Source: an uncultured Chthonomonadaceae bacterium
Lineage (GTDB): Bacteria > Armatimonadota > Chthonomonadetes > Chthonomonadales > Chthonomonadaceae
Direction: 5' to 3'
Assembly (NCBI GenBank): GCA_963817895.1
Contig: CAWFQB010000004.1
Coordinates: forward strand, 935,908 to 999,907
Length of the DNA stretch: 64,000 nucleotides
Made by a program: the position numbers and the translations under genes
Shown here: piece after piece, positions 1 to 64,000 of the stretch
Layout of the letters: each line of letters starts with the position of its first letter
Numbering within the stretch: the stretch's first letter is position 1
The notes under the pieces: generated by a model
Told to the model about the DNA's origin: nothing
What the model saw: the letters and a program-made list of their open reading frames with translations, nothing else
The model's database searches: none

Positions 1-2191
1 TTTGCGGGCTTTCTGATGCCCCGCGTGTCGGGTATGCGCCCCCTGTTCAATGTGTACAACCCCTCCACGCGCCGACAGGAACTGCCGCTTTTCAACTATC
101 TGTACCTGCATCGCGCCGCCCGCAATGTGAGCAGCGCGGTTCGCGCCCTGCACAACCGGGGCTATGTCATCGGCGACATCAACGAGTTCGAACCTGCTTG
201 TCACGGAAACCGCGCTCGTTACGCTGGTGGATACCGACTCGTTTCAGGTGCGCGACGAGAAAACCGGAACCGTGTACCGCTGTCCGGTCGGCAAACCCGA
301 ATTCACGCCGCCGGAACATCAGGGCAAAAACTTTCGGCAGATCACCCGCGCGGAAACAAGCGACCGTTTCGGGTTGGCCGTGCTGATTTTTCAACTGCTG
401 ATGGAGGGGGCGCATCCGTTTTCCGGCGTGTATCAGGGCGAAGAAGACCCGCCGCCCTATGAAACCCGTATCCAGAACGGGCATTATACCTACGGAACGC
501 GCCCGACGCCATTCAAACCCATGCCGCTTGCCCCGCCAATCACAATTTTGTGCTCCCAATCTCCGCGCCCTGTTTCTGCGTTGTTTCGAGGAGGGACACG
601 CTGCGCCCGACTTGCGCCCCGACGCGGCGACATGGGCAAACGCGCTGATGCAGGCCGAAGACGCGCTTGTAACCTGTGCCCGCAACGCGCAGCACCGTTA
701 CGGCAATCATCTATTGGCCTGCCCCTGGTGTGAGCGAACGGAACAACTGGGCGGGCGCGATCCCTTTCCCCTGCAAACATCCGCAGCCCTACGTCCGTCC
801 GGGCCGCGACACGCGCCGCGTAGAACCCAGACCCGACACTACGCCCCCGGCCATGTAAGAGCAATTGCCTCCCACGCCCGGACACACGCCAACAGTAATA
901 CGCCTGTACCTCTCCAGTCACCAGCCACCAGTCACCAGTCACCAACCTCCCCAACTGGCCGCTCGCGCCAAGCGTTCCAGCCCTCCACTACCGGCAATCC
1001 GGGGAACGTGAATTGGCCGGCGATGCCCAACTACCCGGCGGCGACCTGGACCGCGCTGAGTTTCATGATTTTGGCGCTGATGGTTCCCGGCTTTCACCTG
1101 TTCTTCGCCGTATTCGCGATGGCTGCCGCGCTTGTGGGCTGGTATATGCGGTAAAGCCGGAAGGTGGATGGCGGTCCTGTCGGGCATTACCGGCATGATT
1201 GTCGCGCTTGTCATACTGGCGGGCGCGGCGAACCGTTCGCTTGTGGTTTCCGATCTCCGCGCTATTGAAGAGAAAGGCCCCGTCCGTTCCGTCGCGTTTT
1301 CGCCGGACAGCCGAACCGTTGCCGTCGGCACGGAACGCAACGAGGATCAGCGACTGATTAACGGCGAGGCCGCGCTGTTCGATGTGCAGACGGGGGATAT
1401 GACGCGCCGGTTCGTGCAGAATATCCGGCCCTTCCAATATCGCGTCCGTCGCGTTTTCGCCCAATGGCGGCCTGTTCGCGGCAGGCACGAGCGCGGTTCT
1501 GGAACCGGGAAGCGTGAAACTGTGGGACACGCGGACGTGGCGATTGCGGCAGATTTTGACCGGTTTCAAAAGCGATGTGGAAAGCGTCGCTTTTTCTCCT
1601 GATAATATGCGGCTGGTGACAGGAAGCCGGGACAGAACTGTGGAAATATGGGATGTGGCAACCGGGGCCGCATTGCGGCTGCTGGATGCGCCTGGCGAGG
1701 TGTTTGCGGTTGCCGTTTCGCCGGATGGAACTCTGATTGCGGGGGGAAGCGGCTCGGCGGGTTCGGGCGAACCGGGGCGCGTCAGCGTATGGGACGCGCA
1801 TACGGGAACCCTGCTGTGGTCGAAGAAAGGGCATAGCGAACGCTGTACCTCGGTTGTCTTCTCGCCGGACGGCCAATCGCTAGGCAGCGCGGGCAACGAC
1901 AATACAATTCGCCTGTGGAACCCGCGTACCGGTAATCTGACCAAAATGCTGGAAGTCACCGGCGTCCTGACCGTCAACAGCATGGCCTTTTCCCCGGACA
2001 GCCAAAAAGTGGCCTGCGGCGGCAGCGATGGCAAAGCGCGTTTGTGGGACATTGCGAAGGGAAGCATTTTGCGCGCCTTCCCCGGCAACGACGCGACCAT
2101 AGAAACCATCGCCTTCGCGCCAGACGGCAAAATGCTGGCCTGCGGCGACCGCAACGGCGTCGTTAACTTGTGGCGCATACATGAGAATTAG
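1..2191 (+). CDS. YegI/TerY-associated-type protein kinase fused to a membrane segment and a C-terminal WD40 propeller (5'-partial; frameshifts near 190, 555, 1150, 1430)
   Basis: Joined ORFs 16-462, 164-733, 459-1154, 1132-1602 and 1514-2191. Motifs: GYVIGDIN-SNLLV, LVDTDSFQ, CPVGKPEFTPPE, DRFGLAVLIFQLLMEGAHPF, a Cys/His motif C..N..H...CPWCE, a hydrophobic stretch, then repeated VAFSPDG/IRLWD WD40 units. Confidence 0.75.
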
Positions 2192-2286
2192 GGGTAAGGG
2201 ATAAGAACAATGCGCGAGTTGAACAACGCTCTTCCTAATCACTTACCCCTTATCCCTTATCCCTTACCTGAGAGGAGTGTGAAATC

Positions 2287-3113
2287 GTGAAGATTGGAAT
2301 CAATCGCTGGACATTGCCGCCGCATTTGCCGCTGGCGGAATGTTTTACTTTGGTGGCGCAGGCGGGGTTTGACAGCATCGAAATTAACATTGCCGAAGAT
2401 GGCGAGTTGACGCCTGCGACGGATGAGCAGGGCGTGAAAGCGTTGGTAGCGCTGCGAAACAGGCGGGCGTGGGACTGTCGAGCGTGTCAACCGGGCTAGG
2501 CTGGAAATACCCGATTACGTCACCGGACGAGGGCGTGAGGAAGCAGGGCGCGGAGAACATTCGGGCCTCTTTGCAGGCCGCAAAGTGGATGGGCGTGGAT
2601 ACCATTCTGGTCGTGCCGGGGATTGTCAGCGATACGATTGCCTACGATGTGGCGTATGAGCGGGCGAAAGCCGTGCTGAAGGAAGTGGCTCCCGTCGCGC
2701 AGGATTTGGGCGTATCTGTGGGCGTGGAAAACGTGTGGAACAAGTTTTTGCTGTCGCCACTGGAATTTGCCCGCTTCATAGATGAGGTAAACGGGGAAGC
2801 GGGAACGGACAGCATTGGCGCGTATTTCGATGTGGGCAATGTGCTGCTGTATGGCTACCCGGATCAGTGGATACGCATTTTGGGCAAGCGTATTAAGAAG
2901 GTTCACGTCAAGGACTTCAAAACGGGCATCGGCAACGGACGCGCGTTCTGCAATCCGCTGCAAGGGGATGTTCCGTGGGCGCGGGTTCGGACGGCTCTGG
3001 AAGAGATCGGCTATGACGAATACATCACGGCGGAAGTGGAGGGCTACAAGACCGAGTTTGAGGTGGGCTTGAAGCACATTCAGGAGTTGCTGCGGGCGGT
3101 GTTCGGTGGCTGA
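2287..3113 (+). CDS. Sugar phosphate isomerase/epimerase, xylose-isomerase-like TIM barrel (frameshift near 2455)
   Basis: GFDSIEI, VGVENVWNKFLLSPLEFARFIDE, YFDVGNV, VHVKDF, GDVPW and GYDEYITAE motifs. Confidence 0.85.
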
Positions 3114-4364
3114 AGCGGAAGTAGAACCGGAAAAACTCCGCGCCGGGATAACGCGCCTGAGCCGTACCGTAATCGCGCTCGGCTTTGTCAGCCTGCTCAC
3201 GGATATGTCCAGCGAAATGGCGTATACGCAGGTACCCATTTACCTGACGGGCGTGTTGGGCGTCGGAGCGGTTTCCGTCGGCCTGATCGAGGGCGTGGCG
3301 GAAAGCACGGCCAGCCTGATGCGCCTCGTGTCCGGCTACTGGTCGGATAAAACCGGTAAACGCAAGCCCCTCACGGTTCTTGGCTATAGTTTCGGAGCCA
3401 TCAGCAAACCGCTCATGGCTCTGGCGTATGCGTGGCCGCTCGTCCTCCTCCTGCGCTTCGTAGATCGTTTCGGCAAGGGATTGCGAACCGCCCCCCGCGA
3501 CGCTCTGATTGCGGAAACCACGCCCAAAGAACTGCGTGGGCGGGCGTTCGGTCTGCACCGGACAATGGACACAACCGGCGCGGTACTCGGCCCACTCCTC
3601 GGACTGGCCTTTCTAGGCTGCCTGCACCGCTACGCCCACAGTTACGATTTAGGCCACAACCTGCGCCTGCTCTTCCTGTTCGCGGGCCTGCCCGGTCTGT
3701 TCGCCGTCCTGACGCTGCTGTTCGCCGTAAAAGAAGAAAAGGAGAAAAGGAGAAAAGGAGAAGAGGAGAAGGCGCAATCGTCAATTAGCAAGCCTGAATC
3801 AAAATTACGTCTGCCGATATGGAAAGACCTACAGCCTGCCTACAAACGTTTTCTGCTGGTGATTTTGCTGTTCAATCTGGGAAATTCCAGCGATGCGTTT
3901 CTGGTATTGCGGGCAACGCGAGTTTGGGCTTTACGCCGTCACAGATTTTGTGGCTGTACGCGGCGTTCAATGTGGTGGAAGCGGTTCTGGGCTATGGCGC
4001 GGGCATCTTGTCTGACAGGGTGGGGCGGCGTCCGCTCATCATTGCCGGCTACAGCGTGTTCGCGCTCGTGTATCTCGGTTTCGGATTGGCGAGTAGTAAA
4101 ACCGCAATCGTGGTTCTCTTTTTGCTGTATGGCCTCTACTACACCTTAACGCAGGGCGTACAGCGGGCATTTGCCGCCGACATGGCCGAACCCGCGCAGC
4201 GCGCCACGCAAATCGGCGCGTACCATACCATTGTCGGCCTCGCCCTGCTGCCCGCCAGCCTGATAGCGGGTATCTTATTCGACCTCAACCCCGCCCTGCC
4301 CTTCTATCTCGGCGCAACCACCGCCTGTCTCAGCGTCCTCCTGCTCGTAACACAAAAAAGGTAA
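3106..4364 (+). CDS. MFS transporter (frameshift near 3915)
   Basis: LGFVSLLTDMSSEM, SDKTGKRKPL, DRFGKGLRTAPRDALIA and SDRVGRRPL motifs; many hydrophobic helices. Confidence 0.88.
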
Positions 4365-4661
4365 ACCACGGAGAACACGGAGGATGAGGAGAGGATTGGG
4401 AACCGCCGAAACACACGAAATAAACGAAAAGGAAAAACAAAAAAGAGAAAAATGCAAAGGCGCAAACACGGATGACACGGATGTAGAAGATAGAGTTCGG
4501 AATTTCCTGAGTAATCCTGTTTATCCTGAAAAATCCCGTTAATCCTGTCTATTTCCCTGTAGCCTGTTTTGTTCTTTTATTTTTCCTTTTTTCGTTTGTT
4601 TCGTGTGTTTCGCGGTTCCCACTCTCCTCTTCTCCTCTTCTCCTTTTCTCCTTTTCTTCCT
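4365..4661. repeat. Intergenic mosaic of nested short-period and inverted repeats between convergent MFS genes
   Basis: GGGAACCGCCGAAACACACGAAATAAACGAAAAGGAAAA (about 4398-4437) pairs with TTTTCC..TTCGTTTGTTTCGTGTGTTTCGCGGTTCCC (4581-4620). CACGGAG/CACGGATG 9-mers and TTCTCCTT 8-mers are also present. Confidence 0.75.
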
Positions 4662-6064
4662 CTATCCCATTGACTCGCTTTCCAGTTGCGTAGGGCGGGG
4701 CGCATGAAGGGTGAACAGGGCGAGGAGGAAGGAGCCGATGAGGGCCAGTCCGCACATCAGGAAGGGCAGGCTATGCGCGGGCAGAGTGAGAGGGCCGAGC
4801 GCGATTGCGCCGAGCGGGTACAGCCATGCGCTGAAAGAACTGCCGGTAATCGCGCCCACCCCCTGCGCCGTTGCGACTGCGCCCACAACCGCGCCGCGCT
4901 GACTGGAACCCGCCTGTTCCGTCACAAGCGCCATCCACGCGGGAAACGCGAGGGAAAAGCCGGTTCCAATCAGGGTTCCCAATCCGATGAGAGTAAGATG
5001 GGACGGGAACAGCAGCAGCAGCCAGTAGGCAACCATGCACAACCCGATGCCCGCTTTTACAGCCAGCGCCTTGCCGATTTTATCGCCCAGTTTCCCCATC
5101 GGCACGGAAAGGACGCCGATGAACAGGGCGGGCAACACAAGCGTATTGCCATACCCCCGCTCCGTCATATGGAACGGCCCGCCGGGTTCCATAGCATACG
5201 TCTTAATGTACAGCATGATGAAGCCGATGCCCAAAAACGTCACAAACGTCATCAGCAGCGTCATGGGAATACGCTTCAGCATCGCCTTCAATTCGTCAAG
5301 GTGAATGGATTCGCCCGTGTGTCCATCCTTGCCGGTAACAGGCGTGAGTTTCGGCACAAAGATAATTGTGGCGATGGTGGTGAGCGCGAATAATACTGCC
5401 GCTAAATAAAAGGACGCTTCTTTGGAGTGCGCCAACGACATGTGCAGATCGGCTCGCGCCCAATGATTGATATTGCCGCCAAGAGACGGGCCGACAGCGA
5501 TACCGAAAATATACGCGACGTTGAACAGGCTCATGGCGGTCGCGCGCCGTTCTTCGGGAACGTGGTCGCCAATCAGACTGAACACAGCAGGCCACAAAGC
5601 CGCCGCGCCCACACCGTCTAGAACGCGCAGGCAGACGAGGGCGTAGGGATTATGCACGAGCGGGGTGAGCAGGGCGGTAAATGTGGACAAGATGGGGCCG
5701 GCAAGAATCAGCGGTTTGCGCCCGATACGATCCCCAATGCGCCCATCGGCCCCTTCAATGCGCCTTCCGTCAGTAGAAACGACGTGCCGATAATGCCGAC
5801 CCAGCGTACATCAAGGTGGGCCGTGTCTTTGATAAACACTGGCATGGCAGACAGGTTCACCAGCGCATACGCCAGTTCCGCCGAAGCGGACACGAACATA
5901 ATAGCGATCAGCAGCGCCATCACGCTTTGTCGCCAGTGCGTTTCTACCGGGATGGAGGCGGGCAAGGCAGGTATGTCAGCGGGCTTCCCGTTATGAGGCG
6001 CAGAAGAGGGCGGCGCTGCCTCCGTGGCGGCTTTCACCGGCTGCGAAGATGATGAGTTATTCAC
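4662..6064 (-). CDS. MFS transporter, drug:H+ antiporter-like (frameshift near 5710)
   Basis: Joined ORFs 5708-6064 and 4662-5690. LRVLDGVGAAALWP, GKLGDKIG and QRGAVVGAV motifs; hydrophobic helices. Confidence 0.85.
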
Positions 6065-6255
6065 GTATATCCCTCAAAAGAACATTATTTTGTACTGATT
6101 GTGATTCGGCGTAAAACGCGCCACTGCGATATGCCTGCGGACTAATTTCACGGCGTACTACTGCATACGGGAATGACACGGCAAATCGCAGCAACGCCAC
6201 TCGTCACCGCAATCTCAAAGCCATCAGATAGATACCCGTAATTTCTATTCACGCC

Positions 6256-6290
6256 AAAAACTGCGCCGTCCGATGAGACAGACGGCGCAG
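6256..6290 (-). terminator. Rho-independent terminator of the Gfo/Idh/MocA gene
   Basis: Perfect 10-bp stem CTGCGCCGTC/GACGGCGCAG, with AAAAA at 6256-6260 giving a U-tract on the minus strand, 35 nt past the stop. Confidence 0.75.
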
Positions 6291-6324
6291 CAAGGGTCTG
6301 AGTTTCAGAGTAAGAAATGTGTCG

Positions 6325-7423
6325 CTAATCTATCGTCACTTCGCGCTTCAGTTCCGCCGACTTGTAAATGGCGTCCATGATTTTGGCGACCATCAGGCCG
6401 TGTTCGCCGGTGACGAGCGGGGGCTTGTTGTCGCGGACGCACTCGACGAACGCTTTCATTTCCGCATGGTGCGTATTGATGTTGTTGCCGCCGGGAATTT
6501 TGGGCGAGTAGCTGAACACGCTGCGATGCCGCTCCTGCGTGATGCTGAACGGGTACGCTTCCGCGCCGCCTTCGGAACCGAGCAGGGTAACGTTATGTAC
6601 TTCGTCCTTGATATTGGCGACGAAACTGGATTCCAGCACAATCGTCGCGCCGTTGTCAAAGCGGATTAAGGCGGCGGCCATATCCTCGACCGTGAAGTTC
6701 TTGTAATCCCACTGCCCCATGAAGCCCACAACGTCGTCGCGCTTGCCGAACTGCTGGTACGTGACGCCACTGGCCGCAACCGGTTTTGGATGCCCCATGA
6801 ACCAGAGGGTCAGGTCGAGGACATGGACGCCGATGTCAATCAGTGGCCCGCCGCCCTGCTTGCTCTTGTCAATAAACACACCCCAGCCGGGAATACCGCG
6901 CACACGCAGAGCATTGCGCGCGGGCGTAGTAGATGTCGCCCAGTTCGCCCGCGTCAATAAAGCGTTTCAGCGCCTGATTGGACGGCTGAAAGCGGCTGTT
7001 GTAGCCGATTTGAAGAAATTTGCCGTTCTTTCTCGCGGTTTCGACCATTTCCGCGCCCTGCTGCGCGTTCATGGCAATCGGCTTTTCGCAGAGGACGTGC
7101 TTGCCTGCGTTGAGCGCGTCAATTGTCGGCTGATAATGAACGTAGTTGGGAGTGCAAACCGATACCGCGTCAATTTCCGGCATTTCCAGTAGCTTTTTGT
7201 AATCCTCAAACTTGTGCGGAACATCCGGGTATTTCGCGCTCGTTTTTTCCAGCGCAACCGGGTCAATGTCGCAGATGGCGAAAATCTCGCAGTCATCGGG
7301 TATCTGCGAATAGCCGGGCAGGTGCGCGCCATTGGCAATCCCGCCCGTGCCGATCACGCCGATACGAACTTTCTTCTTGGGCGCGGCAACGGATGTTTCG
7401 GAAAAGGGGCTTGTGTTCGTCAT
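6325..7423 (-). CDS. Gfo/Idh/MocA family oxidoreductase (frameshift near 6915)
   Basis: IGVIGTGGIA Rossmann motif, AGKHVLCEKP, GGGPLIDIGVHVLD. Confidence 0.92.
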
Positions 7424-7603
7424 AATGCCTGACTCCTTTGTGAGGTGAATGAAGGCAGCCAAGCCGAACGTCAGGAAGCAGGAAGCGGGCAAGGCTGTCG
7501 CGCCGCATAGTTCACCATGAGCGTAAAGAGTTCCTTCAAAATGACGGCAGATTTTCAACCCCTTTACGCCAGAACAAACAGGCTGATGTAGGGCAATTCA
7601 AAT

Positions 7604-7712
7604 TCAATCAAACTCGTCCTCTGAAATCGAGCTGCTTATCACGTCTTTTGTTGGCGTTGTTGGCGGGTGGACGCCGAGCAAGATGAGAGCGCGGTGAAGA
7701 TTAACCACGCCT
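7604..7712 (-). pseudogene. C-terminal remnant of an HNH-endonuclease-like gene
   Basis: A second minus-strand frame reads ATGVVNLHRALILLGVHPPTT...EFD*, resembling from recall the C-terminus of small HNH proteins (GxVNLRRxLxxxGxHPP). No N-terminus or HNH core is present. Confidence 0.45.
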
Positions 7713-7997
7713 GTGGCGGCAATGCTCTTCCGGCGTTAAGTTTTCCGCACGGCGTTTTACGACCAACGCATCATATTCTTGCCAGAGTTCTTCGGGCAAG
7801 CCTTTGTTGATTTCCAGCAACAACTCGGACTCTTCACGCGACAGGCGCGGCGGCAATTCTCTTGACGAGACAGAAGCGCGGCATACTCGTTCCTGAAGCG
7901 TGTTCAGAATAAAGTCGCTTTCATCCATGCCGACTTTAGCCGCTTCTTCCTGCAATTGCGCCTGTAGTTCCGAGGGTAGGTCAAGAGTAACTGTCAT
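7701..7997 (-). CDS. Small antitoxin-like protein, probably 3'-truncated
   Basis: MTVTLDLPSELQAQL N-terminus (RHH-like) and ESELLLEINKGLPEELWQEYDALVVKRRAENLTPEEH; ends abruptly. Confidence 0.6.
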   Translation of the reverse strand: MTVTLDLPSELQAQLQEEAAKVGMDESDFILNTLQERVCRASVSSRELPPRLSREESELLLEINKGLPEELWQEYDALVVKRRAENLTPEEHCRHRRG

Positions 7998-8021
7998 ATC
8001 ATGCCTCCATAAGCGAGAATA

Positions 8022-8768
8022 TCATTCATACTCATACGCCTTGATCCATTCCAGACGGCTGAAGTCGTTCGTTTTGTGGTAATGTTCGCGTAATGCTTCT
8101 AACACCTTTGGATAATAATACTCTTTCCGGCTATCCTGCGTGGCGTTTTCAAGAGTGATTTCCAATATATCTGCCCAACATTGCGCCGCGTCGGTTTCCA
8201 AAGCCTCAATAGCTTCCCAATAGGGGAGGCACAGGGGCAACATATTCTCATTTGATATTTCTTCGGCATCCAGGCTGTACGTCACCGGCGTACATGGATT
8301 AAAACGAAGCAGATTGATAATGGCGTAATGGTGTAACAGCAATTGCGCCGCGTGACAGGCCAAAGGCATGTTTGCGCGACGCATGGCATATTCTACGAGC
8401 AGTTTAATGGCATCATGAAAAACAGCCGTTCCGAACGGGCAATGCTGAATATATGTCCAGAGCGTCCGTTCGGAATTTTCCGGAGCGTCGAAAATGCCGA
8501 AGTGGTAACGCAACCACAAAGGAAAAACATCACAGCCATGATGGGGATGTGCCGGGTTAAAACTATCATCAGCCGCGCGCTGGAAGCCGAGTAGTTCCTC
8601 TTTGAAACGGGAGAGTTCCAACGCCGTCAAGCCATCAGGAGCCATTACAATGTTTTGCAGTTTTTCAACTGCGCCATCTACGCCATCTGCATAGAGCGCA
8701 TGGGTAACATTGCTGTGCAGAGTGAGGAAAAGTTCAGAAAACATTTCTGGCGTTATGTTATCGTCCAT
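8022..8768 (-). CDS. Hypothetical helical protein
   Basis: Intact 248-aa ORF, more AT-rich than its neighbours; no recognised motif. Confidence 0.6.
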   Translation of the reverse strand: MDDNITPEMFSELFLTLHSNVTHALYADGVDGAVEKLQNIVMAPDGLTALELSRFKEELLGFQRAADDSFNPAHPHHGCDVFPLWLRYHFGIFDAPENSERTLWTYIQHCPFGTAVFHDAIKLLVEYAMRRANMPLACHAAQLLLHHYAIINLLRFNPCTPVTYSLDAEEISNENMLPLCLPYWEAIEALETDAAQCWADILEITLENATQDSRKEYYYPKVLEALREHYHKTNDFSRLEWIKAYEYE

Positions 8769-8777
8769 GTTGAAATG

Positions 8778-9329
8778 TTATGGCGATGGAAATAGATTAT
8801 CAACGGACATGCGCCAGTTAGGAACGGCAGGTTCCGCATCGGCAATTTGGCCGCGCTGGAAGATTACAGGCGTATTCGGACTGGTCGCGCTGTACTTCTT
8901 TACCACATCAGGAATGAGCAAATCTACATCCCAAACAACCATCGTTCCGGCGGCGAAGTAATCGGCGCGTTTTGCAGCCATTTCCTGCTCGGCTGCCAGC
9001 CCGTAATCGTTTTCGCTGCGCACTTCGGCAGCGAAAACGGGCGCGCCCTCATAGAAGCGCATGCCCGGATCAGGCCCGGCAAAAAACGCCGCATCGGGGC
9101 TGAAAGAGCCGCGACCGGGCAAATCTACGCGGAAACCTTTGTTGTCGCTGACAGCCCTGCCGTATTGGGATTGGCGCGCGTGAGCATGGAGAGACACGAA
9201 GATTTCATCCCCGGCATAACCCGGCATTGCCCCTGTCGGACACAGATGTACAATCTCCCCATTGAGCAACTCCGCTTTGCCGGGTATTTCAAAGAGATCA
9301 TCAATGGTAGCCCGCATTTGGGTTGTCAT
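8778..9329 (-). CDS. Uma2 (DUF820) family putative restriction-like endonuclease
   Basis: KAELLNGEIV, FSPDAAF, PVFAAEVRSEND and KRADYFAAGTMVVWDVD. Confidence 0.9.
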   Translation of the reverse strand: MTTQMRATIDDLFEIPGKAELLNGEIVHLCPTGAMPGYAGDEIFVSLHAHARQSQYGRAVSDNKGFRVDLPGRGSFSPDAAFFAGPDPGMRFYEGAPVFAAEVRSENDYGLAAEQEMAAKRADYFAAGTMVVWDVDLLIPDVVKKYSATSPNTPVIFQRGQIADAEPAVPNWRMSVDNLFPSP

Positions 9330-9404
9330 TTGCGTTTTTCTTCATTCAAGCCGTTGCCGCTCCCACATACTGCAACTCCCGAACACCGAATACCGAACAC
9401 TGCC

Positions 9405-9898
9405 TTATCGGTAGTTGGAAAACTCCACGTCGAAGGGCAGGTCTTCCTGTGAGCGGATGAGTTTCTGCACGGCTTGCAGCGCGTCTTTGTCCTTGCCGGT
9501 GACGCGCAGTTGTTCGCCCTGTATCTGCGCGTTCACTTTGATGCCCGCGTCCTTGATGAGTTTGACCAGTTTCTTGGCCTCGTCCGTCGGGATGCCCTGC
9601 CGCAGCGTGATCGTCTGCCGCGCCGTGCCCCGCGAACCCGCTTCGATCTTGCCGTATTCCAGCGCTTTGAGCGAGATGTTGCGCTTCGCCATTTTGCCGC
9701 GCAGAATGTCGATGAGCGTGGTCAGATGAAACTCATCGTCGGAAAGCAGTTTGAGGTGTTGTCTTCCAGTTCCAGCGTACTTTTTGTTTCGCGAAAGTCG
9801 TAGCGGGACGCGATCTCCTTTTCGGTCTGGTCAATCGCGTTCTTCACTTCCGTCAAATCCACTTTGGAAATCACATCAAACGAAAATTCGGCTGCCAT
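9405..9898 (-). CDS. yajQ: YajQ family nucleotide/c-di-GMP-binding protein (frameshifted near 9720-9790)
   Basis: Start reads [29 protein letters not shown]-terminus [22 protein letters not shown]...FSNYR. Confidence 0.9.
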
Positions 9899-9906
9899 GA
9901 TAATTT

Positions 9907-10827
9907 TTACTCTCCTAACTGTTCTTTGCAGGTGCGCAGCAGGCCGTCTACCGCCAGTTTCAGCGACGTGAGCGCGTCCTGGATCTGGCGCAGTTCGGGG
10001 TGGGGCAGGCGCGACAGTTCCAGGCCGGACAGGGACGGCAAAAAGTCCATGATGCGCTGCGCGTGCGGGGAAATGCGAACCGGGCCGCTGCTCAGTTCCA
10101 TATCTCCGACCGCGTCGGCAAGCGGGTCGCCCGCGTCCTGAAAAAACTTGACGAGATGATCGGAAGGGCTGTCCAGAATCTCTTTCGATTTTTCCGGGTG
10201 CTTTTTCAGCGCCTTGACCAGATTGCCCGTATCGTCGCTGTTGAGTTTCTGGTCGCGGATTCGCTCCACGACAGCCGTTTGCAGTTCCGGCTCCTCGTTC
10301 AGTTGTTTCAGAAAGCGGGCGTGTTTTTCCGTCAGCTGGCCGTCGGAGGGGCGGTTGGGACTGGAAACAATCGCTTCGCCGATGTCGTCGGGCAGGGCCA
10401 GCAGGTCGAGCAGATAGCCGACGGTACGCTCCGAAAGCGCGAGCCGTTTGGCGATTTCGCGGTTGGTCAGGTTCAGCGTGCCCTTGACGTGCTGAATGGC
10501 GCGTCCTTTTTCCAGCGGCTGCAAATCTTCGCGCTGCAAATTCTCGATCAGCTGTTCCGTCAGCCGCTCATCGGGATTGATGGCCTTGTCTTTGACGACG
10601 CACGGCATGGCTTTCAGGTGCGCCATCGTCGCCGCCCGCCAGCGCCGCTCGCCCGTCACGATCTTAAACTTGCCCGCGTCCTGCAAGGGCGTTACGGTAA
10701 TCGGGTTGAGCATCCCGTGCTGCCGGATGCTGTCGGCCAATCCCTGCAAACTCTCTTCGCTGTGATGCTTGCGCGGCTGATCGGTGTCTTCCACAATCTG
10801 CGCGGTTTCTATCTGCTTGATTTCCAC
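9907..10827 (-). CDS. ParB/Spo0J family protein (no adjacent ParA)
   Basis: [36 protein letters not shown] and [18 protein letters not shown]. Confidence 0.88.
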
Positions 10828-10842
10828 AAAATCTCCTCCGTT

Positions 10843-10956
10843 GGTGTTCGGTATTCGGTGTTTGGTGTTCGGGTCAATGCCAGAAGTTTGGAAGTTTACC
10901 TTAGTCGCGGCAAGAGCATGATCAGCCGAACACCAAACACCGAATACCTGAACACC
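10843..10956. repeat. Inverted clusters of CCGAA(C/T)A heptamers
   Basis: GGTGTTCGGTATTCGGTGTTTGGTGTTCGG faces CCGAACACCAAACACCGAATACC. The same unit occurs at 9379-9400, 36315-36347 and 54470-54503. Confidence 0.8.
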
Positions 10957-11058
10957 TGTCTATACTGTGCGCCATTATAGCACTCACAGGGAGACGTGTC
11001 AACGCGGGCGCGTGGAAAAGTGGCGCGGCGGATGTGGCGGCATATAAAGAACGGGGAG

Positions 11059-12260
11059 TTACGGCAGGACGGTTGTTTTGCTCTGGCCGGTGGCGGCATC
11101 GGCAACAACGAGGGCGCGTTTGCCGTTCTCATTGCGGATTGCCGCCAGATATTTGCCGTCGGGCGAGAAGGCGGGCGTATACGCGGGAAATGTGAAGCCT
11201 GTCTGCTGCGTGGCGGAAACGGGTACGGGAGTTGTTTGCGCGCTGTTTGCGCCCGTCCCCTTGCCGAGGAAGCGGACATTCTGACCCGTAATGTCGCTGA
11301 TCCAGAGGGCGGAACCGTTTGTTCCTGCCTGCGGGCCGCCCGTCGTCACAAAGGCGAACTGGCTCATATCGGGCGTAAACACAACGGAAGTCACCGCATC
11401 GGGATAGTTGCGGGGAGTGGGATTGACGGCCTTGACCACATCGGGAAACGGCAGTTTGCGAATGGTGCGCGTGTCTATCGTCATCTCGTATGGCGACAGC
11501 AAAATGTATCGCGTATTCGGACTGCGGCGTATCCAGCGTACCGTTGCGCCATCGGTGGATACCGCAAAGCCCAGCACATCGCCCGTGCTCGTCAGGCGAA
11601 CAAGTTCTCCCTGATCCAGAGGTACAAATCGTATTTGCCGTTATCGCCGCCCGCAACGATTACATTGGTCGTGTTGGCGATCCAGCCGAGCGGGTTGTAG
11701 GTGGCGGGAACGGAGTGAAACGGCAGGTCAATGGCGGGCAGGAAACTGCCGCCGTTGCGATAGCGAATCAGCGCCTGCAAACCGCCCGTTTCCGTTTTGT
11801 GAACACTGGCGAACAGAGACGAATCGCGTGACCAGGCAACGGGCGCAAGCGTGTTGTCGTTCAGCGATTTACGCTGCTGCTTAACGGTGTCATAGAATGT
11901 GAGGGTTTGCCCGTCGGCAAGGTAGGAGATGGTTCTGCTGTCTGGCGACCAGACGGGCGCGAAAGCCGCGCTCGTATTGGGCAAGCGCGGCAACAGGGAC
12001 AGCGGCGGAAGTCAGCGTCGCGGTTGGCGACTGGGCTTTTATTTTTGTTGCAGGTGTGGCAGAGCGCAGACGCTCCGGCAGCAGTCGCGTCCGCCAGCAG
12101 CAGAGACGCGCCCGGAATTGCGATTTGCCTGCCATCCGGCGACCAAACCTGCGCCTGTACCCGCATCGCCGGAAACAGGCAAACTATTGCCGCGAAACTC
12201 AGACGCAATCCGTATGCGCGGCATATGCGACGTGGCCGTACAAGACACTATCTGAAATAC
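11059..12260 (-). CDS. Secreted TolB-like (PD40) beta-propeller protein (frameshifted; start approximate)
   Basis: Repeated WSPDG/WSPDS/WSRDS/FTPD/FSPDGK motifs across ORFs 11861-12208, 11592-11993 and 11059-11577; hydrophobic N-terminus ending VQAQ. Confidence 0.65.
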
Positions 12261-12297
12261 CTGTCTCGACATAGTTTCTCCAACCTTCTCCCATGAC

Positions 12298-12329
12298 ATT
12301 CGCGTTTATTCGCGTTCATTCGCGGCTAA
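12298..12329. repeat. ATTCGCG(T/G) 10-mer repeat element
   Basis: ATTCGCGTTTATTCGCGTTCATTCGCGGCTAA, with near-identical copies at 56292-56323 and inverted at 30571-30602. Confidence 0.8.
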
Positions 12330-12354
12330 TCGTATCCTGAAAGCCGAAAGATAG

Positions 12355-12391
12355 AAAAAGCCTCCACACCTTTGACAGACGTGGAGGCTTT
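12355..12391 (-). terminator. Terminator downstream of rplY
   Basis: Stem AAAGCCTCCAC/GTGGAGGCTTT next to an A-run (U-tract on the minus strand). Confidence 0.65.
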
Positions 12392-12408
12392 GCAATCGTT
12401 CCCGCGTG

Positions 12409-13075
12409 TTAGTCGGCGGCAGGCGCGGTTGAACTCGTTGGGCAGGGCGGGACTGGCCTGCGGGCCATCTGTCGAGGCGCTCGGGCCGTCAACGCTGGTG
12501 GGAGCGGGAGCCTCATCCTCCACATGGTGAACCGTCAGCGAGGCGATTACGGTATCCGGCGATGTGATGATTGTGTATTTGTCGCTGTGCGGCAGGTCGG
12601 ACACGCGCAGAGTATCGGTTCCTATCATGTTGGATATGTCAACCGTGATATGGTCGGGCAGGTCGCCGGGCTGGCAGTGGATTTCCAACTGCTCGATAGA
12701 GTGCTGTAGCAGGGCGGTTTGCAGCCGGACGGGTTCCGGGGTGCCGTGAAAGACGAGCGGAATATGGACTTTGACGGTATCGCCCGTTTGAATGCTTTGA
12801 AATGTTACCTGAATCAGGCGTTTGGTAAGAGGGTCGCGCTGAATATCGTGTATCATCGCCTGATGGCTGGGGCCGCCCTCGACGAGCAGTTCGAGCATGG
12901 CGGCTTCGCCATGCGCGCGAATAAAATCGTCGAGCGGCTTGGTCGGCGTTTCCAGATGTAGCGTTCCCTGTCCCCGATGCTGAATAGAGACGGGAATACG
13001 CCCTTCGCGGCGCATCTGCTTGACCTCGCCTTTGGTCATCGCCTGTACGGGCTGAACGGTAAATTGCTGCGGCAT
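12409..13075 (-). CDS. rplY: 50S ribosomal protein L25 / general stress protein Ctc
   Basis: KQMRREGRIP, IHDIQRDPL, VKVHIPLVFHG and LPDHITVDISNM; GGAGG RBS. The ORF track runs to 12326, but the terminator position suggests the real stop is TAA at 12409-12411 after an indel. Confidence 0.88.
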
Positions 13076-13159
13076 GAATTTGCCTCCTTGTGAGTTGTAA
13101 TGTTGCTGTGTACGCTGTATCTACGAACGGGAAGCGGATTCGTCAGCAAGCGCTCAGGC

Positions 13160-13472
13160 GTTACAGGGCAGAATGAAGTTACACGCCATTTAATCCCACC
13201 TGCCCCTCGACGTTAAATTCCACACCTGAGAACAAACCCACGCGCTTCCCTGTTTTGCGCCATACTTCCAGCAGAATCGGCATGATAATGATCTCGGAAC
13301 GGGCTTTCTCCGTAGATATTATCAGCGCGAGAGGAACCACTTCCTCAAGCTCGGAACGCAGCGCGTCACTGACAGGCGCGGCGGGCAGATGCGAATACAG
13401 GTCGCGCGTCTGATCTACCGTCAGGCTGAATTGACTTGCCGCGCCGCTCAATGTAAATTCGTTATAAGCCAT
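13160..13472 (-). pseudogene. Truncated PD-(D/E)xK / HsdR-N-like hypothetical protein
   Basis: MAYNEFTL...LALIISTEKARSEIIIMPILLE...LFSGVEFNV..GLNGV then shifted CNFIL. From recall the family is about twice this length, and no C-terminal half fits before rplY. Confidence 0.6.
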
Positions 13473-13536
13473 AATATTTTCCTGATTTTGTGGGTGCGTT
13501 AACGGCTTGGTTTCTCACTCCTGCCAATCATGGGTA

Positions 13537-13875
13537 TCATAAGCCCGCTAATTTGCGCAATTCCTCCTGCACGGCTAGAAGGTCGGCAACATCAAGCGTT
13601 CCAGGTTGCCGAATGAAACGTGTTCGATCCAGCGCCCGCGTTTAGAATACGAGCGCAATGGAAGGAACAGTCAAGCCGTTTTGCGCGGAAGGAGCAATTT
13701 GAACGGTTGCCGGATAGCGCAGGGCGGACAATTGCGAAGTCAGCAGGACAATCAGAACCAGCGGAGAGTTCTGCCCGTAGGTGTCATCCTGCAAAACAAT
13801 GGCAGGGCGTGTGCCGGCTTGTTCCCGCCCGGAGGAAGGCGGTACAGATACCATCCAAACCTCACCGCGCAGCAT
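13537..13875 (-). pseudogene. PemK/MazF family toxin with an in-frame premature stop at 13642-13644
   Basis: MLRGEVWMV..GREQAGTRPAIVLQ...NGLTVPSIALVF-TAA-TRALDRTRF...LRKLAGL*. The frame continues to a full 112-codon toxin. Confidence 0.8.
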
Positions 13876-14089
13876 TGTCACCACCTTCTAACAACAGTTC
13901 GACCATCAGAAAATCTTCATCGGAGACTAGTTCAAAAGCGTCGAATTCTGCTTGCAGTTCGGCGGAAATCGGCGGAAAGTACACACGCAGGGCGTTCAGC
14001 AACAGGCTATCTTTGGACTGGCCGGAACGCTGCGCCATTTCTTCGGCGGCTTCGGCAATGTCATTCGGCACGGTTAATGTGTAACTCAT
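13862..14089 (-). CDS. Putative antitoxin (RHH/CopG-like) overlapping the toxin start
   Basis: 75 aa, MSYTLTVPNDIAEAAEEMAQRSGQ, acidic tail, overlaps the MazF-like gene. Confidence 0.7.
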   Translation of the reverse strand: MSYTLTVPNDIAEAAEEMAQRSGQSKDSLLLNALRVYFPPISAELQAEFDAFELVSDEDFLMVELLLEGGDNAAR

Positions 14090-14105
14090 GGTAAAGATGT
14101 TCCTT

Positions 14106-17100
14106 TCACTGTTCGTTTTGATTATATTCTACCCGCACACAGTTCCGCTTCCCAGACACTTTTGGAGGTACTGGCCCGTGTGGCTGCCCTTCACTTGCGC
14201 CACCTGCTCCGGCGTTCCCTCCGCCACCAGTCTGCCGCCGCCGTCGCCGCCTTCCGGCCCCATGTCCAATCAGCCAGTCCGCGGTTTTGATCACGTCCAG
14301 GTTGTGTTCGATGACGAGCACGCTGTTGCCCGCCGTCACCAGACGGTTGAGGACGCCGATCAGTTTCTCCACGTCCGCGAAGTGCAGGCCCGTCGTCGGC
14401 TCGTCCAGAATGTAGATCGTGCGCCCCGTCGGACGCTTCGCCAGTTCCGCGGCCAGCTTCACCCGCTGCGCTTCGCCGCCCGAAAGCGTGGTGGCGGGCT
14501 GTCCCAGCCGGATGTAGTCCAGTCCGACATCATGGAGGGTGCGGAACTTGCGGGCGATGTTGGGCAGCGCCTCGAAGAACTCGACGGCTTCGCTGACCGT
14601 CATGTCCAGCACGTCGGCGATGTTCTTGCCCTTGAACTTCACTTCCAGCGTTTCGCGGTTGTAGCGTTTGCCCTTGCACACTTCGCACGGCACGTACACA
14701 TCCGGCAGAAACTGCATCTCGATCTTCAAGATGCCGTCGCCCTTGCACGACTTCGCACCGCCCGCCCTTCACGTTGAAGGAGAACCGGCCCGGCTCATAG
14801 CCCCGTACCCGCGCGTCCTGCGTTTTGCTGAACAGGACGCGGATCAGATCGAACATGCCGGTATACGTGGCCGGGATTGGAGCGCGGCGTCCGGCCAATC
14901 GGCGACTGGTCAATGTCAATGATCTTGTCCAGATGCTCCAGCCCGCGTATCTCCTCGTGCGCGCCCCAGACCGCGTGCGTTTTGTTGATGCGGTTTTGCA
15001 GGAGGGGGAACAGCGTCTCCTGAATCAGCGTGGATTTGCCCGAACCCGATACGCCCGTCACGGCGACGAACAGGCCGAGCGGAATCTTCACGTCCACGTT
15101 TTTCAGGTTGTGCTGCTTCGCGCCGATCAGTTCCAGAAACTTGTCGCCCGGTGCGCGGCGCACTGCGGCACTTCGATTTTGCGCCTGCCGCTCAGAAACT
15201 GCCCGGTGATGCTGTTCGGGTTCGCCTTCACCTGCGGCAACGGTTCCCTGCGCCACCACATGCCCGCCATGCTCGCCCGCGCCCGGCCCGATGTCGATCA
15301 GCCAGTCCGCCGCTTCCATCGTCTCCTCGTCATGCTCGACGACCAGAACCGTGTTGCCCAGTTCGCGCAGATGTTCCAGCGTCCGGATCAGTTTCGTGTT
15401 GTCGCGCTGATGCAGGCCGATGCTCGGCTCATCCAGAATATACAGCACGCCCATCAGCCCCGAACCGATCTGCGTCGCCAGCCGGATACGCTGCGCTTCG
15501 CCGCCCGCCAGGGTTCGCGCCGAACGATCCAGCGTCAGATAGTTCAGGCCGACGTTGAGCAGAAAGCCCACGCGCGTCCGTATTTCCTTCACGATCTGCC
15601 GCGCGATCATCATTTCGCGCTCGGTCAGTGTCAGGTCGTTGAAGAACGCGCCGATTTTTTCCAGCGACAGGGCGCACAGATCGGAAATGTTGGTTTTGCC
15701 GACAAGGACGGCGAGCGCTTCCGGTTTCAGTCGCTTGCCTTTGCAGACGGGGCAGGGGCGTTCGCTCTGATACTGCGCCAAATCCTCCTTGACATAATCG
15801 CTGGTGGACTCCTTGAACGAGCGTTCCATGATCTCGAGCACGCCCGCGTACTCCGTATCGAAATGGCGCGTCCGGCCCCACTTGTTGCGGAACTCGACGG
15901 TGACGTTGCCCTTGATGCCGTTCATCAGCGCTTCGAACTGCGCTTTGCGTCAAATCTTTGATGGGCGTGTCAATGGTGAAGCCCAGCTTCTTGGCCACCG
16001 CCCGAAACATGGCCGTCCGGTGATCCGCCATGATCTCCTTGCCGGATTTGTACACGAAATAGCGAACTGCGCCCTGCGCGATGCTCAAACTCTTGTCGGG
16101 AATAATCGAGCGCAGGGTCGAACTCGGTTTTGGTTCCCAGTCCGTGACAATCGGGACACGCGCCATACGGCGAGTTGAACGAAAACAGGCGCGGCTCGAT
16201 CTCATCGTAGTTGAAGTCGCTGTCCTCCGACGCGTAGTTTTCCGTGAAGTGCAGTTCCTGCGCGGGATGGTCGCCCAGCGCGTGCACGTCCACGGTCGCC
16301 ACGCCTTTCGCCCGCTTCAGCGCCTGTTCCAGCGCGTCCGTGATGCGCGTGCGGCTGATGTCCTCCTTCATCACCAGGCGGTCAATGACGATCTCGATGG
16401 TGTGCTGCTTGTAGCGTTCCAGGTCGGGAATCTCTTCGCTCAGATCCACCATTTCGCCATCCACGCGGGCGCGCACATAGCCCTCCTTGAGAATGTCCTC
16501 CATCTCCTTGCGGTACTCGCCCTTGCGTCCGCGAATCACGGGCGAGAGAATCAGGAAGCGCGTTCCGACCGGCAGCTCCAGAATGCGATCTACCATGCTT
16601 TCGATGTTCTGCTTGGTCAGCGGCAGGCCGGTTTTAGGGTCGTGCGGAACGCCCACGCGGGCATACAGCAGGCGCAGGTAGTCGTAGATTTCGGTGACGG
16701 TTCCCACCGTCGAGCGCGGGTTTTTGCTGGTGCTTTTCTGGTCAATGGTGACGGCGGGGGAAAGGCCGTCAATCTGATCCACATCGGGCTTGTCGTGCAG
16801 GCCGAGAAACTGGCGGGCATACGAGGAGAGGCTTTCCACATAGCGGCGCTGCCCTTCGGCGTACAGCGTATCGAAGGCCAGCGACGATTTGCCCGACCCG
16901 CTCAGGCCGGTAATGACCACCAGCTTGTCGCGGGGAATATCAAGGCTGATGTTCTTGAGGTTGTTCTGCCGCGCCCCACGAATCCGGATCACGCCATGAC
17001 ACGGCGCATCGTCGGGATCGTTCAGGCGTTCTGTTGCGGCCTGTAATACGCGCTCCTCCTGAACTTCCGCTTCCGACATGGCGTTGGTGGCTGGTGGCTG

Positions 17101-17208
17101 GTGGTTGATGTTTGGTTGCGCGTGTCCGTTTGTTCCGCCGTTTTCCGCGCCCGCTTTGGTTTTGCGCCCACTTTTCGGCAATGGTGTCGCTGTTTTTGCT
17201 GGTGTCAT
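14106..17208 (-). CDS. uvrA: Excinuclease ABC subunit A (several frameshifts)
   Basis: [74 protein letters not shown] and [12 protein letters not shown]. Start is uncertain (17208 or 17079). Confidence 0.95.
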
Positions 17209-17330
17209 GGTTCCCGTCCCTCGTCTGCTAAATCGTACCCTCATTGTACCATGACGCGGCAAAAAGGTTTATATCCGTCTGTTAGAATGAATAAAAAACG
17301 GCGTTGTAGTAGGCATTTATAAGTGGAGAT

Positions 17331-18260
17331 TTAATAGAGGCTGTCGCTTTGCTGTTGCTTCTCCAGTTGCTTGAGATGGCGCAACAGTTCGGAGTGCTGC
17401 GTTTCCACTTTGATGTGCAGGGCGCGAATCTCTTTTTCGGCGATGATATTGGCCTCGTACTCGGTTTTGCTCAGGGCGCGTTCCTGCACGGCGGTTCGGT
17501 GCTGGCTGTTGAGGACAAAGTTGCCGATGACGATCTGCAAAATCGCCAACAGCAGGCCAAGCCATTCGAGGCTGCCCTGAATTTTCTGCCAGCGCGTAAA
17601 GGCCGTCCATGCGAACAGAAACAGGCCGAACACGATCAGGAAGCCGCCGCTGCCAAGAAACTCCGTCAGTTGCGCCATTCGCTTGTTTTGCGTGGTCAAT
17701 TCTTCATCGGCAACCTCGTTAGCGTTGCGGATGGTGGCGTAGCGCAGTTGCTCCCCGGAACGGCTCAGACGTTGCGCCATGCCCTCCATCAGCATGCGCG
17801 CGACATGGGGATGGCGCTGCACAACAGCGTCCAATTCTTCGCTATGCAGTTCCAGCAGGACTGTCGATTCAGTCGCCTGCGCGGAAGCGGTGCGCTTGCC
17901 GCTGTGCAGCATAGCCACTTCCCCGAAGAAACAGCCCTCGCCTGCCTCTTCCAGCGTGAGTTCTTCCCCGATGGGCGTGACATGAAAGAAGCGGACGTTG
18001 CCGGAAACAATGAAATATAGCGTATCGCCGGGGTCGCCGAAATTGAAAATAGATTGGCCTGCCTCGTAGCGGATACTGGGCAGTACGCTATGCAGGGCGC
18101 GAAGGTCGTCCGCATGGAGGCGTGGCGTGGCGCGGTGAGGTTGATCCTGAACGGTTCGCAACTCCTGCGCTTTTTCCGTTTGTGGGTGAAGTGAGTTTAG
18201 GTTGAAGGGGGACATCTTCTGGCGAGACATCCTTTCTGTGGCTGCCCACGCAGGGGACAT
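17331..18260 (-). CDS. Cyclic nucleotide-binding domain protein with DUF1003-like membrane domain
   Basis: IFNFGDPGDTLYFIVSG, FFGEVAML and RTASAQA; C-terminal two transmembrane helices and SQHR..YEAN..AEKEI. Start probably later than 18260. Confidence 0.8.
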   Translation of the reverse strand: MSPAWAATERMSRQKMSPFNLNSLHPQTEKAQELRTVQDQPHRATPRLHADDLRALHSVLPSIRYEAGQSIFNFGDPGDTLYFIVSGNVRFFHVTPIGEELTLEEAGEGCFFGEVAMLHSGKRTASAQATESTVLLELHSEELDAVVQRHPHVARMLMEGMAQRLSRSGEQLRYATIRNANEVADEELTTQNKRMAQLTEFLGSGGFLIVFGLFLFAWTAFTRWQKIQGSLEWLGLLLAILQIVIGNFVLNSQHRTAVQERALSKTEYEANIIAEKEIRALHIKVETQHSELLRHLKQLEKQQQSDSLY

Positions 18261-18292
18261 CCAAACGGTTGAGTTGCGGCAGGTCTGCGCGT

Positions 18293-19633
18293 TCAGGGAG
18301 TTGAGGGCAGGACTGCGACATTCGCCCTTACGCGCAGGTAGGTCTTTGCCACGCGCGCAATATCCTCCCGCGTAACCTGCGCAAGTTTACGGGGAAACTC
18401 GGTATCATACGCAATTCCCCGTCCCAACGTTTCGTACCATCCAAGCAGAAAGGCGCGGTCACGAGCGCGTTCATGGCGCAGCGCGTCCTGTCCTATAGCG
18501 ACATTGCGGGCGCGTTTCAATTCCGCTTCCTCGGGCGGACTGGCAAGAAGCGCGTCCAGTTCTCCGTTCAGCAGTTTACCCGCCGTGCCGGGAGGAGTGT
18601 TGTCGGAAGCGGGTTGCGAAATGCGCCGGGGGTTCCATTGCAGGTAGGTAATCAGCGCAGACGAGCGCTCTGCACGGGATAAATCGCGCCCACTTCATAC
18701 CCAAGCCCCAGCGTTTCCCGCGCCTGCCGGAACAAACGAGAAGCGTGTCCGCCGCCCAAAATCGCTTGTAACACGGTAAAGGCCGGATAGTCCGGGCTGC
18801 CTGCGGAGGGCGCGGGAGTGGCGACAAACGCATACGCCACGCCGCCGGCAGCAGGCAGGGACTGGCTTGCCGTTTGCGCGGGAAGGGAGCAGGGGCGTAT
18901 CCGCCACACGCGGGGCAAAGGCCGTCGGACGGTTATAATCAGCCAGAAAAGCGTTCAGCAGGCCGTATACGCGGACAGCATCGAAACGCCCCGCGATGGA
19001 AATCACGGTTTGCGCAGGAACGTACTGACGCAAAAAGTACGTCCGCGCCTGCGCCTGCGTGACCCGGCTTAACTGGTCTTCTCCCGGTTCCGTTTCGCCC
19101 AAGAGTTCGTTGACAGCGGTATAGCCTCGCCCAAAGGCGGTTTCGTGGCTGGTTTGACGCTCTTCGTGGATGGTTTGCAGGGCGCGATGCAGGCTTTCCG
19201 GCGCAAAGGCCGCATATTTCAGGCAGTCGCACACCAGATGAAGCGCTTCGGGTAATTGCGCTGGAACGGTAACATAGTTGATGGCAACCAGTTCTCGTGT
19301 TCGCAGCACGTCCAGACTTCCGCCCACTTCGCCGACAAGCGCCTGTATGCTGTTTTGCGTTCGCGTGGCGTTGCCATAAAACAGGGTTCGCGCCACCATT
19401 TCACCCACTGCGGCGTCATTCGGACTTGCATCCGGCCGAACGCCCACAAATAGCGAAACCGCCGTTCGATCCAGTTGCGGTTCGGGTTTCAGAATCAGCC
19501 GGACGCCGTTTGGCAACACAACTAATTGCGGTTGAGTAGTGGGAAGCGTATCCGCCTGAGCCTGACTTGCAATGCCGATAGCAAGCAGCCACAGCGTCAG
19601 CAACAGCGACAGAACTTTACGAATAGCGGTCAT
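18293..19633 (-). CDS. M16 (insulinase) family peptidase, non-catalytic subunit (frameshifted)
   Basis: Signal peptide, LPNGVRLI, LGGGHASRLF..RETLGLGY and VTREDIARVAKTYL; no HxxEH. Confidence 0.8.
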
Positions 19634-21082
19634 TTGTGGCGTTCCAGTATTTGCTGTGGAGTGGCAGGTAACAGATGTATGGCAAGACCGGGCTGCGCAA
19701 GCAGATACTGGCGCAGGAACTCCTGAACTTCGCGGCCCGTCGTCGCCTGCAATCGCGTTAGCAATGCTTCCGGTGGTTCGCCGCCAACCATTGCAGCGTA
19801 ACCGACCGCGTATGCGAGTCCGGCGTTGGTTTCCGTATCCGCCTGCATCCGTCCCAAAATGCGCCCCCGCGCAGTTTGCAGTTCGGCAGGCGTAGGCGGG
19901 TGGACGCTAAAATTCGTAATCAGCGCGCGCAGTCGGGCTATGCGGGGCGTGTTGGGGCGCGGTTCCATTTCCTGCGCCGTGAGCAGCCACAAACTGCCGT
20001 CAAGCCGGGGCGTATAGTGGGCGGCGGTGTGGACGTTCGGGATGTTGTCCGTATACAGCCGTCCATATTCCCGCGAGTCGCCCATGATTTCAGCCACAAT
20101 CTCCGCCGCCGCCGCCATGCTGTAATCATGGGCGGGCGGGCCGGGAAAAGCCAGCCCGGTCGTGTCCCTTGAAAATGCGCCGGCTTCCTCTGCCTCAATA
20201 TCAGGGATATTGAGAACGGCAGCAGGGGCGGTCTTTCCGGCAGCCATTCTCCCCGCCTGCCCGGAAGATAACGACGAAAGAGGAGAAGGCGCGGTAAGGA
20301 GGGAAATCCTTCTGTGTATTGGCAGGAGCGCGCCAGTCGCCAAATGCCTGCCGCGCCAGTTGGCTGGCCTGTTCGCTCGTAATGTCGCCGACAAGGACGA
20401 GGACGCAGTGGTCGGGGCGGTACGCGCGGGCGTAAAACCGCGCAAGGGCGTCGCGGGTTCGCCGCCGTATGGCCTCGGACGAGCCGCCGGGGGAGCGTCC
20501 ATAAGGCAGCGCGTGAAACGCATATTGATAAAGCAAGTCAATCAGGTGAGCGGTCGGGTTGCTGTCGTGGGCGGCAAGTTCGTCCAGTATCACGCCGCGT
20601 TCGCGCTCGATTTCCACATCCGGCAGGGCAGCGTTACGGGCCACATCCGCAAGCACAGCCAATGCTTCCTGAACATGCGCGGCGGCTACGGTGGTATAAA
20701 AATGCGCGTAATCGGGGCCGGTGGCAGCGGTCAGGGTTGCGCCGAGATTCTCAATATCTATGTCCGCCTGACCGGAGGGGCGGGTTGTTGTGCCTTTGAA
20801 CAGGACGTGTTCCAGAAAGTGGGCGCAGCCGTCTTCGGCGTCCGTCTCTTCGCGCGCCCCTGCCCGTACCCACAGGTCAATGGCGACTAAGGGGCTGACA
20901 TGGCGTTCCCGCGTCAGAACGCGCATTCCGTTAGCAAGGATAAAAGCGGGCGGCGCGCTCCCCGTTCGGGCAGTTTGCGCGGAGGCTGACACGCGGCAAC
21001 TACCCAAACAGCCGAGTAACGCCATGAGAACTATGGCGCGATAGAAGGACTGCGTTCTTGTTGCAGGCGCAACGATATTCAT
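19630..21082 (-). CDS. M16 family zinc peptidase, catalytic subunit (frameshift near 20220)
   Basis: LANGMRV, GCAHFLEHVLFKGT (HxxEH), EIERERGVILDE, YRPD; its stop overlaps the partner's start. Confidence 0.88.
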
Positions 21083-21357
21083 TTCGTTGCCCGGCACGAA
21101 CACTTTGTTAAAGATACAATTAGAAGTTTTCACACCGGTAGAGTTCACGCTGCTATGCTGTGAATCCTGCCGCGTCTCAGAATCACGTAGCTATCGCAAC
21201 TATTCTCTGCGGAACGAAAAGAAAACAGGGCGGTATACTGCTTATACTGCTAAAGTATAGAGAAACAGGAAGCGCGTACAGGCGTCTAACAACGAGGAAC
21301 CTGAGAACGCATCCAGAACGGAAACGATTCCGCCCTTCTATCGGAGAGAACCCAATT

Positions 21358-24300
21358 ATGCAACGCGCTCCAAAATTACACCGTCGGCCTGCCCGTTTCG
21401 GCAGCCGCTTGAATACCGCTCCCCTGTTGAATACTATACCCCTGACGCGATTGGCTGCGGGGGGAGTGTTGGGCTTGCTGGCGACATGGCCGCTATCTGC
21501 GTCCGCCCAAACTCCGCCGCCCACAGGGAAAATGCCCAATATGCCCGTAGCAACGTCCGGCGCGGCGCGAAGCGGGCAGCCGGGACTGGCCCTGAACATT
21601 TCCGCCGAAAGCGCGCCGTATCATCTGGATTGGAATGGAACTCGGGTACGCTCACACGCCGCGCGCTGGGCGGGCAGTCGGAAATCAAACTGCCCCTGAC
21701 GTATCTTCATTCGGAACCCGGCCCTAAAGGGTACTCGCAAATATCTGGCGTGGTTTCTGGCGCGGGACAAAGACCATTTCAGCATCGTCTGGTGTTACCT
21801 CAATGACGGCGGGCGCGAGTTCTATTGCTGGCTGTACCAGTTCCCCACCAATCAACTGACCACGCTGCGCTTTACCGGCGATTACCGGTTTGCGCCCCTG
21901 CCGGAACCGGTTGCGCCCTCCCTCCTGCCGGATTTCGCGGCGCAGGCGATGCCGACATACACCGGGCCGGATTTCAAATACCGCGATTGGACGCGCCGCA
22001 GCGGACAATTGGCAACTTTGCGACTTAAAGCCCGCCCGCGAGTCCTTCGCCGCGTCACTGGCAGGGGGAACAGGGAACAGACCCTCCAGCAACCAGTCAC
22101 CCGTCACCAGCCGCCACGAAAACGTTGTCCGGCTTGCGGGTGTATCCGTTGCACGAGATTCAGGTGGCGAAGGGGAACGGCTGGCGCGCGGGCGGCTGGC
22201 GCGAATTGCACGCGCTGGCTATGGACAGCGCGAACGAACCCTACTACCTGATTATGTATAGCAACGTGACGCAGGGGTACGCGGTTGACATCAAACGCGC
22301 GCAAACCTACGTGGTGGATTTCGGCTCCAAAGTTGAATTTTCCAACGACAACACGGTCTTCGGCGCGAAAGAGGAGACCATTGTCGGCCCGCCGGACGCG
22401 CGTATCCGCCGCTATTCGCGGGTGGAAATACCGCTCGTTACCACGAATAAATACGACAATCCCTACAGCAACGTGCAGTTGTACATGGAATTTCGGACGC
22501 CGGATGGCAAAACCGTGTCCGTACCCGGATTCTGGGACGGGGACAGACGTGGCGCGTCCGGTTCACGCCCACGCAGGTCGGCAAGTGGTCGTGGCGCAGC
22601 TACTCCAACGATACCAATCTGGAAAAGCAGGTCGGCTCTTTTACCTGCGTATCGGATGATAGCGGCGGCAAGGGGTTCGTTACAGTCAATGCGCAACGGT
22701 TTTATCCGCACTCGTTTGCCAGCGCGAATGGACTGGCGTTTTTCCCGGTTTACCTGCGTGACCCGGTACACTACTTCCCGGCTCCCGACGTGTCCGCATC
22801 GCCTACGCCTGCTCCGAAAACGCCCGCAAAAGCGGCTGCGCCCGCGAACATAAGCCTGATTGTGCCGATGCAGAATACGCAGACGCCCGCGTCCATGCCA
22901 CAGGTGGATGGAATAGACGATCCCGCGCTGATGGACCTGACCAACAAAAACACGCCGCGCGCGTTTATCAACTTTGCGCGGCGCGTGGACGATGCCGCCG
23001 CGCTCGGATTTAATCGCTTTTGGGGCGGGTGGCTGCTCGACCCGACCCTGTTCCCGAAACACGCGCAGGCGAATGAGGGCGGCGCGCCGTTTATCAATTA
23101 CGATCTCGACAACATCAACCCTGCCTATTTTCAGTGGATGGATCGGCGTATCGCGTACTGCAACGAGCGCGGCATCATTCCCGACATCGGCATCACCGAC
23201 ATCGGTTCCAATCTGTTGTCGGAAGTGAAACCGGAACAGATAAGCCGCCTGTGGCAGTACACGCTTGCCCGCTATTCCAGTTTCAATGTCAGCTGGAACC
23301 TGTTCGGAAAATCGCCGGATAGTCCATATCCGCCGGACGTGGATGCGTGGGTAGAGCCTTTGGGGAAAATGACGGACTTGTATGATCCTGCCGGGCATCC
23401 ACTGACAACGGTTGTTCCCAACTTTGCGCCCCAAATGCCCGTGACTGCGCCTTCCAATGCGCCCGTCATTATTCGGCCCGACAACCCGGTGATTATTCGC
23501 CCGGATGTGCCGAACGCCAACGGGTTCGTGCCGGATTTAGGAAATTCAAATCCGTTCATCCCCAATCAACCCGGTTCTAATCCGCCCGGTTCCAATCCGG
23601 CTGGCGCGACGCCCCCGCAGCCTTTCACGGGCGGGCGGGGAACGGGCGCGCCGGGAACGCAGAATCCGGCAGATACGGGCGGCGGAACAGACCCGGCCAC
23701 CCCCGGCAACAACGGGCGGCGCAGCCGCAATCAACAGGGTAATACCGGCAGAGGGGCCACTTCGGGCGGCAGTACCGGCGGCAATCCTACCGGAAGCAAC
23801 ACTGGCCGGGGAAATACCGGCAGGGGGAACAATACTGGCGCGGGGCAAACTCCCACTCGCGGCGCGGGAAACACGCCGGGGCGAGGAACCGGGGCCGGTT
23901 CGCAGGCCAATGGCGCGGGCGGGCAAATGCCGAATTTCCCCGGCTTTCCCGGCGCGGGTTCCGGTTTCCCCGGTCGTTCCGCAACGGGCGGCGCGGGAAC
24001 CAGTCTGGACATGACGGGCGCTGACCCGCGCTTTCAGGGACGAACCGGACGCACAGGACGAACCGGAAGAGGCCGGGGCGGAAGCGGCTTTGGCGGCAGC
24101 GGTTCCGGGGTAGCCGGGACGTTGGGCAGCGGCTCGGAAATAACGGGCAACACCACACAATTTGATTATGTGACGATTGTTGACCCGCAAGTAGCGGCGT
24201 CTATGCGCTCTGACAGGCAGGCGCAGCGTCCCACAGGAGCGCCCATATCTGTTCCCATCGTCCGCTACGCCGGCAATTCGTGGCTGGACGTGGTGACGCT

Positions 24301-25141
24301 GGCGGGCGGGGATTTGACTGCGCTATCGAGCGATTACCGGCTGAACAAACCGCTTGTGGTTCAGGACGTGACCGGAAAAGACCCGTCTGATGAGGCGCGG
24401 CATCGGATGTGGGAAACCATCATGCGCGGCGGCTTCTGGCAGGGAGCCGTGACCGCGAATTCGGGTGTGGCCGACCCGCTGAACAGCCCCCTTGCGCGCT
24501 GGCAACTGGCGGCGGCTCGCCTGATGCAGAAAACGCAGTACACCCGACTGCTGCCGCATCAGGATATGCTTGGCGGGCTGGAAGAGAGCGCGTTTGATCG
24601 GCGTCGCCGCAAACGCGCGCAGGCCGAAGCCGCAAGCGCGGCCACGCCTGTCATGCCAACCGCGCCGACAATACCCGATGCCGGAACGCAAGTCGCGCCC
24701 AATCCGCTGAATACGCCTGCTGCGCCGAATGTGCCAACTGTACCCGGAAGAACGACTAATCCGCCTGCCGGAACCGGTGTACAGGGGAGCAGAAGCACGA
24801 CCAACACGGTTCCGCAGCCCTTTTCCGGCTTCACCGGCGAGGTGGATGAAAATGGCGATCCGCTGTTCAATTTTCCGGCGCAGCCTTCTGTTGCCGCGAA
24901 AAAACCGACACCCGGCGCGATCTATGTGCTTGCCGATCCGGGCTGGGAATACGTGGTGTATTTCAGCAGCGGCGGCTCGGTGACACTGGACTTGCTGGAA
25001 GCCAGCAGCACGTTGCGGCAGTCGTGGTTCAATCCGCGCACGGGAGAGTATGCCAGTCAGGACACGCTGAAGGGTGGCATCTACAAAACCTTCACCGCCC
25101 CGGATGCCAATGACTGGGTGCTGATGCTATCCCGGCGGTAG
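21358..25141 (+). CDS. Large secreted DUF5060/DUF4038 (apiosidase-like) protein with a C-terminal collagen-binding-like domain and long low-complexity inserts (frameshifts in the 5' part)
   Basis: Signal peptide, PGFWDG..WRVRFTPTQVGKW, INPAYFQWMDRRI, WQYTLARYSSFNVSW and WFNPRTGEY...APDANDWVL. Confidence 0.7.
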
Positions 25142-25143
25142 GA

Positions 25144-25197
25144 ACCTCACCACAACCCTCTCCTTGCCGCGCAACGCGCAAGGAGAGGGGCTTTTTT
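25144..25197 (+). terminator. REP-like hairpin acting as terminator
   Basis: CCCTCTCCTTGC...GCAAGGAGAGGG followed by CTTTTTT; nearly identical to the units at 37374-37566. Confidence 0.7.
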
Positions 25198-25353
25198 GTC
25201 TGTGAAACGCTTTACTTGTTCAAAACGGCAAAATTATGTTACAGTATAGGGGTTAGTGAATGAATCGTATCGGCAGTCTGCTCGCGCGTCTGTCCCCGGT
25301 TCTTGAAAACGGGTGAGACGGATGGGGATTTGGAGCAGGAGAGGGAAATTTGC

Positions 25354-27360
25354 ATGGCGTCCGCACCGCTGCAGCCGGGAACATTGCTCAATCAACGGTT
25401 TAACATTCTGGAAGTTGTCGGGCAGGGCGGCATGGGAACCGTTTACAAAGCGGAACACATTCGCCTGCATGTGGTTTATGCCGTCAAAGAAATCCGGGGC
25501 ACCGGCATTGAGAATACAGAAAAGCAGCAGGATTTGGCGGCCTGCGAACACGAAGCGCAGTTTCTGGTGAAACTGGATCATCCGCATCTGCCCAAAGTGA
25601 CGGATGCCTTCATTGAAAACGATAATTTTTATCTGGTGATGCAGTTCATCGAGGGCGTGACGCTGGATACGCGGCTGACCGCTGCGCATGGCGCTCCCTT
25701 AGACGTGCTGCAAAGCGTGGAGTGGGGCTTGCAGATCGCGGACGTCCTGGCGTATCTGCACAGCCAGGACCCGCCGATCATCTTCCGCGATTTGAAACCC
25801 TCCAATGTGATGATACAGCCGGACGGGTCTATCAAGCTGATTGACTTCGGCATTGCCCGCAATTTTCAGCCCGGCGCCTCCAAAGACACGTCCCTGCTTG
25901 GCAGCGTGGGGTACTCGCCGCCCGAACAGTTCGGCAAGGGGCAGACGGATCGCGCGTTCCGACGTGTATGCGTTCGGAGCCACGCTGCACCATCTGGTGA
26001 CGGGGCGCGATCCCGCGTTGCAGCCGTTCAAATTCGCCCCGGCGCATACGCTGAACCGGCAGGTTCCTGAATCGCTGTCGCATTTGCTGGACATGTGCCT
26101 CGCCATCGAGCCGAATCAGCGTCCGCAAAGCATGAATGTGGCGGCGGTGCAGTTGCTGCGGGTACGCGAAGAATGGTGAAACAGCGGGCGCAGGCGGCTG
26201 CGGAGCAGGCCGCGCTCAACGCGGTCGGGCGTTCGCTGGCGGACAGCATGGAACACGCGGCTACGGGCGTCACTCCCCGCGTAAATGGTTCCCCACGAGC
26301 GGAAGACGCGCAGCGAACGGAAGGGCGCAATGGGGAGCGGAATCAGGCCACGCCGGAAGCCCCTAAACCGACCATAAAGGTGACAACCGCTTCCACTGCC
26401 AAAGCGAAAGCGTCCGAATCCGTCCAACGCGCCGCAATCGCTATGGCCGTTGATTTTGCTGATGATTGCGTATAATCGGCGGGCGTCGGGGCCATGATGC
26501 TATGCACATCATGCGAACGCGCAGAAGCATGAACTCACGCCGCCCATTGTCGCGCCGGTTGTTCAGGTGGATGCGAGATCCACGCCCACGCCGCCCGGAC
26601 CGAGCCGTCCCACACGCCGGAACCACTCCGCCAACCACTGCAGGACAGAACGGCGGCGCAAACCTGGCGCCGAATATGCCCCTGCTGCCGCCGCCCAACG
26701 ACAACGTGAGCCTGCAAACGGCCCTGCTGCCGGCTTGCCAACGACATGCTTCCCATCGCGATTTCGGGAACGGTGAAGGGGCAAATGGGAGCGTCCATGC
26801 AGATTGGCGTGTATTTCTTCGACAGCAAAGGACAGCCGATCAATCACCGTAGATACCAACCCCAATACATCAACCCGCAGCATTACCTCTGCGTGTACAA
26901 AACCCTTGCGATTTCTTCCAACGAGTATTCGGTTCAGGAAACGCTTGTCCTGCCTACGCGCCTGCTGACCGGCGTAACGCAGTCCGGTCCCTTTACCTAT
27001 CAGGCCATCCTGTTTCTGAACGGCAAGCCGATAGGGGAAACGGCAAGGGTTCCGCTGCCTGTCGCCGCGTACAGCAGCAGTTCGGCAACGCCCAATCCTT
27101 CCACCGCGAAACCTGCCGGGTCAACCGTCAGGAAGCGGCCTGATCGAGGGCGGACATTGACACTACTCCTTGAACCTATAACCGCTACTCGGTCTGGCTG
27201 GATGAAGAGAATCCTCGCGCCTGGCATCGCCACAATGGCAAGCGCAAGCGATCATGGGCGTCTTAATGATGTTGTTTTCACGTTGAGTGTTCCGCGCTGT
27301 ACTCGCCTGGCTGCATGGGGCGGCCTGGAACAGCATGATACAGACCGCAACGAAACATGA
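25354..27360 (+). CDS. Hanks-type Ser/Thr protein kinase with membrane segment and extracytoplasmic domain (several frameshifts; end approximate)
   Basis: VGQGGMGTVYKA, YAVKEI, IIFRDLKPSNVM, LIDFGIAR, GYSPPEQ and SDVYAFGATL. Confidence 0.85.
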
Positions 27361-27642
27361 CACTCCGGTGATGCATCCGGTAGGAAATATCATCCTGATA
27401 GGAATAAGTTTTCTCACAGGCGGGTCCATCATGCTGCTGACAGCCATCTTCTGTAGACAGCGCGGCGAGGATTAACAGCGCATTAAATTGACCCCTGAGC
27501 GTCTAATGCCTATGGGCTGGAATATGGGCCGAAAGACCTTGCGAAATGGGTCTTTCGGTTCGCGTACTTTCGCGCCTGCCGTGCTACACTAAAGACACAT
27601 TTAGCAAATGAAATTATTGGGGCAATGTGAAGGAGAGAACTT

Positions 27643-29484
27643 ATGGCGGAGCGCACCCTGTACCAGATGTTTCTGGAAACCACGCAGGCGCATGGCGAAC
27701 GGAACGCGGTCGGTTTTCGGACGGGCAAAGCGGCGGAGTATCACGTACTGGACGTATCGCGAATTAAATGAAAAAGTTCGGGCGTTTGCGCGTGGGCTGG
27801 ACGCGCTTGGCCTGCGCAAAGGGGATCGTATCGCGCTGATTTCGCACGAGAACCGCGTGGAGTGGGCGATTACTGATCTTGCCGCGCAGTATCTCGGACT
27901 GGTGACGGTTCCGATTTATGGAACCCTGCCCGCTTCACAGGTCGCCTACTACATGAAAGATTCGGGCGCGCGGGCTATTCTGGCCGGGGACGCCAAACAG
28001 CGGGTCAAGATAAAGGAATTTCGCGCGGATACGCCCGCGCTGGAATATGTCATTTCGGTGGACGGCAAGCCCGAAGAACTGGAAGCGGAATGTACGCTGC
28101 CCTTTGACGCTATTTACAAGCGCGGCGAAACGGGCGGGCGCGACGAAGCGGCCCTGAACGGCGTGGCGCAAACGGTTCGCGCCGATGATACGGCGACGAT
28201 TATTTACACGTCCGGCACGACAGGCGATCCGAAAGGAGCGATGCTGTCCCATGCCAATCTGCTGCAAACCCCGGATGGCGTTGTCAGCGACAAGGTTGCC
28301 GATCTTGGCCCCGATGATGTGTTTTTGTCGTTTCTGCCCCTGAGCCATATTACGGAGCGCGTTGGCGGGCATTATTTGCCGATTCGCGTGGGCGCGTGTA
28401 TCGTGTACTCGCTCGGTTTGATCGCGCTGACGGAAGAGATACAAACCGCTGTGCGCCCAACCGCCATGCTGTGCGTACCCCGGTTGTGGGAAAACATGCA
28501 CGACAAAGCGCGGGACAGTATTGCCAAAATGGATGACAAACAGCGCAAAATCGCCGAATGGGGTTTGGGCGTCGGCATTGAGGTGGCAAAGCGGAAATCC
28601 AACGCGCAAAGCATCGGCCCCATTCTCAACCTGAAACTGATGGCGGCGGATAAACTCGTGTTATCGAAACTGCGCGGCAAAGGTGACGGGAGGGAGATTG
28701 CGCAACTGCGTATCGGGCGGCGCGCCGCTCGATCCCGTAACGGCGGAATTCTTTCTTGGTATCGGTATCCAGATGCTCGAAGGCTACGGATTGTCGGAAA
28801 CCAATATCATCGCTATCAATCGCCCCAATCGGCAGCGTATCGGCACGGTCGGCAACCTTCTTCCTCATGCGGAAGTGAAAATCGCCGACGATGGCGAGAT
28901 TCTGATGCGCGGACAGGGGCGGATGCAGGGCTACTACAACAAACCGGACGCGACCAAAGAGGCGATAGATGGCGAAGGCTGGTTCCACACGGGCGACATC
29001 GGCGAACTTTCCCCGGACGGCTATTTGAAAATTACCGACCGCAAGAAAGACCTGCTGGTATTAACCAACGGCAAGAAAGTGGCCCCGCAGCCGATAGAAG
29101 CCCTGCTGAAACACAGCCCCTATATCGGCGAGGCCGTGCTGTTCGGCGATAAATCGGCAACCGTGATGGCCCTCCTCGTGCCGGATTACGACTTCGCGGG
29201 GCAAACCCGCCAAACTGATCGCGTGGGCCAAAGAAAAGGGGTTGCAGACCGAAGACGTTCCCGCATTGCTGGCAACGCCCGAAGCGCAGAAACTGTTCAA
29301 AACGGAAATAGACAAAAACACGCCCGACCTTGCCGACTTCGAGAAAATCAAGCGGTTCAAACTGGTTCCGCAGCCGTTCAGCATTGACGGCGGCGAACTG
29401 ACGCCCACGCTGAAGGTGAAACGCAAATTCGTCGCGCAGAAGTATGCTGACTTGATAGCCGCCATGACAAGGGGAAAAGAGTAG
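27643..29484 (+). CDS. Long-chain fatty acid-CoA ligase (AMP-dependent synthetase; frameshifted)
   Basis: IIYTSGTTGDPKG, SGGAPL, EGYGLSET, WFHTGDIG, ITDRKKDL and ELTPTLKVKR. Confidence 0.92.
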
Positions 29485-29622
29485 ACCACGGAGGACACGG
29501 AGAACACTGAGAGAAAACAGGTTTACCACGGATGAAACGGATAACACGGATATACGCGGATGATGCGATAATTTTGAATCTAATCCGTGTTGATCTGTTT
29601 CATCCGTTTCATCCGTGGTAAA
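29485..29622. repeat. Inverted CACGGA(T/G) 9-mer repeat element
   Basis: TTTACCACGGATGAAACGGATAACACGGAT pairs with ATCCGTGTT..CATCCGTTTCATCCGTGGTAAA; the unit also occurs at 4365-4485. Confidence 0.78.
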
Positions 29623-29648
29623 TTTCCTCTTTTGTTGTACAATAAAGT

Positions 29649-30563
29649 ATGGAATTGACGAGCGGTGATTTGAAAGAGTCAGCGGTGGATTTGTCCATTG
29701 TGATTGTTAGTTATAACACGCGCGACATGCTGCGGGCGTGTCTGGCGGCGCTGCCCACTGCGACGACGGGGATGCGGGTCGAAACGTGGGTCGTGGACAA
29801 TCATTCGCCGGATGACAGCGCGGCGATGGTGGCGGCAGAATTTCCGGCTGTCCGGCTGATTGCGAACGGGGATAATCCGGGGTTTGCCCGCGCCAACAAT
29901 CAGGCGTTGAAGCAGTCGGCGGGGCGGCATGTCGTGATTTTAAACCCGGATACCGAAGCGGAACCGGATTCACTGACGCGGATGGTTCGGTATCTGGATG
30001 CAAACTCGGATGTGGGCGCGGTCGGGCCGAAACTGCTCAATACGGACGGTTCATTACAGCACAACGGGCGGCCTTTTCCTACCGCGTGGCGCGAGTTTCT
30101 CGGACATTCGGGCCTGCGCCGTTTGAACGCGCGGGCGTATGACCGCAATTACGAGTACGGGCGCGAAGATTTTGACCGGACATGGGAAACGGATCAGGTA
30201 TCCGGCGCGTGTATGATGGTTCCGCGCCGCGTAATGGACGAAGTAGGAATGCTGGACGAAGATTTTTTCATGTTCTATGAAGAAATCGAGTGGTGCTGGC
30301 GTATTCGTAAAGCGGGGTACAAAGTCATTTATCTGCCCGAAGCGCGGATCACGCATCACTGGATGGGCAGCGTCCGGCAGCAGAACCGCGCCATGACCGC
30401 CCGCCTGTTCAAAAGCGCCCTCGTGTATTACGGCAAAACGGCGGGTTGGGGGACGCGGGCGGCCATGTTTGGCGTTGTCGGCATGGGACTGGCGAAGAAC
30501 GAACTGCTGCATGTAGGCGTTGCGGTGAAGCGACAATTACGCGCTCGTAAGTTGATTCGTTAG
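29649..30563 (+). CDS. Glycosyltransferase family 2 (WbbL-like rhamnosyltransferase)
   Basis: LSIVIVSYNT, VVDNHSPD, NPGFARANN, ILNPDT, VSGACMM and LDEDFFMFYEE. Confidence 0.9.
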   Translation: MELTSGDLKESAVDLSIVIVSYNTRDMLRACLAALPTATTGMRVETWVVDNHSPDDSAAMVAAEFPAVRLIANGDNPGFARANNQALKQSAGRHVVILNPDTEAEPDSLTRMVRYLDANSDVGAVGPKLLNTDGSLQHNGRPFPTAWREFLGHSGLRRLNARAYDRNYEYGREDFDRTWETDQVSGACMMVPRRVMDEVGMLDEDFFMFYEEIEWCWRIRKAGYKVIYLPEARITHHWMGSVRQQNRAMTARLFKSALVYYGKTAGWGTRAAMFGVVGMGLAKNELLHVGVAVKRQLRARKLIR

Positions 30564-30744
30564 GAGAAGTTTAGCCGCGAATGAACGCGAATAAACGCAA
30601 ATGAATAACCGGTTTTATGCGTAATGCTACGCCCTCGCCATTGCGTAAATATTTGCCGCTTGATTGCGGGACGAATCGCCAGATCGCTTATATCCACCTG
30701 ATATTCCAGATGGAACGGAATGTACAAGTAGAAAAGGGTACCAG

Positions 30745-31590
30745 ATGACGGTGATGGAAGACATGCAAGCGCCCGCGAACCTGACGGATGGCCGCGCGTT
30801 GTATTTAGATATGGTAAAGAAGTCGCTGCTGAACATGATTTATGGCGACAAGGAAGTAATTTACATTACGCCGCGCAATCCAGTGAAAAGGGCTATTATG
30901 GTTGCGGCGCAGGCGTGTGGCATGAAGATCGTGATTCCCAAGCAGTTCGACCCGGCAAAACGACTGGAAGGAAATGATTGGCCGGTACAATCGCAAACCC
31001 TGCTCAACATCAAGCGGTTGGACAACATTCAAATGTGCGTGGAAACCGCGCTTGCCGACAATGTTCCCGGCGATCTGATTGAAACGGGCGTATGGCGGGG
31101 CGGCGCGACGATTCTGATGCGGGCGGTACTGAAGGCGTATAATGCGCGTGACCGCGTGGTATACGTGTGCGACAGTTTTGAGGGACTGCCCGCGCCGAGC
31201 AAAGAGTACGCGATGGACGCGGACATTCCGTATCATACTTGGAAGGCGCTGGCGGTTCCGATGGAGGAGGTGCAGGCTAATTTCGCGCGGTACGATTTGC
31301 TGGATGCGCAGGTGAAATTTCTGAAAGGCTGGTTCAAGGACACGCTGCCAACCGCGCCTGTCAAGCAGATTGCCGTGATGCGATTGGACGGCGACATGTA
31401 CGAGTCCACAATGGACGCGCTGAAAGCGCTGTATCCGAAACTCTCCCCCGGTGGGTTCGCGATTATAGACGAGTATTATCATCTGGAACCCTGTCGGCAG
31501 GCGGTGGAGGATTATCGCGGGCAGCACGGCATTACCGAGCAGATTATTGCCATTGATGCGGAGGGCGCGTACTGGCGGCGCGCGAAGTAA
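30745..31590 (+). CDS. TylF/MycF family sugar O-methyltransferase
   Basis: VPGDLIETGVWRGG, DSFEGLP, KGWFKDTLP, RLDGDMYESTMDAL and LYPKLSPGG. Confidence 0.92.
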   Translation: MTVMEDMQAPANLTDGRALYLDMVKKSLLNMIYGDKEVIYITPRNPVKRAIMVAAQACGMKIVIPKQFDPAKRLEGNDWPVQSQTLLNIKRLDNIQMCVETALADNVPGDLIETGVWRGGATILMRAVLKAYNARDRVVYVCDSFEGLPAPSKEYAMDADIPYHTWKALAVPMEEVQANFARYDLLDAQVKFLKGWFKDTLPTAPVKQIAVMRLDGDMYESTMDALKALYPKLSPGGFAIIDEYYHLEPCRQAVEDYRGQHGITEQIIAIDAEGAYWRRAK

Positions 31591-31593
31591 CTT

Positions 31594-32763
31594 ATGAAAG
31601 TAGCGATGCTGACGACAACCGGGCCGCGCTGCGGGATTGCCGCGTATACGCGGGCGTTGGTGGAAGGGTTTACATCTGTTCCCGATACGGAAATTCTGGT
31701 CGTGCCGATTGAGGAGGGGAAGCAGTCACTCGATCACTACAGGGCGCAGGCCGAAATTCTCAATGGCGCGGGTGTGGACGTAATTCACATTCAGCACGAG
31801 CATAGTTTCTGGGGCGGCGTGATGCCCCGCGCTTCCGCCTTCTGGGAGATGCGCTATCTGCTGAAAAAGCCGGTTGTGCTGACCGCGCATACCACGACCG
31901 CGCTTGCCGATTTGCTAAAATTGAAAACGGAACGCCGCCCGCATAAATGGCTTGCCAAGCAGTTGTTGGTGCGCAATCAGGGATATCGTGACAGCGTGGA
32001 TACCGCGCCGTTTACGACCGCGATTACGATTGTGCATACCACAGCCGCCCGCAACGAACTGATTGCGCGGGGCGCGAAACCGGGCTATGTGACCATCGTG
32101 CCGACGGGAGTTCCCGCGCCCCTTCCCGCGCCAACCGGAGGGCAGGCGTTTCGCGAACCGTTACGGGCTGCAAAATCGGCGCGTACTTACGATTTTCGGC
32201 TATGTCACGCCGAACAAGGGTTACGAACTGACGCTGAACATACTGACCGAACTGCCTGAAGACGTGACGCTGGTAATCGCGGGCGGGGCGCGGAATCCGA
32301 GCGAAGCGCCCGTATGAGGCAAGTGTTCGGCAGGCAATCGAGAGGTCCGGGCAGAAGCAGCGTGTTGTGCTGACCGGGTATCTGAGCGACGAGGACGCGG
32401 CGGACGCGATGGCAGCGACGCATATTGCGCTGGTTCCGCATACTTACGCGACGGGTTCTTACTCCGTGACGCTGCCGCTTTCGCATGGGCGCGTGGTGTT
32501 CGCGTCCGATCTGGATTGCTTTCAGGAAATTTCCACGCGGGTAGATTGCGTAGAACTGTTTAAGGCGGGGGACGCGGCGGATTACAAAGCGAAACTGCTG
32601 GCGCTGCTGGACAACCCGGAACGGCAGGCGAAACTGGCGGCAAACGCGCAGCAAGTACGCCACCCGTTACGCATGGCCCCGCGTGGCCGGGATGACGCGC
32701 CGTATCTACGCCGCTGCCATTGACGTGTTTCATTCCGGCCCCCATGCCATACCGAGAATATAA
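31594..32763 (+). CDS. Glycosyltransferase family 4 (frameshifted)
   Basis: CGIAAYT, IHIQHE, FGYVTPNKG, LTGYLSDED, VVFASDLDCFQE and ..YAWPRVA; stop TAA at 32761-32763. Confidence 0.85.
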
Positions 32764-32776
32764 AGGAGAAAAACAG

Positions 32777-33031
32777 ATGAAATATACATTTATAGTCGCG
32801 GTGGCGGCAGGATTATTCGTGAGCGGTACGGTTTGGGCGCAGAATGCAGACTTCAAAGGCTTTCCCGATGTGCCAAAAACGCACTGGGCATATCAGGCCG
32901 TGACGGAACTGGCGCAAAAGGGCATATTGCAGGGTTATCCGGCGGAAAAGCGGACGGGGAAACTGACGCTCACCACGCCCAAAGCGAAACCGGCAACTCC
33001 GAGACACGTTACCGTTGCGCGTAAACGGTAA
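32777..33031 (+). CDS. Small secreted S-layer homology (SLH) domain protein
   Basis: AAAGGAG RBS, signal peptide ending VWA-Q, FPDVPKTHWAYQAVTELAQKGILQGYP. Confidence 0.8.
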   Translation: MKYTFIVAVAAGLFVSGTVWAQNADFKGFPDVPKTHWAYQAVTELAQKGILQGYPAEKRTGKLTLTTPKAKPATPRHVTVARKR

Positions 33032-33077
33032 AGTTGGAGATGAAAGCTTCTGAGAACATACCGTACATGGTAGCTTC

Positions 33078-33248
33078 TACCCTCATCCCCGGCCCTTCTC
33101 CCTGCAAGGGAGAAGGGAGCGAAATTAGTCGCTTTATCTTGTGGCTGTAAAATTGTACAACCAACAGGCATATCTATCACATTCGCTCCCCTCTCCCTGT
33201 CCGCTACGCGGACAGGGAGAGGGAGAGGGGTCGGGGGTGAGGGTAGAA
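33078..33248. repeat. REPIN-like inverted pair of CCCCTCTCC...GGAGAGGG palindromes
   Basis: TACCCTCATCCCCGGCCCTTCTCCC..GGGAGAAGGGAGCGAA and the inverted TTCGCTCCCCTCTCCC..GGGTCGGGGGTGAGGGTAG. Confidence 0.8.
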
Positions 33249-33440
33249 ACTTCCAATTACAGAAGTTTCTCTACGATGTGTCAAAACCGGTATGTCTGTC
33301 CGCTATGCGAAGATTTTGTAACCGTTGTTTGTTGTGGTTTCGTATGAGGTACAGGGCAGGGCAAAATTGCCGCGCCGTGTTTCTCTGCTTCTCTGTTTTA
33401 ACGACTTCTCCCGTGCTGTACCCATAAGAGGGGCTGCGCC

Positions 33441-36400
33441 GTGCCAACCCAACTTTCCAACCCTTTCCAGTTTGCCAATCCCCTGGTATTTGCTGCTGCT
33501 GCCGCTCGTCTTCGCCTTTTTTGTCTGGTGCAATCGGCATACGGTGACGGATATGAGTCCCACGCGCCGCATGGGCGCGCTGGTGTTGCGCTGCGGCCTT
33601 GCCATTCTGCTGATTCTGATACTGGCGGGTTTTAAGATCGTCAAACCGGGAAATTCGCTGGCGGTCGTGTTTGTTGTCGACTCGTCGAAAAGCGTTCGTG
33701 ATGATCAGCGAACGCGCATGGAACAGTATATTCAGGAAGCCGGACGAGGGATGCATACGGTTGATAAGATCGGGGTGATTACGTTCGCGAGCGAGGCGCA
33801 TCTGCAATCGCCGTTGGGACAGCCGCTGGACGCGACGTCACCTGCGCGATCCCGGCGTGACGACGGCTACCGACATCGGACACGCTTTGCAGCAGGCCAA
33901 GAATGAACTGGATACGGCGGCGCGGGATTCGGGCAAGCGCATCGTTCTGCTTTCGGATGGCAATGAGAACGTCGGGCGGGCGTTGTCCGTTGTGCGGGAA
34001 TTGAATGCCGACCACATTGTTCTGGATACGATTACCCTCTCGGTTTCCCTGCCCAAAGAGGCGCTCATTGATAAAATGACGCTGCCCAACCGGGTTAAAA
34101 TCGGGGAGCCGTTTACCGCCAAAATAGTCGTCAGCAGCCAGACCGCGCAGCCCGCGACTATTTCGTTGTTTCGGGACGGCAAGCCGACAGGGTTATCCAA
34201 ACGGGTTGACCTGCACCGGGGCAAGAACGTTGTCGCGTTCGACCAGATTGTTGGGGATAAGGGATTTTACCGTTACAGCGCCACATTGGACGCCCGCGAA
34301 GATACCATTCCCGAAAACAACAAGGGCGAAGGCTTTGTGTGGGTGGAGGGCAAGCCGACTATTTTGTATGTCGCGGACAGCCCAACGTTGACCGGCTTTC
34401 TGCGCAAATCCCTGCAAAGCCTGAACATTAACGTCGAGTACGCCAACCCGGACGCGATGCCCACATCCGCTGCCGCGCTTCAGCCGTATGACAGCGTGTT
34501 TTTGAGCAACGTTCCGGCAAGCGCGCTGTCGTCGGCGCAAATGACCGCCTTACAGGTGGCGTGTCGGGATTTCGGGGTGGGGCTTGGCATGGTGGGCGGC
34601 GATACCAGTTTTGGCGCGGGCGGCTATCGCGGCACGCCCTTAGAGGACGCGCTGCCGGTTTCGATGGACGTGAAGAAGCAGAAACGGCTGCCCTCCGTTG
34701 CCGTCGCCCTTGTGATTGAAGATTTGGAAATTCCCACAACCGTCAACATGTCCATTGAAGCCGCGAAAGCCACGATGGACTTGCTGGAACCCATAGATCA
34801 GGTGGGGGTTCTGGATTGCAACGGGCCGGGCGGCTATGGCAACGGCGACATCGCGAACATGGCTCCGGGCGGAACCTGGCGTATTCCGATGCAGCATGTG
34901 GTAGACCGCGAAGCCATCAAAAGCCAGATGCAGAACTTGCAGGGCATGGGCGACCCGCCGAACTATGACCCGTTTCTGATGGAAGCCGGACGCGTGCTGA
35001 ACCAGACGGACGCCAAAATCAAGCACATCATTTTTCTTGGCGACGGCGACGCGGTGTACGAGGCGAACCAGAGCGCGATTACCGCGCAATATTCAGCGTA
35101 TCCGCGATATGGGCATCACGGTTTCGACGATTTCAACGGGCGCGGATCAGAGCGGCATCCACTTCATGGCCGCGCTTGCGAAAACGGGGGACGGGCAGGC
35201 GTATGTGGCGGAACGGGCGCAGGATTTGCCGCGCCTGCTTCTGAAAGATCAGCAGACGATTTCGCAGCCGCCAATTATCGAGGAGCCATTCCATGTTGTG
35301 CCTACCGAGGGCGACGAGATACTGAAGGGCATTGATTGGAATGGCGCGCCGCCCCTGCTCGGCTACGATGTGACGAGTTTGAAACCTACCGCGACTGCTG
35401 GCCCTGCGCAACGGCAACCCGAACCGCGAAACCGACCCGATTTTTGCCGGCTGGCGGTACGGATTGGGGCGTTCCGTTGCGTTTATGTCGGACGACCGGG
35501 CGCGATGGGCGGCGGCGTGGATGGGCTGGCCGGGATACGCGAAGTTCTGGGCGCAGGCCGTGCGCTGGACGCTGCGCCCGTTCGCGCCAAGCGAGTACAG
35601 CACACAGATCACGATGGAGAACAACCGGGGGCATATCGTCGTGGACGCCATTGATGATAAGGGCCGGTTTGTCAATCGCCTGAGTTTGAAAGCGCGGATT
35701 GTGCCACCGGGCGCGACGGGAATCAAGGGCGCGATGCCAACCGAAGAGGTTCTGCCGCAAACCGGGCCGGGACATTATGAAACCACGTTCGACGCGCCCC
35801 AAACCGGAACCTATCTCGTCAACGTGCTGCAAAAATCCACCGAACCCGGCTAAGCCGGATAAATCCACGCGCATCGGACTGGCAACGTCGTACTCGCCGG
35901 AATATAAAGACACGCAGGCCAACCAGTATTTAATGACGCAACTGGCGCAAACGGGCGGCGGGCGCATGGAACCCCCGGCAAGCGGCGTGTTTACCGCAGA
36001 CCGTCCGGTTGTGTTCGCGGCCGTTGACATGATTCCGGTTCTGATGCTGTTTACCCTGCCTTTTCTCCTGTTCGACATCGCCACGCGCCGCCTTGCCGTC
36101 GAGCGCAGCGACTTTGCCCGCGCGCTGGCGTGGGTGACAGGCCGCAAAGCCACCGTTCCCAAAGGCCGCGCCGCCACGCCGGAATTGTCCCGCTTGATGG
36201 AGCGCAAGGAGGCAGCGGTTGGGAATAGAAAAGGAGAAAAGGAGAAAAGGAGAAAAGGAGAAAAGGAGATGGATGGGGAGGATTCATCCTTCATCCTTCA
36301 TCCTTCATCCCTGGCCGAACACCAAACACCGAATACCGAACGCCGAAGCCGGACTATTCGACCGGAGGGGGCGGAAACGGTTGCGGCGGCTGTGGTTCCT

Positions 36401-36514
36401 GTGGAAGACGTAAAGAACGCGCCTGTGGTTGAAGAAGAGGCCGGAATGTCGCGGCTGATGGCGGCGAAGAAGCGGGCGCAGCAGCGGCAGCAGGAGAAAG
36501 ATGATGCCGGATAG
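33441..36514 (+). CDS. Membrane protein with BatA-like N-terminus, vWA domains and a DUF1355/glutamine-amidotransferase-like domain (frameshifted)
   Basis: FANPWYLLLLP, VFVVDSSKSV (MIDAS), RIVLLSDGNEN, GLGMVGGDTSFGAGGYRGTPLEDALPV, YGLGRSVAFMSD..RWAAAW and SYSPEY. Confidence 0.8.
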
Positions 36515-37370
36515 CGCGGAAGAGGAAAAATCCGAAGCGATGAGGGAGGAGGGCGAAGCTGATACGCCCAAAACACCCAAACGCCTGCGTCCGCGCTGGC
36601 AACGCTGGCTGCTGTGGAGTTCGGTACGGCTATTTCTGTTATTGGGAGTGGGCGCGGGCGTTGGAACGGTGCAGTGGCGGTCACGCCCGCCCGACCTTAT
36701 GGCCCATGCGAAACGGATAGCGTCCATTGCCGGTGCAGGCGGCTACTACTGGACGCCAAGGGGAGAATTGCGGCTATATCGAAACCAGCGCAACGGCACG
36801 GCTTCCCTGAAGTGGGATCAGGCTACGCAATCCGCCACATTCGTCGAAATGCTGAAACCGCCAAAAGGACAGTTCTTTGCCGACCCGAATCGGACAAAAG
36901 GACCATTTGCGACGTCGTCCAGACGGCAGGATCAACAATCTCAGGTTCTAATTGTTGAGGCATACAAGAAGGATCAACCTTACACGCGGGACAAGCCCAT
37001 GCCAAACGCTGATTATACATGGAAAATTAGAGCGATGCCGGGTTTGCAGGCGGATTTTTATGATACGGCTTTATCGCCGGATGGGAAACGAATAGCATAT
37101 AAAAGTCTAATTCCCAATGTGGATTGGCGCGATGAGATTATGCGGCGAGTGCGGCGCGGCTATCAGCCGCCGTATCGGGGACAGGGCGCGGTAATTTTAA
37201 TCAGCAGCGTGGATGGCAGTCGCACGGAAATGCTCGGCAAGGTAAAAGAGGATATGCCTGCTACGCGATCCGGCACGACATACTCACTACAATGTTTTTA
37301 CTGGCGTCCTGATGGCAAGCACCTGACTTTCGCGTATGGGGATGGGGTTTATGAGGTTCCGGTGAAATGA
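36501..37370 (+). CDS. Membrane-anchored hypothetical protein with TolB-like repeats
   Basis: Intact 289-aa ORF; N-terminal transmembrane helix; LSPDGKRIAY and WRPDGKHLTF. Confidence 0.65.
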   Translation: MMPDSAEEEKSEAMREEGEADTPKTPKRLRPRWQRWLLWSSVRLFLLLGVGAGVGTVQWRSRPPDLMAHAKRIASIAGAGGYYWTPRGELRLYRNQRNGTASLKWDQATQSATFVEMLKPPKGQFFADPNRTKGPFATSSRRQDQQSQVLIVEAYKKDQPYTRDKPMPNADYTWKIRAMPGLQADFYDTALSPDGKRIAYKSLIPNVDWRDEIMRRVRRGYQPPYRGQGAVILISSVDGSRTEMLGKVKEDMPATRSGTTYSLQCFYWRPDGKHLTFAYGDGVYEVPVK

Positions 37371-37373
37371 GGT

Positions 37374-37566
37374 ACCTTACCCCCGGCCCCTCTCCTTGCC
37401 GCGCAACGCGCTAGGAGAGGGGAGAGCATAGTTATAAATTTTGCCAGAACAGGTAAATGTTTGTGAGGCACAGTACAATACAATTGCTGTTCAAGCACAA
37501 TTTTTGAATTAACTGCTCCCCTCTCCTAGCGCGTTGCGCGGCAAGGAGAGGGGCCGGGGGTGAGGT
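37374..37566. repeat. REPIN-like inverted pair between convergent genes
   Basis: ACCTTACCCCCGGCCCCTCTCCTTGCCGCGCAACGCGCTAGGAGAGGGG and its near-perfect reverse complement at about 37517-37566. Confidence 0.88.
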
Positions 37567-37574
37567 GTATCAAA

Positions 37575-38469
37575 CTAACTGCTGATATAGCCCATGAGGT
37601 TGCGGCGGCGGGCGGCATGTTTCAGCTTTTTGAGCGCCTGCACTTCAATCTGGCGGACGCGCTCACGCGATATGTGCATGTTTTCGCCGATTTCCTGTAA
37701 CACCTGCGTAGACTCTTCTTCAAAGCCCAGACGACGGCGCATGATCTCCTGTTCGCGGGGCGTCAGGATGGACAGCAGTTTGAAGAGTTCGCTCTGCATC
37801 TCCTGACTGAGAATGGCGTCCTGCGGGTTGGCGGCGGTACGGTCGTTGATGAGGGAGGCCAGCGTGGTATTCTCCTCGTCGCCCACCAGCATATCCAGCG
37901 AAACGGGTTCCAGTCCCGCCTGCAACAGCGCGTTTACCTTGCGGAGCGTCAGTCCGAGATGGGACGCCAGCGTTTCCGCAGTGGGTTCCACGCCATGTTC
38001 GCGCACAAGCAGGGCGCAGCGTCCGTTCCAGCTTGCGCAGGGATTCGGAAACGTGCGCCGGGATACGAATGGCTTTAGCTTTGTTGTCAATGGCGCGGCT
38101 GATGGCCTGCCGTATCCAGTGCGTGGCATACGTGCTGAAACGGTAGCCTTTGCCCGGATCAAAGCGTTCGGTTGCCGTCATCAACCCGATGGCGCCCTCC
38201 TGCACCAAATCCTCGAACGGCACGAGGGCGGTACGGTAATTTTTGGCGATGTTGAGTACCAGACGCATATTGGCTTCCACCAATCGGTCTTTGGCGCGGG
38301 CATCTCCGGCCTTCACGCGGGAAGCCAGCGCGACTTCCTCCTCAAAGGTCAGCAGTCGCTGTCGCGTCAGGCGTGTCATAAAGGAAATAACATCCGGGGC
38401 CGGGCCGGGAGCCTCTTCGGTTGTTTCCGAGGCTTCCAGAATCTCGGATTTCTGCTCTTGCTTTTTCAT
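37575..38469 (-). CDS. RpoD/SigA-family sigma-70 factor lacking region 1.1 (frameshift near 38020)
   Basis: LLTFEEEVALA, LVEANMRLV, DLVQEGAIGL, FDPGKGYRFSTYATHWIRQAI and ISRERVRQIE. Confidence 0.92.
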
Positions 38470-38945
38470 GTTCTAGCTGGCACCCCTATTTCTCTGCCTG
38501 CCTGCGTCGTACCCGTTTTGTAACAGAATCTGCTGTGAAGAATTCCCCTGCAACAGATTTCTTCTGGTGTCTTGCCATGACGGATTATTCCATAACTCCT
38601 GCCTGTGGCAAGACACCGGAACGACAAATCAGGCTCTTCGTGAAAAATCCGGCATTTACGCGGTCGGTAGCGGTCAATACTATTGACTGTTTAAAACCGT
38701 ATGATGTTGCGTGTCCAACTGTGAACTTACTAACAGCCGAACAGGTAGATACATCACACAGGGCGATACTCGCAAAATACCTGCGAACTTTTACCCTCCG
38801 CTTCTCATGCCCGAACGTGGTAACACTCCTTTATCTGCCGGGTACGTTGGGAAAAGCAATATTTCAACGGGCAGAATGTTCGCGTTCTTGACACTTGGAT
38901 CGTAACTCTGTTCGCGGGCGCAGCGAAAATCAGGAATAAATAAGT

Positions 38946-40601
38946 ATGAATGCGGCTTCTTCCACTGCGAACACGCTTTCGAGCGACGGCTTTTGTCAGG
39001 ACATCGCGACGTTTGATGCCGTACCTGATTCCTTAGACGACGCAAACCGGCAAAAGGTTTTACAGGCCACGAGCGCGGAGCAAAGTTGTTCGTATCAGGC
39101 AACCGAACACGGCTTAAGAGTGTATACGGAAGATCGTTCGCTTTTCCTCACCGGCAAAGATGGCCTGCCTGTAGAAAATCTGACGTGTCTGTCATTGGGA
39201 ACAAATGGCGACCTGTGGGCGGGCAGCAACCGGGGCGTAATGCGCCTGCGCGCGGGAAAGTGGCGCTACTTTGCCGGTAAGCGCTGGCTGCCTGAGAACC
39301 ATGTGCAGTCTATTGCCGTTGACGCTCAAAACCGCGCCTGGATTGCCACAGGCGGTGGCCTGTCCCGTATCGAATCCAACCCCATGACGTGGCAAACCAA
39401 AGCCGTCCATTACGAGCAAATTACGGCGATGCGACATAATCGCGACGGATGGGTGACGGAGTGTAGTTTGACACAGCCCGGTAATTTGGACAGTTATTTG
39501 CATGAAGCCAGCGATAACGATGGATTGTGGACAGCCCTGTATTTATGCGCGGAGGCTTTTCGGTACGCGGTTACGAAGGAGGAGGAGGCAAGGGAGCGCG
39601 CGCGCGGCAGTCTGCGGGCTATGCTGAAACTGCTCGATGTGACGGGCATCCCCGGCTTTCCCGCGCGGGCAATGGCCGGCCGAAACGAGCGCGTCCGACG
39701 GTCGGAACCTGAAAGCAACTGGCTGCCCTCCCCCGTTTACGCGGAGGTTTTGTACAAGGGGGATACGTCCTCGGATGAGATAGACGGGCATTATCTGGCG
39801 TGGTATGTGTACCATACGTTTGTGGCGGACGAGGCGGAAAAGCGGGAGATCGCGGCAGCGTGTCACGCCGTCACCACTCATATTCTGGACAACGATTATA
39901 CGCTTGTAGGGGCGAATGGCAGGCGGACGAGTTGGGGATTGTGGACGCCCGAAGTTCTCAATCACGATCCGAACTGGCAGGGTGAGCGGGGGCTGAATTC
40001 GCTGGAAATGCTGTCGCATCTGCGGGTTGCCATGTGTGTTTGTCCGAACGAGCGTTTTGCCATCGCGTACCAATCGCTGATAAGGGAGCATGGCTACGCG
40101 CTGAATACCGTCCGGCAAAAGATACAGCCGCCCAAAGGGGAAAACAACCATTCCGACGATGAACTGGCGGCCTGCGCCTATTATCCGCTGCTGATGCTGG
40201 AAACCGACCCTGCTTTGCGGCAATTATATCTGCTGAGTCTGGAACGAACGCACGCGATTTTACGCCCGGAACGTTCGCCGTTTTATAATGTGGTATACGC
40301 GGCGTGTACGGGTAAAATGGGTGATGTGGAGGCGGTTGTGGAGTGGCTGCGGGACGCGCCCTTAGATTTGCGGGACTGGCGAATGGAGAACGGACACCGC
40401 GCCGACGTTGTGTTCGCGCCCGAACCTGATAGATTCGGCAAGCCGCAATTAACCGCGCCCCTGCCGCCGGGGGAGCGAGGCGTGACGAAGTGGAATGAAA
40501 ATCCCTATCTCGCGGACAGCGGAACCGGAGGCACACGCGAAATGGACGGCGCGTTCTGGCTGCTGCCGTACTGGATGGGAAGGGTTTATGGGGTGATATA
40601 G
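38946..40601 (+). CDS. Hypothetical protein with N-terminal propeller repeats and a helical C-terminal domain
   Basis: Intact 551-aa ORF; GDLWAGSNRG and NRAWIATGGG repeats; SDNDGLWTALY and KGDTSSDEIDGH motifs. Confidence 0.75.
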   Translation: MNAASSTANTLSSDGFCQDIATFDAVPDSLDDANRQKVLQATSAEQSCSYQATEHGLRVYTEDRSLFLTGKDGLPVENLTCLSLGTNGDLWAGSNRGVMRLRAGKWRYFAGKRWLPENHVQSIAVDAQNRAWIATGGGLSRIESNPMTWQTKAVHYEQITAMRHNRDGWVTECSLTQPGNLDSYLHEASDNDGLWTALYLCAEAFRYAVTKEEEARERARGSLRAMLKLLDVTGIPGFPARAMAGRNERVRRSEPESNWLPSPVYAEVLYKGDTSSDEIDGHYLAWYVYHTFVADEAEKREIAAACHAVTTHILDNDYTLVGANGRRTSWGLWTPEVLNHDPNWQGERGLNSLEMLSHLRVAMCVCPNERFAIAYQSLIREHGYALNTVRQKIQPPKGENNHSDDELAACAYYPLLMLETDPALRQLYLLSLERTHAILRPERSPFYNVVYAACTGKMGDVEAVVEWLRDAPLDLRDWRMENGHRADVVFAPEPDRFGKPQLTAPLPPGERGVTKWNENPYLADSGTGGTREMDGAFWLLPYWMGRVYGVI

Positions 40602-40725
40602 TGGTCAGTGGTCAGTGGTCAGTGGTCAGTGGTCAGTGAAGACCTCTGAACTGGCCGCTACACAGGATGAATATTGCAGAGTAGTGGACAGTGCCTTTCA
40701 CTGACCACTGACCACTGACCACTGA
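40600..40725. repeat. Heptamer tandem array (AGTGGTC)x5 with an inverted array
   Basis: 40600-40638 and inverted CACTGAC repeats at 40699-40725, between convergent stop codons. Confidence 0.9.
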
Positions 40726-40727
40726 TT

Positions 40728-41264
40728 TTAGAACTTCAGTCCGAGCGTCAGGCTGTAGCCATCGGTTTCGTTGGACGAGCCGCCGACGAACAGATAGCGC
40801 AAATCAACAGACATGGGATTGCGTCCCCGCGTGAGCTGATAGCCGAGCAGCAGGTCCAGAACGGTTCCTTTGATACCTCTGCCATTCGCGCGTTTGCCGA
40901 ACGCATAGCCCGCGCCGAATCCATAGCGCAGGTTGTCTTTGTGCGCGATCAGGTTGACGGTCAGCGGAATGTTGTAAACCGGGTCTATGCCATTGTAGCC
41001 GATGCCGACGGTGACATCATAGCCGCGTCCGGCATAAACGCGCCGATTGACATTGCCGCTGAAGCCGACATCGCCCGTAATCCTACGGGCTGTATTGCTC
41101 TGAAACACGTACATACCGACGCGAACTTCCCAGTCCTGTGACAGTTCGGGGATTTGGTCGGATGATTCGCCGGTTTGCGCGTGTGCCTTGTGGGGCGCGA
41201 ACAGCGCGAAAACACTCAAAACGAGTACGAGAGCGGCACTCCAAATTGTACCAAGTCGTCTCAC
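40728..41264 (-). CDS. Small outer-membrane beta-barrel-like protein
   Basis: Signal peptide ending AHA-Q, alternating beta-strand pattern, C-terminal YSLTLGLKF. Confidence 0.7.
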   Translation of the reverse strand: MRRLGTIWSAALVLVLSVFALFAPHKAHAQTGESSDQIPELSQDWEVRVGMYVFQSNTARRITGDVGFSGNVNRRVYAGRGYDVTVGIGYNGIDPVYNIPLTVNLIAHKDNLRYGFGAGYAFGKRANGRGIKGTVLDLLLGYQLTRGRNPMSVDLRYLFVGGSSNETDGYSLTLGLKF

Positions 41265-41448
41265 GTAGGTTCCTCCTGTGAATGGGGGCGGGGAAATTGC
41301 AGGCGGCTGCGTCCATGCGTTACCAGCAGCCCGTGGAGTCTCCTGCGCGCCCTGTGGGTTGTCCCTCTTAATTTACCCGTTTGTTTGCCATTTCCTGCGC
41401 TTTCAACAGGCAATTTCCGGTCATTTGTGAAAAATAGTTTGCAGACGG

Positions 41449-43782
41449 CTATTTTGCTGGGGTTTCCTTACGTTGTCGCTGGTAAAACGCGGCCAAAACT
41501 TTGGCGTCGGCGGCAACTTCGGGGTGATCTTCGCCAAGCGCGTGGCGGTCTACTTCCAACATTCGCGTAAAGTGGTGTTCCGCTTTCTGGCCGCGCCCGG
41601 TATGTTCATATAAATGGGCCAGATTGTGGTGGGTGATGGCAAGGTCGGGGTGGCCTTCGGGATAACAGTGTTTTTGCATAGTCAAGGCTTCCAGAAACAG
41701 CGGCTCCGCCTCTTCAAAACGTTTTTGATTGCGGTACAGTTCCGCCAGATTCTGGGCGCAGGTGGCGGTTTGCGGATGGTTAGCGGCAAGATGGGTTCGC
41801 CAGACTGTCAGAGCCTGTTTGTAATGCTCTTCGGCTTCCTCGTGGCGCTTCTGACGGTAGTACAGCAGCGCCAGATTGTTTAGGATGTTTCCGACATAGC
41901 GGTGTTGTTTGGGAAGGTCCAGCCGCGTCACTTCCAGCGCCTGAAGGAAGAGCGAACTCGGCTTCCTCATACAAGCCCGCGCTACAGCGCGCGCCCGCCA
42001 GATTGTTGAGGCTTTGCGCTATATCCAGATGATTGTCAGGCAGGGTTTGCCGCCGCATGTCGAGCGCGAGATTGTAGTGCGCTGTAGCCTCCTCACAGCG
42101 TTCCTGACGGTGGCGCAGCAGCCCCATCTGGCTGAGATTGGAAGCGTAGTGGGGATGGCCGTCCGGGTACACGGTTTGCCATATCTCCCGCGCGGACTGA
42201 TAATAGGACTCCGCAGAGGATAGCGGCCACATTCAAACAGAAAACGCCCGACATTATCCAGCAGCAGCGCGGATTCAGCCGTCCTTAGCTTTGCTTCACG
42301 AATGATTTCACCCACAACAAGGGCATGAGACAGCAATTTGCGGCATAATTCCCACTCTTCAAATTCGGGAAAGGGGAATGCGCTGCTGACCGCGCGAACA
42401 ACCCGCTCTTCCCACTCCTGCCTTTCGCTTTCCGAAAGCCTGTCTTTGGTTACTTCCTGTACCAGCCGGTGAAGACTGAACGCGCGGTCTTCCCGATTAC
42501 GGGCGGCAAGCGAGTAGCGCGTCAACGGTTCAATCGCCTCGTTGTAGACCTCTTCAGCCTCCGCGTCGTCTTCCGCGCCCTCAAAAAATTTGCGCAGGCC
42601 GGGGCAGAACTCTCTGGAACCGCGTCTGACAAGTTCAATCGGAATGTCGTCCGGGGCCAGAAACGCGCTGAACCGAAGCAGTTCTGAGGCATATTTCCCT
42701 GCCGTTTGCGTTCGATGCGCCTCTGCCTCAATCACTTCAAAGTTGATTGCCAGCGTTTCGCTTACGGTTGGCGGGTACTCTCCGCTAATCGGCGGACGTT
42801 TGTTCAACTGCGCCAGTTTGCGTTTTTTGTAGAGCGCGAGGTAGTTGGCGAAAGTGGTCATGTGCGCAATGTAGGCAATGGCCTGTTCCATTGCCAGCGG
42901 CAGATGGCCCAGAAGGGCGGCGAGTTCCGTTGCGGCCTCGCGCTCGACAGCGGGAACCTCCTTGTAGCGGCATCTGCGCAGGAAAAATTCCAGCGAGTCT
43001 TGCGGCGAAAGGGTTTGCAGGGCAAGGATTGCCTCAGAATTGAGGAAGTCCAGATGTTGCGCTCTTGTCGTAATCAAGATGTGGCATTTCGGATTTTTGG
43101 GCAGGCAGAGTGTGCCTGTTTCCGGTTTATCAAGGTTGTCCAGAATGAGAAGCCAGCCCGTATGTTTTTCCAGCCAGCGTATCGCCGCTTCCGCCTGCGC
43201 TTCCGCTCCCAATGCCGCTCCGGGCAGTTTTAGATGGCGAGCAATCTCCGCGTATCCCTGCTGAATGTCGGTATCCGCCTCGGCCCGGAGCCAGAATACG
43301 TAGTCGTACTCCTCCTGAGTGAACTCGCAGTACGCGAGTGCCGTCTGCGTTTTGCCCATGCCGCCCATGCCGGAAATCGCCGCGATGCTGTTCTGTTTCA
43401 GGAGCGCGCGAACGGTTTCTAACTCCTGCTTTCGGCCCGTAAAGCTTTTGCTGAGTTCGTTGGGGACATAGGAATGTCTGTGTGTGGCGCGTGTGGCCGT
43501 TGGAAAGGGTTCGTAATCGGAGCCTGTGTGAAGAGTAAGCCCGAATTTAGCGAACAGGCGCTCGAGGCTGTAGTAGGTGACGGGTTCGCTGCGCTCAAGC
43601 ATCCGACCAATGGTTTTGTAATCGAGAGCAAGGCCTTGCATTTGGGCGATGGCTTTATAAAGAGCATACCGTTTCAGGGGATTCCGTTTTTTGTCACACG
43701 GAAATTCTGGCGATTGGCAGAGCCGCTGATACCCGACTTCGGTAAGCAGCAATCTGCTTTCATTGTAACGAGGTTCCTCCAT
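41449..43782 (-). CDS. STAND NTPase: N-terminal HTH-like domain, NB-ARC and TPR array (frameshifts near 42220 and 41950)
   Basis: FTGRKQEL, GMGGMGKT (Walker A), WLLILDNLD (Walker B), ILITTR, GHLPLA, LHRLVQ; kinesin-light-chain-type TPRs HPxxA.SLNNLA.LY. Confidence 0.9.
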
Positions 43783-44057
43783 AACTGCTGTATCCTCCTT
43801 CTAAACAGACGCGCTTCCCTGGCTGAAATTCCAATGAGTCCAATCAGTTCAATGTAATGATACCCTGATAATTGTGCGTGTATACTGATTTCAAGCCTTC
43901 TCACGAGATATGTTACCCGACCTGGACTCTTCAAAACTAAATTTCGCGTTTTTAATAAAATATTTTGAAGTGCGCCTGCAAATCGGGATATATGCGTTGC
44001 TTTTCTCCATCTTGGTATTTACAAGGCCATACCTTTATGTGTTCACAAGGCCATTCC

Positions 44058-45290
44058 ATGCAAATTGAAGTAGAAACTAATGTTCGGAATAGCCCGGAAA
44101 CCGGCGCTTTGTCTGAGCGCGTACCGGATGTACAGGACTGGGACCGCGAATACCGAGTTTATCAAAATTCGAGCGCGGTTCGGGCTGAACAACGTCTGCG
44201 GGAACTGTCGGAAAGCATATACCCATACGTGGGAAAGATTGTTACGGGCGAATTCAACAGCAGTCTTGAAGCGGAAGATGTAATACAGAACGTCATGATC
44301 AATCTGGCCGATGCCTGGAGAAGAGGGCGGCAGATTAACAACATGAAGGATTATGTTCGCAAGGCTTGCCAGAACGAGTGCGCCGCGACCATAAACAAAA
44401 AGCATCCCAAATATTTCAGTTGTACCGGGCGGGTGGAATATCGTTTGGATCCGCGCCGGGGATTCGCGCATTGGGAGGCAGGCGGGCAAAAGTGGGGCGG
44501 CCTGTCGGCGTGGGCCGATTCCAATCCTGCCCGCATGTACGCGGAAGACGCGCGGCTGGAACAACTGGTAAAATCGCCGTATCAGACGCTGTGTAATTTG
44601 AAGTCTCTGCGAAGCGTGGATATTCGCGTGGTTCGTCATGCGGACGCAGTTCTCGGCGCGATATTTCGGCACATCGGCCATGCGATTTTGCTGAAACAAC
44701 TGGTTCCTATCTTTCAGGAATTGTGGGGTTTGCGCGACAGCCAGGATGTGGAATTGGACGCCAATGGTTTGCAGCCGACTCAGGAAGACGCTGATCCTCT
44801 AAATTTAATCATCATGCAAGAAGCAAGCGCAAACAATCCGCAATCGTGCTGGCAGGAGATAAAAGCCATGAACCGCTCGCAACGTTGCGCGTGGATGCTT
44901 CATGCAGAGTTGGATGATCCAAAAATGCCTGTCATTCATGGATTGATGCTTTTCGGCATCGCCAGCCGGGCAGAGATCGCGCGCGTACTGGAAGTCGAGC
45001 CGGCTGCGCTTGCTATTCCCCTTCTGAGCCTCTCCCTGGATCAAATTGCAGACCGTTTGAAGTTGCCCGCGTCGTTCCTGCGCAAACTCACCCCGGAAGA
45101 ACTGGAAGCCGAAATTGTCAGGAGCGCGCCGCAGGAACTGCAATTCAATCAACAGACACTGCCGCTCAATCAGAAAGCGATAGGAGAATTTTTGGGCTGT
45201 CAAACGTCACGTGTCGCAACCCTGAAACAGGAGGTCCGGGAGCGATTGAGTCACTACCGCCCTGCCGGAAACAAAGGCGGGCAGAACTGA
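44058..45290 (+). CDS. Elongated ECF-like sigma-70 factor (about 410 aa)
   Basis: Region-2-like EAEDVIQNVMINL..W...NMKDYVRKACQNEC. Region-4-like CWQEIKAMNRSQRCAWML...QKAIGEFLGCQTSRVATLKQEVRERL. A zinc-finger anti-sigma gene starts 1 nt after the stop. Confidence 0.72.
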   Translation: MQIEVETNVRNSPETGALSERVPDVQDWDREYRVYQNSSAVRAEQRLRELSESIYPYVGKIVTGEFNSSLEAEDVIQNVMINLADAWRRGRQINNMKDYVRKACQNECAATINKKHPKYFSCTGRVEYRLDPRRGFAHWEAGGQKWGGLSAWADSNPARMYAEDARLEQLVKSPYQTLCNLKSLRSVDIRVVRHADAVLGAIFRHIGHAILLKQLVPIFQELWGLRDSQDVELDANGLQPTQEDADPLNLIIMQEASANNPQSCWQEIKAMNRSQRCAWMLHAELDDPKMPVIHGLMLFGIASRAEIARVLEVEPAALAIPLLSLSLDQIADRLKLPASFLRKLTPEELEAEIVRSAPQELQFNQQTLPLNQKAIGEFLGCQTSRVATLKQEVRERLSHYRPAGNKGGQN

Positions 45291-45291
45291 T

Positions 45292-47925
45292 ATGGCACAC
45301 CTGAACCCTGAACAATTAGAAGCCTATCGCTCGGGCAAAATGTTCGCAGACGCGCGGCAGCAGGCCGCCGCGCACCTTGCGGATTGTGATGTGTGCCTTT
45401 CCGATTTGAGAGCCTTGCCGCTTCCTGTCGCTACAGCTTGTAGCGGCGGAAAAGGACGCGGATGCGTTTGCGGAGTTTGATGAGCATCTTAGCGTGGAGG
45501 AAATCACAGACTATATTGATGGCGAGGCGACGCGCGTGATGGAAGCAAGGATCGAAACGCATGTGGATACCTGCACATTTTGCCGCTATCGCGTAAACGA
45601 TCTGCGCGCCTTCAAAGCGGAAGTCGAGAGCGTTCCGGCGCTTTCTCCGGGTGGCGCGTCTGTGGCTCGGAATGTCTTTACCCCGTCTTCTATTTCCTCC
45701 TTATGGCGGGCGCGTCTGTCCGCGTTCTTTGCCGCGCTGAAAACACCACAACTCCAGACAAAGTGGCTTGTCGGGGCAACTGTGACCGGAGCCATAGCCG
45801 CGTTTTTGATTTTGCGCCCACATTCAGAGCCGAAGTCAGGGCCTGAATTTGATGTGACCGGTCAGAAATTGACGCGGCAATTGCAGCAGCCTGTATCCCC
45901 GGTTCAGAGTGGGCATAAGCTACGCGATCATGAACTAGCGACGCCCCGCAATAACCGCCGGCGTCTGACCGGCGCGAAAAAACCTGAACGAGAATTACAC
46001 ACACGGCCGGAACCCCACGTTGCCGGTGGCGGACAAAAAACAGCCGTAAAGCCTGTACACACGGGCGTGAACACACACGCGGACACGGTTGTTAAAACGC
46101 CGGAGGCATCCGAAACCCATGACACTTTGCCGCCGCTGCAAATGGCGGAACCAATGTTGTCGCCGACCATCCATCAAAACCAACCTGCGCTGTCGTCTTC
46201 GCAGCCCGTTCAGCCGACACAAAAATCTATTCAGCCGCCGCCCTCATCGGTTTTACCAAAGCCGAAACTCGTTCCGCCGTCGCCGCGATTGCCCAAATCC
46301 TTGCCGCAACTGGCTTTGCCGGCGCAGCATCGGGGTATTCATCAGGAACAAACATCTGTGCCATCGCCACAGCCTGTTCAGCCGTCTCTTCGTCTGCCCA
46401 GGTCGTCACCGCCAGCGACTATGCCAGCTTCGCAGCCGGTTCAGCCGCCACAAAAAACTATTCAGCCGCCGCCGCAAATAGCGGTTGCCCCGCCACAACC
46501 GGCGGTGCCATTGCCGCAACCGACGGTGGCGGTAGCACAGCCGCCGGTTCATCAGAATGAACCGCCAGTCAGGGAGGCAGTTGTACATACGGCGTCCATC
46601 CACATGCAGGATGTTCCCATTTTTGCAGATGACCTGACGCCGCGCCGCTCTGGGAAACATTCCCAACCTGAACGATGAGGCCGCGCCGGAAGCGCGCATG
46701 ACCCTTGGCCGCAATAGTCACATGGTTATCTTTGGGGCGATAACGGATGTATGGTGTCCGCCGGGGAGTTTCATCGAACTGGTTCCCAACTTGAATATTG
46801 CCAACTTTAAGCCCGTCACCCTCACCGTGTATGATGGGCTGCAAGCCCATTCCTACCTGGCAGATACGAGGGAAATACTATGCGTGGACCCACCCGGCGG
46901 TGGCGTCAACCGTAAGGTCGTCACGGTCAAGGCTTTCGATGCGCAGGGCCACGACAGAGTTCTGATGCAGTGTACCGTACGCGCTCATGTTGCCAATCCC
47001 ATGGTAGCCGCCATTACAAAGCATAACGAGCAGTGTAGTATTCAAGTCCCAGACCGCCAGTTGTTCAAAAATACTTGCCTGTATCTGGGTGACATGTATA
47101 TGGGGCAAATAGGGCAAGGCGCAGGCAAGGTTGATCTGGACGAGCGCCTGCTCCCGCCGGGAAGATACCAATTCCAGATGGTTGTAAAGAATACGGATGA
47201 CATTCTCATGCCTGGTCCGATCAGCGATTTTACCGTGCCAACTCGCTACACGATTGAATGTCCGGGTGCCGAGCGAGAAATCGTCATCGGGGAGCATGCC
47301 GATGAGAAGCTAAGAGTCAGAATTACACATGCGCCAGGGTTGAGCATCAAGAAGACGCGCGTGTATATCGCGGGTATTTTCGGCGGGGAACGGGAAGGCG
47401 ACAGGTTTATAATGGATCTGCCTACGCGACGTGCCGAATGGCAGTTGCTTCATTGAAGTGGTCGGGATTGGCGACGATGGCGTTATGTACCCGGTGGAAA
47501 GCATTCCAATCAAGATCAGAAACGAACCCTGGGAAACACGCTTTACCCACACCGATGAGTACGAGCGCATGGAAGCGTACAACGCTAAAATTGATGAACT
47601 GTGGCAGGAGGTCCGCGCTAATCTCAAAGGCGCGGATTACGAGTCGGGCATTTATCTGGACAGTAACATGATTACGCTGGAAAGCATCACGAGGCATTAC
47701 AAAGTAGGAAAAAAAGGCGAATATCAGGCCGCTGCGGAAAAAGCGTTTATCCAGATGACGCAGTATCAACTGAAATTAGCCCGCGTGTGCCGAACAATAA
47801 AAATGCTGCCCCGCGCGAGTTCCCTGTACAAGAATGTGATACGCGAGATGGGCGTGTCTACGCCGGATGGAATCGCCGCCAGGACGGAACTCGAGGCGCT
47901 GCGACAACACGCCACTCTGATGTAA
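45292..47925 (+). CDS. Membrane anti-sigma/receptor: two zf-HC2 zinc fingers, transmembrane helix, Pro/Gln-rich stalk and a large ectodomain (frameshifts near 45420, 46640, 47425)
   Basis: HLADCDVC and HVDTCTFC; transmembrane WLVGATVTGAIAAFLIL; SQPVQP repeats. Alignment with the intact paralog at 49107-50525 continues across the 46640 and 47425 shifts. Confidence 0.8.
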
Positions 47926-48343
47926 TCAAGAAATTTCATAAAAAGTTTTACGAAAAGTGAAATTTTAAGGATATAACAGGGTAAAATCCGCATCTAGTGT
48001 AAATAGAAGGCGCACAACTTCTGAACTACCGGCAAAAATGCGTACTGGAATTTTTCTGAAAATTGCGGAGGGGATGTAAGAGGGCCATTTATGCAGGCGA
48101 CTACATCTGTATGAAGCAAGAGCAGGATTTCCCTTCTTACGCGGCGTCTCGGGCTGCGGGGTAAGTCTTCCATCGGCAGCAGGGGCTTGTAAGGCAGTCT
48201 GGCTGTGAAGGGAGTGGTTCGTTGATATGGAGAGTTTGCGTGTGCAGGTTTGTTCGCGCAACTCAAGTCATCTGTTTCCGGCGTCATTTGCGCGCTTTGC
48301 CTATCGCCTGCCATCGGCAGGCAGAAGTGGGAGAAATGATCTC

Positions 48344-48991
48344 ATGGTTCTTACTTTCAATCAATGCCTGGGCCGAACTCCTGGCCCTGGGGGCCTTCTG
48401 GCGCTGACCTTGAGTTACTCGCTCATGGCCTCGCAGCCGGCAGTTGCTCAGGCGCGTATGCAGCGCCCGCCCACGCCACATTACAGCGTTGGACTGAATG
48501 GCAGTCGCAGCGCGGTCAACCCCAACCTCGGACAGGGCGGCAACCCCAACCTCGGACAGGGCGGCAATCCGGGTCTTGGGCAAGGCGGCAACCCCTCGCT
48601 GGGGACCGGTGGTGGATTTGGGGGAGCGAACAGCGGAATCAATAATGGCGGGGGAGTACCCGGAAGAATCAGAGTTCCGGGACGCGCAGGCAACAATCCC
48701 GGCTTTGGCCCCATTATCCCGCCCGGAACGAAATTCGGCCCCATTATCCCGCCCGGAACGAAATTCGGCCCCGTTATTCCGCCCGGAACGAAATTCGGCC
48801 CCATTTTCCCACCCGGCACTAACTTTGGTCCCGCTGTCCCGCCCGGAACCCGGTTTGGCGCCCCCGGTAGTCCGGGTTTCGGGCAGGGCAGTAGTCCAAT
48901 CACACCGCGTGGGGGCAATGTCGGCGCGGGACAAGCCGGCAATGTCAATCGCGGCGCATCCTTTAGCCCGCCTCGTCGCCGCTCCCGGTAG
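48344..48991 (+). CDS. Secreted Gly/Pro-rich tandem peptide-repeat protein
   Basis: GGGAGA RBS before ATG 48344; signal-like GGLLALTLSYSLMASQPAVA-Q; four NPxLGxGG and five FGPxxPPGT(K/N/R) units; PPRRRSR tail. Confidence 0.72.
   Translation: MVLTFNQCLGRTPGPGGLLALTLSYSLMASQPAVAQARMQRPPTPHYSVGLNGSRSAVNPNLGQGGNPNLGQGGNPGLGQGGNPSLGTGGGFGGANSGINNGGGVPGRIRVPGRAGNNPGFGPIIPPGTKFGPIIPPGTKFGPVIPPGTKFGPIFPPGTNFGPAVPPGTRFGAPGSPGFGQGSSPITPRGGNVGAGQAGNVNRGASFSPPRRRSR
48518..48853 (+). repeat. Coding tandem repeats: 24 nt x4 (48518-48613) and 30 nt x5 (48704-48853)
   Basis: AACCCCAACCTCGGACAGGGCGGC and TTCGGCCCCATTATCCCGCCCGGAACGAAA units, multiples of 3, varying mostly at synonymous or conservative positions. 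Confidence 0.92.
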
Positions 48992-49106
48992 TTTCGTTCA
49001 GGCGAGCGGGGCATGGATGTATCGAATGTTGCGCTCGCCTGACCAATCCATGCGTAGGATCAAGTTCTCCAGCCTCATGTGATTTAGTAATTAGAAAGGG
49101 AAGACC

Positions 49107-50525
49107 ATGAATTTTGTACACAATTTCCGCCATGTTTCATTCTTCGGTGTTGTGGCGCTCTGCTGCCTGCCCGTCATAAGTTCCGCCCAAAAAGCGGACA
49201 CGCCCATCTATGCCGATGACCTGACACGCGACGCGGTGGGACCCATTCAACACGTTGATAACCAGGTTCCCGCAGAAGCGCGCATGAAGCCTGGTCCCCA
49301 GGGCCGGATGGTTGTAATGGGCGCAAAGACGGATGTATGGTGTCCGCCGGGGAAGTTCATCGAACTGGTTCCCAACATGAATATTGTCGGCTTTACTCCC
49401 GTCACCATCACCTTGTATGATGGGCTGCAAGTTCATTCCCAAGCAGCGGACTCGAAGGACATTCTGCGCGTTGACCCGCCCGTCGGAGGCGTCAACCGCA
49501 AGGTCGTCACGGTGAAGGCGTTCGATGCGCAGGGCCACGACACCGTCCTGATGCAGTGTACCGTGCGCTCTCGCATCAGCAAAGAAACCATTGCCACCTT
49601 GGACTATGAGGAGAATAAGGAAAAGTGCAGTTTCAAGATCAAGGATCGCGATCTGTACACGAACACCTGCCTGTATATGGGCGAAATGTACCTGGGCCGC
49701 GTGGAGGAAACCGCCGGTAAGATCGAAGTGGATGAGCGCCGCCTGCCGCCAGGCCACTACACCTGCCAGATGGTCGGCAAGAACTCGGACGACATTTACG
49801 TTCCGGGCGCGACCACTGAATTTGATGTGAAGCCGCGCTACCAAATCGAGTGCGCGGGCGCTGAACGGGAAATCGTCATCGGGGAACACGCCGACGAGAC
49901 GCTGAAGGTGAAGATTTCGCACACTCCCGGCCTGAGCATCAAGAAAACGCGCGTCTACATCGCGGGTATCAGGGCCGAGAAAGACATAGAGGGCGACGAT
50001 TTCACGGTGAACCTGCCCACGAAAGACGTGCCGACCGGCAAGTGTTTCATCGAGGTAGTAGGGATTGGTGACGATGGCTTCACATATCCGGTGGAGAGTA
50101 TTCCCATCAATATCAAGAACGAACCCTGGGATTCACGCTTTACCCACAGCGTTGATTACGAGCGCATGCAATCGTACCAGGCCAAAATAGATGAACTGTG
50201 GCAGGAAGTTCGCTCTAATATGACACGCGCCAGCCATGAGCCGGGCGTTTACATGGATACCAAGACGATTACGCTGGAAAGCATCACGAAACACTACAAG
50301 GTAGGCAAAAGCGCGGAGTTTTATGCCGCTGCGGAAAAAGCGTTTATCCAGATGACGCAAAACCAACTGAAATTGGCCCGCGTGTGCCGAACCATGAAGA
50401 TGCTGACCCGCGCGTGTTTCATGTTCAAGAATGTGGTGCGCGAGATGGGCGTGTCTACGCCGGATGGACTCGCTGCGAAGACGGAACTCGACGCGCTACG
50501 GAAACCGGACTCCAGCGTCCTGTAG
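49107..50525 (+). CDS. Secreted hypothetical protein, paralog of the anti-sigma ectodomain
   Basis: Intact 472-aa ORF, signal peptide ending ISSA-Q. Shares long identical blocks with 46600-47925 (TDVWCPPG, GGVNRKVVTVKAFDAQGHD, GLSIKKTRVYIAGI, AKIDELWQEVR, QLKLARVCRT). Confidence 0.9.
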   Translation: MNFVHNFRHVSFFGVVALCCLPVISSAQKADTPIYADDLTRDAVGPIQHVDNQVPAEARMKPGPQGRMVVMGAKTDVWCPPGKFIELVPNMNIVGFTPVTITLYDGLQVHSQAADSKDILRVDPPVGGVNRKVVTVKAFDAQGHDTVLMQCTVRSRISKETIATLDYEENKEKCSFKIKDRDLYTNTCLYMGEMYLGRVEETAGKIEVDERRLPPGHYTCQMVGKNSDDIYVPGATTEFDVKPRYQIECAGAEREIVIGEHADETLKVKISHTPGLSIKKTRVYIAGIRAEKDIEGDDFTVNLPTKDVPTGKCFIEVVGIGDDGFTYPVESIPINIKNEPWDSRFTHSVDYERMQSYQAKIDELWQEVRSNMTRASHEPGVYMDTKTITLESITKHYKVGKSAEFYAAAEKAFIQMTQNQLKLARVCRTMKMLTRACFMFKNVVREMGVSTPDGLAAKTELDALRKPDSSVL

Positions 50526-50530
50526 GATAG

Positions 50531-50670
50531 CCCTCAACCCCCAGCCCCTTCTCCCAAAAAAGCCTGGGAGAAGGGGAGCTACTTGATTGGTCTTCAACTC
50601 CCAATTCCTTCTCCCCCATGTTCCGTATTTCTGTTTCACCTTGAAATAGCTCATTTGGGAGAAGGGGTTG
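50531..50670. repeat. REP-like palindromes between convergent genes
   Basis: CCCTCAACCCCCAGCCCCTTCTCCCA..TGGGAGAAGGGGAGC plus a degenerate second unit; same family as 33078 and 37374. Confidence 0.7.
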
Positions 50671-50676
50671 CGCGTT

Positions 50677-52302
50677 TCAGGCGCGGCGCAGGACTTTGCC
50701 GGGGAGCGCGTAGGTGGGAGTATCCGCCTGTTTGGCGGCGACGCCGTTGACGAATACGTAGGGGATACCGGTTGGGAAGCGGAGCGGATCGTCGAAGGTG
50801 GCGGTATCGTGAATGGTTTGCGGGATCGAAGACAACGATGTCGGCGGCGTGTCCGATAGCGAGCGTGCCGCGCTGTTTCAGGCCCAATCGGGCGGCGGGC
50901 GCTCCGGTCATTTTGTGGATGGCGGTTTCGAGAGAGATCACGCGCTCGTCTCGGACATAGTGGCCGAGGACGCGGGGAAACGTTCCGTACAGGCGCGGGT
51001 GGGTTTTGCCGGGAAGGTGCAGGCCGTCGCTGCCGACCATCTGCCCCGGCCATTGCAGAATGTCGCGCACATTGCCCTCATGCGCGGCGTGATGCACATA
51101 GCAGGCGCGAAGTTCTTCCTCTTCCAGCAGATGGCAGACGAGTTCGCCGAGCGACAAGCCGCGCCGCTCCGCGATGACGGCGAAAGTCTCGCCCTCAAAG
51201 GGCGCGTTAGTGGCGGAAGATGCGCCGACAAGATTGTAGCGCGTGGCGTCAAGATTGGCATCATTGAGAAACGCGATAATGCCGTCACGCGACGTCCGGT
51301 TCCGCCAGGCGGCGCAAAATCGGGTCGGGGCCGCCGTCTACCGCCCACGCGGGCAGCAGCGATTGTATGAACGTAGAGCCTGCCGTATAGGGGTAGGTGT
51401 CGCAGGTGATGTCAATGCCGGATTGCCGCGCCCGGTCCAGCAGGGCAAGCAGTTCCGGGGCGCGTCCCGCGTTGTTCGGCGCCGTTCATTTGCAGGTGCG
51501 CGATTTCCAGTCTCGCGCCCGACTCGGCGGCAATGGCAAGACTCTCTTCCGTCGCCGATATGATATTGTCGCCATAGTCGCGCTGATGCGTGGCGAAAAA
51601 CCCGGCTGTTCGGCACAGCGTTACCAGTTCCTCGCGGCCTGCGGCCCGCATGGGCGCGTACCAGATGCCCGTACTCAGCCCCCACGCGCCCTCTTCCATC
51701 CCCTGCGCCACCATCGCCTGCATGAGCCGGAGTTCTTCTGACGTGGCCTCCCGTTCCGCCATGCCCATGACCGATACGCGGACCGACCCGTGCGGTATCA
51801 GATACACGATGTTCGCGCCAATCCCGTTCCGCTCGAAACTTGAAGAAAGTCAGCCACGCTACGCCAGTTCCAATTGACGATTGACGGATTGACGGATTTT
51901 TGATTGTGGATGGTGTCTTGTGCTCCTTTTCCTTCGCGATTGCTACGCCAAACAACCCGCCGATGTACTGCGCGCTGGATGCGCAGGGCTTCCTCGGTGA
52001 CGGGGGCGAAGCCTAGACCGCAGTTGGTGAAGACTTCCGTAGTGACGCCCTGCATGATTTTGGGCAGGTGCGCGGGGTGGGCGAGCAGGGCGATGTCGGC
52101 GTGGGTATGAATGTCTATAAATCCGGGCGCAAACGACCATGCCCGTGACATCAATGGTTGTCGTGGCCTGCGTTTCGGGCGGCAAGATGCCAATCGCGCG
52201 AATGTTGCTGCCCTCAACCGCAACATCGGCGGCATAGCCCGCGCTTCCCGTGCCGTCAATGACGGTTCCTCCGCGCAGCAATAAATCATAAGTTTCCGGC
52301 AT
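50677..52302 (-). CDS. N-acyl-D-amino-acid deacylase (D-aminoacylase; frameshifted)
   Basis: DLLLRGGTVIDGTG, APGFIDIHTHAD, QGVTTEVFTNCG, GAWGLSTG, GSDG..HPRLYGTFPRVLG and ADIVVFD. Confidence 0.9.
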
Positions 52303-52408
52303 GGTGTTCCTCTGCAGTGTTGAATCTTTTTCTGCGACTATGCTACCATAGTCTCCACGAAAACAACACAAAGCGGTGGTTTCAAATTTGAACAGAATTG
52401 AGGCGACA

Positions 52409-53685
<1,277 letters not shown>

Positions 53686-53757
53686 CTTCAATATCCGTGC
53701 AATACGAATATTTGAACCGCAAAGGGGCAAAGAAACGCAAAGAAAACAAAAGACAAG

Positions 53758-53886
53758 TGTGTGCCGGGTATTGAAAATACCCGGCAGGAAAGTGCAAGCG
53801 TCTTGCAGACGCGGATGCTATTGTTGATGGTTGCGTCTGAAAGACGCTTGCTTTGTCTTGCCGGGTATTTTCAATACCCGGCACAC
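53758..53886. repeat. REPIN/MITE-like inverted-repeat element, copy 1
   Basis: GTGTGCCGGGTATTGAAAATACCCGGCA...TGCCGGGTATTTTCAATACCCGGCACAC, with an inner GCAAGCGTCTT.CAGACGC/GCGTCTG.AAGACGCTTGC stem. Confidence 0.88.
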
Positions 53887-53939
53887 CCGAACAATGCGAG
53901 TGCCTATGGTTCATATAGGGCTTTTTGCTTGTGGAAAGG

Positions 53940-54458
53940 TTACTCTGCCGCGCTGAGAGCCGCGTCGTAGTTGGGTTCATTGGCGATTTCGGGGACGTAT
54001 TCGACGTGTTTGAGCGTCCCATCCGGGCCGACAACGAAGATGGAACGGGCCAGAACGCGCTGTAGGGGGCCTTCGGCAATCAGGACGCCATAGGCTTTGC
54101 CGAAGTTGGCGTCGCGGTGGTCGGACGCGGTTTGCAGTTTGTCAATGTTTTCCACGCCACAAAAGCGTCCCTGCGCAAAGGGCAAGTCCGTGCTGACGGT
54201 CAGCACAACAACATTCTCCGGCAACTGCGCGGCCTTCTGATTGAAGGTTCGGGTTTGGGTGGCGCACACGGGTGTATCCAGCGAGGGAACGACAGATAAA
54301 ACCAGTGTTTTGCCCGTGAAATCGGCGAGCGAAATGTCCTTCAGGCCGTCCGCAGTGTTGGCTTGAAGAGTGAAATCCGGGGCTTTGTCGCCGTTTCTCA
54401 GTTCCGGTCCGTCAACGGCAATAGGGCTGCCTTTCAGTGTAACACTTCGAGTGGACAT
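53940..54458 (-). CDS. tpx: Thiol peroxidase (atypical 2-Cys peroxiredoxin)
   Basis: SVVPSLDTPVC, STDLPFAQGRFC and EYVPEIANEPNYDAAL. Confidence 0.95.
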   Translation of the reverse strand: MSTRSVTLKGSPIAVDGPELRNGDKAPDFTLQANTADGLKDISLADFTGKTLVLSVVPSLDTPVCATQTRTFNQKAAQLPENVVVLTVSTDLPFAQGRFCGVENIDKLQTASDHRDANFGKAYGVLIAEGPLQRVLARSIFVVGPDGTLKHVEYVPEIANEPNYDAALSAAE

Positions 54459-54549
54459 GAAAATCTCCTTGTTTGTGTTTGGTGTTCGGGGTTCGGTGTT
54501 CGGGAAAAGGCTTGTATCCTGTATCTGCTTATCCCTTATTCCTTACACC

Positions 54550-55225
54550 TTATCCCTTGTTCGTATGTTCTATGTGGTCGAGAAGGCCGTCGGTGAGATG
54601 GTAGATGCTGTCGGCATCGGCCAGCATGCTTGGATCGTGGGTGACGACGATGACCGCGCCCTGACTCCGGTAGCGCATGAGCAGTTCGATGACCGCGCGG
54701 CCATTGGCGTGGTCGAGGGCGGCGGTGGGTTCGTCGGCGAAAATGATGGCGGGCTGATTGATCATAGCGCGGGCCACGACAAGCCGCTGCCGTTCGCCGC
54801 CGCTGAGATGCGCCGGGTAGCGTTCCGCCAGGGGCAGAATGTGCAGTTCATCCAAAAGGGCGTCCACGCGCTTTTTTACCTGCCGGTCATTGGCGGGCGC
54901 GGCGACAAGGACGTTTTCGCGGGCGGTCAGGTAGTTCAGCAAAAACGGCTGCTGAAACACGAAGCCGAAGCGTTCGCGCCGAGTTCAGTCCCCGCTCTTT
55001 TTCGCCCATTTGCGGTAACGACTTTTCCTCGTAAAACACATCGCCGGACGTGGGCAGTTTCAGGCCACTAAGCAGATAGAGCAGGGAACTTTTACCGCTG
55101 CCGGACGGCCCCATGATACCGTAAAACCCGCGCTCCGGGAACGAAACGGATATATCGCGCACGGCATACGTGATCTTGTCGCCATCCCCATAACTTAAAC
55201 TGACGTTTTCCGTTCTCAAACTCAT
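54550..55225 (-). CDS. ABC transporter ATP-binding protein, LolD/MacB-like (frameshift near 54985)
   Basis: [28 protein letters not shown] and VVTHD. Confidence 0.9.
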
Positions 55226-55241
55226 ACGCAGCTAACCTGTT

Positions 55242-56261
55242 TCATTTTGCTCCGGCTCTGACAAGCTGTTCAATCATGTCGTACCTGCGATTGGCAGCCG
55301 CAATCTCTTTCGGCGAAAGAACGCTTGGTATGCCAAAACTCAGCAAGTCCTCGTAAGAACGCTTGGGCCGCGGCGTATTCTCTAATGCGCAAGCGGCGTC
55401 CAATGTTGTATATCCATCCTGTGTTTTGATGTTGGGATTCGCGCCCTTCGACAACAGTAATTTTACAATTTCCAAATGATCGTTAATGGCAGCGGCTGTC
55501 AGGGCAGTTGTGCCGTGTACAGGCGCATTAACATCGGCTCCATGTTCAATCAGTAACTTCAAAATGGCCGTGTGACCCAACTGCGTGGCATTGAGCCAGA
55601 CGCATGACTTCTCACTGGAACAGTGTTTCCAATCAGCGCCATGCTCCAGTAAAATTCGCGCCTCCTCTACTTCATTGTTGTTGACAGCCACTTCAATTGC
55701 CGTAATATCATCCTTGACATGAGCATTGATATCAATGCCACTCTTGCAGAATAGTTCCATCTGGCGACCCATTTTGTATGTCGCCGCTATGTACAAAAGA
55801 TTGTTGCCTGACGAGTTGCATACGTGAATATCGGCTCCACGCGCTAGCAATAAAGGAATGATATCGGAGGGTCCTTTATGCGCCATCGCCCATATCAGTG
55901 TAGTGTTACCATACGTATCGCGCTGATTGACGGCAGCGCCTTGATCCAGAAACAGGCGTACCATATCGGTACGCCCCTGATGCGCGGCGGTATCAAGCGC
56001 CATCCACGGACCTTGCGAGTTATTCTCACTAGCCCAAAACACGATTTTCTTGAACTGGTTTGGGTTCGCGCCCCATCGCAGCAGCCTATGCGCATCAGAC
56101 ATTCTGCCTTCGTTCACGGCGTCAATCAATTGTCGCGTGAGCAACGGGTAGAAAAATAACTGCCAGCCAACCCATGAGGCGCAGGCGAACAACCCGAGTC
56201 TTATCATTTTGCGACTGGGGCGGGATAGTTTTTGATAGGAAGAGCGCAGGGACACGGCCAT
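55242..56261 (-). CDS. Ankyrin-repeat protein with N-terminal membrane anchor
   Basis: Repeated LL.xGA.VN..D..G.T.L units; more AT-rich than its flanks. Confidence 0.9.
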   Translation of the reverse strand: MAVSLRSSYQKLSRPSRKMIRLGLFACASWVGWQLFFYPLLTRQLIDAVNEGRMSDAHRLLRWGANPNQFKKIVFWASENNSQGPWMALDTAAHQGRTDMVRLFLDQGAAVNQRDTYGNTTLIWAMAHKGPSDIIPLLLARGADIHVCNSSGNNLLYIAATYKMGRQMELFCKSGIDINAHVKDDITAIEVAVNNNEVEEARILLEHGADWKHCSSEKSCVWLNATQLGHTAILKLLIEHGADVNAPVHGTTALTAAAINDHLEIVKLLLSKGANPNIKTQDGYTTLDAACALENTPRPKRSYEDLLSFGIPSVLSPKEIAAANRRYDMIEQLVRAGAK

Positions 56262-56333
56262 ACTCCTGAAAACGAAGCAAGCAGATTGCCTATTCGCGTG
56301 TATTCGCGTTCATTCGCGGCTAACCTTTATAAC

Positions 56334-57486
56334 TCAGTACAGCGCCTGTTCGGTTTCCGTGTCGAACAGGTGCGATTTGTCCATGTCGAAAATCACTTCG
56401 ATTTTGTCGCCGATGCGGGCAGGGGAGGCGCTGTCAATCATGGCGATCAGGGACGTGTCGCCGGCTTTGAGGTACATTTCCACGTCGCTGCCTAGCGGCT
56501 CGATAACATCCACGTCCACGGTGATGGTGTTGCCGGTGTCGGATGTCACCAGACCGGGAAGTTGCTTGTCGTAGATGTCTTCCGGGCGGATGCCGAACAT
56601 GCACTTTTTGCCGACATAGTCGCGAACGCGCTCGGCCTGCGCGGGCGGCAGCACGACTTGGAAACTGCCCGCGTCCGCAATCACATCGCTCGCCCTGCTG
56701 CGCGATGCTGACCGGCACAAAATTCATGGCGGGCGAACCGATGAAGCCGGCGACAAACAGGTTGGCCGGATGATTGTAGAGTTCCAGCGGCTCGTCCCAC
56801 CTGCTGAATCACGCCGTTGCTCATCACGGTGATGCGGTCGCCCATCGTCATCGCTTCGACCTGATCGTGCGTGACGTAGACGGTCGTGATGCCCAGGCGA
56901 CGGTGCAGTTTGATGAGTTCGGCGCGGGTTTGAACGCGCAGTTTGGCGTCGAGGTTGGAGAGCGGCTCGTCCATCAGGAAGACTTTGGGTTCGCGGACGA
57001 TGGCGCGGCCCAGAGCCACGCGCTGCCGCTGCCCGCCCGAAAGCTCTTTCGGCTTGCGCAGCAGCAGGGGCTTCAGGCCGAGCATCTCCGCCGCTTCTTG
57101 AACGCGCCGGTCAATCTCCTCTTTGGTAAACGTCCGCTTGGAGTTGAACGGCCAGACGCTGCCCGTCGGGCGTCCGCTTCAGCCGCAGCCCGAAACTCAT
57201 GTTGTCGTACACGCTCATGTGCGGATAGAGCGCGTAGTTCTGAAACACCATCGCGATGTCGCGGTCTTTGGGCGAGACATCGTTGACGACGCGGTCCCCG
57301 ATGAGGATTTCGCCGCCCGTCGACTTCTTCCAGTCCGGCGATCATGCGCAGGGCGGTGGTTTTGCCGCAGCCGGACGGCCCGACAAGCACCATGAATTCT
57401 TTGTCGCGGATTTCCAGATTGATGCTGTTGACGGCAGTAACTTTGTTGAACGATTTGGTAAGATTTTTCAATTCCACGCCAGCCAT
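56334..57486 (-). CDS. Carbohydrate ABC transporter ATPase (MalK/MsmX/UgpC family; frameshifted)
   Basis: [52 protein letters not shown] and FGIRPED. Confidence 0.93.
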
Positions 57487-57667
57487 AAACGCGCACCTCT
57501 CCTCCGCGCCTGCGCGGATATTTCAATTAATCTCACCCAAACGTCTATAGCACAAGCCATAGTAAGGATAGCATAAAAGGACAGAAGGCATTATAGAGAA
57601 TTCTCGCGAGCTTGTCAAGCCACCAGACGGAAAAATGGAAAACAAGTGAAGAAACTTCGCTGATAAT

Positions 57668-57686
57668 TGGTATAATGTGTTATAAT
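57668..57686 (+). promoter_or_regulatory. Tandem extended -10 promoter-like elements upstream of the histidine kinase
   Basis: TGGTATAAT (57668-57676) and TGTTATAAT (57678-57686) in an AT-rich divergent intergenic region. Confidence 0.45.
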
Positions 57687-57871
57687 GGCTATACACGTTG
57701 ATTGAAAAATGAAACAACATGTGTCAACGCCCCTGATGGTTCGACCACAGCGATGGCAGACGTTGCTAACCTTCTGCTACTCCCCGGCATACATTCTCCA
57801 TCCGACATAACTTTCCCAATGCTCTCGCGCCCTCATGCGACGAGCGGGTTTCTTTGCTGTCGGCAAAAACT

Positions 57872-60672
57872 ATGAGCACTATTCAACCTGACGACCACCA
57901 CTATTGTATCACAGGCAACATGGTCACGCACGAAGCCGCTTCATACGCAGTTGAGGTGACTGAACTCCGCGTTGCCCGGAATATACTCCGAGAGCAGGGA
58001 ACTGCCGGAAAGGGCGGCGAATACGCGCATCTGCTCGAAATTGACGGATATTGTCAGCGCGCGGCAAACCGAGTTACGCAGGCTGTAGAAGAGGTTTCTA
58101 GCTATCTTCAGGCGCATGTTCGTTGTGTCGGCATGGTCTTGGAGACGCAGGAGGGCGTTGCGCGCGCGGCGGCAACGTTGTGGCGGCGCGGCAGCCACAG
58201 ATTTCGCCGCTATCCTCCCTTCCTCATTCGGTGGTTTACACCCATCTGGTCTTTCCTCATGATTGCCAGCCGCGCCGGGGTTTGTCACTTTTGTGTTCGG
58301 AGTTCAGGACCACGCCGAACCTCCTCCCTGCTTCATGCGGTCGCGCAGCAATTGGGGATGCGCGTGGCGAATGACCAGATGCGGCAGCAGGCAGACCGGG
58401 CGGAAGCCTCGGCGTCACGGCGAATTCGGGAAGTGGCGGCATTATATGAGATCGGCCATGTCCCGTCCGGCGACAGCGTTCAGCCTTTGCTGCAATTGAT
58501 TGTTGACCGCACCGCGCTGCTGATGGAGGCGCAAGCCTGTTCCATCATGCTGTTCGATGCCGAACAGCAGTGCTTTGCAACTGGCGGCCAGTCACGGTTT
58601 GTCGCCCCGCGCCGGCGCAAGTTCCGCAGTTGATAGGGCGAGGGAATTGCGGGACGGGTGGCGCAGACGGAACAGCCGCTTCTGATTTCCCGCGCAACGC
58701 GCCATGATCCCCGCTTGCAGGGCGTTTCCCTGCGCCCGGAAATTGGCTCTGCCATGCTGGTTCCCATGAAGAATCAGGGAGGGCAAATACTGGGCGTCCT
58801 GTCCATCCGGCGCAGTCTCGGGCCATGCCGAGTTTACCGAAGAGGATGTGAAGCTGTTTTCCGTATTCGCGTCCCAGGCGGCGCTTTCCCTTGCCAATGC
58901 GCGGTTGCTGGAAGACTTGAATCAGCGGGCGGGGGAACTGTCCAAATTATCTTCGCTTATCGCGTCGCTTTGCTGTCCACAACCGATCTGGAAGCCCTGC
59001 TGCAAACGGTGACGGAGGACATTTGCGCGTATCGGCGGGTTTGACCGCTGCTGTCTGTATCTGCGCGATACGCATCGTCCCCTGTTTACCGCCCGCGTCC
59101 GCATGGCTACCCGGAAACCTGGTGCCGAAATGCCGTCAAAGAGGGGGAAGGCGCGATAGGACGCGTTGCGCGCGATCGAAGGAAATTGCTGCTGTTTCGA
59201 CAGCCAGGAACCCGTTGCACGAAGAGACAGCCTCCTCCGGCGCCTATCGCCAGAGTGAAAGGTTTTGCCCGTTCGCTCGGCGCCAAAGCGTTTGTCGCCG
59301 TTCCCATTTTGACGAGCAAGAAGACGTGTATTGCGCGTGCTTGTCGCGGATAATCAGCGTAAGCCGTACGCCCTTGACCGAAGAACAAACCAACCTGCTG
59401 CAAGCGTTTGTCAGCCAGGCCGGAATTGCGATTGAAAACGCCCTTTTGTACGAACAGATGCAGGACAGCGTGGCGAAACTGCGGCGATTGACGGATTATA
59501 CCGACAACGTGTTGCAGTCCATCGAAGCCGCGATACTCACGACGGATACGCGGGGGCAGGTCGCGCGCTGCAACCGCGCCGCCGAAATGCTGCTGCAAGC
59601 GTCCGCGCGCCATTGCGGGCGTGCCACGCTGGAACAGGCGTTTGACAATCTGCATCTGCCCCCCGACGAGCAGGAGCATCTGCTGCAAGTCATCAGCGCG
59701 TTCAGGAAACGGGCGAGCGTATCCATCGGCTCAAATTAACCCTGCATCCACAAAACAGCCCCGCCACCACGTTTTACCTGATGGCGTCCCGCCTGCCGGA
59801 ACGCGCGAACGAGCGAACCGATAAAGTGGAACGGGCGGGAATCGTGATTATTTTCGAGGACGTGACGCAGGAGATGCGGCTGGAAGCGGAAGTGGAAAAG
59901 ATGCGCAGGCTTGCCGACATCGGGCAACTTGCCGCGAAAATGGCGCACGAGGTACGCAACGCCCTTTCGCCAATCAAAGGCGCGGCGCAACTGATGCGCA
60001 GCGAAACGGAAAACCCGGAATGGCCCGACATTATCATTGCCGAAGTGGACGGCCTGAGCCGCCTGACCAGTGAAATGCTGAATTTCGCGCGCCCCACTGC
60101 CCCTTGACCCGCGGGCTTGTGGACATCAATCGCCTGCTGCAATCGGCTCTGCAATCGCTCGGCGCCGTTTCTGGCGGAAAATAACACGCGCTTGTCGCTG
60201 GGAACTCAAGCGAGGGCCTTCCCACCCTGATGGCGGACGCGGTGCAATTGCGGCAGGTGATCCGTAATCTCGTGATGAATGCCGCGCAATCCATGCCGGA
60301 GGGCGGAACGCTGACCATGCAAAGCGATTGGGAACGCGCGAAACACAAAGGGTCGGCATGCGATTTATGGATACCGGGATCGGCATCGCGCCCGAAGATC
60401 GGGAACGCATTTTCGTCCCTTTGTCACCACGCGCCCGAAAGGAACAGGATTGGGGCTGCCTATCGTCCAAAAGAATGTTGACAATCATGGGGGCGCGTGG
60501 AAGTGGAAAGCGAGTTCGGGTAAGGGAACCTGCTTTCACCGTGTGGCTGCCGCTTGTGCCTCCCCCGGACGGGGAAAACGCCCGAAGGCCCGACGATTTC
60601 TGCCGGAACGGGCAGGAACCTTCCCGGATAATTAAACCGGCATTTAGGAATCCTGCCGCGAATCCGCCATAA
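57872..60672 (+). CDS. Multi-GAF/PAS sensor histidine kinase (many frameshifts; ends approximate)
   Basis: GAF signatures GEGIAGRVAQ and QAGIAIENALLY; PAS-like AILTTDTRG..CNRAAE; H-box GQLAAKMAHEVRNAL; N-box NLVMNAAQSM; DTGIGI; G2-like GLGLPIV. Confidence 0.85.
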
Positions 60673-60724
60673 TTCAACAGAAATCAAATAATCCAGTAGA
60701 CTCAACTAAGGGGTGACGAGGCCA

Positions 60725-61955
60725 ATGGCGCAGTCGAACGGCAAGAACAGCACTATTTTGATCGCGGATGATGAGCCGAATATTCGGCGCGTGTTCGAGG
60801 CGATGTTTGTCAAAGAGGGCTATACGGTGCTGACGGCGGAAAACGGCAAACGCGCCATTGATCTCGCGTCCGCGCATAACATTGACGTGCTGGTTTCCGA
60901 TCTGATTATGCCGGATATAACCGGCGTGGAAGTGCTGCAAAAAGTCAAGGAACTGCACCCGCAGTGTTCGGCGATTATCGTGACCGCTTATGGAACCATC
61001 AAGTCCGCTGTGGAAGCCATGCGGCATGGGGCGTTCAACTATCTGCAAAAACCCTTCGATATGGAAGAGGTGCGGATGGTCATCAAAAAAGCGCTGGAAC
61101 ATCGCGCCCTGCTGGCGGAAAATACCGAACTCAAGCAGCAATTGAAAACGACTGTGCGCCTGGACAGCCTGGACTGCGTGAGCGGCAAAATGCAGGAAGT
61201 GTATAAGATCGTGGAGCGGGTTGCCGAAAGCCGCGCCACCGTGCTGATACGCGGCGAAAGCGGAACGGGCAAGGAACTGATTGCCCGCGCCCTGCATTAC
61301 AACAGCCCCCGCGCCGCAAAGCCGTTTGTCGCCGTGTCCTGCGCCGCGCTGCCGGAAACCCTGCTGGAAAGCGAACTGTTCGGGCATGAGAAAAACGCGT
61401 TTACGGGCGCGGTCGCCGCCAAGCCGGGACGCTTTGAACTGGCGAATACCGGCTCGCTGTTTCTGGATGAGATCGGCGATATTCCCGCGACGGTGCAGAT
61501 CAAGATGCTGCGCGTGTTGCAGGAGTGGGAATTCGAGCGCATCGGCGCGACCAAAAGCATCGAAAGTGGATGTGCGGCTGATTACCGCCACCAATCAGGA
61601 TTTGGAAAAGTGCGTGGAGGACGGAACGTTCCGCGCGGACTTGTACTATCGCCTGAACATCGTTTCCATTTTTCTGCCGCCCCTGCGCGACCGCCCGGAA
61701 GACATTCCCACGCTGGTGGAGCATTTTCTGGACAAGTATTGCAAGCAGAACGGGCGCAAAATCAAAGCGGTGGACGCGCAGGTATGGGAAATGCTGCAAG
61801 CCTACCGCTGGCCGGGAAATGTGCGCGAACTGGAAAACGTCATTGAGCGCGGCGTGGTGCTTTCCGAGCGGACCGCCAAAGCCCTGACCCCCGATTTGAT
61901 GTCCATGCCGGTTGTTTCCGCTTATGAGCAGCGGCAGGCGAAGAGAGTAGAGTAG
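60725..61955 (+). CDS. NtrC/AtoC-family sigma54-dependent response regulator without a C-terminal HTH (frameshift near 61555)
   Basis: Receiver [66 protein letters not shown]; stops about 35 aa later. Confidence 0.9.
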
Positions 61956-61960
61956 CGCTT

Positions 61961-62100
61961 GTTCCGGGTATTGAAAATCCCCGGCAGGAAAGCGCAAGCA
62001 TCCTGCGGACGCGGAAAATTGTAGAAGCGTAGGGACACAACAAGTTGTGTCCGCGTCCGAAGAACGCTTGTTTTATCCAGACAGGGATTTTCAATCCCTG
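61961..62100. repeat. REPIN/MITE-like inverted-repeat element, degenerate copy 2
   Basis: CCGGGTATTGAAAATCCCCGGCAGGAAAGCGCAAGC..GACGCGG ... CCGCGTC..GCTTG..CAGGGATTTTCAATCCCTG; same layout as 53758-53886. Confidence 0.82.
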
Positions 62101-62248
62101 ATAATTCCTGCTGATTAAATACTCTAATTCGTTCGTAACCTCTTCTATCTGTCACAAAACCTACCCTGCCTGCGTAATACAAGTCAGCACTGCCAATTTA
62201 AGCGTTTTTCAACATCCCCATTCCCCCGAAGAGGAGAGTTTCTGTATC

Positions 62249-63843
62249 ATGTCTACCCTGAAAATGCGTCCTGTCGCGCGTCTGCGCGTGGGAAGAGCGC
62301 GCGTATCACCGGGGCTGGTTGTTGCGCCTGCCCTGCTGTTTGGTTTCGGCCTGATGACGGGCTGCGGGGGCGGCGGCGGCAAAGTCAACAACCCTTCGCC
62401 CGGCACACCCGCCACCACAAGCCTCGTGTCCGGTTCCGTGACCGATATTGACGGTTCCCCGGTTGTCGGCGCAAGCGTTAGTGTCAACGGCAAAACCGCA
62501 ACCTCGTCGCAGGGCGGCGCGTATTCCCTGTCCAATGTCACTGTTCCCGCCAATCAAGCCTCCCTCGTGACGACGGTGACGGCAACCGTGACCATCAACG
62601 GCAAAGCGTTGAGCGGGCAGAATACCGTCGAAGTCCTGAATGGCGAGGCAAATACCGCCAATGTCAACATCGTGGTTTCCGACGCTTCCAATCAGGGAAC
62701 CATCAGCGGAACGGTGCGGGATGCGGGCAATCAGGCGCTTCCCAACGCCCGCGTGTTTATCGCTCCCGGTCCCGTCGCAGCAGAGCAATGGCGGGCTGGC
62801 CTTTACCAACTTCAGTTCGTTTACGGTCTACACGGATACCGGCGGAAACTACTCCATTCCGAAACTGCCGCGAGGCGTCACGTATACCGCGCTCGCGTCC
62901 TATCCCGGCCATTTGAACCAGAGCGTGCCAAATCTTACGCTTTCCAACAGCAGTCTGGGCGGGGTCAACTTCAATCTCAGCGCGTCCAATACCAGCAATT
63001 TATTGCCGCCCGTGCAGAACTTCGGCGCGTTCAATTTCACCTTTCCCGCGTCCCCGACCCGCAGCCTTGCGAACGCCACGAACGCTTCCAGTCAGGGCGT
63101 AATGGACGCCATCAAAGCGTATGTGATCGCGAAGCGGGGTTTCAAGCAGAACCATTTCGCCGGCGCGAACAAACTGTGGAAGCGCAATACGACGACACGC
63201 AGTACGCCCGCCGGTTCGCTCATTGAAACCGATCTCGTGCTGGGACTTCGAGGATTTGAACAACCTGTACGGTTACAGCATTGTGCGGGCAACCGGCAGC
63301 AGTTCCAACTTTCAGGACATCGCCACCCTGCGCGACCCGCTTGCCGACCGTTACGATGACCTTGATCCCGTCCTGACGCCCGGAACCAGTTATTTTTATA
63401 ATGTCGGGCGATTGGATACCATTAACTTCCCGAACAACATCAACACGAGCAACAGCAACCCCGCCGATGTGACCATTCAAGTGTCGCCGCTCAACGCCAT
63501 TCAGGTGCAGTCGCCCACGCCCAATGCGAAAACGAAGCAAGCCCACCTTTACGTGGAACGCGGTCAACAACGCCAGCGATTATCAGGTGATTGTGTACGA
63601 CCAATTCCCGGATTTGCAGACGAGCAACGGCGGCGTCATACCCTACTGGCCGCAGGACAGCCAGAATCCCGGCAACAGCCTCGTGGCCGCGCCCGCCACA
63701 GCAACCACGTATAACGGGCCAGCCCTGCAATCGGGACACACCTACTACGTCGTCGTCCTCGCCCAGTACGCCCCGCCAACAACGACCCATCCGTCGGCGT
63801 GTCCATCTCCGTCAGCCCGATACAGGCGTTCACCGCGCAGTAA
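62249..63843 (+). CDS. Lipoprotein with carboxypeptidase-regulatory-like (prealbumin-fold) domains (frameshifted)
   Basis: GAGGAG RBS; lipobox LMTG-C followed by GGGGG; VSGSVTDIDGSPVVGASV and ISGTVRDAGNQALPNARV; Fn3-like tail LQSGHTYYVVV. Confidence 0.75.
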
Positions 63844-63860
63844 GCCCCGACCTGTGGTAT

Positions 63861-63902
63861 ATAATGGAGGAGAGCGCATGAGTTTGCGCTCTCCTCCATT
63901 AT
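63861..63902. terminator. Perfect 18-bp hairpin after the lipoprotein gene
   Basis: ATAATGGAGGAGAGCGCA-tgagtt-TGCGCTCTCCTCCATTAT; no U-tract, so function is uncertain. Confidence 0.5.
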
Positions 63903-64000
63903 GGAGGCAATATGAGTGGCAAAAGAGACGATAACTGTTGCAGGGCATGGCAGATGGAACAGCAATACGCAACCTAACCAGTAACAGGCACATAACATCA

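Follow-up and report, generated by a model that had tools for sequence, protein, structure and literature searches.

A long-ECF/tandem-ZAS locus with a sensor probably captured from an adjacent secreted protein

Several described sigma factor systems resemble one or another part of the locus considered here. In Clostridium thermocellum, the GH10 sensor of RsgI6 is 57% identical to Xyn10D, and the Xyn10D promoter is activated by sigma-I6 (PMC4711584). For DdvA of Myxococcus xanthus, a model has been proposed by which the ectodomain is removed and RseP cleavage follows (PMC11506125). In Anabaena 7120, the ECF-type sigma-HetZ carries domain insertions, among them one with a beta-hairpin that lies between sigma2 and sigma3.2 and one beside sigma4 (PMC13342950). 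In the ECF classification sources, group ECF54 is described with CHAT, subtilase and carboxypeptidase genes nearby and no putative anti-sigma, and retrieval of the ECF Hub groups required Pfam matches to both sigma2 and sigma4 (bioRxiv 10.1101/2019.12.11.873521; PMC8999054).

Here we analyse a five-gene block in a 64,000-nucleotide stretch of DNA (the window, to which all coordinates refer) from an uncultured Chthonomonadaceae bacterium. At a probability of about 60%, we read it as a lineage-specific variant of a long-ECF/tandem-ZAS module, its new sensor captured from an adjacent secreted binder.

The insert and its reading-frame breaks

The five-gene anatomy is real, and the gene order and coordinates given by the initial annotation (41449–50525) hold. 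Alignment with congeners delimits the whole block as a lineage-specific insert at 41445–50683: the alignment of congener G389 runs up to 41444 and resumes at 50684, a 1.5-kb PEP-CTERM gene lying between the two parts, and the block is absent from both congeneric genomes compared (G389 and G261). All five genes, the STAND gene included, reside within this one insert, whose edges agree with the limits first noted. This arrangement is a point for the idea that the five genes form one integrated circuit, the STAND protein controlling the sigma and the repeat peptide and secreted copy feeding back on the receptor as ligand, co-receptor or decoy. The slot itself varies among congeners, as might be expected if the block were a non-functional patchwork, with either a decaying chimeric gene or two genes, a short anti-sigma that stops at 46678 and an ectodomain gene of its own after it.

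The latter reading also draws on the five frame breaks found in the coding sequence of the block (~8.3 kb), all five of which fall in the two longest genes, two in the STAND gene and three in the anti-sigma. However, seven frame changes occur in six proteins encoded alongside the block, among them an RpoD-like sigma and TyrRS (~2,020 codons in all), each of the six being intact in a congener, and the break rate in the block is at or below that of these essential genes. The three breaks of the anti-sigma match the error background of the assembly, and we infer that the breaks in the block are assembly errors. Contigs from the one DNA sequencing run cover fragments of the block only, none of them over the breaks, and the five-gene set is known from one error-prone assembly, with comparative support wanting.

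Sigma factor, anti-sigma and duplicated ectodomain

The plus-strand gene at 44058–45290 (ATG at 44058, TGA at 45290) encodes an insert-bearing ECF-like sigma of 410 aa, identified by its AF2 model (pLDDT 86), VIA superposition and a match to TIGR02937 (E 9e-10). The predicted structure comprises sigma2 (residues 24–115), an insert of ~140 aa and a split sigma4 (253–406). In VIA, sigma2 superimposes on that of SigC (Z 11.7, rmsd 2.0, 84 aa aligned) and sigma4 on that of SigE (Z 7.1, rmsd 3.0, 68 aa aligned, the insert interrupting), so that model and superpositions bear out the sigma2/sigma4 fold on which the initial annotation depended. Sequence profiles are less responsive, with Pfam PF04542 (sigma2) scoring 17.8 bits, under its cut-off of 24, and PF04545 (sigma4) reaching E 0.15 only; since these matches are weak, the long-sigma family to which the protein belongs may be unclassified in the ECF Hub and lie outside its numbered groups. 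Pfam gave no match to sigma3, and the folded ~140-aa insert instead separates sigma2 and sigma4. With the whole model, Foldseek returned nothing with E < 0.001, nearly all matches listed being sigma factors. The insert contains a conserved W..G..W beta-hairpin, placed by the model directly after sigma2 (residues 136–149; W139, G148 and W152 near-invariant), and a winged-helix-like part, and a further insert of 85 aa splits sigma4, against a family median of 41. The protein matches the profile of the unnamed long-sigma family at E 4e-70 (the profile itself contains the query) and is nested in the family tree, where it forms its own clade with its two closest relatives, P0012 and P0013 (SH-aLRT 100), a grouping that would fit the integrated circuit. 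A search of 400 genomes of the phylum with the subfamily profile brought up no close member.

After a 1-nt gap, the anti-sigma gene begins with an ATG at 45292, confirming the noted coupling of the sigma to a membrane protein with two Hx3Cx2C motifs. Its N-terminal half (45292–46615, plus strand) encodes two ZAS (zf-HC2) domains, an amphipathic helix, a TM helix and a linker. Specifically, each Hx3Cx2C motif has an upstream His before it, a frame break at ~45415–45460 lies between the two, and the single TM helix (19-aa hydropathy 1.64) is followed by a Pro/Gln-rich linker of ~260 aa with 20% Pro. Using tblastn, this half matches the tandem-ZAS neighbours of related sigmas. Indeed, in a survey of 42 long-sigma loci other than the block, 32 have a ZAS anti-sigma, in agreement with the coupling first proposed. 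Fold and synteny together show the core of the block to be one copy of a widespread module, in which the sigma would be held at the membrane through binding to the co-translated tandem-ZAS anti-sigma. One site-2-protease-like motif occurs in the genome.

The remainder of the anti-sigma gene (46616–47925, plus strand) is the captured ectodomain, made up of three Ig/FnIII-like domains, a helical hairpin and a TPR-like tail, with breaks at ~46640 and ~47425. It matches 49203–50500, within the secreted-protein gene at 49107–50525, with 75% nucleotide identity (973/1301) and 68% amino acid identity. The junction is in frame: homology to the secreted protein begins at 46616 in the reading frame of the TM helix (PIFADDLT versus PIYADDLT) and is carried on by the shifted frame past one extra base, making a fusion the parsimonious reading. 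Ectodomain and secreted copy are sisters (support 99/98, branch lengths 0.25 and 0.22), dN/dS between them is 0.26 at dS 0.75 over 387 codons, and their comparison contains no in-frame stops, so that the secreted protein is a true paralogue of the ectodomain, as had been proposed, and is under purifying selection. The mature region of the secreted protein was duplicated onto the linker, replacing its signal peptide, and receptor and secreted copies have both since been retained under purifying selection. A second example of the ZAS–ectodomain fusion was not found in a weak search covering proteins of 864–2465 aa, which counts against sensor capture and is a point for a patchwork. The purifying selection, the stop-free comparison and the in-frame start of homology all speak against decay, and a separate ectodomain gene starting at 46698 would be without a signal peptide. 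We regard a non-functional patchwork as highly improbable.

By hhalign, the ectodomain does not match the one usual in the family (0.7%), and remote homology between the new and the canonical form is rejected on this score; nor did it match a CHAT domain, having three Ig domains and a helical tail instead. Its secreted counterpart (49107–50525, plus strand) is a signal-peptide protein of 472 aa with three Ig domains and a helical/TPR-like tail, modelled by AF2 at pLDDT 87. A profile search against the PDB found FnIII-like modules of CbhA (E 0.011), and the Ig/FnIII fold is similar to that of CbhA modules, adhesins and glycan-binding SGBP-B, while no column is invariant. Foldseek matches to tandem-Ig proteins have low TM-scores (about 0.17) that are uninformative on function, generic helical matches dominate the VIA search, and ESM Atlas scores reach 0.78 at most. 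The secreted family is small and unnamed, and its members usually stand alone.

The accessory genes and the parent family

The gene at 48344–48991 (plus strand) encodes an orphan Gly/Pro-rich protein of 215 aa, probably secreted, with four NPxLGxGG and five FGPxxPPG repeats (4.8 × 30 nt and 3.6 × 24 nt at the DNA level). Its signal peptide is plausible though weak (1.18), and none of 67 order genomes holds a credible homologue. The idea of an NLR amyloid-signalling motif was set aside, since the repeats sit in a separate signal-peptide protein. The region preceding this gene, 47926–48343, is AT-rich. On the other side of the sigma, a divergent intergenic region of 275 nt and 41% GC (43783–44057) separates it from the STAND gene and contains a 19-nt direct repeat (44015/44039) immediately 5' of the sigma start. 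Promoter and terminator scans gave chance-level counts (5 vs 6.2 and 9 vs 11.8, respectively), and the three upstream regions have no common promoter motif above chance and no 8-mers in common.

The STAND NTPase gene (41449–43782, minus strand), split by breaks at ~42225 and ~41965, encodes an N-terminal domain of ~100 aa followed by NB-ARC, DUF7779 and TPRs. The NB-ARC and TPR parts of its original description as HTH-NB-ARC-TPR are borne out by Pfam (NB-ARC E 6e-12, DUF7779, TPR_12), whereas the HTH found no Pfam match and no convincing PDB match by sequence or three-sequence profile; by resemblance, the N-terminal domain may be an HTH. This domain is conserved in three proteins, the block's own and two other STANDs. 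The truncated N-terminal piece of the block's STAND protein scores 238 bits against NCBIfam NF040586 (cut-off 300). Three paralogues of the STAND gene are found elsewhere in the genome. An FxSxx-COOH/cyclophane RiPP cluster was also considered and rejected, since a scan of block proteins showed no radical SAM.

The long-sigma family numbers 377 representatives (HMMER) and occurs in 24 of 68 order genomes, and the ESM clusters nearest to the sigma, at 0.97, are mostly from Acidobacteriota. The survey loci provide little company for the accessory genes: the secreted family, the repeat protein and the query-type NB-ARC are each found at 0/42, and a divergent STAND of any kind at one, of another type. 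Conversely, 0/11 secreted-family loci have sigma or anti-sigma matches, and a long sigma accompanies the secreted family in one of the nine order genomes that have it, on a different contig. The co-occurrence of sigma, anti-sigma, repeat-peptide and STAND genes that the initial annotation proposed to test is unsupported, and the block has the look of a locally assembled patchwork and not of a conserved new signalling system. An integrated circuit gains something from the second long sigma of this genome, which faces a divergent BTAD-NB-ARC-TPR gene (a different STAND type) 129 nt away, but STANDs are common here, at 32 SARP-STAND-like places, and in view of the survey we consider such a circuit unlikely. 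A peptide-ligand role for the repeat protein and a regulatory role for the STAND protein are both unsupported. A related proposal we hold to be rather improbable treats the block, with P0012 and P0013, as a real small subfamily that is self-sensing, with a sigma that melts promoters by its hairpin insert as sigma-HetZ does, a receptor recognising its secreted twin or the repeat peptide, and the STAND protein as second input. Were it true, the block would convey a homotypic cell-surface or density signal, and an ECF receptor would have been caught gaining new ligand specificity through gene capture.

The usual family partner, overlooked in the initial annotation, is a TPR-CHAT/caspase protease: a CHAT/caspase gene is present at 22/42 loci (CHAT at 20, C14 caspase at two), and the canonical, small FnIII+TPR ectodomain likewise at 22/42. 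Two further long-sigma loci of this genome carry PDZ-TPR-CHAT genes. Together with the two-step cleavage modelled for DdvA (PMC11506125), this might point to a protease-gated switch operating in trans, where TPR-CHAT from another locus would clip the receptor, the ectodomain would serve as steric block or bait instead of sensing a ligand, and the output may be defensive. However, the block is without a protease, the canonical ectodomain found with CHAT genes has been lost from it, and PADLOC gave only one weak TPR match among six proteins, also setting aside a known defence system; such a switch appears quite improbable. Sensor swaps do occur in the family, as five loci in other genomes have a tandem ZAS fused to, or directly before, a dicarboxylate-symporter domain, and the C14 locus of this genome shows the same arrangement. 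The family also pairs with kinases.

The parent module is a widespread, little-studied and uncharacterised long-ECF/tandem-ZAS pair, a public example being BCM94518–BCM94517 of AP024153.1. In the literature covered, which excludes most subscription journals, no description of it was found, nor any named system of the block's make-up, as the initial annotation had anticipated.

Probable sensor capture and the described systems

In the favoured reading, that of a module variant with a captured sensor, the captured domain on its ~260-aa Pro-rich stalk would bind an outer ligand, a surface glycan or protein, and receptor and secreted copy would probably bind the same one. Ligand binding would open the anti-sigma to regulated intramembrane proteolysis and free the sigma, whose targets would be the genes for the secreted binder and the repeat protein, transcribed from 47926–48343. 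By binding the ligand itself, the secreted copy may weaken the signal, and the repeat protein could be either a passenger or an output of the switch. The STAND gene came with the block and may regulate the sigma promoter, but it is no fixed part of the family. If right, this is a clean case in which a sigma/anti-sigma switch gained a new input through duplication of the secreted protein next to it. Of wider importance is the parent family, with its hundreds of insert-bearing sigmas, tandem-ZAS anti-sigmas and caspase-like partners, which may use insert-based promoter melting of the sigma-HetZ kind outside cyanobacteria.

Compared with the unnamed long-sigma/tandem-ZAS/TPR-CHAT module, the block has the same sigma family and a tandem-ZAS-TM anti-sigma directly downstream, but its ectodomain is replaced, the protease is missing, the sigma4 insert is twice as long and a secreted sensor paralogue is present. 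ECF54 membership is rejected given the anti-sigma and the lack of a protease in the block; ECF54 is described without a putative anti-sigma, whereas the long-sigma family mostly has one (10.1101/2019.12.11.873521; PMC8999054).

Sigma-HetZ may serve as an architectural analogue of the sigma, both having domain insertions and the hairpin predicted here after sigma2 resembling the hairpin-bearing insert of sigma-HetZ, although the block's sigma is without the large N-terminal insert, and the inhibitor is PatU3 for sigma-HetZ and a membrane tandem-ZAS protein here (PMC13342950). Membership of the HetZ family is rejected by HMM: NF037963 has no matches in the genome (nor did any control genome give one), NF037964 gives short matches elsewhere only and none at long-sigma loci, and neither is listed for any of 12 family sigmas. 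HetZ is also absent among the PDB structures matched by the sigma.

DdvS-DdvA likewise pairs an ECF sigma with a single-pass ZAS anti-sigma bearing a large outer domain (PMC11506125). Yet the ZAS of DdvA is single and its TPR-CHAT is fused, a part that is usually a neighbouring gene in the parent family of our sigma, while the block has two ZAS and no protease; the block also differs in its 410-aa insert-bearing sigma and in that defence genes are not evident.

The closest working analogy is SigI6-RsgI6, where the outer sensor of a membrane anti-sigma likewise duplicates a secreted protein, and the capture proposed here can be likened to derivation of the RsgI6 GH10 domain from Xyn10D (PMC4711584). 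The components differ, SigI, RsgI_N and a glycoside hydrolase sensor there corresponding to ZAS and Ig3-TPR here; no SigI-family sigma or RsgI_N was matched in the block by Pfam or NCBIfam, ZAS being present instead. Unlike in SigI6-RsgI6 (PMC4711584), the donor gene of the sensor is adjacent in the block.

The captured ectodomain

The block comprises a STAND gene (41449–43782, reverse strand), a sigma gene (44058–45290), an anti-sigma receptor (45292–47925), a repeat protein (48344–48991) and a secreted protein (49107–50525), and its anatomy is real. All five genes lie where the initial annotation had placed them, the sigma and anti-sigma genes are coupled as it proposed, and the anti-sigma is predicted by hydropathy to span the membrane. 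The block records a sensor-capture event, known as a singleton, in an uncharacterised sigma family.

The outer part of the receptor is 75% identical in nucleotides to the secreted gene, the homology beginning at the mature N-terminus of the secreted protein, in frame with the TM/linker ORF. The two are sisters (99/98) within a clade of stand-alone secreted proteins, upholding the paralogy suggested earlier, and comparison of the new ectodomain with the canonical one, the small FnIII+TPR outer part usual in the family's anti-sigmas, gives no match (hhalign 0.7%). As judged from sequence, the ectodomain is the product of a local duplication and domain swap. Over 387 codons the copies differ with dS 0.75 and dN/dS 0.26, and the event is old enough for selection to have retained them; that the fusion is a non-functional chimera is very unlikely. 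No second fused ZAS (zf-HC2 anti-sigma domain)–ectodomain example was found in a low-powered search with a length gap. The Pro/Gln linker contains a 46-nt stretch repeated within it (93%; 46197–46242 and 46428–46473), an indication that the linker was probably lengthened through duplication. Low-depth contigs of public run X1 at 49395–49658 and 49949–50131 are mostly secreted-copy-like, with patches of receptor-copy bases (12/16 and 5/7 listed variants, respectively), reflecting either misassembly or, in a related strain, gene conversion between the two copies.

Homologues of the secreted protein are few (10 among 5,421 candidates, nine with a similar leader), with distant members in 9/67 other genomes of the order. 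Its model (pLDDT 87) combines three Ig/FnIII-like domains with a long hairpin of helices and a tail resembling TPRs. Low-TM-score matches to SGBP-B, adhesins and CbhA modules, together with the absence of any invariant column in the family alignment, point to a putative binder rather than an enzyme.

Frame breaks and the block as an insert

The source assembly (7.5 Mb, 14 contigs, 81% complete) contains many single-base indels, and the block carries five frame breaks in ~8.3 kb, two in the STAND gene and three in the anti-sigma. Since flanking proteins intact in the congeneric genome G389 (n=6) show a comparable seven frame changes here over ~2,020 codons (TyrRS accounting for two, an RpoD-like sigma for one), the block breaks are best read as probable assembly errors. 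The contigs of the single public run containing part of the block fall outside these breaks.

G389 aligns with the window through 41444 and resumes at 50684, with a PEP-CTERM gene between, and the congener G261 lacks the block too; judged from these borders, all five genes form one lineage-specific insert in a variable slot. Dispersed intergenic repeat families occur at 37375–37567, ~36230–36310, 50528–50590 (just within the right border) and 53760–53905, with many copies both in the genome carrying the window (G000) and in G389. A single shared insert would fit joint arrival of the five genes, but does not thereby establish joint function.

An integrated five-gene feedback circuit is quite unlikely, as comparative support is absent and the co-occurrence anticipated by the initial annotation failed to appear. 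Among 42 other long-sigma loci (37 of related genomes and five of G000; one fetched locus lacks a family sigma, several hits were unfetched, some contigs are short, profiles were partly seeded from tallied loci, and kin loci are not independent), the secreted family, the repeat protein and the query-type NB-ARC each scored 0/42 within 7 kb. Conversely, the sigma, ZAS, STAND and repeat protein found no match at any of 11 secreted-family loci, several of which are short or truncated; the tally does not take in two G409 loci. Of the nine genomes with the secreted family, only one carries a long sigma, and there the two are on different contigs. The repeat protein has no credible homologue in 67 genomes of the order; its only match (E 0.008), to low-complexity sequence within a 664-aa frame, was set aside. 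NB-ARC-TPR relatives of the STAND occur in 12/68 genomes, and its N-terminal domain (putative HTH) is common to two other STANDs, G000:C11:59885-63534 (L169) and L165, each interrupted by an ORF which we take to be transposase-like.

The long-sigma family and its inputs

Pfam places the sigma below threshold (sigma2 17.8 bits, sigma4 E 0.15), while TIGR02937 detects it (E 9e-10) and is listed for 129/134 aligned family members. Its annotation as a sigma factor is confirmed, since the AF2 model (pLDDT 86) matches SigC sigma2 at residues 24–115 (Z 11.7, rmsd 2.0, 84 aa) and SigE sigma4 split across 253–406 (Z 7.1, rmsd 3.0, 68 aa). The ~140-aa insert separating these regions includes a beta-hairpin, whose W139, G148 and W152 are 97–98% conserved in the family, and weakly matches the RNAP delta N-domain (E 0.013). 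In a quick tree omitting four fragments, the sigma and its closest relatives, P0012 and P0013, form one clade (SH-aLRT 100) with a sigma4 insert of 85 aa versus a family median of 41. Family sigmas of ~490 aa (L123:8766-10256; L124:3613-5061) match the sigma4 profile twice, so that this insert seems to grow through duplication. Directly 5' of the sigma start codon lies a 19-nt direct repeat (44015–44057; 84%, spacing 24), a possible regulator site.

The family numbers 377 representatives at 50% identity, its ESM clusters at 0.97 being mostly Acidobacteriota, and is present in 24/68 genomes of the order, with six loci in G000. A ZAS anti-sigma lies within 2.5 kb in 32/42 loci and the small FnIII+TPR ectodomain in 22/42; within 7 kb, 20/42 have a CHAT domain and 2/42 a C14 caspase domain. 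Two canonical G000 loci (C4:197283-203634, C11:192549-198402) combine a PDZ-TPR-CHAT protease, long sigma and tandem-ZAS anti-sigma; a CHAT protease acting on the block in trans is quite unlikely.

Gene neighbourhoods suggest that the family exchanges its inputs. The long sigma may precede a tandem ZAS that carries a fused SDF (sodium:dicarboxylate symporter) domain (G000:C14:249412-253341; L064, L127, L131, L136, L137), a putative transporter-like anti-sigma sensor; a second SDF gene is often next, the arrangement is conserved in two genera, and the G000 copy is frameshifted. Elsewhere a Ser/Thr kinase directly follows a sigma lacking an anti-sigma (L048:8329-10578; L135:8280-10403), possibly regulating it by phosphorylation. 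Plasmid-borne L163 (AP024153.1) pairs a long sigma with a ZAS anti-sigma bearing a DUF4384 ectodomain, amid Calx-beta and subtilase-type secreted genes. A broader P-loop scan of long-sigma loci yielded one downstream NACHT and a single STAND in divergent orientation; the latter, a BTAD-NB-ARC-TPR gene, lies 129 nt from a second long sigma in G000 (C5:387594-392426, L166) that lacks an anti-sigma and is followed by flagellar rod genes.

Proposed mechanism and known systems

ECF sigmas are sequestered by ZAS anti-sigmas, and two-step proteolysis brings about release in the single-pass kind (PMC11506125); a site-2-protease-like motif is present in G000. In the reading we favour, with a probability of roughly 0.6, the receptor ectodomain and its secreted twin would bind the same external ligand, binding would release the sigma from the anti-sigma, and the freed sigma would switch on the repeat-protein gene along with that of the secreted copy, which may itself buffer the signal. 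No promoter motif supporting such a regulon was found.

A literature search gave no account of the long-sigma/tandem-ZAS module, in keeping with the initial annotation, which knew of no named system with the five-gene make-up. ECF54 is described as having a CHAT context yet no anti-sigma (bioRxiv 10.1101/2019.12.11.873521; PMC8999054). The sigma's layout parallels that of sigma-HetZ, in which a hairpin in the insert after sigma2 melts DNA (PMC13342950); HetZ HMMs, searched without a positive control, gave no match. The parent family resembles DdvS-DdvA divided into two genes, a pattern from which the block departs in lacking CHAT. In its likely working the block comes closest to SigI6-RsgI6, where the GH10 sensor shares 57% identity with Xyn10D, a protein of the regulon (PMC4711584); membership of SigI/RsgI was rejected for the block's sigma and anti-sigma.

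Follow-up and report, generated by a model that had tools for sequence, protein, structure and literature searches.

An ECF-associated anti-sigma factor whose ectodomain is paralogous to an adjacent secreted Ig3-TPR protein in an uncultured Armatimonadota bacterium

The closest described counterpart of the locus presented here is the SigI6/RsgI6 system of Clostridium thermocellum, a single-pass anti-sigma factor whose outer module is paralogous to a secreted protein of its own regulon; the GH10 module of RsgI6 is 57% identical to Xyn10D, and RsgI6 binds the same substrate (PMC4711584). A receptor ectodomain and its secreted copy lie at one locus and are homogenized by gene conversion in the SRK/SLG pair of Brassica, where SLG is dispensable and can enhance signalling (PMC4031107). 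The E. coli sensor UhpC is paralogous (32%) to UhpT, the transporter it induces (PMC8154325), and Myxococcus DdvS/DdvA combines an ECF sigma factor with a zinc-binding anti-sigma factor that has a large ectodomain, with release by intramembrane proteolysis (PMC11506125).

As these sources describe the systems, the present locus differs from each of them. It encodes an ECF sigma factor and a double zinc-finger anti-sigma factor, not SigI and an RsgI_N protein, and the Pfam and NCBIfam matches comprised zf-HC2 and ECF models instead of any RsgI or SigI model. Unlike the GH10 module, its sensor domain is a predicted non-catalytic Ig3-TPR array outside any Pfam family; the gene for the free copy lies next to it and shows signs of conversion, and the regulon is a putative one. 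The shared trait, a sensor module with a secreted paralogue (66% identical here), is a likeness in the way of working only. SRK/SLG is non-homologous and involves a plant kinase with a known peptide ligand, and SLG and SRK of one haplotype are 98% similar (PMC4031107). UhpC/UhpT, which parallels the transporter fusions treated below, is a two-component and not an ECF system and has no anti-sigma fusion (PMC8154325). DdvA has one zinc finger and a TPR-CHAT ectodomain and is described with no free copy (PMC11506125), whereas no CHAT match was found in the pieces of our ectodomain, in the free copy or in the orthologous fusion protein P0012. The passages of Casas-Pastor 2021 on CHAT, DUF928 and Armatimonadetes (PMC7826278) name ECF14, ECF41 and ECF54, none of them described there with the present layout.

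The locus belongs to a 7.48-Mb genome of an uncultured Armatimonadota bacterium and was examined within a stretch of 64 kb (the window). Its features are as follows.

43965..45290, + strand: putative ECF-type sigma-70 factor gene (probable start 44037-44058), with sigma2 and sigma4 separated by a long insert
45292..47925, + strand: anti-sigma fusion gene of about 877 codons once three assembly indels (~45420, ~46640 and ~47425) are bridged
45292..45583, + strand: tandem double zinc-binding anti-sigma domain, presumably cytoplasmic, with HxxxCxxC at 45373-45396 and 45560-45583
45758..45814, + strand: single predicted membrane helix (its highest 19-residue hydropathy window reaches 1.64, against 1.82 at the corresponding place in P0012)
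45815..46609, + strand: Pro/Gln-rich stalk of about 265 aa (20% Pro) with one 46-nt internal repeat (46197-46242, 46428-46473)
46610..47922, + strand: apparently captured ectodomain, a copy of the mature secreted protein, with three predicted Ig-like sandwiches, a helical hairpin and a TPR-like pair
48344..48991, + strand: Gly/Pro-rich protein, 215 aa, with a weak signal-peptide-like start (hydropathy 1.18)
49107..50525, + strand: free secreted copy, 472 aa, an intact ORF with a signal peptide (about aa 1-28), Ig1-3 (about aa 31-338) and a helical/TPR part (aa 339-466)

The anti-sigma gene begins one base after the sigma stop codon (TGA-T-ATG). The sigma gene product matches Sigma70_r2 (E 0.003) and Sigma70_r4 (E 0.17) of Pfam below cut-off in both cases, and scores 38.3 bits with TIGR02937 (cut-off 42.9). 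Its insert of about 250 aa between sigma2 and sigma4 is common to the aligned relatives, which occur in eight of the 67 other genomes of the class; TPR-CHAT genes adjoin several of them. As in ECF/ZAS pairs, the downstream neighbour has two HxxxCxxC motifs and zf-HC2 matches as well as a single membrane helix followed by an extracytoplasmic part, the topology being predicted from hydropathy in both the window's protein and P0012. Its N-terminus, aligned with nine relatives, matches zf-HC2 with an E-value of 2e-4, and the RsrA, RseA and ChrR models stay below cut-off.

The preliminary description of this DNA had proposed one fused gene of about 875 aa, a proposal now backed by P0012, an intact 869-aa orthologue that holds two zinc fingers, a membrane helix, a Pro-rich stalk and the domain in the same order and whose tblastn alignment covers the fusion gene in four collinear segments. 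The break near 45420 is one extra base (85 nt against 28 codons in P0012). Alignment of the two copies does run across the other two breaks, as had been stated, and these are one extra base near 46640 and a loss of two bases near 47425. The opening DVPIFADDLT of the ectodomain (46610-46639) shares its frame with the upstream Pro-rich ORF. A separate gene starting at 46698 was rejected: 29 conserved residues would be missing from its beginning, and none of the frames encodes a signal peptide ahead of 46610.

The ectodomain and the free protein are end-to-end copies, and the early estimate of roughly two-thirds identity agrees with the 285 of 432 residues (66%) found identical in a codon alignment of three unjoined segments (8/10, 160/261 and 117/161). 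At the DNA level, 999 of 1354 columns are identical (74%; 46586-47924 against 49175-50524). An assembly duplicate, already argued against in that description, is not indicated because dS between the copies is 0.74 and their longest exact shared run is 35 nt; the fused and the free copy are the only close copies of the domain in the genome. The reported conservation of Cys residues applies to this pair, the fused copy keeping seven of the nine in the mature free protein, and not to the family, since no Cys column reaches 70% in an alignment of 50 rows. An omega (dN/dS) of 0.30 between the copies (bootstrap 0.23-0.39) shows purifying selection.

The AF2 model of the free copy resolves aa 31-340 into three Ig/FnIII-like sandwiches (mean pLDDT 94.6), after which come a long helical hairpin, bearing a beta-hairpin insert, and a TPR-like helix pair, much as the tandem beta-sandwiches and TPR-like pair guessed beforehand. 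Fold matches were to generic FnIII/Ig (best Z 10.0, rmsd 2.5, 89 aligned) and TPR (10.7, rmsd 2.7, 84 aligned) structures, and none of the PDB folds among the matches listed spans the whole domain. Atlas searches reached best scores of 0.80 and 0.89 against a mark of 0.9 and gave TPR-type leads only. In a check for catalytic families, neither the ectodomain nor the free copy matched a Pfam or NCBIfam family above cut-off, and conserved columns were mostly Gly and Pro; the Ig3-TPR fold is probably non-enzymatic. A homodimer prediction for the free domain (aa 30-468, two copies, 50-row alignment) returned no verdict (score 0.00).

The title of the preliminary description had the receptor ectodomain copied as a free protein; the duplication stands, and its direction appears reversed. 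Of 11 homologues of similar length, among them the window's own protein, ten open with a signal-peptide-like stretch, and zf-HC2 is present in only one of 27 proteins scanned out of 83 profile matches. Besides P0012, a HMMER search returned ten proteins longer than 600 aa that carry the complete domain C-terminally. Judged by sequence, the free secreted Ig3-TPR protein is the family norm and the anti-sigma factor captured a copy; the receptor would not have shed it, because the free form is widespread. No ECF or zinc-finger gene lies near the free copy at any of 14 loci (some short or near-duplicate, mostly of distant family members), so that the free protein would work without such a regulator in most carriers. 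No second genome with an Ig3-TPR fusion was found among the 67 genomes of the class and 400 sampled genomes of the phylum, and pattern scans of metagenomes and genomes gave only two loci and one locus, respectively.

Among ten double-zinc-finger anti-sigma factors, the N-termini of the window's fusion and P0012 are sisters (100/99). A clade of their ectodomains is nevertheless rejected over the whole domain (AU p 1.6e-5) and in each of four segments (p 2e-10 to 0.0014): the window's fused ectodomain is sister to its own free copy (98/97) and that of P0012 to the free proteins P0015/P0091 (100/99). Conclusions were drawn from a careful 16-row tree, without 22 distant rows of a quick 38-row tree; the helical-segment tree was additionally built without P0005 and P0015. 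Along the window's copy pair dS varies from 0.38 to 1.9, and synonymous differences cluster (53 of 103 codons in aa 172-333 against 39 of 170 outside; permutation p 0.007). Ig2 of the two copies is 45% identical, lower than either copy against P0002-P0005 (53-64%). X1, an independent DNA run, contains two mosaic patches, which rest on two contigs at a depth of about 3:

49573..49616, + strand: five of seven variants match the fused copy (one contig at a depth of 2.7)
50033..50099, + strand: 12 of 16 listed variants match the fused copy, and the sites on either side are diagnostic of the free one (one contig at a depth of 3.2)

Because the N-termini are sisters, the ectodomains group with free copies, synonymous divergence is patchy and X1 is mosaic, the most likely history is that of a single fusion later renewed through conversion with the free gene, presumably in the direction of the ectodomain. 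Counted against this is Ig2, where the clade of the locus's two copies (UP+DOWN) survives the test (p 0.31). The same result, and the fact that only two fused Ig3-TPR examples are known in this analysis (the window's gene and P0012), would suit separate captures into one anti-sigma lineage, or a recent duplication here, with no ongoing conversion; this we hold to be possible but unlikely, as the stalks and N-termini of the two fusions are collinear orthologues and a single pair combines such a range of dS with the X1 mosaics.

A second kind of neighbour has been fused in the same anti-sigma family (19 loci): five of 16 double-zinc-finger proteins carry an SDF-transporter copy, and one further SDF fusion lies elsewhere in the window's own genome. 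For L025 and L029, the self-locus test of this survey took in no more than the final part of the locus. A free SDF gene directly follows the fusion in G002, G020 and G000; it was not found in the DNA examined for G064 and G066 (two of the five SDF fusions), and the G063 contig ends after the fusion. The last TM8 Asp, which we take to be a Na+-binding residue, is lost in all six fused copies and kept in all three free copies and in the solved aspartate transporter. The fused copies are degenerate, and this loss is what a sensing copy would be expected to show.

To the following model as a whole we assign a probability of roughly 0.5. The single-pass anti-sigma factor would hold the ECF with its two tandem zinc fingers inside and expose the Pro-rich stalk and captured Ig3-TPR domain outside. 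Tethered and free copies would share one ligand, located in the envelope or outside the cell and most likely a protein, peptide or polymer because the fold is probably non-catalytic; of the roles first suggested (homotypic sensing, decoy, or effector on the same target), same-target binding is best supported, through the parallel SDF fusions and the RsgI6 precedent. Ligand binding would free the ECF, probably via regulated proteolysis, and the freed ECF would switch on both the Gly/Pro-repeat protein and the free protein. The latter would then act on and titrate the ligand, closing a feedback loop. The old single fusion would go back to a tandem duplicate of the gene beside it, and patching by conversion would let the two copies track each other within a lineage. 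The Gly/Pro-rich protein, whose gene has tandem repeats (24 nt x3.6 and 30 nt x4.8), is a candidate regulon member or ligand; it had no homologue in the 67 other class genomes and no Pfam or NCBIfam match. Counted against control by the ECF, three upstream regions had no common promoter motif (p 0.44-0.93), and sigma-70 or terminator signals at the locus did not exceed chance.

The free protein may instead bind or co-assemble with its tethered copy, so that the cell's own or its kin's secreted protein is monitored and conversion keeps the match. Such homotypic or allele-matched sensing fits the way in which the ectodomains track the free copies of their own lineage, in contrast to the SDF sensor copies, whose clade lies apart from the free transporters (99/99); the tandem Ig/FnIII arrays of the fold matches, common in adhesins; and the patchiness of the island, which is missing at the syntenic site in two of two same-genus genomes. 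It is doubtful all the same, for copies only 66% identical overall and 45% in Ig2 are loose for a matched pair, and the SDF contrast is equally explained by selection against restored transport. An improbable extension would make this unclassified ECF/double-zinc-finger family a plug-in platform that repeatedly fuses a neighbour-gene copy as sensor (Ig3-TPR and SDF, both in one genome), with conversion keeping receptor and secreted copy allele-matched for SRK/SLG-like strain-specific self or kin sensing and the Gly/Pro-repeat protein as candidate ligand.

A rather improbable alternative is that the free gene chiefly encodes a secreted protein with a role of its own, that conversion is a neutral by-product of two direct repeats 2.6 kb apart, and that the ectodomain only caps the membrane helix sterically, or blocks it in a stress-sensitive way, and could be exchanged for the beta-sandwich+TPR cap usual in the family. 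Eight of 16 family anti-sigmas, judged by eye, do end in a DUF928-like sandwich and TPR pair, as the captured domain does, with Pfam DUF928 below cut-off in two of these caps and homology to the ectodomain undetected (hhalign probability 2%, with the alignment confined to the TPR pair). For DdvA, the ectodomain is described as barring RseP sterically (PMC11506125). Both independent captures, however, copy an adjacent gene, and the alteration of SDF copies at one specific functional residue speaks for sensing rather than bulk. Decay of the fused gene to a pseudogene in this strain is very unlikely: its three breaks in 2.63 kb compare with 1.0 expected genome-wide (P 0.086) and X1, the only DNA run listed, has no reads over 44724-48419, which includes all three, but the breaks match the assembly's indel rate (about 2.4 expected locally, from 11 frame changes in 12 G002 ORFs of some 4,020 aa matched in the window; two breaks in tyrS), no segment holds an in-frame stop, omega is low and P0012 is intact.

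The copied and apparently converted ectodomain suggests a sensor built from a protein that the cell probably controls. Such a history would offer a simple route to new signal specificity, in which a regulated gene is duplicated, the copy is fused to an anti-sigma factor and conversion stops sensor and effector from drifting apart. This anti-sigma family has captured two unrelated neighbours, including an apparent anti-sigma 'transceptor' derived from an SDF transporter, of which we found no description in literature that included few subscription papers. The gene next door may also serve as a rule for guessing the signals of orphan anti-sigma factors.

The anti-sigma gene (45292..47925, + strand, about 877 codons) ends in a domain whose other copy is the secreted 472-aa protein (49107..50525, + strand). 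Aligned as DNA (46586-47924 with 49175-50524), the two are identical in 999 of 1,354 columns; when codons are aligned, with the three segments left unjoined, 285 of 432 residues are identical, which confirms the end-to-end match of receptor C-terminus and secreted protein made by eye in the preliminary description. The dN/dS estimate suggested there as a check yielded dN 0.22, dS 0.74 and omega 0.30 (bootstrap 0.23-0.39), with 88/69/176 differences by codon position; none of the three segments of the fused copy contains a stop codon. The Pro-rich ORF upstream reads in frame into the fused copy's first ten mature-domain residues, and no frame encodes a signal peptide ahead of them. These are the only close copies in the genome, a distant third homologue lying on contig C5 (Ig repeats, HMM E 1e-17). 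By sequence, the duplication is real, and the anti-sigma copy is fused and under selection.

The AF2 model bears out the proposed tandem beta-sandwiches with a TPR-like end: residues 31-340 form three Ig/FnIII-like sandwiches (Ig1-Ig3; pLDDT 94.6), after which come a long hairpin of helices, interrupted by an inserted beta-hairpin, and a TPR-like pair. Fold searches with this Ig3-TPR domain returned generic matches, no Pfam or NCBIfam family exceeded the cut-off, and conservation falls mainly on Gly and Pro columns; the domain is undescribed. A profile search recovered 83 representatives, including the window's own two pieces. Full-length representatives are mostly free proteins, about 470 aa long and beginning with a signal-like stretch; in others, ankyrin repeats or lectin-like modules lie N-terminal to the domain. 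Among the 27 of 83 matches scanned, zf-HC2 occurs only in P0012, the orthologue of the anti-sigma fusion. Of 400 phylum members sampled, 15 contain the domain (8 strong matches, all within the window's order), and none of 14 free-copy loci (some short or near-duplicate) has an ECF or zinc-finger gene nearby. Because most full-length members are free and none of these loci has such a neighbour, the free secreted form is the norm and the fusion derived; the earlier view of the free protein as a copy of the ectodomain thus holds for the existence of two copies and is reversed in direction.

In P0027, P0035, P0039, P0041, P0042, P0046, P0048 and P0051-P0053 the domain is C-terminal, behind ankyrin, LamG-like or C-type-lectin parts, and its beta-hairpin is longer and amphipathic; there it may act as a module for anchoring or assembly at the envelope. 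Contig C5 (778681-781116, - strand) encodes an Ig-repeat protein ending in a Lon-type-protease-like domain (by eye) and TPR, a layout shared by homologue P0081 (Big_7, Lon_C, TPR).

In their N-terminal parts the window fusion and P0012 group as sisters (46% identity, support 100/99, 10 rows), whereas their ectodomains are only 43% identical. A clade of the two fused ectodomains was rejected (AU p 1.6e-5, 16 rows; also in 4/4 segments): that of the window groups with the neighbouring free copy (98/97), that of P0012 with free P0015 and P0091 (100/99). Between fused and free copies, dS is 0.38 for Ig1 and for the helical part and 1.5-1.9 for Ig2-Ig3, and divergence clusters (p 0.007). Identity in Ig2 is 45%, below that of either copy to homologues P0002-P0005; the Ig2 tree did not reject a clade of both copies (p 0.31). 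In the independent sequencing run X1, two contigs on the free gene contain patches that match the fused copy (12/16 and 5/7 variants, at a depth of only ~3), and at the switch points the copies share no exact match of 18 nt. Given the sister N-termini, non-clade ectodomains, patchy dS and mosaic patches, these sequence data are best explained by a single old fusion and patchy gene conversion; separate captures without conversion, a rival for the history only, are unlikely. Siglec-11/16 reportedly underwent gene conversion. A recognisable signal peptide is common to the free proteins, so the free gene has an unbroken lineage.

Regarding function, we give a probability of about 0.5 to the tethered copy being a sensor for the free protein's ligand. 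The ectodomain would bind this putative ligand, binding would release the ECF sigma factor, presumably by proteolysis, and the released factor would induce the free protein as part of its predicted regulon, which in turn would titrate the ligand. No promoter motif common to the upstream regions of the locus was found. So working, the locus would resemble RsgI6/Xyn10D (PMC4711584); in its genetics it is like SRK/SLG (PMC4031107). Homotypic or allele-matched sensing by the ectodomain is improbable. That the ectodomain is a neutral steric cap is slightly less probable still.

The fused gene is interrupted by three frame breaks:

~45420, + strand, frame break (+1)
~46640, + strand, frame break (+1)
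~47425, + strand, frame break (-2)

The assembly is indel-rich: for 180 ORFs drawn from the same-genus genome G002, 107 orthologues were matched and contained 57 frame changes in 38 genes (0.39 per kb), a rate at which 1.0 break is expected in the anti-sigma gene (P for at least three, 0.086). Within the window, 12 matched G002 ORFs (~4,020 aa) show 11 frame changes (0.9 per kb), of which tyrS has two. Decisively, P0012 is an unbroken 869-aa protein from a separate sample that aligns along the window gene as four collinear stretches (zinc fingers, membrane helix, Pro-rich stalk, domain), so the breaks are very probably assembly errors in one fused gene, as had been supposed across ~46640 and ~47425, and a pseudogene is very improbable. 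Single-base indels disrupt many housekeeping genes in 33481-55225 (tyrS, a sigma-70 gene, an amidohydrolase, an ABC ATPase), so broken genes elsewhere in this genome should first be presumed assembly errors.

The sigma factor (43965..45290, + strand) is ECF-like with a long insert. Of 67 class genomes, 8 contain relatives of it, most of which have a double zinc-finger anti-sigma as the next gene; in the 16 such anti-sigmas across 19 loci, the terminal part is a DUF928-like sandwich with TPR (8; called by eye, Pfam DUF928 being below cut-off in 2), an SDF symporter (5) or other parts (3). TPR-CHAT genes flank two of the scanned loci. At L024:9329-11578 and L033:10402-11577, relatives stand beside a Ser/Thr kinase-like gene or without an anti-sigma (by eye). 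The available passages of PMC7826278 (main text and supplement) gave no numbered ECF group; on this footing the ECF family appears unclassified. Judged by the defining features of those families, the anti-sigma is neither an RsgI nor a DdvA (PMC11506125). Both same-genus genomes (G001, G002) lack the block from ECF to secreted gene at the syntenic position, and likewise a divergent, frameshifted NB-ARC and TPR gene of the same island (41449-43782, - strand). Over 44379-44538, in the ECF region, 25 of 160 letters are different in X1 (either a diverged allele or a different organism), while its contigs over downstream genes differ by 0-2. Dispersed palindromic repeats lie at 50527-50580 (>100 matches across the genome) and ~53760-53885 (a second family, many-copy in G002).

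An ECF together with a double zinc-finger anti-sigma that carries a fused SDF copy was found at:

contig C14 of the window's genome (G000), 249412-253630
L117, 7165-11508
L122, 6599-10737
L125
L123
L032

A free SDF gene directly follows the fusion in G002 (41%), G020 (47%) and at the C14 locus, not in G064 and G066; in G063 the contig runs out. The fused SDFs and the free ones fall into two distinct clades (99/99). The terminal TM8 Asp, which we take to have a Na+ role, is lost in 6/6 fused SDFs and kept by 3/3 free SDFs and the solved aspartate transporter. These loci are candidate anti-sigma transceptors, and this branch resembles UhpC/UhpT (PMC8154325). With the Ig3-TPR and the SDF fusions, the anti-sigma family has thus twice recruited a neighbouring gene to form its outer portion, and in the SDF case the copy is visibly a degenerate sensor. 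No prior description of such an ECF/captured-neighbour system was found in the literature searched, and the locus would be a new version of the 'sensor is copy of effector' design, its ECF family apparently unclassified and its domain undescribed.
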